Program-made: the position numbers and the translations under genes | Notes under the pieces: model-generated | Databases searched by the model: none | The model's input: the letters and a program-made list of their open reading frames with translations, nothing else | What the model was told of the DNA's origin: nothing | Assembly (NCBI RefSeq): GCF_035594765.1 | Contig: NC_085845.1 | Span: 152,350,897 to 152,414,896, forward strand | Direction of reading: 5' to 3' | Source: Anolis carolinensis | Taxonomy: Eukaryota | DNA length: 64,000 nucleotides | Shown: in pieces, positions 1 through 64,000 of the stretch | Layout: each line of letters begins with the position of its first letter | Position numbering within the stretch: the stretch's first letter is position 1

Positions 1-620
1 GGCTCTTGGAAATCCTCCGCGAAGGACCCGCCCCTCAGGTTCGGCGTTGCCTAGCACCTCAGAAAGGAGGCGCCCTGGGGGGCGTGGCCTAGCCCGCTCT
101 GTGGGTGGTTGCTGCCTCCCTCCCCCGCCCGCTAAGGCGAGCCGACGTCAGAGCATCCCGGCGCGCGCGCCCGCCCAGGAGAAGCGCCCCTCTCCCTCCG
201 TTTGCCCCGGAAGGAGTCGCCCCCTCGGCCTCGGAAGTTGTCCTGAGCGAGGCCTGCCTGCTTTCCCTGCCGCTGCTGCTTATTGGAGGTCTGCTTCGCG
301 TCCCGGCGGGGAGAGTCTCCGGCTACCCGCGGGCGGCTGGGCCTCATGAAGAAGAAGGTGAGCCAACCGTCCAGGTCTCTCCCCCTCCTGCCCCAGAGTG
401 AATCTTCCTCCTCAGCCTGACTTGGGAGGCACTCAAAACTGCTGCTGTGAGGGGAAAGCGGGCGGGAGGGGCGCCTTGGGCTTGCCTTGTGGGCAGGGTG
501 GGTGCTCATTAAATGTAGACGCCTCTCTGTTGACGCGCGTCAGTCCTGGAAGGGAGGCTGTTGTCAACAAATGCCCGCCCTGGCTGCGGTTTGGGCTGGG
601 CAGCTCCTTTGGCTGAAGTG
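1..620 (+). promoter_or_regulatory. FRS2: CpG island / promoter of FRS2
   Basis: GC- and CpG-rich relative to the AT-rich remainder; GC boxes (27-34, 78-88, 122-130), X-box-like GTTGCCTAGCAC (46-57), CRE-like GACGTCA (144-150), ETS cores CGGAAG (208, 232); the only CpG island upstream of the FRS2 coding exons in this window. Confidence 0.8.
150..357 (+). other. FRS2: Putative non-coding first exon of FRS2 (start approximate)
   Basis: Strong donor AAG|GTGAGC at 357/358 inside the CpG island; TSS cannot be determined from sequence. Confidence 0.55.
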
Positions 621-816
621 GTCATTGACGTGTCCGGCTGCGTGCTTTACCTCCAGGAAGTGTCTATATTGCCATGTCTCTCTGTGTGTTTTTCTCTTTT
701 CAAAGCACCGAAAGTACAAGTCGGGCGCTTTCATAGCAAGTGTGAGGGGCATCTCGAAACCAGCTTCCTATTTTTCTGCAGTTGGGTTCCTTATAAAGGT
801 GTAGGGTGCAGCTACA

Positions 817-920
817 GCAGGCATGGGCAAACTTGGGCCCTCCAGGTGTTTTGGACTTCAATTACCACAATTCCTAACAGCCTCAGGCTCTTTCCTTTCT
901 CCCCTCAGCTGCTTAAGCTA
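817..920. mobile_element. Half copy of a palindromic hAT-type MITE (CAGGCATGGGCAAACT terminus)
   Basis: Same terminus and internal sequence as copies at 30616-30750, 55905-55996 (inverted) and 56626-56690. Confidence 0.75.
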
Positions 921-949
921 ACTCTTTAGGCGAGCACAATTCAACCACC

Positions 950-1651
950 TATGAAGTTTATCTGGGGAGGCCTTGCTCACAGTTCTGCCTTCTTTGCAAG
1001 CATGATTGGTGAGGACAAGAGACAGGGCCTTCTCAATGGTGGCCCCTCGGCTATGGAACTCTCTCCCCAGGGATATTAGATCAGCCCCTCCCTCCTGATT
1101 TTCCGCAAGAAAGTAAAAACATGGTTCTGTGACCAAGCCTTTGGAGAACATGTGCAACAAATAGATATGGAACGATTTGTTATGACTATTGGAACAGCCC
1201 GGTTTATGCTTGTGGATTATGCCAGTGTGGTCCAACCTTTAGTTACTGCGGGCCAATCAAACTTTAGTATAGGAATGTGAGGGCCAGAGACATTGCAGAA
1301 ATAAAATGTTTCTTAAAATCTTAAAGCAGTAAAAAGAGTGATTTTTTCCAAATATTAAATTAAAATATATTTCCAGTAAGAAGGGCAAGGGCCAACAAAA
1401 ATGAATTGGTGGGCCGCATGCAGCCCGTGGGCCACGGGTTGGACCACACCGTATTATGTATTCAATTATGATGGTATGGTTTTCAATTGTTTTTAATCGG
1501 TTTAAGTGTATTTTATTATTCTATTTTAAATGTTCAATTTAATTGTGTATTGTTGTTAAGGCATCGAATGGCTGCCTTTATGTAAAGTCACCTTGAGTCC
1601 CCTTCGGAGTAGAGAGGGGCAGGATAGAAATATCGCAAATAAATAAATAAA
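950..1651 (+). mobile_element. L2 LINE 3' end, interrupted by a hAT MITE
   Basis: Degenerate GEALL..P...RAFS.VAP.LWN.LP coding end, GAGTCCCCTTCGG stem-loop and (AAAT)n tail at ~1637-1651. Confidence 0.75.
1223..1451. mobile_element. hAT-type MITE nested in L2
   Basis: TIRs CAGTGTGGTCCAACC / GGTTGGACCACACCG; degenerate 8-bp flanks gattatgc / tattatgt. Confidence 0.65.
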
Positions 1652-2170
1652 GTGCTGGCTTTAGCCTATAAAGCCTTTAACGGTTCTGGCCCAGGTTACT
1701 TGTTTGAATGTATTTCCTCCTATGAACCACCCTGGAGATTAAGATCATCTGGGGAGGCCCTGCTCTCGGTCCCGCCTTCTTTGAAAGTGCGACTGGTGGG
1801 GACGAGAGACAGGGCCTTCTCTGTGGTGGCCCCTCAGCTGTGAAACTTCCTAGCAATATTAAATCAGCTCCCTCCCTCCTAGCCTTCAAAAGGAAAGAAA
1901 AAAACCTGGCTTTGGGATTAGGCTTTTGGAAAATAGCACAGTGCAATAATATATTTGAAATATGTGCAATTACCATGATTTCCTTAGATCATGATTTCTA
2001 GATGGTGTGATTTTAATATTGAATGTTTAATGTGTATTTTAAATTCAATTTATTTTGATCTTAATGTTTGTATGTAAGGCATTGAATAATTGCCATATGT
2101 AAGCTGCCTTGAGTCCCCTTCGGGGTAGAGAAAGGTGGGGTAAAAATAGGGCAAATAAATAAATAAATAA
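1652..2170 (+). mobile_element. Second L2 LINE 3' end, directly after the first
   Basis: ORF 1652-1843 (LAYKAFNGSGPGYL...GEALLSVP...RAFSVVAPQL) is typical of the L2 ORF2 C-terminus; same stem-loop and (AAAT)n tail. Confidence 0.8.
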
Positions 2171-3365
2171 CTTTTCCACACCCTCTGTAAGCAAGTAATT
2201 TGCCCTAAATTCCCCTCTACCCTGTTGTCACAAACATTTCTCAGAGTAAAAAAGAAACAAATTACTCACATTCAGCTATCAATTGGTATGGGACTTTAAA
2301 AGCGAGGCCAGTCAAATCCAACCTCTTCCATCAACTATCATTTTTATCCAACTAAGGATATCCACAAGGGAAAATGAGCCTGACTCTTACTGCGCCCGAC
2401 TTGGTAGTAAGGATGTTTCTTTATTCGGAGATGATCTATAACTGATGACTCCAGTATGGCATCAAGCCTTTCATATTTACCATAGACCTAGAGGAATTGA
2501 AACATGTTCTCGACATGATTTTTCTTTACATTGAACATTGAACATGTATGTTGTTCTTTGAGGTAGTGGAAGCAATATATATGTGTGTGTGTGTGATGAC
2601 AAGAAATGGCTACTGCTGGATGGGGGAATACTAGAATTTGCAGCAAAAAGTAGTTTTTCTAGCCTCTAAATTTAAATAGGTACTGTATATAGAATAACTT
2701 GTTGGGTTTTGACTCTTAACAGCTAAGGTTTTACATTTTGCTTTACATTTGTCTAACTATCTTCAGAATAAGATCCATGCTTTTATGCCTCTTGTAAAAT
2801 CTTTACAATATATTAGTAAAGTGATTCTGTGTGTGCTTTCAGACTGATGCCCAAATTGCCAAAGGAATTCTAAATGAACCAAGTAACTAAGTTTTTGAAG
2901 TATGGCCTGAGAGGTACAGTATGCCAGAAACAGTGACATTTGTTCACTCAAGCATCTCTTCTTGGCATTTAAACAAAATAGTTCTATTTTTTTAAAAATT
3001 GAACTTGCTTCTCAAGCAAGTAAAAAGTGAATCACATCAATGATAAAAAGACATAGATCCTGCTTCAGGTTTGTAGAATAAAAAGAGGAAGATTTGTTTG
3101 ACAGTGCCAGATCAATGCAATAATCGTTCATAGGCATTTATACCCAGTGGGAGTCAGACTCATTTTCCCTTGTGGATGTTCTTAGTGGGATAAAAGTGAT
3201 AATTGATGGAAGAGGCTGGATTTGACTGGCCTTGCTTTTGAAGTCCCATGCCAATTGGTAGCAGAATGTGGGTAATTTTTTTTTTACTCTGAGAAATGTT
3301 TGTGACAACATAGTAGAGGGGAATTAAGGGCAAATTATTTGCTTACAGAGGGTGTAGAAGAGTTA
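2168..3365. repeat. ~225-bp inverted duplication (arms 2168-2392 and 3145-3365)
   Basis: Reverse complement of 3145-3365 aligns to 2168-2392 throughout with scattered substitutions. Confidence 0.9.
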
Positions 3366-3814
3366 GTCTTACACTGCATAATTCACATTTATTTATTGGA
3401 TTACTGAGATGAGATGCTGTCAATGTTATAGATGGTATACTTAAACCTGTGATTTAATTTGAATGCTGCTTAGTAGTATAAACATAAAAAGGTGGTTGAT
3501 ATAGCTACACAGTATTGGAAGCTGGCACTGGTGTTTTAAGTACAAATTCAGCACTGTCTTCTTATTCGAAATACAAGGTTTCTGAGGGATAAAATCAGAG
3601 TTAGCTGGGTCATACTTCTGAAGTTATCAGACGGCACTCATGTTCCTAACTGTCTAATTAATTTTTATTAGTGAATGAAGTAAGCCATCCTTTTATCAAT
3701 TTTTCTTCCTATGGACTCTGTAGGTCTTATTTCTGAATTAATGTATAACGAAAATACCAACTTTAAATAAAGGTGATATGATTAGGCTTATAGTGCTTAT
3801 GTATACTTTAAATA

Positions 3815-3917
3815 GGGTTGTTGTGTGTTTTCCGGGATGTATGGCCATGCTCCAGAAGCATTCTCTCCTGACATTTTGCCCACATCTATGGCAGGCATCC
3901 TCAGAGGTTGTGAGGTA
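3815..3917. mobile_element. Penelope-like element fragment
   Basis: Shares the GGGTTGTTGTG..TTTTCCGGG.TGTATGGCCAT..TCCAGAA.CATTCTCTCCTGAC motif with 55539-55897 and 20291-20443. Confidence 0.65.
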
Positions 3918-5399
3918 TATATACTTTAAATAATTTTTATTCCAGTTCATTCTTTTATTTGAAGATCAGTTCATTATCTAAACCCAGAAATCTTACATTG
4001 TTTCAATGATTAACACTGAAATATTGGAACATTGAAGGGATAGTCTAGAAAATGTTCAACCAGAATGATTTAGGTTTATGCTTATATGCACGTACAGAAA
4101 GAGTCTTTTCATGTGCCACTGTGATTAATAAACCAAAGAGGCCCTGTGAAAACTTAGTTATAGTGAATGCTAATTCAAACTTCATGGTAGTTTTTAATTT
4201 GCTAGGTTGGGTTCAGTAAGTTATGTCCCTGACAACTAACTTTATTTACCATTTTATTTTAGCTTAAATCCAGTAGAAGGAAACTGCATTCATAAAAATA
4301 TTGAATGAGGTTAGGTAGCATTTTTTAATTTGGAAAATAGTGGAAATTATTGGTGGACAGTAGAAATAATATTATTTTGCAAGTTATTTGGAGATACTGG
4401 ATGGATTTATGCAAATAGTTTTGTATTTGAAATGCTTGGCCTTTAAACCTTTTCCATTCCATTCATTCTCACACATATATATGCATGTGCATGTGTGAAT
4501 GAAATGGAAATGGTTTAAATTAACTGCCTTTGAATAACTTAAAATCTGTTATATTAGTGTTTAAAATGAGTGGAAAATATTTGCCTTAAACTTGCCTGGG
4601 TTTCACCCAGTGGTGATCATTTCTTTGTGTATTCTTTCATTGCAACACCCTGTTCCTGCTAAAATGCTTGTTCCCTGGTGAGGCCTGGGATGCTGGGGAT
4701 GAGGGTCAAACCACCCAGTTGTCCTGTCACTTTGGTCCATTGCTGCAAAAGCTGGTCATTTCTTGACAATATCAAAGCATTTTTAAGGATTTTTAGGCTA
4801 GTTCTGCTTAACAATCCGAAATTCTTTTCTTCTCTCTCTGGAGAAAACATATGCCTGATACTATGCTTGTCCCAGGATCAGGCCTATTCCTCTTTCTGAC
4901 ATAAAAAGAGGTGTGTGGAAATTGTCAGTGTTTGTCTGTGTTTGCAGGTCCTGACTCTTTACTTTGGCTGCTTTCAAAGGGCTTTCTTTCCCTTGTTGAG
5001 CATTTGTTCCAGTCAGGCTGTCTGTGTCCCTGAAGGATCTTGCCCATGGAATTGAGCAGATATTGTACAGCTTTTCTTTCTTCTTTGTTTGTGGTTTGCT
5101 TTTAAACCAGTTCTTTTGTGGAACAGAAAGATTTGATCCCCATCCTGTAGGGATGTCTCGTGGTGAGCAGTAGGGGTATGGGACAAAATGTGGATATTGT
5201 CACCAATATAAATACTACTCCACTAATGACATTTTCCTTCAGTTCTCACATTTCAAAAAAGGGGAAAAATCATGAGGTGCTGAATTTTAATGGGGGAAAG
5301 TCCTGGAGCAGTTTTTGGCCCCAGGAATTCCTTAGGTGGTGGTACAGAAGTGGATCAAAGTCCATGTCTGTTTTTTAAAAAAGAAAGTAAATACCTTAA

Positions 5400-5612
5400 A
5401 GGCCCTAGGTCCTGTCTGATTTTGGAAACTAAGCAAGGTTAGCCCTGTTTAGTACTTGGATGGGAGATCACCAATAAATATGAGATGCTTTCGGTTATAT
5501 TTCAGAGGAATTATCTGGCAAAACCACCTCTGAGTATTCCTTTCTTAAGAAAATTATATGAAAATCATGAGGTCATCATAAGTTAACAGTCGATTTGAAG
5601 GCACATACACAC
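5400..5612 (+). mobile_element. 5S rRNA-derived SINE (degenerate)
   Basis: gtctgattttggaaactaagcaagg...ttagtacttggatgggaga matches the 5S internal control region; followed by a SINE-like body, so not an intact 5S gene. Confidence 0.65.
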
Positions 5613-6954
5613 ACATTTAACAATGCAGAGATGTCGTACCACTTTTTTCAAAGGTAAATCCTTTCTCCTTAGGCTTCCAGAAGAGGCAGTCCACACTTTT
5701 TGCTAGAAAAAGTGTAGGTTGAGGAATCTGAAAGAATAGAGGCTGTATGCAATCTTAGGGCTACATTTTACCCATCACCGCATTATATATAGAACTTATT
5801 TTGCTGCTTTAGCAACAGTTATGGTTCTGGAATAATCTGAGTATGAGATAGCTCTCTTCATGCATATTAAATGCTGAATTTATTCTAGTAACTTCCCTTT
5901 GGCAAAGTTAAAGATGGACCATGTGCAAAGGATTTGTTCTATTTATCTGGCCTAACCAATTCCCTAAATAGTTTATTGATGTTCCTTGGTGTAGGAGGCA
6001 AAGATGTCATTATAGTCAGTTTTAGATAGAACAAATATTAGAAGGATATACATACATTTATAATACATTAAATGAACCTTAGAGCTCTGCCTACTACAAG
6101 ACACAGTAGTTGTTTAAGCTGTTGGTTTAGTGATACAAGGGAGGGAAGGAGTTGGGATTACAGGGCAGTTGTTTTTCAAGCACATCTAATTTTTGAGTGT
6201 TTACACCTTACTGTACTTATGCTTTGAACATTCACTGAGTTTCTTTTTTATTAATTTTTATTTAGACACATTCATATAAAACTTACATACAAAGGTACAA
6301 ACAGACAAGTTAAAATACTTTTTCTAGAGTAAAAGAAAACATTTTACTACATTCTAAACATCAAAATACATTAACTGCATGCAATCTACATTATCTAATG
6401 TAAGGACGTTACATTCTCTGTCTGATAGTTATATTCACTCAATTTTCTACACCCATTAAATGAAAAAGAACCATTGATACATCATTTCCTCACACAATAA
6501 TCTTTGCTGGAGGAACATAATGAATGGGCTCCAGTCTTTTTCAGAGTTATTTTGAGATGTTACTTCTATAGCATCCACTAAATTTCTGATGGGTGGGAGA
6601 TAGGAAAGGGCTTAAATTTCAATGGTAGTGATGCAGGAAAAATAGGAGTCAATACAGAAGTCCTTTTTTGAATTGTCAAAACTAATTATGAGTATAGATA
6701 TCTCAATTTTAGATGTGTGAAAATGTTAAGAATTATATTATATCTTGTAGTGTCAACAATTTTGAGGTTGCTTTCTTAGCTAAGACAAAATGTTTTGATC
6801 ACTTCTGTTTTTGCTTCTGGTTTGACTACTGGTTGATGAAATGATAACCAGGAAATCCTTTGCTCTCCTTGCTCTTCTTACAAAAAATAAGCCTGAGACC
6901 TTATTCCTATGCACCTGGGGTTCTCTGAATGCTTTTTCAATGTAACAGACAAAT

Positions 6955-7248
6955 CACTGGCCAACACACATGTTGGTGCTTCAGATGTTAGACCTATTTC
7001 TAGGTATATGTGACCTACTGAGTCCAAAAATGGCACAAGTTTTCCCCTATTCATTCTAGTTTTTGATACAGAATATATGCCATATACTAGTCGCTATCTG
7101 CTTGCCCATAGAAAATCATGATAACCGTATGTAAAAAAACTGGTAGAGCTGATGTCTACCTAATACAATTTTCTGAAACAGTGCCTCAAATAACCCCGGG
7201 AACAGGCCCAAAAACAAAGACACCAAGAAAAAAAGTTGTCCTGTGTAA
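6955..7248 (+). mobile_element. Non-autonomous DNA transposon remnant; related copy inverted at 37283-37567
   Basis: CACTGGCCAACAC terminus and internal similarity between the two copies. Confidence 0.5.
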
Positions 7249-7426
7249 TGTGTGACTTTTCCACAGGTAGAAATTGTTATTAACCACTGCATTTCCAAAA
7301 TTGAGAAGAAGGGACTTTGTTAAAAGGCAATGGCCCACTACCTGTAGTGAACATAACAGTAGAAAAACATTAGTCTACAGGCTATCTCATCTTCATAGGT
7401 GCCACTATTGAAATAGATGTTTTATA

Positions 7427-7456
<30 letters not shown>
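7427..7456. repeat. (TG)n microsatellite
   Basis: Direct observation. Confidence 0.95.
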
Positions 7457-7458
<2 letters not shown>

Positions 7459-8310
7459 CTTCATGTTGCCTGCCAACTTATGGATCCCATGGATTTATAA
7501 GAGAAAGTTTCTCCAGTTCCTTCCTCTGAAATATATATGTAATATTTGATAAAATAAATATCTACAAACTATTAACATCTATTAAATCTCTCCAATTTCT
7601 GTAATGGCAGCTATGAGGAAAATCAACCTGTAGTCTTGTATATTTTCTAGTTTCCTAGCTCACCATGTATTTAGTTAGAAAAATAGAGAAAACTCGCGTG
7701 ACATAGTAGTTTGAATGTTGGACTTGGAATTTGTGGGAGCCATGGTTTGAAGCCATGAAAACTCACTGGGTGAACATTGGCAAGTCATACACTTTCAGTT
7801 TCAGAAGAAGGTATTGGCAGACCTTCTTTGAATAATTCTTATCATGAAAACCCTATGATATTTTGCTGTAATTTGGAGTCAGTTTGAAGATTTCGAACAG
7901 TTCTAGATATGTGGCTTTATGAAATTATTTGAGCAGCAATATAGGCTTTGTGCACAGTGAGTTTTCTGTCAACTGGACAGAAAACATTCTTTCTCCTTCC
8001 TTCTCCTCAAAAGAAGAATAGTCCATTTGGTCATAGAGGCCACGAGAAGTAATGAAACTTAAATTACAACCTGAATATTAGAGTATACTCACCCATAGTA
8101 AAAAAAATACTACTGGTTGTGAACAAATTTAAGGAGTAGCATGAAGAAATTGATTCAGGAAAAAGATGTCCTATACTTTCTTTATAATTCTCCTTGGGGG
8201 AAAAAGGGGAGAGAGCGTAAAGGAATAAATCATTCATCAATATTGAGAGGTATGGAGATCAGTAAATATTTAGGATTGGTGTTGCAACATTAGACCAGAA
8301 TGTTATAGAA

Positions 8311-8445
8311 AAGTGGTTCTCAACTTAGGGTATCCAGATGTTTTTGGCCTTCTACTCCCAGAAATCCCAACAGCTGGTAAACTGGTTGGGATTTCTGGTA
8401 GTTGTAGCCCAAAAACATCTGGGGATCCTAGGTTGAGAACCACTG
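8311..8445. mobile_element. Palindromic hAT MITE (CAGTGGTTCTCAACC family)
   Basis: Near-perfect palindrome; 8-bp TSD TTATAGAA on both sides. Confidence 0.9.
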
Positions 8446-9222
8446 TTATAGAAGGACTATATCCACTTTTTAAAAGACGATTATAGCTCCATAGAAAACC
8501 AGATTTGGATAAACTTAAATATTTCGCAGAGGAAGGCTATTGTGGCAAACCTTCTCTAAGAATATCTTACCAGGAAATTTTTATGATAGATTTGTCCTAG
8601 GGTCCTTGTAAAAAGTGACTTGAAGACATAAAAATAATGTATACAATGTTTCTTATTAAGTGTCTTGATTAGATACAGATAGAAACTTATTTTTACTCAA
8701 CTTTCACTACTTGCCTATTGGTGTTATACTGAATAATCTATTTGGGGAAATACATTTCCTCAGGAAAAGATGGCTACAAATACATTTATATTTAAGGAAA
8801 GTTGAATCATAATACTTTACAGAGATTGAATTACTAGACTTTTCATTCCCCCCAAAAAAACAACAACAACAAAAACAAAACCCCACAACATTTTGCTAAT
8901 ACTATGCCAAGAAGTATGTTCTAATTTTGCAGGTCATTTTAAATAGAAATATTTTCCTTTTCATTTAGGTAAACAAGATAAAGTTGATGATTAATATAAG
9001 ATATTGGTCACATAACTTTAAGCATTCATAGGGATGAGATCTGTGGTTGAGCTGTTCAAAAGAAGCCTGGAATGGGAGAAAACACAGAAAAGTATTCATT
9101 GTCATGATTGTAAATGGATTTTGATAAAAGCCTTACCCTATCATAAATAGAATATGCAGAATATATGTTGGCAATACTTTGTGGAAATGTCCAAAAGGTA
9201 AGGTTTATTGTATATTTATACT

Positions 9223-9252
9223 GATATATATATATATAGAGAGAGAGAGAGC

Positions 9253-9278
<26 letters not shown>
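9223..9278. repeat. Compound (TA)n(GA)n microsatellite
   Basis: Direct observation. Confidence 0.95.
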
Positions 9279-9283
<5 letters not shown>

Positions 9284-10852
9284 CTGAAGGACCTCCTGTC
9301 CTTCAGAAATGTATCCAATTATTTAAAATGTGGTATGCATGATGATGACATAGAAACAATGCTTAATTTACTGATGGCTGTTAAATTGCCTACTGTATAT
9401 TATGTACTAAGGAAACTGTTCACATCAGACTGATTTTGGGATGGGGAGGTCGAGCAACTATGATATTCATACTGTATAGTAACATTCCAGTGAAAATGGG
9501 ATGTTTTCAAGATAAGTTTGTTAAAAGATTGGTGTTTATTACTTTGCAAATAAAATTGCATTATTTGTTCCCATATTATTCATTTAATTCAATCAAAACA
9601 TTTTATGGATATGTATTTTATATAGCTGTAAAAGAAAACTCTTGAGTTTTCAAAAACTTCACCCTTAATCTCCACATTTCGACATGCCCACAAGTACATT
9701 TATAGAGTTCAAATGCTTTCTGGTCAAAAGGAGATCGGCAAAGCCTATTTTAGAAAAGATCTACTGCCGACGTAACCCTAATGCTAGTGGTAAAATGCCA
9801 TATGTAAGCAGTAGCATCCATAAATGTTTTATTTGTACTGTAGGTGTTCTGTGATGCATACTTTGCAGTAAAACTGTCATCTTTAATAGAAATCTCTCTA
9901 AATAAGTCTGAAGAGTATTTCGCATCACTGACAGTCATGCTGAAGAATGTCATTATGTATCTCAGTTGCATATTATCACAGGGCTGTTGTTTTATTCCTA
10001 AGTGGCTGTTTTCTTTTTGAACCCATGCATATTAATGCAATTTTTTTCTGTGTAGTTCCAGAGATATATGATTAATTCAGTTCTTTTTAAAAATGAAATA
10101 TAATCTTCCTCTGTTTATTAGAACTTCCTTTAGTAAGTGCAGTGCTATATTGATTCCTAGAGTGTTTCATCATATTTTGATATTTTTATGTGGAAGGCTT
10201 TATGTGACCAGATATGTATGTACTTCTCTTAGTTCTGCTCTCTCCAAAATGATGGGCCCAGGCTGCAAAGCTATACAGATTAACACTTCCAAAAGCTGAT
10301 AAAGCTGCCTTTAGTCAAACGTTTGCACTGATTGTGAGAAAACTGTACTGTAATTGTCAGACTTTTTTGTGGCTGCCTTGGGAGGGATCAGCTGGTTTTT
10401 CTACTGATGACACAGTTCAATTTTGTCAGTGAAACAGGAGCGGAGATAATTCCTCCTGCAGTCTTCTCCATGCTCCCAAAGCTGCCCGGGAGGGGTGGGA
10501 ATCCTCTGTAACAGGTATTTTGAGCAGCAGGGAAAGGAAGAAAAACTTGCTGCACTAGTAGATGCCATTTAACACAATGTTGGATTTATACCTATGTACT
10601 CAATACCTAGATGTATATATAGCTTTTTATTTGTTATGGTCTTAAGAAATAGATATTCTCATAACTTCTACAGGGTAGAAATGAGATTTGCTTTTGAATT
10701 TTTTTTTGAATGTGACAGAAAATGTGTACTTAAATAATCTATTGCAGTTGAGTACCATTATTCAGTTATGTGGTGCTAAAAAGGATGTTATTTTGGATGC
10801 TTCAAACATGGATCATCATGTCTATATATAAAATGGTATCCTTCAAGTGGTG

Positions 10853-11824
10853 TGTCACGACCCAGGCTACAGAGCACCAATAACCATACGCAGAGGCCAG
10901 ATTCTATCTAATATCTTTATTAAGGAAATATATAAGATTAATAAAAATAAATGTAAAAGTTAGTTCAGAAGCAGACCTTTCAGGAAAGGTCAAAATTAGT
11001 CCAAAAAAGCAATGTCCAATATGAAATATTATGTTCCAAAGTTGTAATCCAATAACCGAAACACTCACTTTGCCAGGCAAAGTGAGGGGAGATGACAAGG
11101 TCCTTTAGTCCATAAACTTGAGCAAGGCTAGGAAATAACTTGATACTTGAAGCAAGGCTTAAAACGTGAAACAAGGTAACAAGGAACAAGAACAAGGTCC
11201 GTGGAATAACTTGGTAAAATCCGTGATACAAGGCAAGGTATAGTCCTGGAAAACAAGCAAGGTCCGTAGGTAAACAAAGGCTGGAAACTGGAGCGAAGGC
11301 TGGAAAGCAGGGCAAGGCTTGAGCAGGAACGAGGCTTGAAACGGAGCGCGCTGTCCAGACACAACTCGCTCCGGAGGCTGACGAATTGACTCCGCGAAGT
11401 TACTACGCGGGTAAAACACCTATATAGAGTCTAACTTTCTCGCCGAAGCAGTTCTCTGGGAACCAGAAACGAAAGCTAAACTCTGGGACCAGATGTTTGA
11501 CTCCCTAAAGATTCTCACGGAAAGCAGTCTTAATTGGCTACATTCTTAGCTGCAATTCTAGCACTCCTGCGCGAAGCTGCTTCCAAACCCCTCTGTTGTT
11601 TACAAAACTCACGGCGCAAGAACACGGGAGATGTGGGCTCTGGGTTTGTTTGACATACTTCTGGGACACAACTTTCTTGCAGGTGCAAGGTTCCCAGATC
11701 TGCCTGGGAAAGATCTGGCTGAGAAGATTCCAGTTCTGACTGGGAAGGTAAAAAACCCAAGTTTTCTTCTTCATCAGGGATTACAATGTCCTGAGCAGGA
11801 CTACAAGGCCCATGGGTCATCACA
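10853..11824 (-). repeat. 3' LTR (972 bp)
   Basis: Direct repeat of 16305-17276; minus-strand AATAAA at 10916-10921. Confidence 0.97.
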
Positions 11825-14800
11825 CTATCCCCCTCCTCAAGGCCCCTCCCAAACTGGGGCCCTCTCCCCGAGGCGCGAGGTCGCGGCTTGGCGGGATAGG
11901 TCTGATGAAAGCGACGGGTTAGATCAGGAGCATGGACTGTGGAGGCGTCTTCCCAAGAGCGTTCCTCAGGGCCAAAACCCACCCAGTCAATGAGATATTG
12001 TAGGCGGCGGCGGTGAAAGCGAGAATCCAAAATGTCCTCAACCTCGAACTCCTCCTCCCCATTCATCAAAACAGGAGGGGGGGCCGGTTGGTCTGTATCA
12101 GGACGCACACCATCCGCCGGAAGGAGCAGGGAACGGTGAAACACTGGGTGGATGCGCATTGAACGCGGAAGTTGGAGTTTGAAAGTCACGGGGTTTAATT
12201 GCGCCACCACTGGATAGGGGCCAATGAAACGGGCATCTAACTTCCGGCAAGGGCGGTGGGAGGGCAGAAAGCGAGTGGACAGAAAAACCCGATCTCCTAC
12301 CTTGATTTCGGGGCCCGGCTGGCGATGTTTGTCAGCGTGGCGTTTATAGTCCTCCTTGGCTTGGTCTAGTTGCTGGAGCAAAAGTTGTTGTACCGCTGTG
12401 AGTTCCTGCAGCCAATCCTCTGCTGCGGGAACTTCTGAAGTTTCAATGACAGGGGGAAAGAAACGTGGATGGAAGCCGTAGTTTGCAAAGAACGGCGTTT
12501 CTTTTGTAGAAGCTTGAACTCCATTGTTATAGGCAAACTCTGACAGTGGTAACAGAGAAGCCCAATTGTCCTGTTGGTAGTTTACATAACAGCGAAGATA
12601 CTGCTCCAAAGTGGCATTGGTGCGCTCCGTTTGCCCATCTGTTTGGGGATGATGAGCTGAAGATAAGCGAGAGTCTATGCCCAATAGTTTTTGTAGTGCC
12701 TTCCAAAAACGAGAGGTGAATTGAGATCCACGGTCTGTGACTAAACTCTTGGGCAATCCATGTAGTCTGAAAACATGTTGAAGGAATAGATCTGCAGTCT
12801 CTTTGGCCGTGGGAAGACCTTCACAGGGAATGAAATGGGCTAACTTGGTGAAAAGGTCCACCACCACTAGAATCGTGGTGAATCCACAGGAAGGTGGTAG
12901 GTCAGTGATGAAATCCGCAGAAATTATTTCCCATGGCCGAGATGGGGTAGGAAGGGGATGCAGAAGCCCTGAGGGCTTCTCCCTTCTTATCTTGGAGCGC
13001 TGGCATACTGGGCAGGTGTTGACATATTTTTCCACATCTTTGCGGATCTTGGGCCACCAAAAATCCCTTAGGATCAGATGCATGGTTTTAAATAGTCCGA
13101 AATGCCCTGCTGGTTTGCAGTCATGACACAGACGAAGCGCTTTCTCCCTGCCCGGTCCGGGTGGGATATAAACATGATTTCTATAGCATAGCAGTCCATC
13201 TTTAAGCGAAAAGGGAAAATGCAGACCTTGACGAAGTTGGTCCTGCGCCCAGGCATCTGCTTGCTGACTAGCCCTGATTTCTTGAGCACAGATGGGTCCT
13301 GGAGCAGAGGAAGTTGAACCAATGGGAGTGGATTTGATGTTCCCCACTGTGAGCGTGGCAAAGTTCTCGGGTTGTAGTAATTGGGATTCAAAGGTCTCCT
13401 TGCGTCCTGCAGCGTATTCCGGTTTACGTGACAGGGCGTCTGCTTGCTTGGTTTGGGCTGGGGTCACATAATGAATCTGGAAGTTAAAACGTTCAAAGAA
13501 CAAAGCCCAACGTTGCTGCCTCTGATTTAGTTTGCGGGCAGTTCTTAGATGTTCTAGATTTCGATGATCAGTGTGGACTTCAATGGGAAATTTGGCCCCT
13601 TCTAGCCAATGTCTCCAAGTTTCAAAGGCTGCCTTTATGGCCAGTAGTTCCTTTTCCCAAATGGTGTAATTTCTCTCTGGTGTGGTTAGTTGACGGGAGT
13701 AAAAGGCACAGGGATGAAGGTGGTCTCCCACCGGTTGTAAGAGTACAGCCCCAATTGCCACATCAGAGGCGTCCGCTTGCACAACAAAAGGGGTTCCAGG
13801 ATCTGGGTGCTGTAGAATTGGCTGGGACGTGAATAATTTCTTTAGTTGCTGGAACCCTTTCTCTGCTTGATCAGTCCAGCGGAAGGGCTGTTTTCCACGG
13901 ATGCAGCTAGTGATTGGGTCAGACCAGCGGGCAAAATCTGGAATGAACTTGCGGTAATAGTTCGCGAACCCCAAGAAACGCTGCACCTCTTTCTTGTTAG
14001 TTGGCGCCCGCCATTCCAATACTGCTGAAACCTTGGCTGGATCCATGGAGAGCCCTAGAGGCGAGATACGGTAACCAAGGAAATCTACCTCTTGTAGATC
14101 AAAAGCGCATTTTTCCAACTTGGCATAAAGTCCATGATCCCGCAATCGTTGTAACACCATTTTGACGTGGTTCTCATGTTCTGATTGTGATCTAGAAAAC
14201 ACCAAAAAATCGTCCAGGTAGATTATCAAGAACCTATCTAGATAGTCCTGAAAAATGTCATTGACAAAATGCTGGAACGTTGCGGGAGCTCCGCATAATC
14301 CATAATTCATAACTCGGGACTCGAATAATCCGAATTTGGTCTGGAAGGCGGTCTTCCACTCGTCCCCTTCTCTGATGCGAACTAAGTTGTAAGCCCCCCG
14401 AAGATCCAGCTTGGTGTAAACCTTGGCTCCTCGAAGCCGATCCAGTAGATCCGAGATTAAGGGCAGGGGATAGCTGTTCCGCTTGGTGATATTGTTCAAT
14501 GCTCTGTAGTCCACCACCAAGCGTAGTTCCCCTGACTTCTTCTTCACAAACATCACTGGGGAGGCGGCTGGGGATTGAGAGGGTCTAATGAATCCCTTAC
14601 GAAGGTTTGTCTCTATGAATTCCCTGAGAGCTTCTTGCTCTGGTTCAGTCAGGGAGTATAGGTGCCCTCGCGGGATCGGGGCCCCCTCCACCAGGTCAAT
14701 GGCACAGTCATAAGGTCTATGTGGGGGTAATTTCTCGGCTTCTTTTTCATTGAATACATCCCAATACTCGGAGTACTTCTTGGGCAGGGTGATGATGGGC

Positions 14801-15315
14801 TCGGTGTCTGTGGCATGGCAGACCTTGGCTACAAGGCAATGGTTTTGGCAGTACTGTGAAGCAAACTGCAGTTCTCTGTTGGACCAGGAGATGCTTGGGT
14901 CGTGGAGAGTCAGCCATGGAATTCCCAAAATCACAGGGAAATGGGGAACCTCGTTAACAAAGAAGGAAATCTCTTCCATATGTTCCCTTATCCACATCCT
15001 GGTGGGTTCCGACCACTGACTTACGGGGCCCGTCTTGAGGGGGCGGCCGTCTATGGCTTGCACCACACGGGCATTCTTGAAATCATGATATTGTAATCCC
15101 AGAGAGTTGGCATACTCTCTATCAATGAAATTGTTGGTGGCTCCGGAGTCTATCATGGCGTGGATCATGACGGGTCCCCTTTTTGCTGACCATAAGGTGA
15201 CCATGAGAAGGAACAGGACCCCGGTTGGCGGCTCTTGAACGGGTTTTTTGACCGGGTTGGCGAGCCTCTCTACGCCCGGTCGTTGGCTTCCCCCGCCGGC
15301 TGTGTGCCAGCCGGC
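11530..15315 (-). CDS. pol: Retrotransposon Pol (protease, RT, RNase H, integrase, chromodomain), in the -1 frame relative to gag; frame opens at 15315, first ATG 15204
   Basis: IDSGA protease; YLDD RT; DAS..E..D RNase H; HHCC zinc finger and D,D,E integrase; GPY; chromodomain EFEVEDILDSR...YLIDWVGFGPEERSWE; no internal stops. Confidence 0.96.
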   Translation of the reverse strand, partial: AGWHTAGGGSQRPGVERLANPVKKPVQEPPTGVLFLLMVTLWSAKRGPVMIHAMIDSGATNNFIDREYANSLGLQYHDFKNARVVQAIDGRPLKTGPVSQWSEPTRMWIREHMEEISFFVNEVPHFPVILGIPWLTLHDPSISWSNRELQFASQYCQNHCLVAKVCHATDTEPIITLPKKYSEYWDVFNEKEAEKLPPHRPYDCAIDLVEGAPIPRGHLYSLTEPEQEALREFIETNLRKGFIRPSQSPAASPVMFVKKKSGELRLVVDYRALNNITKRNSYPLPLISDLLDRLRGAKVYTKLDLRGAYNLVRIREGDEWKTAFQTKFGLFESRVMNYGLCGAPATFQHFVNDIFQDYLDRFLIIYLDDFLVFSRSQSEHENHVKMVLQRLRDHGLYAKLEKCAFDLQEVDFLGYRISPLGLSMDPAKVSAVLEWRAPTNKKEVQRFLGFANYYRKFIPDFARWSDPITSCIRGKQPFRWTDQAEKGFQQLKKLFTSQPILQHPDPGTPFVVQADASDVAIGAVLLQPVGDHLHPCAFYSRQLTTPERNYTIWEKELLAIKAAFETWRHWLEGAKFPIEVHTDHRNLEHLRTARKLNQRQQRWALFFERFNFQIHYVTPAQTKQADALSRKPEYAAGRKETFESQLLQPENFATLTVGNIKSTPIGSTSSAPGPICAQEIRASQQADAWAQDQLRQGLHFPFSLKDGLLCYRNHVYIPPGPGREKALRLCHDCKPAGHFGLFKTMHLILRDFWWPKIRKDVEKYVNTCPVCQRSKIRREKPSGLLHPLPTPSRPWEIISADFITDLPPSCGFTTILVVVDLFTKLAHFIPCEGLPTAKETADLFLQHVFRLHGLPKSLVTDRGSQFTSRFWKALQKLLGIDSRLSSAHHPQTDGQTERTNATLEQYLRCYVNYQQDNWASLLPLSEFAYNNGVQASTKETPFFANYGFHPRFFPPVIETSEVPAAEDWLQELTAVQQLLLQQLDQAKEDYKRHADKHRQPGPEIKVGDRVFLSTRFLPSHRPCRKLDARFIGPYPVVAQLNPVTFKLQLPRSMRIHPVFHRSLLLPADGVRPDTDQPAPPPVLMNGEEEFEVEDILDSRFHRRRLQYLIDWVGFGPEERSWEDASTVHAPDLTRRFHQTYPAKPRPRASGRGPQFGRGLEEGDSVMTHGPCSPAQDIVIPDEEENLGFLPSQSELESSQPDLSQADLGTLHLQESCVPEVCQTNPEPTSPVFLRREFCKQQRGLEAASRRSARIAAKNVAN
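11825..11838 (-). other. Polypurine tract
   Basis: Minus strand reads GAGGAGGGGGATAG immediately before the 3' LTR. Confidence 0.85.
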
Positions 15316-16262
15316 TCAGACGCCTTCGTCTCCGTGGAGGACGCCGCCGCAAGACGGGCGGCGGCCTTCCCTTTGGCTGGGCACTCTCTGGCGAAGTGGC
15401 CCCCGTTCCCGCAGTACCAACAGAGGTTTAAGCGTTGACGACGGGCCTTCTCGGCGGCATCTAATCTGGGACGCACGTTGCCCAACTGCATCGGCACCTC
15501 CTCGCTTCCTCTGGGGTATGGGGTTGGTGGTGGGGGTCTCCACACTGGACGTGGCTGAACGCTGGCGGGAGCGGGGGGTTTTGCCCCAGCTCTACCGCTC
15601 TGGCCTCGAACCCATTGTTTCCTGTTGGCAATCATGACTTCAGCCCGTAAACATTGATCAATGAGTGCTTCGAGGGTCTGGGGAGGATCCACCTTGGAGA
15701 TTTCCTCCAGCATTTCGATGTTGAGACCCTCCCGGAATTGTCCTCTGAGGGCTACATCATTCCAGCCGGTGTTGTGGGCCAGCACTCGGAACTCGGCTAT
15801 GTACTGAGACATAGGTCTGTCTCCTTGGAAGAGGCGACGGAGTTTGTGACCGGCTGCCTCCAAATTGTCCTCGATTCCCCAAGTCTCTTTAAGGTGGTCC
15901 AAGAAGCGTTGCGCGGATCTTAGGTGTGGAGAGGCTTGGTCGAACAGTGCCGTCGCCCAGTTGGCCGCTGGCCCGTCTAGAAGACTGTAAACCCATGCCA
16001 CCTTGATGTCTTCTTGGGGAAATTCGGCAGCACGGGCCTCTAGATAAGCTTGGCATTGGCGACGGAAAACATGAACCTTAGAAGCTTCTCCAGTAAACTT
16101 GGTTGGCAACGCCATGGCCGGTAGACGGATTCCGCGTTCCTTCAAACCTTTTATTTCTCCATCCTGGGCATTGAGCTTATCACGGATTCGATCCACCTCA
16201 TCCTTGTCGATGGTGTAGGTAATCGGCTGGCCGCTCGGCCCAGGTACGGTTCCGGTAGACAT
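15270..16262 (-). CDS. gag: Retrotransposon Gag (330 aa)
   Basis: Capsid-like region (LFQGDRPMSQYIAEFR), EVPMQLG motif, CCHC knuckle CWYCGNGGHFAREC. Confidence 0.95.
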   Translation of the reverse strand: MSTGTVPGPSGQPITYTIDKDEVDRIRDKLNAQDGEIKGLKERGIRLPAMALPTKFTGEASKVHVFRRQCQAYLEARAAEFPQEDIKVAWVYSLLDGPAANWATALFDQASPHLRSAQRFLDHLKETWGIEDNLEAAGHKLRRLFQGDRPMSQYIAEFRVLAHNTGWNDVALRGQFREGLNIEMLEEISKVDPPQTLEALIDQCLRAEVMIANRKQWVRGQSGRAGAKPPAPASVQPRPVWRPPPPTPYPRGSEEVPMQLGNVRPRLDAAEKARRQRLNLCWYCGNGGHFARECPAKGKAAARLAAASSTETKASEPAGTQPAGEANDRA

Positions 16263-16292
16263 TCTGGCCGAGGTTAATTGGTGCTTAGGGTG

Positions 16293-16302
16293 GCGGAGTC
16301 AA
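16293..16302 (-). other. Self-priming primer-binding site (TTGACTCCGC)
   Basis: 2 nt inside the 5' LTR edge; no TGG; perfectly complementary to 16838-16847, about 30 nt downstream of the TATA box. Confidence 0.8.
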
Positions 16303-16304
16303 AC

Positions 16305-17276
16305 TGTCACGACCCAGGCTACAGAGCACCAATAACCATACGCAGAGGCCAGATTCTATCTAATATCTTTATTAAGGAAATATATAAGATTAATAAAAAT
16401 AAATGTAAAAGTTAGTTCAGAAGCAGACCTTTCAGGAAAGGTCAAAATTAGTCCAAAAAAGCAATGTCCAATATGAAATATTATGTTCCAAAGTTGTAAT
16501 CCAATAACCGAAACACTCACTTTGCCAGGCAAAGTGAGGGGAGATGACAAGGTCCTTTAGTCCATAAACTTGAGCAAGGCTAGGAAATAACTTGATACTT
16601 GAAGCAAGGCTTAAAACGTGAAACAAGGTAACAAGGAACAAGAACAAGGTCCGTGGAATAACTTGGTAAAATCCGTGATACAAGGCAAGGTATAGTCCTG
16701 GAAAACAAGCAAGGTCCGTAGGTAAACAAAGGCTGGAAACTGGAGCGAAGGCTGGAAAGCAGGGCAAGGCTTGAGCAGGAACGAGGCTTGAAACGGAGCG
16801 CGCTGTCCAGACACAACTCGCTCCGGAGGCTGACGAATTGACTCCGCGAAGTTACTACGCGGGTAAAACACCTATATAGAGTCTAACTTTCTCGCCGAAG
16901 CAGTTCTCTGGGAACCAGAAACGAAAGCTAAACTCTGGGACCAGATGTTTGACTCCCTAAAGATTCTCACGGAAAGCAGTCTTAATTGGCTACATTCTTA
17001 GCTGCAATTCTAGCACTCCTGCGCGAAGCTGCTTCCAAACCCCTCTGTTGTTTACAAAACTCACGGCGCAAGAACACGGGAGATGTGGGCTCTGGGTTTG
17101 TTTGACATACTTCTGGGACACAACTTTCTTGCAGGTGCAAGGTTCCCAGATCTGCCTGGGAAAGATCTGGCTGAGAAGATTCCAGTTCTGACTGGGAAGG
17201 TAAAAAACCCAAGTTTTCTTCTTCATCAGGGATTACAATGTCCTGAGCAGGACTACAAGGCCCATGGGTCATCACA
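16305..17276 (-). repeat. 5' LTR (972 bp)
   Basis: Direct repeat of 10853-11824 at offset 5452; TATATA at 16873-16878; ORF-track peptides from both LTRs are identical. Confidence 0.97.
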
Positions 17277-17869
17277 TGGTGTTCCTCCTGGGCTGACCTG
17301 GCTTGGCTTCCAAGATGAGATAGGATCTAGTGCCTTTGGGATATTTAGGCTGAATACTCTTTGTAAGGATGGGGTGGAGGGAATTAAACCTGTAAGAATA
17401 GGAATGGAATACTTTGAAATAAGAAAAAGCTAACATGAAACGGTTTATTTATTTATTTATGCCCTTCCTTTGTTATTAAAAAAGTCTAAAGCAATTTGCT
17501 GTAAACACATTTTTTCCCCCCAGTGTACAATGTTTGTTAATGGATAATTTAGTGTTGATAATTAATTTTGTGAACCTTCATTATGTATTTTGGAGAGAAA
17601 TAAAAAATAAATATTTCCAAGAGTTTAATAGAGAAACATTTTAAGACTGCTCAGGAACAGGTCTAGACTTTTTTAAGCAGGGCTGTAGACCTGCCAGCCC
17701 AGTCATACTGCCCTAACTACATTTCCTTGTAGTGTTGTAGTTCAGTGTGACTGAGTCTTGCTTCAAATAGTGGCCAGTTCTTTGTCATCTAGTTAGCCCT
17801 ATCCAATTTTGACAGTAGTGCCTGTCTGTGATTTTTTTCTGTGTACTACAAACAACATACATTATTTTG

Positions 17870-18097
17870 TAATCATAGAACTATATTGTTGGAAGAGATC
17901 CCAAGGGCCATCGAGCCCAACTGCCTGACATTCTGGAACACCCAGTTCAAGCATTTCCATCAGATAGCCATAGCCTCTGTTTGAAAACCCTGCAGAGAAG
18001 GACAATCAATCACACTCAAAGGCAGCATATTCAACGCTCAAATAACTATCAGAAATGTTTTTCAAAAAATTTAGGTGGAATCACTTTCTCTTGAACT
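17870..18097 (-). mobile_element. Degenerate CR1 3' end
   Basis: aatcatagaa tail plus the reverse complement of the CR1 3' UTR/ORF end (compare 60180-60387). Confidence 0.55.
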
Positions 18098-19570
18098 GTT
18101 TGGGCCACGCCTATCTTCGCGATCGCATCTCCTTCTATATCCCAGCACGGACCCTTAGATCTTCCGGGGAGGCCCTCCTTTCACTCCCACCACCGTCCCA
18201 GGTACGGTTGATCGGGACGAAGGAGAGGGCCTTCCCTGTGGTGGCCCCGTGCCTCTGGAATACCCTCCCCAAAGAGATAAGGCAAGCCCCATCAGTAGCA
18301 TCCTTCCGCAGGGCTCTGAAAACCTGGTGGTTTCAGCAGGCTTTTGGAAATGACTAACCTGAAACCCTAGACCAGGGTCCTCAAACTTTTGAAGCAGAGG
18401 GCCGGTCCACAATGCTTCAGACTGTTGAGGGGCCGAATTATCATTTGAAAAAAAAAATACAAAAAAATTCCTATGCATACTGCACATGTCTTATTTGTAG
18501 TGCAACAACAACAACAACAACAACAACAAAAGAACAATACAATATTTAAAAATGAAAACAATTTTAACCAACATAAACCTTTCAGGATTTCAATGGAAAG
18601 TGTGGGCCTGCTACTGTTCCTGGCCCTCTTCCCTCCCAGCCGGGCCCACAATGCCACCTCAAGGCAAAAACGTTTAGATAGTCAAGTTAATTAGGATTGT
18701 TGTTGTTGTGTGCCTTCAAGTCATTTCAGACTTTGGCCAAGCCTAAGTCTAAAATTAATTATTTATTTACTGCATTTATGTACTACATTTATATCCCACC
18801 CTTCTCACCTAGAAGGGGACTCAGAGCAGCTGTATGTACAATATATTATATTATTAGCATAGCACAATATTAGCATTATATATATTACTATATTGAACTA
18901 TACCACTATACTATTATATAATATGTAACATATAACATATAATTAATATTGTTATATGGTATTATTATTAGTATTATATTGTATAACATAATATTGTTAT
19001 CAATATTATATGTATATACAATATATTATATTATTAAAACTGATATAAAATATTATATTATAAAATTGAGGGCGGGGGCCAGGTAAATGACCTTGGAGGG
19101 CCACATCCAGCCCCCGGGCCTTAGTTTGGGGACCCCTGCCCTAGACGCTGCATGGCCACCATACAGTCCCTGTTCTGCGCTTTACCCACTTCCTTTGATT
19201 TTGTTTGTGGGTGCTAGTTTAACTAGTTTAACCCTTGTTAGCTACTCAGCAGGTCTGAAGTGATGTAATCCTGGCCTATGCTCCCTGCTATCCATTCACA
19301 CTTCGCCCCTGGCTTCATGTTATTTTTACTGTTTGGCCCTTACCCTAGCTCTTAGAGCTATCTTGTTCTATTGGGAATTAAGCCCATTGGTTGTTAAATC
19401 ACCCAAAGGAGTAATCTGAAACCGTTTTTATACTTAAAGAACACATTTTAAATTTTTTATTAAACTTAAGCTGTTGTTTTATTATTGGACTGTTGTATGA
19501 TATATGTTGGTATTGAATGTTTACCATGTGCACTGAGTCCCCATGGGAGATAGAGCAGTATATAAATATA
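18098..19570 (+). mobile_element. L2 LINE 3' end interrupted by a hAT element
   Basis: LGHAYLRDRIS..RTLRSSGEALL...RAFPVVAPCLWNTLP (ORF 18055-18357); terminal GAGTCCCCATGGGA stem near 19535. Confidence 0.75.
18373..19138 (+). mobile_element. Non-autonomous hAT (Charlie group, OposCharlie1-like) element
   Basis: TIRs CAGGGTCCTCAAACT / AGTTTGGGGACCCCTG; perfect 8-bp TSD CCCTAGAC; family name from recollection. Confidence 0.85.
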
Positions 19571-19850
19571 AATGTTGTTTTTGTTGTTTTGTTGTTGTTG
19601 TTGTTGTTTTTCTGTAGTTTAAATCTATTTTCGCCATTATTCCATCATTTCCTGACTTCATATTCTCTATATGTGTTGGATTACAGCTCCTATAATCCTC
19701 AGGTAGATAACACATTTGGAGGGCACCATGATGGGAAAGGCTACACTGTGCTTTCAAAGGTTTTTCACAGTTTTGCTAGCATCCCTGAGACAGAATGATA
19801 TCAAAAAAAGCCAGTTATGAAAAGGCTCAATTTCAAAAATGTTCTTGCAT

Positions 19851-20159
19851 GGGCTGTGGTGACGCAGCAGGTTAAACCGCTAAGCTGCAGAACTTGCTGA
19901 CCGAAAGGTTGGCGGTTCGAAATCTGCGGAGCGTGGTGAGCTCCCATTCTGCCAACCTAGCAGTTTGAAAACATACAAATGTGAGTAGATCAGTAGGTAC
20001 CGCTTCATCAGGAAGGTTACAGTGCTCCATGCAGTCATGCCAGGCACATGACCTCGGAGGCGTGTACGAACAATGCTGGCTCTTCGGCTTAGAAATGGAG
20101 ATGAGCACCATCCCCTAGAGTCAGGCTTGACTAGACTTTAATGTCAAACCTTTACCTGT
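19851..20159 (+). mobile_element. Sauria SINE
   Basis: tRNA-like head with GGTTCGAAATC B-box; conserved body; ACCTTTACCT tail. Confidence 0.85.
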
Positions 20160-20290
20160 ATGGGTTCAATTGAACACAGTTTGGTCAATATGTCTTACTA
20201 CTAAAAGGGAAGTCTTAACAGAACTACTGGTTAGCATCTGTTAGTGTTGGACACAATCTTGAAGAACAAGAAAATATTTCTGAAATTTTT

Positions 20291-20443
20291 ATTGTCGAAG
20301 GTTTTCACGGCCGGAATCACTGGGTTGTTGTATGGTTTCAGGGCTGTATAGCCATGTTCTGAAGATACCAGCTACAGATGCAGGCAAAATGTCAGAAAAA
20401 AATGCTGCTAGGGCACAGCTATACAGCCCGGAAACCACACAAC
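20291..20443. mobile_element. Penelope-derived inverted-repeat fragment
   Basis: gggctgtatagc ... gctatacagccc inverted arms; motif shared with 55539-55897. Confidence 0.6.
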
Positions 20444-22789
20444 ATGAAATTACTAAGATTTAATTGATTAAAGTTGTTATTATGAAATCCAGATAGTTTA
20501 CTGAACAAGCCTAAGGTCATGATAAAATGGTACAGGGTGCACAGGATAGTACCTTCAGAGCAAACAGGAAACAAAATCTAAAAAACACTGGCCATTCCTA
20601 AACCTTTGCATGTATTACTCAAATATTTGGTTTTGTTTTTATTTTTCTCTATCGCTTGTCTTTGGTCTCCAAGGAAAGAGGATAAATTTCTAAAAAATTA
20701 AACATGGAAATAAAAAACCCTGCAATTCTGTGATACAGCTAAAACACTAGACCTATTTGAGTGATAAACATGTTTTTTCACAGAGTATTATACATGTTCT
20801 CTTGGAAGATGGCTGCACTTAGTTGAAAGTTTTCCTCCTTTATTAAGAGCACCTAGGGCTCTCCTCCTCTTGTCTTGCTAAAATTATGTATGGTGTTGCT
20901 ATTTTAATATGGTTATTACGGTTTTAATTCGGATATAATTATCTGCTGTAACAATTAATTGATTTTCCAGTGAAGACTATAAGAAAAACACAGTAGAATG
21001 CAAACAGCATGTTTTCAGAGAAATTTGCTGAGGCTGATTTTCCATGCTTTCCTACAGAACAGATAACACTATGAAAGCATTCCTGTGGGAGACAAATAAG
21101 TCCTTTGTCTTCTGCCTTTCATTTCAGTGTCCTGAGAATTTCCTCTTTAAAAAAAGATATTCCACATGACTCTAAAGTATCTGAAATCTTGACTATCTTC
21201 ATTAGACATTATTTTATTACTAACGGTGGTCTGTAGGCGATTAACTCTGTGCCATGCAAAGCCATGTGCTCCCCCACACACTTTTTCTGTCAGTTGGGTA
21301 CATTAGACTTAGAAATTTAAAAACTGTGTTTAAAACCGCTTTAGAATAGCAGTTTAACAACTTGAAGGCAGTCATGCGGAATCCTTTAAGATTGTCTAGC
21401 TAATTCTTTTCTTGGTGGTGCTGATTCTTTTTTTAAACACATAGTATAATTGTCTTTACTGAAAGTACTCTAAGAGTACTGTTTGTTCAGACAAGTTGTT
21501 TCTTGCATGTCTGTTGCCAAGTTAACCTTTCACATATTTGGCATGATCAACAGATAAGCTGAAGAAGCCCCCCCTCTATGAAGAGGTGTGGGTAGAATGG
21601 ATGGTATGATTATGTGGTTAATGTGACTGAGAAGGCAAGTGAATAAGTAATTAGGATTGATGCAAGGTTAGTTTTAATGAAGCACAGCTTGTGCTGAAGC
21701 TGGACATTTCAGGATTTTGCACTTAATTGCTGTTTGCAAGCAACTTGCATATCAACCTGAGCCAGCTATCACAAAGGTGGACCCCCATCCTGTTAGTTTC
21801 TTTATGTGTAAGAGGAAGCAAAAGAATTGGTAGTATTGATGGCTTGTTTGTGTTTTTTATGAATCTCGAGGTATGAAGAAATGGAGCCCAAATGTCTTGG
21901 TTGATGATGTTATGCCCTACCCAAGCACCCGCCCATCTGAATTGATTAACAAGACATAATTTATTAATAGTAAAATGATGACAGTACAAAAACAAAACCA
22001 CCTTATAAGATAACATTTTTCATACTTGACATCATGGAAGACTAGTTCACACACTTACCAAATCTGTAATTCCCTAGCCTAGTGTGCTGCAGTGACTTCA
22101 TCTTACTTCCTGGATAGTGTGTCATAGTGGGATGTATAATCTATGTATCTACTTCATCAGGTGTACAGAATCCCTGCCTCGGCAGGTTTGTGATTCCCGG
22201 GAATACTAAGAATTTTCCTTTGAGGTCTTTCTACCCGTAGCCTTGATTCAAACTGTTTTCTAAAGGTAGGTTCCTTTCCTCAAATTTGTAAATCATAGTA
22301 ACTGTGTGACTGTTGTTGAAGGTTTAGCTCTTTTCCCTTATGCCTTAGCAGTCTCATGTTCACTGCTACACAACAGCTTTTAAGTCTCCTTTCACCTCTG
22401 TCTGTTTATTTGGCTCATGAATAACACAGCAGACAACAAATACACAGTGGTGTAGAAAAGAGGATAAAGCCATTCAAAACATAGGACACAGGAAAGAATA
22501 GAGGACCTCCTATGATCTGTGAGATAGGGTTACGTTATAGATTTAAAATAGCTTCAAACTCATTTGACACGAGGAATGTTTCATAGAGATTCTAGGACTT
22601 GTTTAAGCATATGAATCCCAACTGGCAACAGAACTCTAGGCTTTATTGGATAAAACTGGTTAAGTTCAGATCTGATTAATGGTCTTGATTGCCTTGGTGG
22701 ATGCTCTGTATGGAGAACTGAATAAAGGATTTCTTTTTTTGTTGATTCTCCTGAAACTTTTGATCCGTTTGGCTACTATGGAACTTTTG

Positions 22790-23096
22790 AGTTAAACTGC
22801 TGAGCTGCTGAACTTGCTGACCGAAAGGTCAGCGATTCGAATCCGGGGAGCGAGGAGAACTCCTGCTATTAGCCCTAGCTTCTGCCACCCTAGCAGTTCG
22901 AAAACATGCAAATGTGAGTAGATCAATAGGTACCACTTCGGTGGGAAGGTAACAGCGCTCCATGGAGTCATACTGATCACATGACCTTGGAAGTGTCTAC
23001 AGACAACACCGGCTCTTTGGCTTAGAAATGGAGATGAACACCAACCCCCAGAGTCAGACACTACAAGACTTAATGTCAGGGGAAAACCTTTACCTT
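22790..23096 (+). mobile_element. Sauria SINE
   Basis: Homologous to 19851-20159; ACCTTTACCTT tail. Confidence 0.85.
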
Positions 23097-23119
23097 ATAG
23101 ACCTTTTGGGGCTGAATGT

Positions 23120-23262
23120 GTGGTGGAGGCTCATTCCTTTGAAGCTTTTAAACAGAGGCTAGATGGCCATCTGTCAGGGGTACTTTGATTGTGCTTATCC
23201 TGCATGGCGGAGGGCTGGAGATAGCCCATGTGGTCTCTTCCAACTCTATGATTATATGATTT
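23120..23262 (+). mobile_element. CR1 3' end fragment
   Basis: Matches 60236-60387, including the degenerate CTATGATT tail. Confidence 0.8.
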
Positions 23263-23300
23263 TGTGTTCTAGAAGGTGGTTCTGGGAGGTGCCCTCAGAG

Positions 23301-23845
23301 CAGGCATGGGCAAACGTTTTTGCCTTGAGGTGGCATTGTGGGCCCAGCTGGGAGGGAAGAGGGCCAGGAACATGCTGGGTGGGGAAAGGATGGGGCCAGG
23401 AGAAGGCAGGGCCTGGGTCATCCTCAGATTGCCCTCCCAGTATAAGGATGGGGCTGCTTGTCTCATCCTTATGCTGGGAGGAAGGTGGGACACATGGCGA
23501 CTACCCCGATCCTTGAGCTGTCCTCTTGGCACCTCTTGGAAGGTGAGACAGGCGGCGTCTGTGTGTGCTCTGGAAGGCTCTCAGCTGCTGCGTGCCTTCT
23601 TCAAGTCATCCTCTTGGCATTAAGATACGGTCACTCACACTGTCCTTATGCCGGGAGCAGAGTAAGACAAACAGTGCTCCAGATGGCTCTCAGCCGCTAC
23701 ATGTCTTCCTCCCCCATATTTTTGGCATAAGGATGCAGCAGGCCACCGTTTCCTTATGCCAAGAGGACAGGGAAAATGAGGAGGGCCTGAGGTAGGTGCC
23801 CAGGGGGTTGCATCCGATCCCCGGGCCTTAGTTTGCCCATGCCTG
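23301..23845. mobile_element. hAT non-autonomous element
   Basis: TIRs CAGGCATGGGCAAAC / GTTTGCCCATGCCTG; TSD CCTCAGAG / CCTTAGAG. Confidence 0.85.
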
Positions 23846-25181
23846 CCTTAGAGTATTTAGCCTTGTTGACTTAATTGATTTCATTTCTTCTATTACCCAT
23901 ATTTCCTGGATTGATTATGGTTTAATTATCGGTCTTTAAAAACATTATTTTCCTTTTCTCTCTAGAAGGGCAAGGGGAATATCATGGAAAGAACTTTATT
24001 TTAAACTAAAGTGTTGAAGTCTAACTTAAGACATCTTTGAGTGCAACGATGGCAAAATAACATGCCAGTAGCCAGTGGAATGTGATGGCCTTCTTATCCC
24101 TTACAGAAATTACTTTTTTCTCAGCAGTGTGTATAGTTAATGTTGAAGAGATGCAGAAAAACGTGCTAGCTTTGACTGTCAGTTTACAAGCAGCGAAACT
24201 TAAATTGAACATGACACTGCAGTAGAAAAGAGTGTCTGTCCCTCATGTGGCGTCAGATTAGGGAAATATAAGTAAGAAAACAGACAATTGCTCTTTTTTG
24301 GTATGAGTTTCAATGAAATTCGATTACATGTAAATTTCTGAATGTTACAATAACCATACCCATTTAAACCTGTACTAATAGTTACATGTGTCAGTCACAC
24401 CCAGTTCAGATTATTGCTTGTTTTCTTGCTTTCCTTATTGGTTGCATTGACAGTTCAGATTAATATGCAAATATTGTAAAGTATGAGAGCTCCCAGTATG
24501 AAGATTGTTTCATGCTAGGTATGAATTTTCTCCCTTCAGATATACTGTAGAGACATTTCACAGCCAATAAAACAAGTAACTAGAAAGCAGAAGTTTCGTA
24601 ACTCCTGCTTCAGTAGATAGTACAATCTTTTGCATGTCTTTTCCTTGTTTTCCAAAGGAGACATGTGCTTAATTGAAACTAGATTGACAAATCCTCTACC
24701 ATTGTTAATGAGCTCTGATTGATTCCCACTAGGATTGGTGAGTGGAAGATAGATATCAGAAATGAAGTCAGAAGATCACTAAAGGTTAGTCTGGGTGCAT
24801 CTAGTTTGCTATTCAGTCTGTTTCCTTGCAAGATCTACATACTCTTCTGTTGGTTTGTAGGAGTATTGGAGGTTAGATAGGCAGTACCCCATGTCTCTAA
24901 ATAGTTAGATAAACCCTGCTGCTAATAAACAACTCCCACATAATTGAGTTGGATACCTTTTTTTGGCTCATACTGTGGCTTTAACACTCTTGATTATCTC
25001 ATCCACTAAATAGTGCAGTTAGCAACAGAAATACTGTAGTGTGTGTTGTTTATTTAATTTATATCCTGCTTTTCTCCTATAAGGATCTCAGATAGTTTTA
25101 TCTACTCAAGTAAAGTATGGAGCACATGTTGGGAAGATATGTAGGTAGAATTTGACAACTTTTAGACTCCTAGAAATAAAG

Positions 25182-25211
25182 TTTATTATTATTGTTATTA
25201 TTATTATTATT

Positions 25212-25224
<13 letters not shown>
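25182..25224. repeat. (TTA)n(TAA)n self-complementary microsatellite
   Basis: Direct observation. Confidence 0.9.
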
Positions 25225-25245
<21 letters not shown>

Positions 25246-27164
25246 TGGTGGTGCAAGAGCTGTTTTAGATGGAGTTCTTTTGCCCTTTTCACCCTGTCCA
25301 AAGCCTCCTTGTCCACAGCTGCCAAGCTCCAGGATGGGCAAATGCAAAAGCTACTGGTGGGAAGTAAGGGCAGAGACAATTTGAAGGAGAAAGAAATGGC
25401 TGATACAGTACTTGTTTCAAAGGGAAGGCCTTTCGTCTCATCCAGCAGGCATCTTAGGTTCTTAAAAATATCCCGATATCTGAACTTTAAAAATCTTATT
25501 TTATCAAAATTAATCAGACTGAAGTTTTTATTTTACCAAATGTTGTTCCTGGTTTGATGCATACAAACGTGTTCTGTTGAATAGAGATCAAGAACAAAAG
25601 CTTTGGAATGTGAGTGAGCCTTTGGTGTGCTCCCTTGGCGGTCTACTAAAAGAACGTTTATAGCATATCAAACAATACTATTTTTCGTAGTTATTAAGCA
25701 GGGTTAGATGTTTCAAATAATGTGCAGTGCAAACTAAAATTAATCATTGCAAGACCAAATTACCCCCTTTCTCACAGAGGCCACCCACTGTGGCACTGCC
25801 TGATTTATTGCTCTAGTCTTACTTTTCTTTCTGTCTTCTTTGGCTGGGAATAGGTCATTCTGTTGCATATCTCCATCAGGTGTGCTTGAATCATCCATTC
25901 ACTCTCTACTAACAGAGTCATCAGGGGATGGCACAGAACACTGACTCATGCAGAGAATGTGGGTGATTCCTTTTGAGCCTTGGTAGTTTTTAATTCTTGC
26001 TCTAAAAATAAGGAATGAAAAAGCAAAAAGTTTCCATGGCATCAATTAATAAAAGTAAATTTTAGGGTAGTGAAATACCTTTTTTGGATTACTAAAATGT
26101 CATAAACATGGTGAGCTTTTGAGTTCTTCCAAGAAGTCTTTTTCATGTAGCGAAAGAAACATAAAGTCCAAACATTTAGTCTTAAGCACTGGCCATTGTG
26201 TGTGCAAGCATATTTTCGTACCATCATCTCTGCTTTACATGTTTTTGACATTTTAGTGATACAATGATTTTGTAAACATAAAGGTATTTGTTGTGAAATA
26301 TGCCTTTCATTTTAATTCGGAACAAATGCTTTTCTTGGCTGTCAGAAATCTGTGAGCACTAAGGGCTCTGATGAAGTTTACAGAAAAGTTCCATTAATGT
26401 TTAATAACTCCAAGGGTTTATGGATATAGTAGCATATTTACAGCAGTTGATAGTGTAAGTTTACAAGGAAGACAATGTATCTCTGTGTACATAAAGCCAC
26501 TCATTAAAAAACTCTTCCTTTCTTCTCCAGTGTCTTTAAAAATTATTTACAGGTTTACACTACGTTTATGTTGCCAAATGTATGAGAGGTACATGTAATG
26601 AAGTTTAGTTGGTAACTAGTGATGAGAATAAAATTGCTCATGAGATTTGAAAGCAGAAAGCAGCAACTCCTCGGGAACTGAGAAAATATATTCCCAACTG
26701 GTTGAACAAACATTTCAGTTGCCAGCTAGGGCTGACTTTAAATGGACCAGCTGCCTGTGTCAGCAGCATTGAGTTACCAGGGTAACAGGGGCTGTTTAAA
26801 GAAGAATGTAGCTGAGAGGGCAAGTTTTTGATCTGTGAGTTGAGGGAAGGAATTTGATGTGATCATGCATCAGCCCTCCTAATCACACACACTCAAGCAT
26901 TTAAAGCTATGTGGGCGGTGTGGAGCAACTTACAATTCTGTTGGAGCTTGTGTGGGGCTCCCTATTGCTTCATTTTCTTAGGAGCCAAAGCCCTTGGAGT
27001 TTATCATGGGAGTCTACCTTTCTAGTTTTAAGGCACTGTGATGAGAGACTCATTCAAACTGTGACAATTAATTGCTATTACGAAGCTCATGGATTTTTAT
27101 GGTATCTTCTCACTGGGAAAAAGAACATTCAAATAGCACTTCTTCCTCCAGATCTTTAGATCTG

Positions 27165-27482
27165 ACCCTGCGAATGATGATGTTACTGGTTGAGCATTCC
27201 TTATATGGGACTACAAAATCTGAAATACTGCAAAAATCCGTAATCGTCCACATGGGTGACTGAGGTAGTGACCTCTTTGCTGTCTGGGGGTTCAGTGTGC
27301 ACAGACAATGCTTAGTAAACAAAATGATTGAAACACTGTGTATAAAATGACTTTCAGGTTATGTGTATGAGATGTATATGAAACTTAAATGAATTAGACT
27401 TATGTTGATTCCATCTCCTAGATATCAATATTCCAAAATCCACAACACTTCTGGTCCAAAGCGTAAGAGATACTCAACCTAT
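27165..27482. mobile_element. Degenerate Tigger/pogo-like MITE
   Basis: Ends ggttgagcattcctta / gagatactcaacct resemble the TIRs of 46364-46679. Confidence 0.55.
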
Positions 27483-28032
27483 ACTAGCTATTCCTGTTTC
27501 CTAAATTTTATTTTCTAACCTCCAAGTTGTAGTTTTGCTCCAGTTTGTTATTATTTTTCTATTTTTTCTTTAAAGATAGGATTTAAGCAGCCTAGACAGC
27601 ATATGACCCACTGAGATGTTGTTAGTAAAATCCCACCTGACAAGCCTGGTGCTTAGCTGCTCGATATAGTTTCCAAAACATAACTGGGGTTAGAAGGAAA
27701 GTGTATAAAGTTATACTTAGATACTATAAGTATTTCATCTTCCTTTCCAGTTCGGCGCTGGAGTCATTTGTGACATGGCATGTAGCACACTGGGCTCAGA
27801 AAATGGTGAAAGGGGATATAAATGCATGTGCTTTATGTCTGTCATTGTTTTCCTGTTACTGTTCTTATGCTTCAATTAGGTTTGCAAGTGAGAACCTCAG
27901 CCAGATATAATGGAACAGTAGCTTGTCTTGTGTATGAGAATATGTGAAAATAATAGATGGTGATGTAAATAAAATTAGCTGTGGAGAAACCTCCTGTTGT
28001 TCAGAGAGGCAAGTAGTTCATGATAGATGAAT

Positions 28033-28712
28033 TCAGTTAAACATCAAGAAAACCAAGATCATGGCAACCAGACTGATTGATAAATGCCAAATAGAGGGAG
28101 AAAACGTGGAGGCAGTGACAGAATTTATATTTCTAGGCGCCAAGATCACTGCAGATGCAGACTGTAGCCAGGAAATCAGAAGACATCTACTTCTTGGGGG
28201 GAAAGCAATGGCCAACCTTGATAAAATAGTGAAGAGCAGAGACATCACACTGGCAACGAAGGTCCGTATAGTGAAAGCAGTGGTATTCCCCATATTAACC
28301 TATGGATGCGAGTACTGGACCATAAGGAAGGCTGAGCGAAGGAAGATAGATGCTTTTGAACTTTGGTGCTGGAGGAAAATCCTGAGAGTGCCTTGGACTG
28401 CAAGAAGATCCAACCAGCCCATCCTCCAGGAAATAATGCCTGACTGCTCACTAGATGGAAGGATACTAGAGGCAAAGATGAAGTACGTTGGCCACATCAT
28501 TAGAAGACAGGAAAGCTTGGAAAAGATTATGATGCTGGGGAAAATGGAAGGAAAAAGAAAGAGAAGCAGACCAAGGGCGAGATGGATGCACGGTATCCTT
28601 GAAGTGATTGGCATAAACTTGAAGGAATTGGGGCGGCGACGGCCAACAGGGAGCTCTGACGTGGACTGGTCCATGAGGTCACAAAGAGTCGGAAATGATT
28701 GAAGAAGAAGAC
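28033..28712 (+). mobile_element. RTE-BovB LINE 3' fragment (RT C-terminus)
   Basis: ORF 28061-28702: FIFLGAKITADADCSQEIRR...YGCEYWTIRKAERRKIDAFELWCWRKILRVPWTARRSN, characteristic of BovB; (GAA)n tail. Confidence 0.92.
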
Positions 28713-30213
28713 GACTTCAGAGACGCCTTAGGTCTGAAGATAAAGCAGTGTACATACCTTGAATAACGAGGTCTTCAAAATATAAGAGCTGTGTTCCAGA
28801 TATCACAGTGGGAAATATCTGTTAAGTTTCTGGTCACAATATCACTGGATATTTGTAGAAACTGTGTATGTGAAATAAACCATTCATTGTTGTGGGAAAT
28901 GGTTTGTCATTCCAGTTTTGCTAGCCTATGTCGCTTTTAAGCATTCATCTGCTAAAGTCATGCCTTTTTGTGTAGAAGTAATATGAGACTAGAGAAGATG
29001 AACTATAGTCATTTGAAGAATGCTAAATAGCAGAGATAAAGAGCATGAAAAGGGAGTTCCAGAATATACCAACTTTATCACCAGTGCAAAATGCTATTGC
29101 ATGATTTCAATTGTCCTCCATCTGAATGTCGAATTTCTTCTTCAAAAAGACAAGCTGAACTAAATTACTGTGTAGGTTTTTTATCAGCTGTTCCAAGGAT
29201 TAAACGGTGATGTTAAGGTTCGGGAACAAGGTCTTGCCTCTTCTGAGACCTTTAATATTACTGGTATTTGAAGAATGTGTTCATAAACTTCCAAACCAAA
29301 CGTCGTCTCTTTTTGAAAACAGACAACTGCGGCACTTATATATGAAGCATAGTAAAAAATTATTTTGTATCTTCACTATTTCTGCCTTACATACTTAAGC
29401 ATTTATTTTGCTGGTTTAAGAACAGTGTACTGTAGTAGCTGTGGCTTGGTGTTTTGCTGGCTCTTCTAATGCAAGAAATTGGTGTTTTAAAAACCAGCAA
29501 TTTAATCATATCCTAGTAGTATGCATGGTTCATGTATATTTAGACTTTTAAGTAACTAAATATATGAAAAACAAAATATTTAAAATTAGAATTCAAGGCT
29601 TTTTTAGTAGTTCTGCTGATATGATCTTCATTGTCATCAGTATTTAGAAACTGGAAGAATGACCTTATTTTCCCTGTATTTCCCTGTCCTGTAACCTAGT
29701 AATGGACAAAATCCCTTTAGCTGTAGTTGAACTCTCGTTCCTTTCAGCCCTTGTCAGCATAGTTAGTAATGAGGAATGCTGGAAGTGCATGGCTGGACCA
29801 CTTGAAAAGCCACATGTCACCAATCTCTTTTAGCCATGGCATCAAAATTATACTGAATATAAACTTTTGGTTTTACAGTGTTTTGTTTGCTCTTGATCTT
29901 AAAGAATCATACTGTTCATTGTAAAAAGTAAATCTGTTGTCTATCCATCATAATGCTATCCAGAATGTAAATTTCTCGTTTTTATAACAAAAACCAGTAC
30001 TTCATTATAATTAATGCCTTGTCATTGCTAATATAAATCTCTGAGATTTAATGTTAAATTCTGTTAAATTTAGACAGTGTCTCAAAGAACACAAAGTTTA
30101 TTGTACTCTCGCTTCATAATAAATTTTGTAGAAATTTAAAGCCTAGAAAGTTTGAGGCTTTTACATTATATCCTTGGAAGTAAAGTATAAAATGTAAAAA
30201 TGAGTGTTTAGAA

Positions 30214-30348
30214 CAGTGGTTCTCAACCTGAGGTTCCCAGATGTTTTTGGTCTTCAACTCCCAGAAATCCTAACAACTGGTAAACTGGTTGGGATTTCTG
30301 GGAGTTGTAGGCCAAAAACATCTGGGGACCCCAGGTTGAGAAACAGTG
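30214..30348. mobile_element. Palindromic hAT MITE
   Basis: Same family as 8311-8445; TSD GTTTAGAA. Confidence 0.9.
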
Positions 30349-30442
30349 GTTTAGAAAGAAGGAAATATACATTCTAGAAGTCAGGTTGCTGTCTTAACAG
30401 GCTCTATGCTGTCTGTTTCAATGTGTTTATCTATCTATATTA

Positions 30443-30527
30443 AAAAAGGTAAAGGTTTTCCCTGACGTTAAGTCCAGTCATGTCTGACTCTGGGGGTTGG
30501 TGCTCATCTCAATTTCTAAGCCGAAGA
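30443..30527 (-). mobile_element. Sauria SINE 3' fragment
   Basis: aaaggtaaaggttttccctgac is the reverse complement of the Sauria tail. Confidence 0.8.
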
Positions 30528-30615
30528 GAAAGACAATGTTGTGTAGCCTCCTTAATCCTTCTGTTAATGTCCTAGTTATAAGCACCATTCTAAGAGCGCG
30601 AAGGATCATCTAGAC

Positions 30616-30750
30616 AGGGCATGGGAAAACTTCAGTCCTCCAGGTGTTTTGGACTTCAACTCCCAGAAATTCCAGCCAGCTTACTGGTTCTTAGGAATTG
30701 TGGGAGTTGAAGTCCAAAACACCTAGAGGGCCAAAGTTTGCCAATGCCTG
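30616..30750. mobile_element. Palindromic hAT MITE
   Basis: GGCATGGGAAAACTT / AAGTTTGCCAATGCCTG termini; TSD ATCTAGAC / ATCTAGGC. Confidence 0.85.
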
Positions 30751-31438
30751 ATCTAGGCACATGAAGCCTGACCTGAGAATAATAGTTTTCTTCAGGTGCA
30801 CATTCCTCCAACTCAGACCTGACTGCATGTATAATTTTACTGCTTCAGGTGGCCATTCACATGCTTGTCTAGTGGGAGTTGCACATGTGTCAGACAAATG
30901 ATCAATCTTAAACTTGACTCAAATTCTTCTCTGGACACAAGAGTTCTTGATAATATCTTATCAGTTTGCAGTTAGCTTCTCACTTGAAATAAGTAGCCAT
31001 TTCTAGGTAAGCCATAATTCTGATAAGAGAAAATCCCCCAAACCCCACAATTAAAATGTATTATCTTTATGGAATAAGTACGTATGCTATTGTGCAATGT
31101 TAGACAAGTTGAGAAAATCTGTCAAATGGTAGAGATGCTCCATTAAGTAATATTTAACCTGGAGTCATAGGAATGGATTCTGTGGTTTCAGGCATTTTTC
31201 CTTTAACATTTTCTCTCACATAGAATACCAGTATTTGTTTCTTTATATTTGGGTGCTTGCGTTCAGAGAGAGCAAGCAAAGGTCATTTTGAAATGACAAC
31301 ATTACATGACTAAGATGCACATTCATCTTCTACAGAAATCAGTCATTCATAAAATATTTTACCTTTAGAGCAATTTTTCTTTGCAAAGGACCTTCTGGGA
31401 TATATATCATAGTTTTGTTTTTATTCATTCTTTTCTAG

Positions 31439-31535
31439 GTCACGTGACTATGTGGAAGGTCAACATGGTGTTTTGAAGTATGACAGAAATACTCATGCTG
31501 TACCAGAGGCTGGGAATATTGATGGCCAAATCTAG
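31439..31535 (+). other. FRS2: Putative FRS2 5' UTR exon (97 nt)
   Basis: Long polypyrimidine tract with TTCTAG acceptor; perfect TAG|GTGAGT donor; non-repetitive; 1.7 kb upstream of the ATG exon. Confidence 0.7.
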
Positions 31536-33236
31536 GTGAGTGTATTTACCTTTGGCCAAATGTTCCTTTTCAGCAAGTCTAGAAATCTTTTCTGAGTGGG
31601 TTCAAATGATAGTTTCAAATTTGGAAAGTAGTTTAGCAGAAAAAAAATCCAAAGAATTTCTTTTCTCCAAATAATTCCTTGTCCAAACTCTACAGCCTTA
31701 CTTGATATACCAATATATTCAATTGATTTAAGAGCAATTCTCCAGCTACAAATCAGTTCTTTAAGGTTTCTGTAGCCTCTTCTAGTGTAGATCCATATAC
31801 CATATACAATCCAGATTATCTGCTTTGAACTCGATATATATGGCAGTGTAGACTCATGTTATCCAATTCAAAGCAGATAATGTGGATTATCCGCTTTGAT
31901 AATCTGTATTATATAGCAGTGTAGAAGAGGCCTGTAACTCACACAAATGGGGTTGTCTGTGTCTGTGCAGTGCATCGTTTGGAACATTCTAGTAATCCCA
32001 CACACTTTTGACATAGTGCTCCTTTTTTGTAGGCTGCAGCAGTAGCATAGATTAGATGCCTTGAATTTTTTCTTTCATTGTCTGTTTGGTGGTTTGACTA
32101 TGAATTGTCTTAGTTTTTGAGTTTTTCCTCTGTGTTTTGGTTATTGTTCTCTGGTGATCGTCATGGGTGGATTTGAGTTTTTGTTTTTGTTTTGGTTTCT
32201 CTTTTGATTCTCACATTATTTTTACATTCCTGTACAGGAGCCTTGTCATTGTGTAGCTTCTTCTGCATTTTTCAAATGCTGTGCCTCCTGTGGGGGAAAG
32301 ATCCTTGAGAAGCATAGCAATTGAACTCCTTTATCTAGGAGAGGGCCATGATGTCAGAGCCTGTGTTCTTTGTCCTCCTCAGGCATGTTGCAATCCAGCT
32401 TCTTGCCTACTTCTTGTTCTACTTCAGGAAGGTCTCACTGTCTGAAACTATTGGCCTCCAGATGAAAGAGATCTTCACCTTAATGCCCTTGAACTTCCTA
32501 CAGTGCTAGGTAGTTCAGGTAGCTAAAGGCAACCCCACAATAAAGGACTTACAGTCTCACCACAACACATTTCTAAATGGATTCTAGTTACCATTTGCCT
32601 GAACTATTTGTTATGAATTTGTAGGCAAACAGCCTCCTGCCCAAGTGAGAAGTTCCTCAACTAGAGCAATGGTGGTGTCAGTGACTTTTTTCCTGTATGT
32701 CACTTCTAAAGCTGCCACATGATATTAGCCTACAACTTTCTGTTCTCACTACAGACTAGACATAAGGTCTCAAGCAGAGATTGCTTTCAGAAGAACTGTA
32801 TTTTTATCTTTTGTTGAATGATACTCCTTCCTCCTATGTTTACTAGCTTGCTAGTCTTCCATTTGTGTGAGTCACAGAGCCCACAAAGAAGTAGAACAGG
32901 TTGATTGCTTGTAATTGTAGTTCTTCTAGTGGTAATCTCTGAACTCACAGAACTTTGAAGCACGCCTATTTAAATCAATCAGACAAGTTTGGATTTAGGA
33001 AATCAGTTGATTATAATGGATCTACTCTAAGCAAATGCAAGTCTAGAATAAATCCTGATATCCTATCACATATGCATATATTAACTGTCTCCTCATTGAT
33101 ATATACTGTAATTGTTTTTTTCTGAATAGGGTTTTTTAGTACTGTATTGGAAATATAGAAAACGTTTGTTATTCACTCACACCTTTAAAATCTCTTTGCT
33201 TTGGCTCTAGCAATCACATGGTCTTCTAAAGAAGTC

Positions 33237-33302
33237 ATGGGTAGCTGTTGTAGCTGTCCAGATAAAGAAACAGTCCCTGATAACCATCGAAACAAATTCA
33301 AG
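33237..33302 (+). CDS. FRS2: FRS2 coding exon 1 (exon begins 33211): MGSCCSCPDKETVPDNHRNKFK
   Basis: Recognisable FRS2 N-terminus with MGSCCS lipidation motif; ctctag acceptor, AAG|GTAAAA donor. Confidence 0.97.
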
Positions 33303-33857
33303 GTAAAACTTTGAGGGGCTTTGCCACTTTGAGTGCTAACTTCTAATTTAGGGATGAGATGAATGAGACACAGGTGTAAGAATGGATAAAGATTTGTTTT
33401 TTCTTCTTCTTCTATATTGACTTAGCTTCCCAGTTGATAGGCTGATTAAGAAATAACCTAATCATAATGTGTATGTTACAAATACTGTAGGTTTCTTTTG
33501 TGATTACCAAAGGGATGGCTAGGGGTTGTCTTTACTTATGGCTTTACAAAAGTAAATAAAGATGATGTAATCAACCACCAGGTGATTGGGGAAAACGCTT
33601 GTGGCAATTAGTAACTCTGAGTGCTTGGGTAATATACTTCTTTCAGGTTTTCCCTAGAGAAAAAATAAAATACATTTGAACTGTGAATTAATCCTGCATC
33701 ATATCAGACTCATTTGTTTATTATATAAAGATTTTATATATAAAATATCCATTCAGTTGAATTTGATTAGGTACATGTTTGCCTTTAATGAATGATAAGT
33801 AGTAATTGCTATATTTGTGTTATATATACTAGTTGGTGATTTTATTTTATTTTTTAG

Positions 33858-34044
33858 GTTATAAATGTGGATGATGATGGTAATGAATTGGGTTCTGGTA
33901 TAATGGAACTTACAGACACAGAACTAATCTTGTATACCCGCAAACGGGACTCTGTTAAATGGCATTACCTCTGTCTCCGGCGATATGGCTATGATTCCAA
34001 TCTCTTCTCTTTTGAAAGTGGTCGAAGATGTCAAACTGGGCCAG
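33858..34044 (+). CDS. FRS2: FRS2 coding exon 2 (IRS-type PTB domain)
   Basis: VINVDDDGNELGSGIMELTDTELILYTRKRDSVKWHYLCLRRYGYDSNLFSFESGRRCQTG; AG/GT boundaries; 187 nt. Confidence 0.98.
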
Positions 34045-37000
34045 GTATGTATAATGGCCTCTTTTTAAATATGAAATAACTTAGAAAATAACTCCTGCAA
34101 GTGAAATGTATTGTAGGACAAGTGCGTTGGTGCAGTTTGATCCTACAGAAGAGTTGGAATAGGTAAATATTACAGCTTGGATTAGCATTAGTATTAAGAA
34201 ATGTTAGTTGGTCTAAATTAGAGTTTCTCAAACTGTGCTCCTCCAGATGTTTTGGATTTCAGCTCCTACAATTCCTAATAGCTGGTAAAATGGTTGGGAT
34301 TACACCTGGAGGAGCACAGTTTGAGAAACAGTAGACTAAATAAAAGTAAAACCCTTGTTATTTTAATGGAATCTATTTTAGTATATCTTGCCTTTCTGAT
34401 ATCTCATTTTGATTCAGACAGGAAACTTGAAATGGCCCATATGCACCTCAGTCTTCCATTACAGTGTGCTGGTTTGACTGCTACATGTCTATATTTCATG
34501 CACCCATTACAGAACTCATACATACAAACAGAGCTGCCATGGCTAGTGGTGGTCACACAAAAGATTTATCATGTTAATTTTAGAAAATCCAAGCAATTGA
34601 TCACTTGTCATACTTAAATGGTAGATCAGAAGCAACTTGCCCTGTAGCATAGAGTGCTACTATTGAATAAAAAACAATCCTAAAATCTATTTGGGCAAAG
34701 AGAACTTTTATTAATTATTTTAGTATGTTGCACTATAATTATATGAATTTATTGTACAATGTCAGAAAATAACCAATTATTTTACTGGATAAATTGCAGT
34801 AGTTGTATGAAAGTTTGGATAAGTAGTAAAATTAACTATCCATAATCTGTTATATAGTACTTTTTAAAATGGATTAGCTAGGTTGATGATTGGGGGTCAG
34901 TGTGCAGTGTAAAGAGACAACACTTACAAAAGTATGTGAAAGAAGATCCTTAATGTGCATCCACGCTCTGTTGTTTGTGTAATCACCATCTGGGTCTCAA
35001 ATTGGTCTCAGGATTTCCTATGTAATCATCTACGCAGTGAAATTACTTTCTTCAATTCTGGCTTGAAACTGCATTAAATGATCAGTGTAGATGGCTCCTG
35101 AATCCCAGTTGCTGAAGGCATGTACCATGGATGAAGTGTTGTTACCATTTGATATTTACAGGTTTTGATTCATGGAATTGGAAATAGTGGCACTGTGTAA
35201 TTCACAACTATGATATTATACGAATAAGTGGTATAAATTGTCAATGCTTTTATAACCTTAGGCATATTTCAATATTTTTATTGATTAAAAAAATCTAATT
35301 ATGTCAGCCAAATTATTTGGTGAATAATCATTCCTTTAGAAACCCAGCTATTGATTGGTATCTTCTGAATGGAAGTATGTGTATTTAGAGACCTATTTAC
35401 CTACATTTTATATCACCATAAAGTATGATTAACTTGGGGGTGGGGGGAGGAAGTGTGTTTTACATGGCTTGTCTAGTGTAACTACCAAAATTATCCTTTT
35501 TATCTCCAGCCTGTTGTGTAAGCAACAATGTTTTCCTACTTGTGTGAGGGCTGTTTGTTTGTTTGTGTTATTAAGGATTGCTAGATGTAGTAACTGTCAT
35601 AAAAATATTTTGGTCATTATTTAATCAAGTGATCACCAGCATCAATTTAAGCAAGTGTTAATCTGGTGTCAAGATGACATCTTGAAGTCATCTCCAGCTG
35701 GTGGATGGCAAGAACGCTTTTGAATATCATGTCACCTTGAACTTCAATTTTTAATGCCAAGCAGAGCTTCTTAAAATTGGAAATAGTCTGAATTGGGGTA
35801 AGAAACAACATTTTGTTTGTTTCTGAACTGCTCCTATCAGTCTTAGAATAGCCAGTGATGAAGGACAATGGGAGTACAGTCCAGCACATTCCCTAACTAT
35901 GATCTAAGTGGCAATGCAAAACTAATCATGTATGTTGCAATCACACTTTTAATCTACAAAAAACGCAAAAGGACATAGATTCAATGCATTTCAAGATTAT
36001 TGGTGTACCACTGAGAACTTAGGAAGAGCCATACTGGATCAAACAAAATGCCTTATCATGTTTAGCATTATGTTCACACAGAAGAAGCCAATTAGTTACT
36101 TATAGAATGTCCACATTCTATATGAGCATGAACATCATATTACCTTCCTGTTGATATTAAAAAATGATATACAAAGCAATACTACATCTGGCATTGGATA
36201 TAGATATCATCATGAAGACTAGGATGGTTTTGAGAAAACCGTCTTCTCAATAAGTTGTTTTATGATTGCCCCGTCTTCCCCCACCATTACCACACAGAGA
36301 CTTTTCTTGACGTAGAGCCAGTAAACTAACATCTTGAGATTTTATAGTTTGTTACCACAGTTAATTTTATAGACTGAACTAGAATAGTGTTTGAGAGTTT
36401 TAATATGTTAGATAAGGTAAAGCTCAGCAATACCAAAACACACACGCTTGTTAACAAGAATGTCAACTTTAACTTAATGCTTTCAATGGAAGAATAATCC
36501 AAAGCTGCAACTCCACTGGTTCTTTCTTTGCTGATGATGGTAAGTTGGGCTCCCTCTGCTGTTGAAAGGCAAAGCGGAATAATACTAGCGGGACATCCTT
36601 GGTATTGTCTGCTTTGTTTCTGTGTGTATCCTTGAGACCAAAAGCAAATTGGCTTTGTCTGTTTCACCCAATCTGTTTTATAGTCCCTCCTATCTTAACC
36701 TTTATGTGCACCTGGACTGTGAACCCCGTGTGAAATCCTTCTTAGTTCGTTGTGCAGGAATTTTATGTTGTTAGAGTAATTGAGCAAACAACCTCTACTG
36801 CAGTAAAACTGTACCTTACTTACCAAGAAAATCGGGTTTTTTTGAAATGCATACTAATTTTTCTCTCTGATTCTTATTTATTAATTTACTTTTGTTTCAA
36901 GTTTGTGATTTCAAGGGAGTAAAACCTTTTAAAAATGTAATAGTACTTTTTATTAACAGGTTTATTCCTAAATGGACTGTACCAAGATCTATTAATTCAA

Positions 37001-37051
37001 AGCTTATCTTTATAATCAAAAGACTATCTAACAACTAATGTGTTGTTGTAG

Positions 37052-37210
37052 GAATATTTGCCTTCAAGTGTGCCCGTGCAGAAGAACTATTTAATATGTT
37101 GCAAGAGATCATGCAGAATAATAGTATAAATGTGGTAGAAGAGCCAGTAGTAGAAAGAAATCCACATCAAACAGAGATGGAAGTTCCAAGAACACCTCGT
37201 ACACCTACCA
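37052..37210 (+). CDS. FRS2: FRS2 coding exon 3
   Basis: GIFAFKCARAEELFNMLQEIMQNNSINVVEEPVVERN...PRTPRTPT; phases match flanking exons; GTAAGT donor. Confidence 0.97.
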
Positions 37211-38317
37211 GTAAGTTATTTTCTCTTGTCTGATTATTGAGAGTGAGACCTTAATTCAGATGCCTTTTTGTATATTTAAATTAACACAACCAAAAATGTT
37301 TTTTTTTGGTGTCTTGGTTTTTAGACTTATTTCTGGGGTTACTTGTGGTGTTAATTCAGAAAATTGCATTGGATAGACCACATAAGCTCTAGTTTGTTAG
37401 ATATGGTTATCATGCTTTTCTATGAGGAAGTAGATAACATAAGTGCTGTATCTCAAAAACTAGAGCTGGTAGGGGAAAATTGGTATCATTGTTGGAATCA
37501 GCAGGTCAGATACACTTAGAAACATGTCTTAACATTTGAGGCACCAAAATTTGTGTTGGTCAGTGTTATCCCAGAAATTACATCTGTTGTAGACAATGAT
37601 TACTTGTGAATTCATTCACATGTAGTGACAGCTAATATTGAATTGTGATCTGGAAACCCTTTGACAGAATTAATAATATTTTGAAACTGTAAACAAACGT
37701 ATTGCAGAGACTAAGGGTGCATCTTTACTGTAGAAATAATCCAGTTTGACATCACTTTACCATGACTGAATTCTATGGAATCATGGGAGTTGGAGTTTTA
37801 TAAATCCTTTAGACGTCTCTTCCAAAGAGTGTTGATGCCTACAAATCCCAGGATTTCATTGTATTGAATCAAGGCAGTTAAAGTGACATCAAACTCCATT
37901 AATTCTATACCTGCAGACATGGAGCAACATGCTTAGGAAAAGAGATTCCTCCTAAACATTAGAAATGGTGGAAGGAGCTAGAATCTTGGCTGTTTTTGTC
38001 CTCAGCCTGCTCTTTATCCTAGTTACAAAACATTCTCTTTTTCTAAGCCTTATTGCAATCCTGTCTCCATCTAACTGAGAACCAAGGAATAGATTTATAT
38101 AGTATTGCGGTATGAGTCACATACAGAAATTGCTTAAATAACACTGATTCTATTTAACAAATGTGCGGTTTAGCTGCCTACGTTGGTGATAGAATATTTG
38201 TGGGGTAGAGGGGAGTAATGATTTGTATCAAATATTTTTATATTTTGATCTTTGTTAGTGTGATTTCTTTTAAACCCAGTTTCTAAATATCTAATACTTG
38301 CCAAACAAATATATATA

Positions 38318-38640
38318 CAGTAGAATCTCACTTATCCAACATTCACTTATCCAACATTCTGGATTATCCAATGCATTTTTGTAGTCAATGTTTTCAATAC
38401 ATCATGATATTTTGGTGCTAAATTCGTAAATACAGTAATTACTACATAGCATTACTGAGTATTGAACTACTTTTTCTGTCAAATTTGTTGTATAACCTGA
38501 TGTTTTGGTGCTTAGTTTGTAAAATCATAACCTAATTTGATGTTTAATAGCCTTTTCCTTAATCCCTCCTTATTATCCAACAGATTCGCTTATCCAACAT
38601 TCTGTTGGCCTGTTTATGTTGGATAAGTGAGAGACTACTG
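38318..38640. mobile_element. Tc1/mariner (pogo/Tigger-like) MITE
   Basis: TIRs CAGTAGAATCTCACTTATCCAAC / GTTGGATAAGTGAGAGACTACTG; TA on both sides. Confidence 0.88.
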
Positions 38641-39165
38641 TACTTTAAAAAATCTCTTAACAATTCAAATAAGCCATTACCTGTATATTGTACAGGAGAA
38701 CCTATGCACTTTGTATGCATTTTAGGGAACAGTTCCATAATTTAATATGTGTGTTTGGTTCGTGTGTACTTGTGGGTGTAGTTTTGTATAAATCATCTGA
38801 AGGCTAAGTGTCCAAAATCTTTAACAAGTAAAATCTGATTATTTGAGGAACGGTATCATGTGTCATCCATTTTACTTAGTAGTGACCCTCAGTTACATTA
38901 CCTGTAATTGCTTCCAAAGTAAGTATTTAGCCATAGTGAAAGATGGAATTGAACGTGGGGTAGGACTGAAGGCAGGGCAAGGGGTTAATGTTTCCAAGGG
39001 AATTGGAGTATTTTATCTTCTTTTCCTGGCACAATATTGAATTTTTGAAATACAAGTTCTTTCTGAAAAAAAGATTTCTGCATATTCTGCATATTCTTTG
39101 GTAATTGGCTGTCGCTGGGTGTGCAGCCCCAGTAATTTGGGTGCTGCACAATGATGTCTGTGAGA

Positions 39166-39345
39166 GCCAGGCTGGTGTAGTTGTTTGAGTGTTGAATTAG
39201 GACACTGGGAGTCTAGAGTTTGAATCCCCAGACAGACATGGAAACCGATTGGGTAACATTGGGTAAGTCACACACACTCTGCCTCAAAAGGATAAGGGTA
39301 GACCTCCTCTGAGAAAATTCTGCTAAGAAAAGCCCATGATAGGGG
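39166..39345 (+). mobile_element. tRNA-derived SINE remnant (related copy ~7695-7890)
   Basis: A-box-like TGGTGTAGTTG and B-box-like GAGTTTGAATCC; shared GGCAAGTCACAC body. Confidence 0.55.
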
Positions 39346-39918
39346 CACCAAGCAGCAGCAGCAGCAGCAACAATGAACACCACAATCAGAGAATTAATAT
39401 TGAAGTAAATATGCTTAATAAATGCCAGGAGTCAAGAAATACTCAAAATGGAATTGCTTTTAATATTTGGAAGCTGCTGATCAAAAAGTGGACTTCTTTG
39501 GGGGGACCTCTTTCCAAATTCTCATTTTGCCGTTTTGTTATGCATAGGAAGTGAGAGGAAAGTAGGCAGTACTTCTTGATAAACATTCCTCAGAACAAGT
39601 GCATGCTTTCTGCAGGATCTTATAATCTAAACAAGAAAGTGGGATTGCTTCCTATCAAGGTTTTCCGACATACTTCATTTTCCTTGTTTTTAAATTAGTA
39701 TACTATCTTTTGCTACACCTGCATTTTTCCCAAACCGTCCTAGAGATCAAATATAAATACATCTGTTTTAAATGTGTAATGCTTTGCTAACATACAGTTC
39801 TGCAAAGGGTTTCTTCTCCTTTTCAGTTCACATGTTTGGAATGACCTTCAAATGGATGAATACACATTTTCTGGAATGTTACTAACTTACAGGATAATTG
39901 TATTTTCTCTTTGCACAG

Positions 39919-40082
39919 CACCAGGGGTGAGTGGGCAGAGTTTACCGAATGGATATCCAAGGTATCCTTCCTATGGAGATGCTTCATCCCACCCTTCCAG
40001 CAGGCACCCTTCTGTAGGAAGTACACGCCTTCCTTCAGTAGGTGAAGAGTCCACGCATCCCTTGCTTGTAGCTGAGGAGCAA
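39919..40082 (+). CDS. FRS2: FRS2 coding exon 4
   Basis: TPGVSGQSLPNGYPRYPSYGDASSHPSSRHPSVGSTRLPSVGEESTHPLLVAEEQ; CAG acceptor, GTAAGT donor. Confidence 0.97.
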
Positions 40083-40437
40083 GTAAGTTCTCTTTAAAGT
40101 CTACAGGAAAAACTGCTAATAAAGAAATTGCTATTTTTTAACTGAGAGAACACTTATCTAGGAATATTTAAGTTTCTTTTCTTTAATTTTTAATTTTGTT
40201 TAATGAAACAAAACATTAAACACAATGCAATTGCATTGTTACATTGTCTATTTCCAAATCTATATTCCTCACCCCATTAGTCACATAGTTTTATACAAAT
40301 ACAGTACAGCTCTGTCAGTTCTGTTGCTTTTAGTTATTTTAATTTTCTCTGTTACATAAAGTCATTGTGGTATGTTTTTCTAATTGTTCATCCATCATTT
40401 TCTTGGTCATTTGGTGGTTTAAATTCACAATTCCTTT

Positions 40438-40705
40438 GACCCTGGTGGCATAGTGGGTTAAAGCCTTGTGACTTGAAGGTTGGGTTGCTGACCTGAAGGC
40501 TGCCAGGTTCCAATCCAACCTGGGGAGAGCGCGGATGAGCTCCCTCTATCAGCTTCAGCTCCATGCGGAGACATGAGAGAAGCCTCCCATAAGGATGGTA
40601 AAAACATCAAACATCTGGGCGTCCCCTGGGCAATGTCATTGTAGATGGCCAATTCTCTCACACCAGAAGTGACTTGCAGTTTCTCAAGTCGCTCCTGACA
40701 CACAA
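40438..40705 (+). mobile_element. tRNA-derived SINE (Anolis SINE2-like)
   Basis: TGGCATAGTGG A-box, GGTTCCAATCC B-box, 3' end CTCAAGTCGCTCCTGACAC. Confidence 0.7.
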
Positions 40706-41032
40706 AAAACCCCATTCCTTTGCACATGTAGTTAATAAACAACTTTCATGTATTTTCAAATAGTCATTCTTTTATAACAACAACATAACTTTATTTGTAA
40801 CCTGCCCTATCTCCCCGGAGAGACTCTCCTTGTGCTAATCTTAATGTATAGGTTATTTTTTCCAATAGTGCTATAGCTATTTAACCAATTCTCTGTTGAT
40901 AAATTCACTAGTTTTTCCCTATGTTCTGACTATTTCTGTTGAAGTTGTTAGCACTCTTTTCCATGGTGGAAGTTTTCTGAAGATAGCTTCTTGGCAGCGG
41001 CAGTATTCATATTTCCCTATACTCTTTTGGTA

Positions 41033-41703
41033 CAGTGTTTCCACGCTACTTCGCAGTTCGCTTTTCACGAACTCACTGTTTCGCAGGGAAATGGGAGTAT
41101 ATCTAAACATTATTTTAATTGTTATGTGGTTTTTCTCCCCCTTGCAACCCTTCCCTACTAGCGCCTGCTGGGCCCTTGCTTCGGGCCCGTCATATTGCTC
41201 TGGCTGCTTCCCTGCAGCCAGGGAAGAAAGAACGCTGCTCCAGCCGGATGAGTGAGCAAAGGAAGGTGGGTGAGAGAGTGAAAGCTGGCGGCAGCAGCAA
41301 AAGCCTGGAAGAGGCAGCAGGTTCGGCTTCTGCCTCTGCTCCGCCCCCTCTTCCGAGTCCTCCACATTTCTCGGCATGGCCCGGCTGGAGCTTTTCCTGC
41401 CACGGCCGGCCTTCACTCTCTCACCCACCCTCCCTTGCTCACTCATCCAGCTGGAACAGTGTTCCTTCTTCCTTGGCTGCAGGGAAGCAGCCAGAGCAAC
41501 ATGATGGGCCCAGAGCAAGGGCCCAGCCAGCGCTGGTAGGAAAGGGTTCACCAGTTCTCTGATGCTTGCAAGGGGGAGAAAGGCCACATAACAATTAAAA
41601 TAATGTATAAATATTAAAATTAAATAGTGTCCCTACTTCGCAGATTTCCACTTATCGTGGTAGCTCCTGGAACGGAACCCCCACGATAAGTGAGGGAACA
41701 CTG
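41033..41703. mobile_element. Tc1/mariner-type MITE with a long internal inverted repeat
   Basis: TA-CAGTGTTTCC ... GGGAACACTG-TA ends; ~41105-41290 is the reverse complement of ~41410-41605. Confidence 0.75.
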
Positions 41704-41779
41704 TATATGCCAAAAATATGCAGCATGATCAAGTTAGCTATGTGATTTTATAGTTGATATTTGACTCTGCTTTTTGTAG

Positions 41780-42766
41780 GTCCATACATATGTGAATACA
41801 ACTGGTGTGCAAGAGGAAAGGAAAAACAGACCAAATGTGCGCACACCTCTTGAACGAAGGGTTTCCAGTGCAGAAGTGAACAACACGAGAGAGGAGGAAA
41901 CATGTCCTGATGAAAGAGAGGCTCAGGTTGTATTGGAGCCTGAAGGAGTCAAATTTGTTTTGGGCCCAACACCTGTCCAGAGACAATTGATGGAAAAAGA
42001 AAAACTGGAATCAACTGGGAACAGTAATCAAGCTTGTGGAAACAGTGCTGAAACTAGTGGTAACAGTACTCAAGCTTGTGGGAATAGTAACAATGAGTGG
42101 GACACTGGGTATGACAGTGATGAACGTAAAGATGTTCCCTCTGGTAACAAACTGGCATATGAAAATGTAAATAGATTGTCCATCCCTGGCAACTCAGGGA
42201 TCAGGAGAGGCCGTCTGTTATCATCCAGTACCTCTGATACTCAAAATGTCAACAATTCAGCTCAGAGGAGAACTGCACTGTTAAATTATGAAAATCTTCC
42301 ATCTTTGCCTCCAGTTTGGGAAGCCCGCAAGCTCAGTAAAGAGGATGACACTTTAGGACCAAAGACACCTTCTCTTAACGGCTACCACAATAATTTAGAT
42401 CCCATGCATAATTATGTCAATACAGAGAACGTAACAGTGCCATCAAGTGCTCACAAAGTAGAATATGCAAGACGTCGGGACTGCACCCCAACAGTCTTTA
42501 ACTTTGATATTAGGCGGCCAAGTTCAGAACACAGGCAGCTCAACTATATACAGGTTGATTTGGAAGCTGGTAGTGACTCTGACAACCCTCAGACTCCCAA
42601 AACGCCTACCACTCCACTTCCACAGACTCCAACCAGGCGCACAGAGCTGTATGCTGTGATAGACATTGAAAGAACAGCTGCTATGTCAAGCTTGCAGAAA
42701 GCATTGCCTCGAGACGACGGTACTTCTAGAAAAACTAGACATAACAGTACTGACCTGCCTATGTGA
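41780..42766 (+). CDS. FRS2: FRS2 final coding exon (tyrosine docking tail)
   Basis: VHTYVNT...YENV...YENL...YVNT (GRB2-type YxN sites), NYIQV and LYAVI (SHP2-type sites), C-terminus TRHNSTDLPM*; spliced CDS 1563 nt = 520 aa. Confidence 0.98.
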   Translation, partial: VHTYVNTTGVQEERKNRPNVRTPLERRVSSAEVNNTREEETCPDEREAQVVLEPEGVKFVLGPTPVQRQLMEKEKLESTGNSNQACGNSAETSGNSTQACGNSNNEWDTGYDSDERKDVPSGNKLAYENVNRLSIPGNSGIRRGRLLSSSTSDTQNVNNSAQRRTALLNYENLPSLPPVWEARKLSKEDDTLGPKTPSLNGYHNNLDPMHNYVNTENVTVPSSAHKVEYARRRDCTPTVFNFDIRRPSSEHRQLNYIQVDLEAGSDSDNPQTPKTPTTPLPQTPTRRTELYAVIDIERTAAMSSLQKALPRDDGTSRKTRHNSTDLPM

Positions 42767-45700
42767 GCCTGGAAAGCATTAGTTAAATCATTTGCACCTT
42801 TGTGAAGTTTTTTTTTTAAAAAAATTGAATGATTGCTCTATTTGACTTTTTAAATCACTTTTCATAGATTTATAGAGATTTTTTTTCCTTCATGTGCTTG
42901 TTTAAAGGGAATTTTACAATAGAAAGAGTATTAAATAACACTATCATTTTACTATTACAGAAGCAGCTTTTGGTCAGTGTTGCCATCTTTCTATAGTGCC
43001 TCTTTCCTTGACTGGACGTTGTAGTGACATACCAGTGTTGACAGGCTGGCTACAAAGTCACTGAAAGTGTTATGACACATCTATGCCGCCGGATAATTGC
43101 ACTGCTCCCAGATCAGTGTAATCTCTCATAATATAGATCTGAAGATTCACATGTTCAAGTTCATGTAGCACAAATGAGAGAGTTTGTGATCAGGCTGAGT
43201 TGTGTAAAAACATGGTACAGATTGTTTTATCTAACTTGCATGAACTAAATGAATTTCTGGGCTGTGGACCAGTGTCGAGTAGGAATGATCCCCAAAACCT
43301 TCCCAATAGGAGCAACTTGCCATGGTACTGAAGAGTGCAAGTCTGTTAATATAGCCAATTAGTAGATTTCAGATTTTAAAATGCTGACTGGAATGCCATT
43401 ACTTTTAAGAGTTGTCTGGCTAGAGACAGAGAACGAATTATGGAAATCTGCAAATGTATCATTTAGCACTTGGTTTCAGTTTTAAAACAGAGCATGAACT
43501 AATTACCAGATGCACTTTAAAATCACCAACTACAAATCCAGAAACTAGAAACTGAAATCCATTCTCTTATTATAGGATCTGTTTTGATGTCAGAATGAGA
43601 CTGCGTGTCAATTACAGGATTGTTTCCTCTCTGCAAAAAATTGCATATGCATAGTGTTTTGTAGGGAGATGAGATATGCCTAGATAAAATTACACCTTTT
43701 GGAAAGCTGAAAAGGATATAATCAAAATGAGTATGGTGCTGTAAGGCTAAAAGACTGTATGATGGATACAAAGAATAGCGTTCAGTGGGGCTTTTCTGGG
43801 CCAGTGCTGAGTTGATGAGTGAGCCCCTGTGTCCCGTCCCTTCCCTGCTTTTGAAGACTAGTATCCCATCAGGCAGTCTGAAGGGATGCACTCAGAAGGA
43901 AATAAACAACCACCAGCAATTCCCCCTTGGTATATGCCTATACACTATCCACTACTGCACAGAGAGTTTTGGATTCCAGCCTGTATCTTAAATATGTCTT
44001 TCCTGACCATTTTGAGAGTTAGAGCATCAGAACTGACTTGCTATTTTTACTGTGTGAAAAGTCGCATCTCTCTTCTTCAGAGTCTGAAACAAACCTTGGT
44101 TTAGGTTTGGCAAGTTTCTTTCTGTACAGTTGTACAGGTACCTTCACTCTAGACAGTTGTGATGCTATTTATAATTACATTATGTCTGTAGCGGCATATT
44201 TTTACTTTCAGGTCTGTAAAATGTCTGTTCCCTTCTGTGCTTTTCATTTGTTGTTTCCATCTCTCTTGTACAGTCTTTAGGTTGTAAACTCTTAATTTTG
44301 TACATAGTGTTTGTTCAGCGTATTTCTGTATTGCCATGGAAAAAACTTTTTGAAGGCCCATTGGTAATTACTGTCATTCTCAGAACGGCCTTCTTTATTA
44401 CTTGCACAGATGGAAAGATGCATATTATATGTTTGAGAATAGAAAGTGCTGTGGCACCTTAGAAAAGGGCATGTTGAGATATGAATTTTCATGTTTGGTT
44501 TCTTCCAGAAAACAATTCTCGGCCTGTGGGATGGTAGATGTGACTACATTGTATGATTTATCAATACAAGTCAGGAACATGGTTCCATAAATAATAGCAT
44601 TCTTGGTTTCTGCCAGACATTATTTCATTGCGGCCATAATGTACTTGTTTCTGCTGTTGTGCTGATCTTGAGATCATTGTGTTCCATCTTAGATGCGTTT
44701 TCTGCTGCAGCAAATCTTATGAACAGAGTAGCTACTGAATTGTGGAGAATACCTTTAAAATATTTATCAATATATGAATTTAACCCTTTAATAGATGGAT
44801 AATACTGCTGAATGTTCCCAGTACTTTTGGTATCTGCTGATCTTATCTGGTAATATCTTCAAGATTCCCTCTTACATAGTAAAGACACTTGGAGTACAGC
44901 CATTTAAGTGCAGGATTTATAGCATTACAGAGTAGAGGAATTGCAGATGAAGCAATAATTGCCATGATGCTTGTAGAATAGTAACATGGCTTCTGTCAGT
45001 TTCAGAAACATGGAAAATCTATTTACTCTGGAACTGAAAAACAAAATCAGAAATAAGGGGGAAGATCAAAGTACAAGAAACTTGCTTTCTTTAAAAAAAA
45101 ACAACCTTTTTTTCTTTAAGCCTTTGACTTGTATAATACATAACTCAGCACATAATGGTACTGTTATATTTATGACATGTAACACTAAAAACATCATTAT
45201 TTAAAAATTATATAAATCTGTCCAGTGTTAAAGTGCAGCAGCTGCAAATATAAGACTATGGCCCTGCATCTGCTTAGGTGAATTCCATCACAAATCTCAA
45301 TAAACACTCATAGGATTGTACTCCAATGTATCTTTATTTCTACCAATAGTAAAATAGAAGACCAAAATTGAAGTTATCAATATTGTAGTAAACAAAAAAA
45401 AGTTTGTTTACTACACAAAGTTGAGCATTATTGTGAAGAAGCAGCAGGAACTAATATTTTTAGAGAGCAGCTCTGAAAAATCATGATGTGGCAGTAAGTT
45501 TGAATAGTTGGTTAAACTTTGCAATAATGTATTAGAAATGTAGTCTTGTGTATACTTCATTAGGAATTGAGTGCTGTTGAGTTCATGAATACTTTTTGTT
45601 AAAAACATATAAGAGCAGGCTTGATCATTTAGTCGTTACAGAGCAAATTAGATGCCCCTCATCCATATTTATTTTATTTATATCCCATTGTTTCTCTGTT

Positions 45701-48700
45701 AATGGATATCTCAAAATACTAGGCTAGTTTCTACCATCTCATTTTATCATTTAAAAGAACTATTATGTCAGTCTCTGAACTTTTATTTGAAGCTTAATGG
45801 GTTTCAGAAAAGGACCAAGTTTATGAGTATGTTCTCTATTCTGCTACTTTTGGGAGTACTTTTTACGGATTGCTGCTGCACATTGGCAGTGTTTCGATCA
45901 TTAATATTTACTGCCTTTGAATATTAGTCTTTAGAACGGACCTTTTCATTCTGAAAAAAGAAAACACTGTGTAAGTGATGCCTTCCTCAACTTTTCATTT
46001 GGAAAAAAAATCTAAAATATTATTTTGGTGGAAAATGTGTGCACTAATTCAAATTTTTCTGTTTTCTTCCTCTGAATTTTCACATCTCAATACAAGCCCC
46101 TCAATATGTATGCAAGAGATTGAATAGGACAATTAAAGCTAAATGTTTTCTAATCATGTTGGGAAGGACTGCCCCTCCCCCAGTTAACCTAGTTAAAAAA
46201 CACATTTTTAAAGGAGATCCTTGTTAGATTAAATCAAATGAATATCTACTCTAGCATTATTTTCCAAATGTTGCTAAGCAAATTACAAAGTGAAACCTAA
46301 AACCATGACATTAGTTTTGGCTCATGTTCTCCAACATCTGTGGAGCCAAGATATGTTTTTGTACAGGTTGAGCATCCCTTATCCGAAATGTTTGGAACAG
46401 AAGTGTTTTGAATTTTAGATCCTCCTGAGTTATGGAATTTCTGAGGAAGTAACTTAGAAATGTGACCTGTGTCTAAATGTGCAATGAACAGATGTTTCTT
46501 ATACATCTTATACACATAGCCTGAAAGTAATTTTACATAATATTTATAGTTTGTGCATGAGACAAAGTTTGTGTATGCTGAATCAAAAGAAAGCAAATGT
46601 GTTAATTTCTCAGCCACCTCTGTGGACAATTTGGGATTTTGGAGTATTTCGCATTTCCGGATAAGGGATGCTCAACCTGTATACCTATTTTGAGTTACTT
46701 TGTGAATAATATCCTACGAAGACACTATTCTGTTTATTAGTAGTTTTGTCTTCATTCAAATAATACTTAAAGACTTTGAACTGCCTGAAATACCTTCCTA
46801 TTTATGTCATATGGTAACGTAATGAAATATACAGATAGAATTAGAAGATGTGCATCAATTTCAAGTGAAGTTTGAAACCTGACCCAGATTCCTTCAGACT
46901 GCTTGTGATAATTTCTGAGGTAAAGCGAGCTTTCCTTGACAGTTCTCAGAACTAAGAATGCCAATTGAAGCTCAGAAAGAGTTCAGGATTTTGGAAGTAT
47001 GTCAGGGGAATGGGCTGACATCTTTTTGATCTGTTTATATGAACAGATCCATGGGAAGGAATGGAGTGTGATTGATTGATTGATTGGTTGATAAACTTTC
47101 TGTTCGTAGTACAGGTTTTTTTACGAGAGGCTTTGAAATAATTTTGAAGAAAGATTGCAATTTTGATAAAATTCATGATTCCAGCTTTCTTCTTTATGAG
47201 ATAGAGAGGTTGGAGACTAGTATTAATACTAGCTATTAATTTTTACAAAACTCCCATTACTTTGCAGAACAATAATGAACCATGACAGATGGATAGGAAT
47301 GCAACCATAGATGAGATGTGGGGCAGCAAGAAAGGGGCCATGAAAAGGCCATTTTTCCATCAGCATTAACTTTACTACCTGAAAGAGGGGTGAGCAAAAT
47401 ATAGCCCCAGGGCTTCCTGCAACCCTCGACTCTTCCAGATCTGCACAAAAATATATATTTGTACCCCTCCCCCCTCCCCCCCCCCCCCAAAAAAAAAAAT
47501 CCCAGACATCTTTAAATGACTACACATTTCATCTGGATCTGAACTAAAGTAAAATTTAGATCTGAAAAAGTGAAAGATTAGTGGCATTCTTGTTTGCAAA
47601 AACCAGAGTTAATAGCATGTACAACACAATCCATTGTACTTATTTATCTGTAATTTGGTTTGTATATTTTTTTTTCTTAAGGTGCTACAATGATGGCAGG
47701 TTTATCTCAATTCTGACAGTGAAACATTTTTAATAGAACTTTTTAAAACTTTTTATCTTTTTCTACTTAGCTGCAAACATTGACTGGAAATAAAAAGGTT
47801 CTGACTTTACTCCTTTTTGAGAAGGTAGGTAACCTCTGAGATTTTGTATAAGCAATTGTAAATAGAACATGTCAGAACTGTATAGAACAGTGGTTCTCAA
47901 ATTTTAGTCTTCCAGCAGTTTTGGATTCCAGCTCCCAAAAGCCCCTGCAAGCTTGGCTAACAGTCAGGAATTCTGGAAGCTGAAGTGAAAATTATCTGGT
48001 GGACTGAAGTTTGGGAGTTACTTTTCCTCTGCCATTAAGCCATGCTGCTAAGCTCAGGACCTTGCATGTAGCAGATTGGTACTAAAAGGTATCCAGTAAA
48101 ATAGGAAAGAAAATGTTATAACAATGTGTTCCTTGATCAGTTGTCTCTGTTGCATATTGTTCTCTTGTTCTTTTCATATGTCTTATGTACCTGGATACCA
48201 CCTACTTGCCAATTGCCATATATATTGGAAAGAAATTGTAGTAGTTCTTTCCTTTTTCATTTTATGTCACCTTCAGTTGGGGCAGTGTGTCTAGCTAGCT
48301 GCTATCAAATGACAAGATATGCACTTTATTGGAGACTCGACAACTTTGTGATAAATTCATCATTTGCAGACTTGGGGCTCCTTTTTACTTTGCCATCAGT
48401 ATTAAGACTTCTGTTGGACTTGCAGTGTGCTTACCAAGAAAGTGCTGTACTTTTGAGGAAATAAGTAATATAACAGTTAAACCTCTTTTTACAGTAACTT
48501 TCAGAAAGTCGCAATACCCCTTTAGCTTTACAGTCAGCTCATATTTTCTTGCAGAAGTAAGAATGCAAGGAATTTCTTTGGTGCCCTTATCTGTTAACCT
48601 TAGCTGTGAATTACTCCACCCATTCCTTACTGTAGAAAGGTACAATATGTCTGCTGATGTTATTGTTGCTGAGGTGAATGGTGCAAGAACAGATGTGAAA

Positions 48701-51700
48701 GTCTGACATCTCTCTAAAATATTGTTACACCCAATTTATTCAGTAATGGGCATCGGCAGCATTACTTGGAAAATCATTTAACAGTTATCCATATAAAGTC
48801 TTAAATTTTCCTTTTTACTTTCCAAATCCAGAATTGTGTAAGTATGACAGCCTAACCCAATTTGTCTTTTGCTAGTCAAGTTTGCTTATTGGCCTTTATT
48901 TTGCATGTTTTCCTTCAAAGGTCCATGTTTTTTTTTTTTAAGAAAGCTGTATTTCAGCAATAAGTAGCAAAATAGAAGTGAGATTTACAGGTGTAGTAGC
49001 AACAGGTGACTCATCACAGCACTGTATTCCTATATCGCATGAAATCCCTTTGACTCAGCACTCATTTCAGATATTGTACCAGATATAATTTTATCATTTT
49101 ACCAATTCTTTAAAAGATTTTACTGAACCAATGCATCTCAGATCCAGTACAATGAGAGGTATATTGAGTTGATGTTATCAGATATTGATAACATATTTTC
49201 AAGCTTTATTTCTGTTACCACAAAGGAAGAAGCTGGAATTAGAAACAGAAAGCTACTGTAAAGGGAGTTTACAGCTTTTTTGTCAACTTTGGCTAATAAC
49301 AGTTTTCAGAGTCATACAGTCATATAATTGTTTTGGAGAATGCCATATTTCTACACCATATTCCACTGAGGAACTTATCCAGTAATCCCAGTTCATATCC
49401 CTTTCACTTGTTTCATATCATCTTTGAATAACATCCTCCCAGAATATGAGATGAGTGAATAATTTCCCTATCCTACTTTTTAATTTTTACTGATTTGCTT
49501 ATTTATTTCTGCTAAAAATGGCAGAAATGCTTATGCCTAAGATGTTGAGGTAGGGAAAATGGTCTTTGAATTTGTTTGTACTGTGAATGTGCTCTGCACC
49601 AGTGTTTTCTTAAAATATAAACTTCTGTTTTTAATATGTTAAGGGACCCAGTCAATATGAGGTCTGTAAGAATGCCCAACTTTTTTTTTTTTTTGCAGAA
49701 TTGCACATTGAAGTACAAACACTTTGCATGACTAAACACAGATCAAAATTGATCTTCCCCTTTTTGTGGTCATTGGTCCACCCTAGTTTTCACGATTGTT
49801 TTTAAATTATCATGATTTTACATTTCCAAATAATTTTGCACTATTGCATGTGTTTTCTAAGACTAAATTAGCAAGGCTTCTAATAGAAGTGGAGAACTTG
49901 GGTATTACACTTGACCTCAGAAATGAGCTACGTATGAGCTACATCTCAAGATTATCTTGTCATCTTGTACTCTTTTTCTCCTATTTTAAAAGTTTTTAAA
50001 AAAATATGTACTGGATTTTTATACAGTGTGTTGAAAGTCAAAAGTTTGTTGGTGCAGTTACATAAGTATTGGAAAGAAGTATGTCTGTACAGGAAGCTTG
50101 CCATTTATTTTCAGACACTGGTGAAAAGGTGAAATAAAATATAAAATATGTGTTGGGGCAGATTTAGTACAAAAATTAACAGATTGTACAAAATTAATCT
50201 TCTTGGCCTGGAATTTTTCTTGTCTCTTGTTGTTTCTTCCACTGCAATGCAGGTTACTATTTAAATTAACAGTACAGTAGTCTTTTGACATTATGGATTG
50301 ATAATTAAGTGGACTAAGCCCAAGTAATGTTGCATGTGATCTCATATGGTATGTATGTGAATTTTACTAAGGTTTAGATTCTGATTCCTGGATTCATTTA
50401 GGTATGTAAATCAGTTTTTCCCTTCTCTAGAAAATGAATCCTTGTAACTTTACTAAGAAAAACAATGAAGTAAATATTCTCCCTTTTAAATTAAAAAAAA
50501 TCATGAAACTCTGAATTCAATTTGGAGACGTATAATTAATTATATTGCCTGAACAAACATTCTATCTTCCCATCATTTGTACTAACCAGTCATTTTTTTC
50601 TTTAATATCACTAGTATAATCATGTTCTAGGTTTTCATTTTCTCTGCAAACAACAGTGTATTCCCATTTGACATCATCATAATAACACTAGGGTCTTCAG
50701 GAAGTGCTTGAAATATTAGTTCACACTTCCCACTATTGACAAACCCATAAAACAGCAATAGAATTTCTTCAGCTTTTACTGCTTATGAAACAGTGCTATC
50801 TTTCTTTACAGCTAGTCCCTCCAGTTTCTGCAAACACCTCTCAAAATATTCTGACTTTAAAGTACTGTATTTTGTTCCTGGTGTATGTTTCAAGGTACGC
50901 ATATCCTTCAAAAGAACGTTTACATACTTATCCAATCCTAAAACACTAAGTAGCACCTACCAGCATTAACTTTTTAAATGCAATGTATGGAATGACCCTA
51001 GATATTAATTGTCTTAATAAATATTGTTCTTGAGTCAAGATGTTTTTCAGAGGTTCTGTTGAACTACAGCAGTAGTAGGATTCTGAAACCATGAGTAGAA
51101 AGAAGTTCAGAGACCAAGTTTTTCCTGTACTCTTCCCCTTCTAAAAGTCTGTTTCTGAAGATTAGTGGAATGTTATGGGATGCAAGGCAGAATGCTGCTT
51201 GGAGGAGGTCCTTATATGACTTGAGCTCTTCTTGTTCATGGTGCTTTTCCTCTGTCTGGGGCGCTCCACCTTTCTGCCAGCAAGCATGTCCCTTGCAGCC
51301 TCTGTTGTCCAGAAGAATCTCAACTTATGAGGGGAAGGATGGGATATGGACATTTCCTTCCCAGAGTTCCACTCTTAACAGGTTATAACCGAGAATTGAC
51401 TCTACATTAGGATAGTATTTTGTGTGAGAGAATGAAATTTAATCTTTGACAACATTACTTTGTGTTTATGAACAATTGAATTTTATAATGAAAGTTTTTA
51501 ACTATAATTTCAAAGGGCATTGAAAATATTGTTAGAAGTTTTTTAGATTGGCAGAGTACATACTTGGTAAAGTACGTGATTTCTGCTATGTTCATTAAAA
51601 ACAGTACTTTTGTGTATAAAATGAAATGTATAGCTGTCATTGTGAATGAGATTGTCAGTTTTTAAAAAGGCTGTCTTCCTGAGTGTTTGCCATAAAGGGT

Positions 51701-53262
51701 TTGCCATGAGAAGGCTTTTTTCATACTTAATTGTTTCCTGTTAATCTTGCCATAAAGTTTATAATCTGGGGCTAGACCTGATTGACAGTTTAAGACTAGA
51801 TTACATAGATACCATAAAATCTTTACATACACATGCCTTAAAATCTTTTGGAATAGTTTGACAACCAGCCTAATGTGTGACAGCCAGTCATAAGGACAGC
51901 TAGAGTTAAATTCGCTACCAGTTGGACTTTGTAGTGTTGTCTTCACCCCCTCTGCATCTCTAAACCTTAGTTTGCAGTGTAAAAGCAACGTAAAGATGAT
52001 AAATGGTCCTTTGTCACAAAATTTTACCTGCTTCTTTTTATCCATTCCTGCAAAGACTTATTGAAATCTTCTCCCATGTAACTTTTGTTTGCGGAAAGCA
52101 TCATGTTTGCCTCAGAATAAGTGACATGTCTAACTTTCACATATGGCCTGAACATATGGTACTATTAAAAACCCAAAATGTTTAAATTCCTATTTGTGTT
52201 AAAAACTAGAGATTACTATTTGAATTTTGCTTTTATTGGTGCATTGAAGTTTGGAGTACTGTGTGTAAAATGAATGGGTTTGAAAACGGAGAGGGTCCTT
52301 CACTCAGGAATTTCTGTACTTCGCGTTTTACTTGGCAATGGATGCCAACAACCTGAATGCCCTGTTAATTTTCAATGCAATACACAAACTCTGTATTAAA
52401 AATAATATATGGTACTAATTCTGTATTTCCCCTGATGATTGCCAAACCCTGAATGCAAGCTGTCTTGTTACTAAGACATTGATTGCTACTGAATGTATAG
52501 GAAATGCTTCCATTTTTGTAAAAGAAAATAGTGTTTGTATGATGTACCAATATGGCATGTCTCCGCCAGCAAGTATGGTGCCTTGTTTTTTTAGTTTTTA
52601 GACATGACATTTCATTCCATTGTAGTCTCACCTATGTCTTCAGAACCACTGTGAGATTAGAGAAAATAATGTTTCAGAATTTGCAGTACAACTGATCTAA
52701 AGTCTTAGCATGAAAATGGACAGTATAATCCTATAATCACCAGTGTGCCACAAATGCATTTCTTAAATGCCTAACTATACATTTCTATAAAAAGCCAAAA
52801 CTGTGTTTGTATGTTACTTTTGTCATTACATTGTAAAATACTGTAAAGCTGTTGTTGTATGTCCTAATTTTGCATTTTAAAATGTTTCCTATGTAAAGGC
52901 ATCAATATACAACTTTGTATAAAAGTAGCTTTCTAGAGTTTTATTTTATTAAAAAAATCTAAAGAGTTGCCAAAATATTCCTGAACAGTTTGCAAACTGT
53001 TTTAAACCCCCACCTTCCCCACAATTGTTCTTTTCAAACATTCCAGCCTTCCCTTTAAGAGAGTAACATTTATTCTACAGCTAATATATTTTCTTTTTCA
53101 TCCTCCATATGCTACCACTTAATTTTGGCTTGCTTTTACATTGAGCTTACCCAATGTCCATTTTAAAATGTATTCTGTATTATTGACAACCTTGTCCCCT
53201 CACCAGTGCCAGCTCCATAAGAACTGTAGCATGGCAATAAAATATCTGATTTTTACTATGTA
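42767..53262 (+). other. FRS2: Putative long FRS2 3' UTR with alternative poly(A) signals
   Basis: TE-poor AT-rich stretch; AATAAA at 45299, 47789, 51016 and 53236, the last followed by a GT/T-rich tract (53266-53296). Confidence 0.5.
46364..46679. mobile_element. Tigger/pogo-like MITE
   Basis: TIRs CAGGTTGAGCATCCCTTATCCG / CGGATAAGGGATGCTCAACCTG; TA TSD. Confidence 0.9.
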
Positions 53263-53469
53263 AGAGTGTCTTTTGTTTCTTTGTTGTTTGGGTTGGGATT
53301 ATATTTTCTCTTATGCCCAAATTATTATTGTGCACACTACAATATTAAATATGATGGCCTAAATGCTAAAGGTAGGAAAAATATATAATCTACTTTAGCC
53401 AATTCTAATTCCCAGGAATTTTAATGATAATTTTACTGTCAACTCATCAATTCATGGGGTGGGGGTGGG

Positions 53470-55400
53470 GGAGTGTGTGAGGTAATAAAAGAACTATATA
53501 GCGAAAACAAAGCTACCATCTCAGTAAACGGGGCACAAACTAGACAAATAAATATTAACAGGGGAACTAAACGGGGATGCCCCCTTTCTCCAGCCCTATT
53601 TTCATTGGCCATCAAACCCTTAGCAAACTCAGTAAGGAACAACCCGGTTATAAAGCGGGAAAGGAAGTCATCAAGATTAATCTATACGTTGATGATGTTA
53701 TGACAACTTTAGGAGAGGTGGAGGAGTTACTACAATCAATAGTCAAAACAGTCAAGGACTTTGGTAAAACTTCAGGCCTCACAATTTAGGGAAATCAGAG
53801 ATATTACATAAAAATCTAACATGGGAATAACTTAAGGTTCAAAACATTATGGGAGTAAAATTGGGGGGAAAGAAGATGAAATACCTGGGTGTAGATAGAC
53901 CAAAAAACATCAATAATATCATACCAATGAACTACAATCATTTATGGAAAAATATAAGCAAACAAATCATCATATGGGGAAAGAAATTTTGAAATATATT
54001 CACATGGCTAAAAATTTACAGGATGAAGCTCTTGCCCAGGTTCTTATTCTTGTTCCAAACTCTCCCGGTGAATATCCCTACCAATCTGTTGAAGAAGTGA
54101 GACAACTCTTATCAAAAAATGGGTAGTGGGAGGAAACAAAAACAGGATTGCTTACTTCCTATATTATAGTAAACAAGAAATGGGGGGATGGGGGGCTCCC
54201 TTGTTGGGAATATACTTCGAGGCAAGTCAGTTAGCTAGGTTACTAGAATTCAAATTGGAAGGGTCAAAAAAATGGGTGCAAATAAAAAGGAAGCAAATAG
54301 TTGGCAAAAAGGAATGTCAGTGGGAGAGAGAATAGATAGAAAAGACCTAAATAACTTAAAAGCAGGCCTTGTTTAATAATGTTGTTAATCTGGAAAAGAT
54401 GGCAAACTAAATTACAAATAAATAAAATTGACCCTTTCCCATTAGAAACATTGGAAAATAAGGAGAGGACATTCAGGAATCTAATTAGGGCACTGAAGGA
54501 AAAAGGTATCAAAAGGATTGGGGATCTCATGGATCCCAATGGAGAAATATTAAAGTGGGATAAAATAAAAGATAAATGTGGTCAAGGGAATTGGATAGCA
54601 TGGTTAGGCCTATCCAGTAAAGTTCAGGCCATGAAAAGAAGAGAAGCAGCTGAAACCTCACTGGATAGACTAATTAAAAGGAAAACAGAAATAGATAAAG
54701 GAATGACTGGGCTATTGTATGACGAACTAACCACCTTAACTTATAACACAAAAACAACTCTTATAGAGAACTGGAAACGGGAAAAAACTTTACTGAGAAA
54801 CTAATCGGGTTTTGGATTGATAATATTCATAAAATTAAACATATAAGGATCAAAGAAACCCAAAGGAAAATAATCTCTAAATGGTACAGAATCCCCCTCC
54901 AGTTGGCACACATAATGGGAAATACCTCAAACAAGTGTTGGCACAAATGTGGGGGAATAGGTTCATTCTCCCACATGTGGTGGGACTGTAGAAAAATTCA
55001 GAACTTTTATAGTAAAATAGGTAATGGAAGAAATAATAGGGAAAGAATTAATATGGGACAAAGCCAGCTACATGTCTCTCACAGTAAAGGTAAAGGAAGA
55101 TAACAACAATTGGACAGAGATCCTAAAATATGTGACAGCCACAATACAAGCCACGATAGCCTGAGGATGGAGGGATGATTCAAAATGGGAAGTAGAAACT
55201 TGGTGGGCTTATATATCAGAATATATAATTAATGACTTCATCAATCAAAGAGAAAAAAGTATACAAATAGCATAAAAGAACAAGACTGGTTCAGGAAATG
55301 GTTGTGCTTATTGACAAAATAGACGGAGATGAAAGATACACCACCTTGAACCAGGCATTCCACACGGTTAAAATGATGTATTGATAATATTTTGTATTGC
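53470..55400 (+). mobile_element. Degraded, 5'-truncated L1-clade LINE ORF2 (RT and C-terminal Cys/His motif)
   Basis: Fragments RGTKRGCPLSPALFSLAIKPL, LYVDD, KYLGV and CWHKCGGIGSFSHMWWDC, with several frameshifts and stops. Confidence 0.85.
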
Positions 55401-55538
55401 TGTCCAGGGGGGGCGTGGGTGGTGGGTGATACATTTCTGAGGATCATTTAAAATGTCATTGTTTTCTTTTCCCCCTAGAAACACTCCAGGGACTGCCTAG
55501 CGATGCAATAAGTGATGTGTAGACAGGAGTTACATTGT

Positions 55539-55897
55539 GTTGTTTAAGGCTTTCATGGCTGGAATCACTGGGTTGCTGTGAGTTTTCCGGGCTGTATGGC
55601 CATATTCCAGAATCATTCTCTCCTGACAGTTCGCCCACATCTATGGTTGTGAGGTCTGTTGGAAACTAGGCAAGTGGGGTGTATATATCTGTGGAATGTC
55701 TAGGCTTTGAAACTGAAAGGCCATTCAGTGCTAATCAAGATGGCCAATTGCAACATTCGCACTTGCCTCAAACAGACAAGAGTCCTTTCTTCCACCCTGG
55801 GCATTCCACAGATATATAAATCCCACTTGCCTAGTTTCCAACAGACTTCACAACCTCTAAGGATGCCTGCCATAGATGTGGGCGAAATGTCAGGAGA
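55539..55897. mobile_element. Penelope-like element fragment with inverted arms
   Basis: ctgttggaaactaggcaagtggg / cccacttgcctagtttccaacag inverted pair; cgcccacatctatgg / ccatagatgtgggcg inverted pair. Confidence 0.7.
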
Positions 55898-55904
55898 GCT
55901 AGCG

Positions 55905-55996
55905 TCTGAGGGGGAAAAGGAAAGAGCCTGAGGCTCTTAGGAATGGTGGGAGTTGAAGTCCAAAACACCTGTAGGGCCCAAGTTTGCCCATGCCTA
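55905..55996. mobile_element. Half hAT MITE directly upstream of the CCT2 promoter
   Basis: Reverse complement of 817-910. Confidence 0.8.
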
Positions 55997-56009
55997 CCCT
56001 AGTGAATGG

Positions 56010-56400
56010 AAGAAGGGGACTACAACTCCCGGCATGCAACGCTCTTTCCTGCTTTCCCCGCCGAGACGTCATTTCCTGCATCCGTTGTCTCCGCTGATTG
56101 AGCGCGAGCACGCGGCAGCTCAGAACGTTGGGGTAACAGCCTTCCGCTCCTCGCCGTCGCCATGGTGAGTCCCGGGCCTTCCTTCCTCTCAGGGAGGGCG
56201 CGCCCGCCCGCGCGTTCGTTCGTTCGTTCCTTTGGAAGGGGCTCAGCCAGGAGGGAGGCAGGGAGGGGAGGGGAGGGCCGAAGGTTCTAGAAGGGCCTAG
56301 AAGAGGAGGAAGGAGCCCATCCCGCTCGCCTGTCCTCAAAAATGAGGGGCCTTCGCGCGCCGGGAAACAAGGCACGGCTCTCCTGCGGGCCTAACTCTTT
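56010..56400 (+). promoter_or_regulatory. CCT2: CCT2 CpG-island promoter with a ZNF143/Staf-type site ACTACAACTCCCGGCATGC (56019-56037)
   Basis: CpG-rich; SBS-like motif; GACGTCA half-CRE (~56065); lies directly upstream of the ATG-only exon. Confidence 0.8.
56162..56164 (+). CDS. CCT2: CCT2 exon 1 coding part (initiator ATG only)
   Basis: GCC ATG|GTGAGT; joins in phase 0 to [12 protein letters not shown], giving MASLSLAP. Confidence 0.9.
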
Positions 56401-56699
56401 ATTTGTTTCTGCTTGCCAGTCCCCCCCTCTCTCCCTCCTTCCGCACCCGAGACAAAGGCAGAACCGCTCTCTGGAAAGGCTTCTGTGTTTGGCTTCCTAG
56501 GACAATGGTCTCCCTTTCATTGAATTACAATCTGTATGGATTTGTCAATACAGGTTGAGTGCCCTTCGCACTCAGATCCTCACATTGTCCACGCCCGATT
56601 CTTCCTGAATTGAGTCCTATTACACCAGGGAAGGGCAAACATCGGCGCTCCAGGTGTTTTGGACTTCAACTCCCACAATTCCTAACAGCCAGTATTAGC

Positions 56700-57032
56700 A
56701 TTGAATAGCCTTGCAGCTTAAAGGTCTGACTGCTTACTTCCTGGGGGAATCCTTTGTTGGGAGGTGTTGGCTGGCCCGGATTGTTTTCCTGTCTGTAATT
56801 CCTCTGTTTTTCTGAGTGTTGTCCTTTGTTTACTGTTCAGATTTTAGAGTTTCTTTAATATTGGTAGCCAGGTTTTGTTCATTTTCGTGGTTTCCTCCTT
56901 TCTGTTGAAATTGTCTTCATGCTTGTGGGTTTCAATGATTTCTCTGTGTAGTCTGACATGGTAGTCATTCGAGTGGTCCAACAGTCAGGGCCAGCTTACA
57001 TGGCGTACAACCCGGAAAACTCACAGCAACCC
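56700..57032 (-). mobile_element. Penelope-like element fragment (endonuclease C-terminal region)
   Basis: Minus strand encodes ...DHSNDYHVRLHREIIETHKHEDNFNRKEE...WLPIL, typical of the Penelope GIY-YIG end; abuts a Penelope terminal motif. Confidence 0.65.
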
Positions 57033-58071
57033 TGTGTTGAATTGGTTGAGCCTCAATGAGATATTCATTGAAAAACTATAGCAAAATGTGCAGACAGGTG
57101 TCCCGCAAAAACAAAATTTTTGCAGTTTAATCAACTTTCCCCATGTTTTATGATAGAACCAATTAGGAAATGACATTTATAACCCACGAACAAAAATCAT
57201 GTTGCATAATGTTGTTGTTGTTATTGTTGTTGTTAGGGTATATACCCAGGCATGCATTTTCTTTATGGCTCTTTTGTTCCTTCCCTCATTTCCCTCGCAC
57301 ACCTGTCTCTTCTTCCAGTCATTCATTCATCTCTTGCTTTCCCTCACACACCTTTCTCCCTCCTTTCTTCCCCCCCCCCTCTCTTCATACCTTTCCCCTA
57401 TCCTTTCTCATCCTCAATCCTCCCCCCCCCCCTCCTTCCTTTCTCTCTCCCTCCCCTTCCCTTTTCTGGCTTCCTCCTTTTACCTTGTACACATGCCTCC
57501 TAGCAACAACCAAGCTCCCTTCCTTTCCCAGTCACATCACAGAGGGCCACTTCACTTAGCCACACCCAGTCAGCTTTGTTCCCTTTCTTTCTCTCATATT
57601 TGGGTCTGAAAGGGGTGGTTTTGTTAATTCAGACCCCTCAATTATTTTTAGTTGGATCATGAAATGTATGCCAAGTTTGGTCCAAGTCCATAGTACAAAC
57701 ATACATACACTGACCTATATATATGAGAGGTTATTATGATTTCTATCTTTGTGATCTTTATCTCAGTGATTTAGACACAAAGCAGCTCACAACACTACGA
57801 TCAACAATACGATCTCACATCTTCACCATGTAAATATTAAAATAGGATGAAACACACATCACTCAAAACATTAAAAGCAAGTAAAAATTCTTAATGTACT
57901 ATACAGCAACTTCTTGGTTTGCTCATAGCAACTCTTCCTGCTTATAATAAATACTCTGTTCTGATGCCTGTTGAGGATCTCTTATTGAGGAAGCCAAAAT
58001 GCTCCAAAACCATCCCTATATATGGCTGACATAGTGAAATCTTTCCTTTCTGATGGTTCTGTGTACACATT

Positions 58072-58367
58072 CAGTAGAGTCTCGCTTATCCAAGATAAAC
58101 GGGCCAGCAGAAAATTGGATAAGCGAAAATCTTGGATAATAAGGAGGGATTAAGGAAAAGCCTATTAAACATAAAATTACAGTATGAGTTTACAAATTAA
58201 GCACCAAAACATTGTAGTATGTAGTTATGTAGTAATTACTGTATTTATGAATTTAGCACCAAAACATTGCAACATTTACTACAAAAACAATGACTACTAA
58301 AAGGCAGACTGCCTTGGATAATTCAGAACCTTGGATAAGTGAAGCTTGGATAAGTGAGACTCTACTG
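58072..58367. mobile_element. Tc1/mariner (pogo/Tigger-like) MITE
   Basis: TIRs CAGTAGAGTCTCGCTTATCCAAG / CTTGGATAAGTGAGACTCTACTG; same family as 38318-38640. Confidence 0.85.
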
Positions 58368-58619
58368 TAATTAGTTTCATGCACCACATTGGGTCCCATC
58401 TCCAGAATTAATGACACAACTTCAATTGGAAAAAGTGGGTTCCCTTGGAACTAGAAATACCAGTATCCTACAGTGGTGCAAAAGTATTTAAACATATAAA
58501 AATTCAATTCATACATACAAATACAAATGAGGTCAGCAAAACATAAGATTGTAACATTCACATTGAAAAGAAAAAAAACATGTTCTTTTCTCAAAAAAAT
58601 GAGAAAATGAGAATTTTTT

Positions 58620-60387
58620 GGTAGAAAAAGGAAGAAAAAGGAGGCGATAGGGCCACTGCAAGGAGTAGATGGGGTGATGGTGACAGGGGATAGGGAAAAG
58701 GCAGAACTGCTTAATGCCTTCTTTGCCTCGGTCTTCTCACAAAAAGAAAGCCATCTTCAACCTCAGCAACATGGAATGGACGAAGGATTGGGGGAAATCC
58801 AACCCCAAATAGGGAAACAAGTTGTCCAGGAACACCTGGCCACTCTAAACGAATTCAAGTCCCCAGGGCCAGATCAGCTACATCCAAGAGTATTGAAGGA
58901 ACTAGCGGAAGTTATTTCAGAACCACTGGCAATCATCTTCGAGAGTTCTTGGAGAACAGGAGAAGTCCCAGCAGATTGGAGGAGGGCGAATGTGGTCCCT
59001 ATCTTCAAGAAGGGAAAAAAGAACGACCCAAACAATTACCGTCCGGTCAGCCTCACATCAATACCAGGCAAGATTCTGGAAAAGATCATTAAGGAAGTGG
59101 TCTGCAAACACTTAGAAACAAATGCGGTCATTGCTAATAGTCAACACGGATTTACCAAAAACAAGTCATGCCAGACTAATCTGATCTCTTTTTTCGATAG
59201 AGTTACGAGTTGGGTCGATACAGGGAATGCCGTGGATGTAGCATATCTAGATTTCAGTAAGGCCTTCGACAAAGTCCCCCACGACCTTCTGGCAAACAAA
59301 CTAGTAAAATGTGGGCTAGACAAAACTACGGTTAGGTGGATCTGTAATTGGCTAAGCGAACGAACCCAAAGGGTGCTCACCAATGCGTCGTCTTCATCAT
59401 GGAAAGAAGTGACAAGTGGAGTGCCGCAGGGCTCCGTCCTGGGCCCGGTTCTGTTCAACATCTTTATTAACGACTTAGACGAAGGGTTAGAAGGCACGAT
59501 CATCAAGTTTGCAGATGACACCAAACTCGGAGGGATAGCTAACACTCCAGAAGACAGGAGCAGAATTCAAAACGATCTTGACAGACTAGAGAGATGGGCT
59601 GAAACTAACAAAATGAAGTTCAACAGGGACAAATGCAAGATACTTCACTTCGGCAGAAAAAATGGAAATCAAAGATACAGAATGGGGGACTTGACAGCAG
59701 TGTGTGCGAAAAAGATCTTGGAGTCCTCGTGGACAACAAGTTAAACATGAGCCTACAATGTGATGCGGCAGCTAAAAAAGCCAATGGGATTTTGGCCTGC
59801 ATCAATAGGGGAATAACGTCTAGATCCAGGGAAGTCATGCTCCCCCTCTATTCTGCCTTGGTCAGACCACACCTGGAATACTGTGTCCAGTTTTGGGCAC
59901 CACAGATGAAGGGAGATGCTGACAAGCTGGAAAGCGTCCAGAGGAGGGCAACTAAAATGATTAAGGGTCTGGAGAACAAGCCCTATGAGGAGAGGCTTAA
60001 AGAGCTGGGCATGTTTAGCCTGCAGAAGAGAAGGCTGAGAGGAGACATGATAGCCATGTACAAATATGTGAGGGGAAGTCATAGGGAGGAGGGAGCAAGC
60101 TTATTTTCTGCTGCCCTGCAGACTAGGACACGGAACAATGGCTTCAAACTACAGGAAAGGAGATTCCACCTGAACATCAGGAAGAACTTCCTCACTGTGA
60201 GGGCTGTTCGGCAGTGGAACTCTCTCCCCCGGGCCGTGGTGGAGGCTCCTTCTTTGGAGGCTTTTAAGCAGAGGCTGGATGGCCATCTGTCGGGGGTGCT
60301 TTGAATGCGATTTCCTGCTTCTTAGCGGGGGGTTGGACTAGATGGCCCTTGAGGTCTCTTCCAACTCTACTATTCTATGATTCTATG
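58620..60387 (+). mobile_element. 5'-truncated young CR1 LINE (RT region, one frameshift near 59690)
   Basis: [37 protein letters not shown]...WNSLP motifs; ATTCTATG octamer tail. Confidence 0.96.
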
Positions 60388-61050
60388 AAATGAATAAATA
60401 AACTCTTGTTCATAATTCTAATAGTTCTTGGATCTTTATTACAGATGAGTAGACTCTCAACATCCACCACAACCAGTTTTGGCCCACAAGAGCCTTCAAC
60501 TGCCCAGGGCTCAATGCTGTGGAATCCTGGGATTTGTAGTTTGGAGAGGTACTACAACACTCTTTGGAAGAGAAGGCCTTGAAAAACTACAACCCCCGGG
60601 ATTCCATAATATTGAGCCAGGACAGTTAAAGGAGTGAACTGCAGTAAGTGTAGATGCACCTCAAGATATTTCGTTACGTATATGAAGATATTCCAATATT
60701 CAAAACACTTCTAATCCCAAGCATTTTCAAGAAGGGAGACTCAACCCGTAATACAGAAATGTATGCATTGCAGGTTTAAATCTCCCAGTTTCCTGTTACC
60801 ACTCTATGCTGAGAAAGTTTGGGAGCTATAGAAAGACTTAACCAGGAATCCTTGTGTTGAGTGTACTGTGCTCCATCTGTTCTTTGTATTTCCCCTTTCT
60901 GACTGAGGAAGCATTACAGGGGAACATAAGAGAAAAGCTATTTTATTTTATATTAGCTGAGGCAAAATTTCAAGGTACAGAGGTTAGAGAAACAAGATCC
61001 ATGTTATCTGCTAAATAGAGGCTTGTATTTAGACCCATTCTTGAGACCAT

Positions 61051-61240
61051 GGATGCATCTGCACTGTGCAGTTAATGCAGTTTGATACCACTTTAAATAC
61101 CATGGCTCAGTGCTATAGAATTAGTTACAAGGTCTCTAGCTTTCTTTGTCAAAAGCTGCTGGTGCCTCGCCAAATTTAAAATCCCAAGACTCCAGAATAT
61201 TGAGCCATGGTGTCGAATTGCATTAATTCACAGTGTATGT
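61051..61240. mobile_element. Palindromic MITE (GGTGCATCTACACTG family); related copies ~37715-37910 and ~60500-60660
   Basis: Shared internal gctcaatgctatggaat / attgagccatgg arms among the three copies. Confidence 0.6.
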
Positions 61241-61783
61241 GAAGTCAAGTGTAATTCCATTTATAATGCAACTTTTCCTCTGCACAGTTCTTTCTGAAAG
61301 ACTCAGGATACCATGTATAACTATGATAGCAAATGAGTGGCAAAATAGAATTACTTTATGTATGAAAAACTAAAAATATGTTGAAATAATATCTTTCCAG
61401 TCTAACAAATTTAATTGAAATGTTAAATTGGAACTATGAGGTTAGATGCCACTAATACCATATATTGAATAATAATGCTGTAAAATGCAGCAAGTGTAAT
61501 GACTGCAAGGGCAATATTACTCAAGGAGCAGTTTCGGCTTGGAAAACTAGAATTGGGAAGGGTCCCCTCCAGCATCTTAGATTTTTTTTTGGAAAGAATA
61601 GGAAACCCTGTAGAGCAGATGCTTGGACAGCATGGGGAAACTGCAGAGAAAAGAGGTGGGGGAAAAAATCCTTAAGTGTCAGCAGGTGTTTGGGAATGTG
61701 GTTATGGATTGGAAGCATAGATACTATTCGACAACATATCTCAAAAATAATTGCTTGCTATGTGTTGAATGTTGCAATTATAG

Positions 61784-61858
61784 GCATCCCTGTCGCTTGC
61801 TCCTGTGAACATATTCAAGGCTGGTGCTGATGAGGAGAGAGCAGAAACAGCCCGTTTG
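61784..61858 (+). CDS. CCT2: CCT2 exon 2
   Basis: [25 protein letters not shown]; TAG acceptor, GTAAGT donor. Confidence 0.97.
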
Positions 61859-61987
61859 GTAAGTTTACTATTACCTTTGAAATCTGGAATTGTAGTTGGG
61901 CTTTAATGTCTTTGATTAACTATGAATGAATTGTCTGAATCTATTGTGATGGAGTCATGTAAATACTTTTTTCTTATGTTATTGCAG

Positions 61988-62053
61988 TCCTCTTTCATTG
62001 GAGCCATCGCTATTGGAGACCTAGTCAAAAGCACTTTGGGGCCTAAAGGAATG
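61988..62053 (+). CDS. CCT2: CCT2 exon 3
   Basis: [22 protein letters not shown] (chaperonin TLGPKG motif). Confidence 0.97.
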
Positions 62054-62137
62054 GTAAGATATTACTACATTTGGAAATATATAGCTTTTGTCAGTGTTAC
62101 TGTTAGGTGTTTAACATGGCTAAATGTGGATTTGCAG

Positions 62138-62249
62138 GACAAGATACTTCTGAGTACTGGAAGAGAAGGTACAGTGACGGTAACCAATGATGGAGCAACA
62201 ATCTTGAAAGCTATTGGAATTGACAATCCTGCAGCCAAGATTTTAGTTG
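62138..62249 (+). CDS. CCT2: CCT2 exon 4
   Basis: [37 protein letters not shown] (TNDGATIL motif). Confidence 0.97.
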
Positions 62250-62333
62250 GTATGTTTGATTGAACATATTGTTAGGATATGTTGTGACAGCAAGTTATGT
62301 AAATAAGTGTAGAATACACATGTTCTCCTAGAG

Positions 62334-62468
62334 CAGTCGTTCTCAACCTGGAGTCCCCAGATGTTTTTGGCCTACAACTCCTAGAAATCCCAGCTAGTTT
62401 ACCAGCTGTTAGGATTTCTGGTAGTTGAAGGCCAAAAACATCTGGGGACCCCAGGTTGAGAACCACTG
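62334..62468. mobile_element. Palindromic hAT MITE
   Basis: Same family as 8311-8445; TSD TCCTAGAG / TCCTAGAA. Confidence 0.9.
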
Positions 62469-62751
62469 TCCTAGAAGACTCCTCAGTCTGATATTGCCAA
62501 CTGTACTATTAATCTGCAATAAAGCAATCAAAATTATAATGCCAAGAAAGTCTGATATGCAGGTCAACTTCGGTAGAATTCTGCTTTCACTTTTCATGCA
62601 GTGAAGGGTAGGTTATGTGTGATCTTCTTTATATCATCAACTATTTTATAAGAAACTAGTTTCTTATTTTTGCATATGCATCTATATTTAGCAAACTAGG
62701 AATACTGTATAAAATGTCAATAATAAAGTTGATATGGCATTTTTTTTACAG

Positions 62752-62828
62752 ATATGTCTAAAGTTCAAGATGATGAAGTTGGTGATGGAACAACCTCAGT
62801 AACAGTTTTGGCAGCTGAATTGCTAAGG
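62752..62828 (+). CDS. CCT2: CCT2 exon 5
   Basis: [26 protein letters not shown] (GDGTT ATP-binding motif). Confidence 0.97.
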
Positions 62829-63563
62829 GTAATAAAATGTTTTTATGTATTATGTCATATAATTAAATGTTTATCTTATATATTTATATATGGTCCTGCT
62901 AGGTTGCTATAGATCAAAATAATCATAAAGCTTTTATAATTAATGTCCGGAATCCTGTATATCCTTGCTCTTCCAGCCTATTCTACCTGGCAGCCAGATC
63001 AGACACAAGATGTCTGTTTAGCTGGCGATACACTGTTTGCATTATATGGCAGTGTAGATGGATCCATAGAGTCATTGAATAGGGAATTGATTGTTCTCCT
63101 GTAACTTCAATACTGAAATCTTGCCAGCCATTTCAAAAATTGGATGCTAAATTCTTGAACTATTCTAATTTTAATTTTGAGAATAAATTCATTTAATTGA
63201 AAACAAATCCTTTCTTTAGTTTGTGATTTGCCACTGTATAACATGAAGTGTGAAATTCCTGTAGAAATAGTGACACTGAATTTGAAAAGTGTTGCATGCT
63301 ACACTGAAAAATATAAATTAATACTAAGCATAGCCAATGTAAGTACCTTTATCTTGATCAAAATAATATCATTGCCTTTTGTTAGTCAATATTCCATTCA
63401 ATATTTGAGGGCTAAGGAAGGAAGGAATCCTAAGGAAGGATTTCTAAAGCATTGAAACAGTTAGAATGTACCTTAACAAAACTGAACAATTAGAAGCATT
63501 TGCTTGTTGATAATAGTATTTCATGCTTGAATTTAGACTAATGTAAGCTATTCTCATTTATAG

Positions 63564-63676
63564 GAGGCAGAACTATTGATTGCAAGAAAGATCCATCCTC
63601 AAACCATCATTGCAGGGTGGAGAGATGCCACAAAAGCAGCAAGAGATGCTTTGGTGAAATCTGCTGTGGATCATAG
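63564..63676 (+). CDS. CCT2: CCT2 exon 6 (gene continues beyond the window)
   Basis: [37 protein letters not shown]; TAG acceptor, GTTAGT donor. Confidence 0.96.
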
Positions 63677-64000
63677 GTTAGTTTGTGCAGCAGGTTTGGA
63701 GCTTTTGTTATCCTCAAATTCAGCAGAAGGATGGATATTTGCAGCTATAGAAGGAAAGAGCTATTAGCATTTACTAGCAGAATGCTAATTTTACTTGTGA
63801 AACAATGATTTTGCATTGATTGAATCTGGTGTCAGTCATTGCACAGCTGGAAACTCTGGCAAAAGATTTCAAAATTATGATTATTATTAATGATACCCTT
63901 TTTATCTAAAAAAAAGAGACTCAAAGCAGCGCACAATAAAATCAATGCAATACAATTAAAATCTAAAATTACACAAACATTACAATGGAATTAAACATAA

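Follow-up and report, generated by a model that had tools for sequence, protein, structure and literature searches.

A young Ty3/gypsy chromovirus in the genome of the lizard Anolis carolinensis carries an integrase tail that is encoded inside its long terminal repeat (LTR). The tail is under purifying selection as a protein, and its HMGN-like motif is kept in five subfamilies of this genome and in Podarcis. On the basis of a modelled complex, the RRSxRI motif of the tail probably anchors the integration complex on the acidic patch of H2A/H2B, beside the chromodomain.

Architecture of the element

The window, the whole 64,000-nucleotide stretch that was analysed, contains a complete chromovirus on the minus strand at 17276-10853, with two LTRs, gag and pol. 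A CACCA target duplication flanks the element, its LTRs are of the TG..CA type, and their identity over 972 bp marks it as young. The pol gene is a single frame without stops from 15315 to 11530. The features of the element are as follows:

16305..17276, minus strand: 5' LTR, 972 bp, identical to the 3' LTR
16293..16302, minus strand: primer site TTGACTCCGC, 10-nt complement of 11395-11386 in the LTR, putatively of the self-priming type
15270..16262, minus strand: gag (Retrotrans_gag, zf-CCHC), from domain matches
11530..15315, minus strand: pol frame with protease, RT, RNase H, integrase, SH3, chromodomain and tail; 1261 codons, stop to stop
11902..12048, minus strand: chromodomain PF00385 (E 3e-9), pol residues 1090-1138
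11825..11889, minus strand: basic linker and polypurine tract (PPT, 11838-11828), 22 codons, read through in frame
10853..11824, minus strand: 3' LTR, 972 bp, identical to the 5' LTR
11530..11823, minus strand: integrase tail in U3, 97 codons plus stop, omega ~0.3
11713..11790, minus strand: acidic segment DIVIPDEEENLGFLPSQSELESSQPD, predicted unstructured, in-frame indels tolerated
11620..11631, minus strand: SP[PV]F, whose S, P and F do not vary among the intact copies aligned (16 of 16)
11536..11616, minus strand: predicted basic helix, pLDDT 77-84
11545..11571, minus strand: HMGN-like motif RRSARIAAK, predicted acidic-patch anchor
11421..11426, minus strand: TATA box, with a putative transcription start near 11395
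10916..10921, minus strand: AATAAA polyadenylation signal

The chromodomain follows the integrase SH3 domain and shows, by inspection, F, W and F at the positions that we take, by alignment to HP1, to be those of the aromatic cage. The cage of group I chromodomains is given as Y, W, Y (PMC3605345). The 10-nt match of the leader primer site begins at 11395, 31 nt past the TATA box, and this spacing recurs in subfamilies A-C of the element, described below. A second 10-nt complement to the leader is present at 11504-11495, upstream of the TATA box. With transcription thus probably starting near 11395, the tail lies in U3. The self-priming layout is defined as a trait of the Tf1/Sushi group (PMC6317226), and by the features tested, namely PR-RT-RH-IN order, a group I chromodomain and a self-priming site, the element is a Tf1/Sushi-type chromovirus.

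A genome search returned 2,542 candidate copies, and the best 40 of the 2,542, scored at ~100% identity, are scattered along the large contigs. Among named proteins, the closest are Anolis carolinensis entries with 91-92% identity, and the tails of other A. carolinensis entries have 100% matches in this genome. Four public gene models (P0284, P0285, P0312 and P0339) join pieces of such elements to host gene names (PCBD2, KCNQ5 and a G-protein receptor entry); these fusions are either annotation artefacts or exonisation.

Elsewhere in the window, a 328-codon frame at 41780-42766 on the plus strand has no Pfam match. Presumably it corresponds to the last coding exon of FRS2, which it resembles, and the retrotransposon may lie antisense within or near an FRS2-like gene. 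Two overlapping frames at 58611-60304 (plus strand) are likely a LINE fragment; the first of them matches a reverse transcriptase domain (E 2e-35). Four presumed-RNA contig sets over the region contain no splice joints, and in one of them a loose end of 8 T lies at 10902, close to the AATAAA; these observations were given no weight as evidence on expression. A sigma-70 promoter scan was set aside, the host being a eukaryote.

A reading frame that enters the LTR

Beyond the chromodomain, the frame takes in the 22 codons of linker and PPT, spans the LTR edge with one codon and continues for 97 whole codons inside the LTR (11823-11533), acidic first and basic last, to a TAA. An earlier sequence-only reading had pol continuing beyond both chromodomain and PPT and taking in 97 further codons within the 3' LTR, and the open frame and the located LTR edges bear this out; the acidic segment and the basic end with RRSARIAAK that it described were found at 11790-11713 and 11571-11545, respectively. 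Its further statement that the tail is overprinted on LTR promoter DNA stands as far as the tail falls in U3, given the putative start site, but does not extend to the core promoter, which lies outside the overlap, the tail ending ~100 bases upstream of the TATA box.

When the 291 bases of the tail were shuffled, 1,225 of 200,000 shuffles (0.6%) stayed open for 97 codons, and RRS.R[IL], a motif picked post hoc, occurred in 173. Selection, presented below, is stronger evidence for the tail than these odds.

The AlphaFold2 model of the tail spans only residues after the acidic segment; for the last 60 residues alone, it has an unstructured first half and a single helix across the last 27. A Pfam scan of the 97-aa tail at an E cut-off of 0.1 returned no family. 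A PDB sequence search with the tail gave one chance match, PopZ (E 1.1), with HMGN chains absent among the matches, and an ESM Atlas search gave three plant clusters at 0.80, which are uninformative.

Protein-level selection on the tail

Near-identical copies are uninformative on selection, and diverged subfamilies were therefore sought. Searches with diverged tails yielded 120 loci of subfamilies A-D, from which 12 incomplete ones were dropped and 108 analysed. Their tails measure 119, 114, 107 and 108-109 aa, respectively, and stop at roughly the same place. As the sequence-only reading would predict, 101 of the 108 copies are open for at least 100 aa, and 96 hold an in-frame RRS.R[ILV]; both counts are biased, because picking copies by tail likeness favours intact ones.

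Subfamily E is older and was found by a search whose matches rest on chromodomain and linker. Of the 20 copies picked in this way, 18 have the motif, but among the 17 whose chromodomain is readable the frame stays open as far as the motif in only 7. Most of the breaks come from a changed G-run length in the PPT and are dispersed over the tree; the run departs from its commonest length in 9 of 18 measured copies. Three shifted copies cluster, weakly (88/83), and may represent a lineage that copied without the tail.

Pairwise dN/dS between single real copies of four subfamilies was 0.07 for the integrase core, 0.06 for the chromodomain, 1.06 for linker plus PPT and 0.26 for the LTR tail. Linker and PPT, with a ratio near 1, nevertheless show no shared indel in subfamilies A-D. 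A codon model covered 80 tail codons of 16 copies that had been selected for motif intactness, with one more left out for an upstream stop, and gave omega ~0.3, with lnL -1823.8 compared with -1879.4 when omega is set to 1 (p 6e-26). Removing the motif codons left omega at 0.33 (p 3e-16 against 1). The value below 1 that the sequence-only reading had called for in the LTR-overlapping frame was thus obtained.

A conserved DNA element is ruled out as the cause by three features. Each invariant motif residue has more than one codon across copies, with arginine alternating between CGN and AGR. DNA identity is lowest around the motif, at 0.52-0.63 for 11600-11541 compared with 0.8-0.88 near the LTR end. 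Of the indels shared by at least three copies, 3 of 4 in the tail leave the frame intact, compared with 9 of 49 behind the stop (Fisher p 0.03); the fourth shared tail indel sits just behind the motif.

The DNA of the LTR tail evolves ~2.7 times faster than that of the integrase, with tree lengths of 5.9 and 2.2. Selection on a protein inside such a fast-diverging LTR means that the far part of U3 merits annotation as coding in these elements. For the same copy pairs, tail dS (0.4-1.9) is well above that of the integrase core (0.34-0.51), an excess due to either faster U3 turnover or LTR exchange.

Relatives in other species

In a tree of 35 rows and 205 integrase columns, with no named Sushi reference, the squamate relatives and one further row form one clade (95/96), within which the branching is an open fork. 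Proteins of Podarcis muralis share 61% identity over SH3 and chromodomain; their tails of 134 and 128 aa are acidic, have an unalignable middle and end in PRRSARLKA[RK]. The Podarcis gene models P0312, P0332 and P0340 start with the tail and continue into gag, which suggests that this tail also lies within the LTR. For relatives outside the anole genome in general, we infer the LTR overlap from the D-S-V/D-G-V register of the proteins and from these gene models.

Five viper proteins (tails of 122-126 aa), one from Rhineura and one further protein of the clade have an acidic-then-basic tail with no RRSxR[IL]; the viper tails finish in KKKR or RRRH, NLS-like in appearance. By sequence comparison, the long acidic-then-basic architecture is widespread in squamates. 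Given its absence from the viper and Rhineura relatives, the motif itself is not clade-wide: its exact form occurs in 2 of the 4 named squamate lineages with a readable tail. Proteins of Python, Pantherophis, Pituophis and Heteronotia, whose tails are cut or spliced-looking in the gene models, were counted neither way. Across 354 chromodomain-bearing proteins, RRS.R[LIVM] follows the domain in 22, all of them Anolis or Podarcis entries. The RRSAR conservation that had been put forward for testing in squamates holds, in the form RRSxR, for the five anole subfamilies and Podarcis, but fails for the viper and Rhineura tails.

The motif was absent in the fish, amphibian and fungal relatives examined; chromoviruses therefore work without it. 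The fish relatives have a different tail of 45-48 aa, which likely extends ~22 codons into the LTR in those bearing RGRP. Every one of the 26 RGRP-bearing tails that measure 44-50 aa (P0020, P0031, P0050, P0122 and others, from bony fishes where named) ends in SP[ED][YF]; across RGRP tails of any length the figure is 26 of 64. This ending resembles the phospho-S-x-x-F/Y ligands of BRCT domains. Podarcis has SPDL where anole tails carry SP[PV]F, just before the basic helix, and the anole SP[PV]F may correspond to the terminal SP[ED][YF] of fishes.

Predicted docking on the acidic patch

HMGN proteins reach the acidic patch through RRSARLSA (PMC12487698). In the cryo-EM structures of tardigrade Dsup, the last arginine of RRSSR lies at H2A E61/D90/E92, the serine at E61 or E64, the second arginine at E64 and the first at H2B Q47, H2A E56 and H2B E113 (PMC12487698). 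Nucleosome binding by yeast Dot5, through RRSARIAT, requires R6, R7 and R10 as well as the acidic patch (PMC13347269). The pattern R-R-S-x-R-[LI] with its three arginines, as defined from Dsup and Dot5, is present in the tail motif.

The last 36 residues of the tail were modelled with H2A and H2B from the same genome. The predicted complex scored 0.74, and the best of three controls, which were unrelated proteins rather than basic or motif-mutant peptides, scored 0.02. Contacts agreed by at least 94% between runs, and the partner pLDDT was at least 65. The score mark was calibrated on pairs other than peptides: among microbial pairs, 51 of 78 solved ones reach it and 2 of 108 mismatched ones, and among eukaryotic pairs, 71 of 105 and 2 of 126, respectively.

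The predicted interface comprises H2A A60, E61, E64, L65 and D90 and H2B V44, Q47-D51, E105, L106 and H109. Its closest pairs are the third arginine with H2A E61, the serine with E61/E64, the second arginine with E64 and the first arginine with H2B Q47, and the third arginine is placed at H2A E61/D90. As modelled, the complex follows the Dsup register, with the contacts described in PMC12487698, although it omits H2A E56 and E92 and H2B E113, which are contacts in solved structures. The earlier expectation that the arginines land on the H2A/H2B acidic patch is thus matched by the model; its pass speaks for resemblance to solved complexes rather than for binding as such, and it may stem from the predictor having learned the Dsup and HMGN structures.

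Proposed mechanism and alternative explanations

The integrase gene continues into the LTR for 97 codons under selection, and in the mechanism that we propose the tail would remain attached to the mature integrase. The acidic stretch may act as a flexible spacer through which the motif gains access to the face of the nucleosome disc, and the integration complex would then hold the nucleosome by two handles, the chromodomain and the arginine anchor. The group I chromodomain would read methylated H3 and supply a preference for the mark, while the arginine anchor would supply general nucleosome affinity and retention on chromatin. Phosphorylation of the motif serine might switch the anchor off, as proposed for HMGN proteins (PMC12487698). 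Selection, motif conservation and the peptide-H2A/H2B model together lend support to the idea, put forward from the sequence alone, of an integrase with two chromatin tethers, a chromodomain and an acidic-patch anchor. A point against it is that position 4 of the motif varies among A, L and V.

The strongest competing explanation, although an unlikely one, is that the basic end serves as a nuclear localisation signal (NLS) or a general DNA-binding patch, its HMGN likeness being incidental. In its favour, the trait kept across the clade is the acidic-then-basic charge pattern and not the motif, viper tails finish in KKKR or RRRH, and C-terminal NLSs have been noted on retrotransposon integrases (PMC3605345). 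However, the near-identical motif of Dot5 is an acidic-patch binder (PMC13347269). Moreover, five anole subfamilies and Podarcis share the spacing R-R-S-x-R and the uncharged residues (S, I/L and A), whereas the basic residues nearby differ, and the anole tail end lacks a lysine-rich cluster.

It is improbable that the tail is cut off by the protease of the element, or made separately, to act alone on host chromatin. A separate product would have a model in the LTR-overlapping accessory genes nef and sag, and it would fit the linker dN/dS near 1, the in-frame ATG at LTR bases 5-7 in anole copies and the methionine at the same place in Podarcis and Rhineura. That ATG, however, belongs to the terminal TGTGATG, vipers have valine at the position, and the frame is continuous with the integrase in the anole, Podarcis, Rhineura and viper proteins; the four presumed-RNA contig sets without a splice joint point weakly in the same direction.

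Just as small a chance attaches to a reading in which the main reason for conserving RRS, along with SP[PV]F, is phosphorylation by a kinase of PKA or Aurora type or the docking of some other host protein. RRS and SPxF are both invariant in the 16 intact copies aligned, and the uniform SP[ED][YF] ending of the 44-50-aa RGRP-bearing fish tails (26 of 26) would agree with such a role. A kinase site, though, needs neither the third arginine nor I-A-A, and a phospho-switch also fits an acidic-patch anchor (PMC12487698).

Passive read-through, in which the open frame is an accident or promoter DNA, itself conserved, mimics a conserved peptide, could draw on the youth and near-identity of the family copies and on the 0.6% of shuffles that stay open, but it is almost certainly wrong, since omega of 0.3 rejects neutrality, the peptide is invariant where DNA identity is lowest, only in the tail do shared indels preserve the frame, and synonymous codon swaps within the motif refute it.

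Beyond the proposed acidic-patch anchor of the anole element, we tentatively raise a broader reading in which the start of U3 in vertebrate chromoviruses is a fast-changing docking cassette on the integrase, carrying an HMGN mimic in the anole and wall lizard, another basic helix in vipers, and an AT-hook-like linker with a terminal SP[ED][YF] in bony fishes. Were this true, the anole and wall-lizard integrase would use an arginine anchor of its own to dock on the acidic patch, reading nucleosomes bivalently with the chromodomain, and each new LTR would spread the coding DNA of the cassette.

Significance

The choice and holding of target chromatin by chromoviruses are usually credited to the chromodomain alone. 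A second, LTR-encoded tether would offer a nine-residue handle on targeting, in a vertebrate element with many young copies. Extension of pol into the LTR is already known from plant chromoviruses; what is new, as far as we found, is the HMGN-like anchor on an integrase. Our literature search, mostly of open-access main texts, found no HMGN-like or acidic-patch motif on a retrotransposon integrase; the supplementary motif lists of PMC13347269 or PMC12487698 may be relevant to this novelty. Non-HMGN proteins with an HMGN-like motif have been called an "untapped realm" (PMC12487698). If the motif works, a mobile element would join Dsup and Dot5 among the non-HMGN proteins in which such a motif functions.

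Comparison with known systems

In group A of the plant CRM elements, pol also runs into the 3' LTR, and the LTR encodes a CR targeting motif that replaces the chromodomain (PMC3059260, PMC6317226); the account of the CR motif in PMC3059260 leaves its partner unidentified. The lizard element shares the entry of its ORF into the 3' LTR but keeps its chromodomain and adds a second motif, where CRM swaps one for the other. It is neither a CRM element nor an HMGN family member. The beet elements Bingo1-4 and Bingo7 likewise combine a chromodomain with an ORF that enters the flanking LTR (PMC3605345). Their chromodomain is of group II, however, and the passages of PMC3605345 on the extension give no function, motif or selection for it. 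The description of Sushi LTRs in PMC3601003 makes no mention of an ORF in its corresponding passages.

Gripping nucleosomes through an arginine anchor is also a property of other mobile genomes, as in KSHV LANA, CMV IE1 and foamy virus Gag (PMC9040877), and MLV p12 is a nucleosome tether as well (PMC6021111). The arginine anchor of foamy virus Gag shapes integration sites, whereas the foamy intasome itself uses none (PMC9040877). In contrast to the lizard motif, these viral tethers differ in sequence and belong to Gag or latency proteins (PMC9040877).

The closest likeness is to HMGN (RRSARLSA), Dsup (RRSSRLTS) and Dot5 (RRSARIAT), with 6, 4 and 7 of 8 residues identical to the lizard motif, respectively (PMC12487698, PMC13347269), and with three arginines and a serine spaced alike in all. 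The remainder of the lizard tail has no HMGN family match. HMGN, Dsup and Dot5 are host proteins, whereas the lizard motif resides on the integrase of a mobile element and is encoded in LTR DNA. From the modelled complex, the tail is predicted to work like the HMGN-like motifs of Dsup and Dot5.
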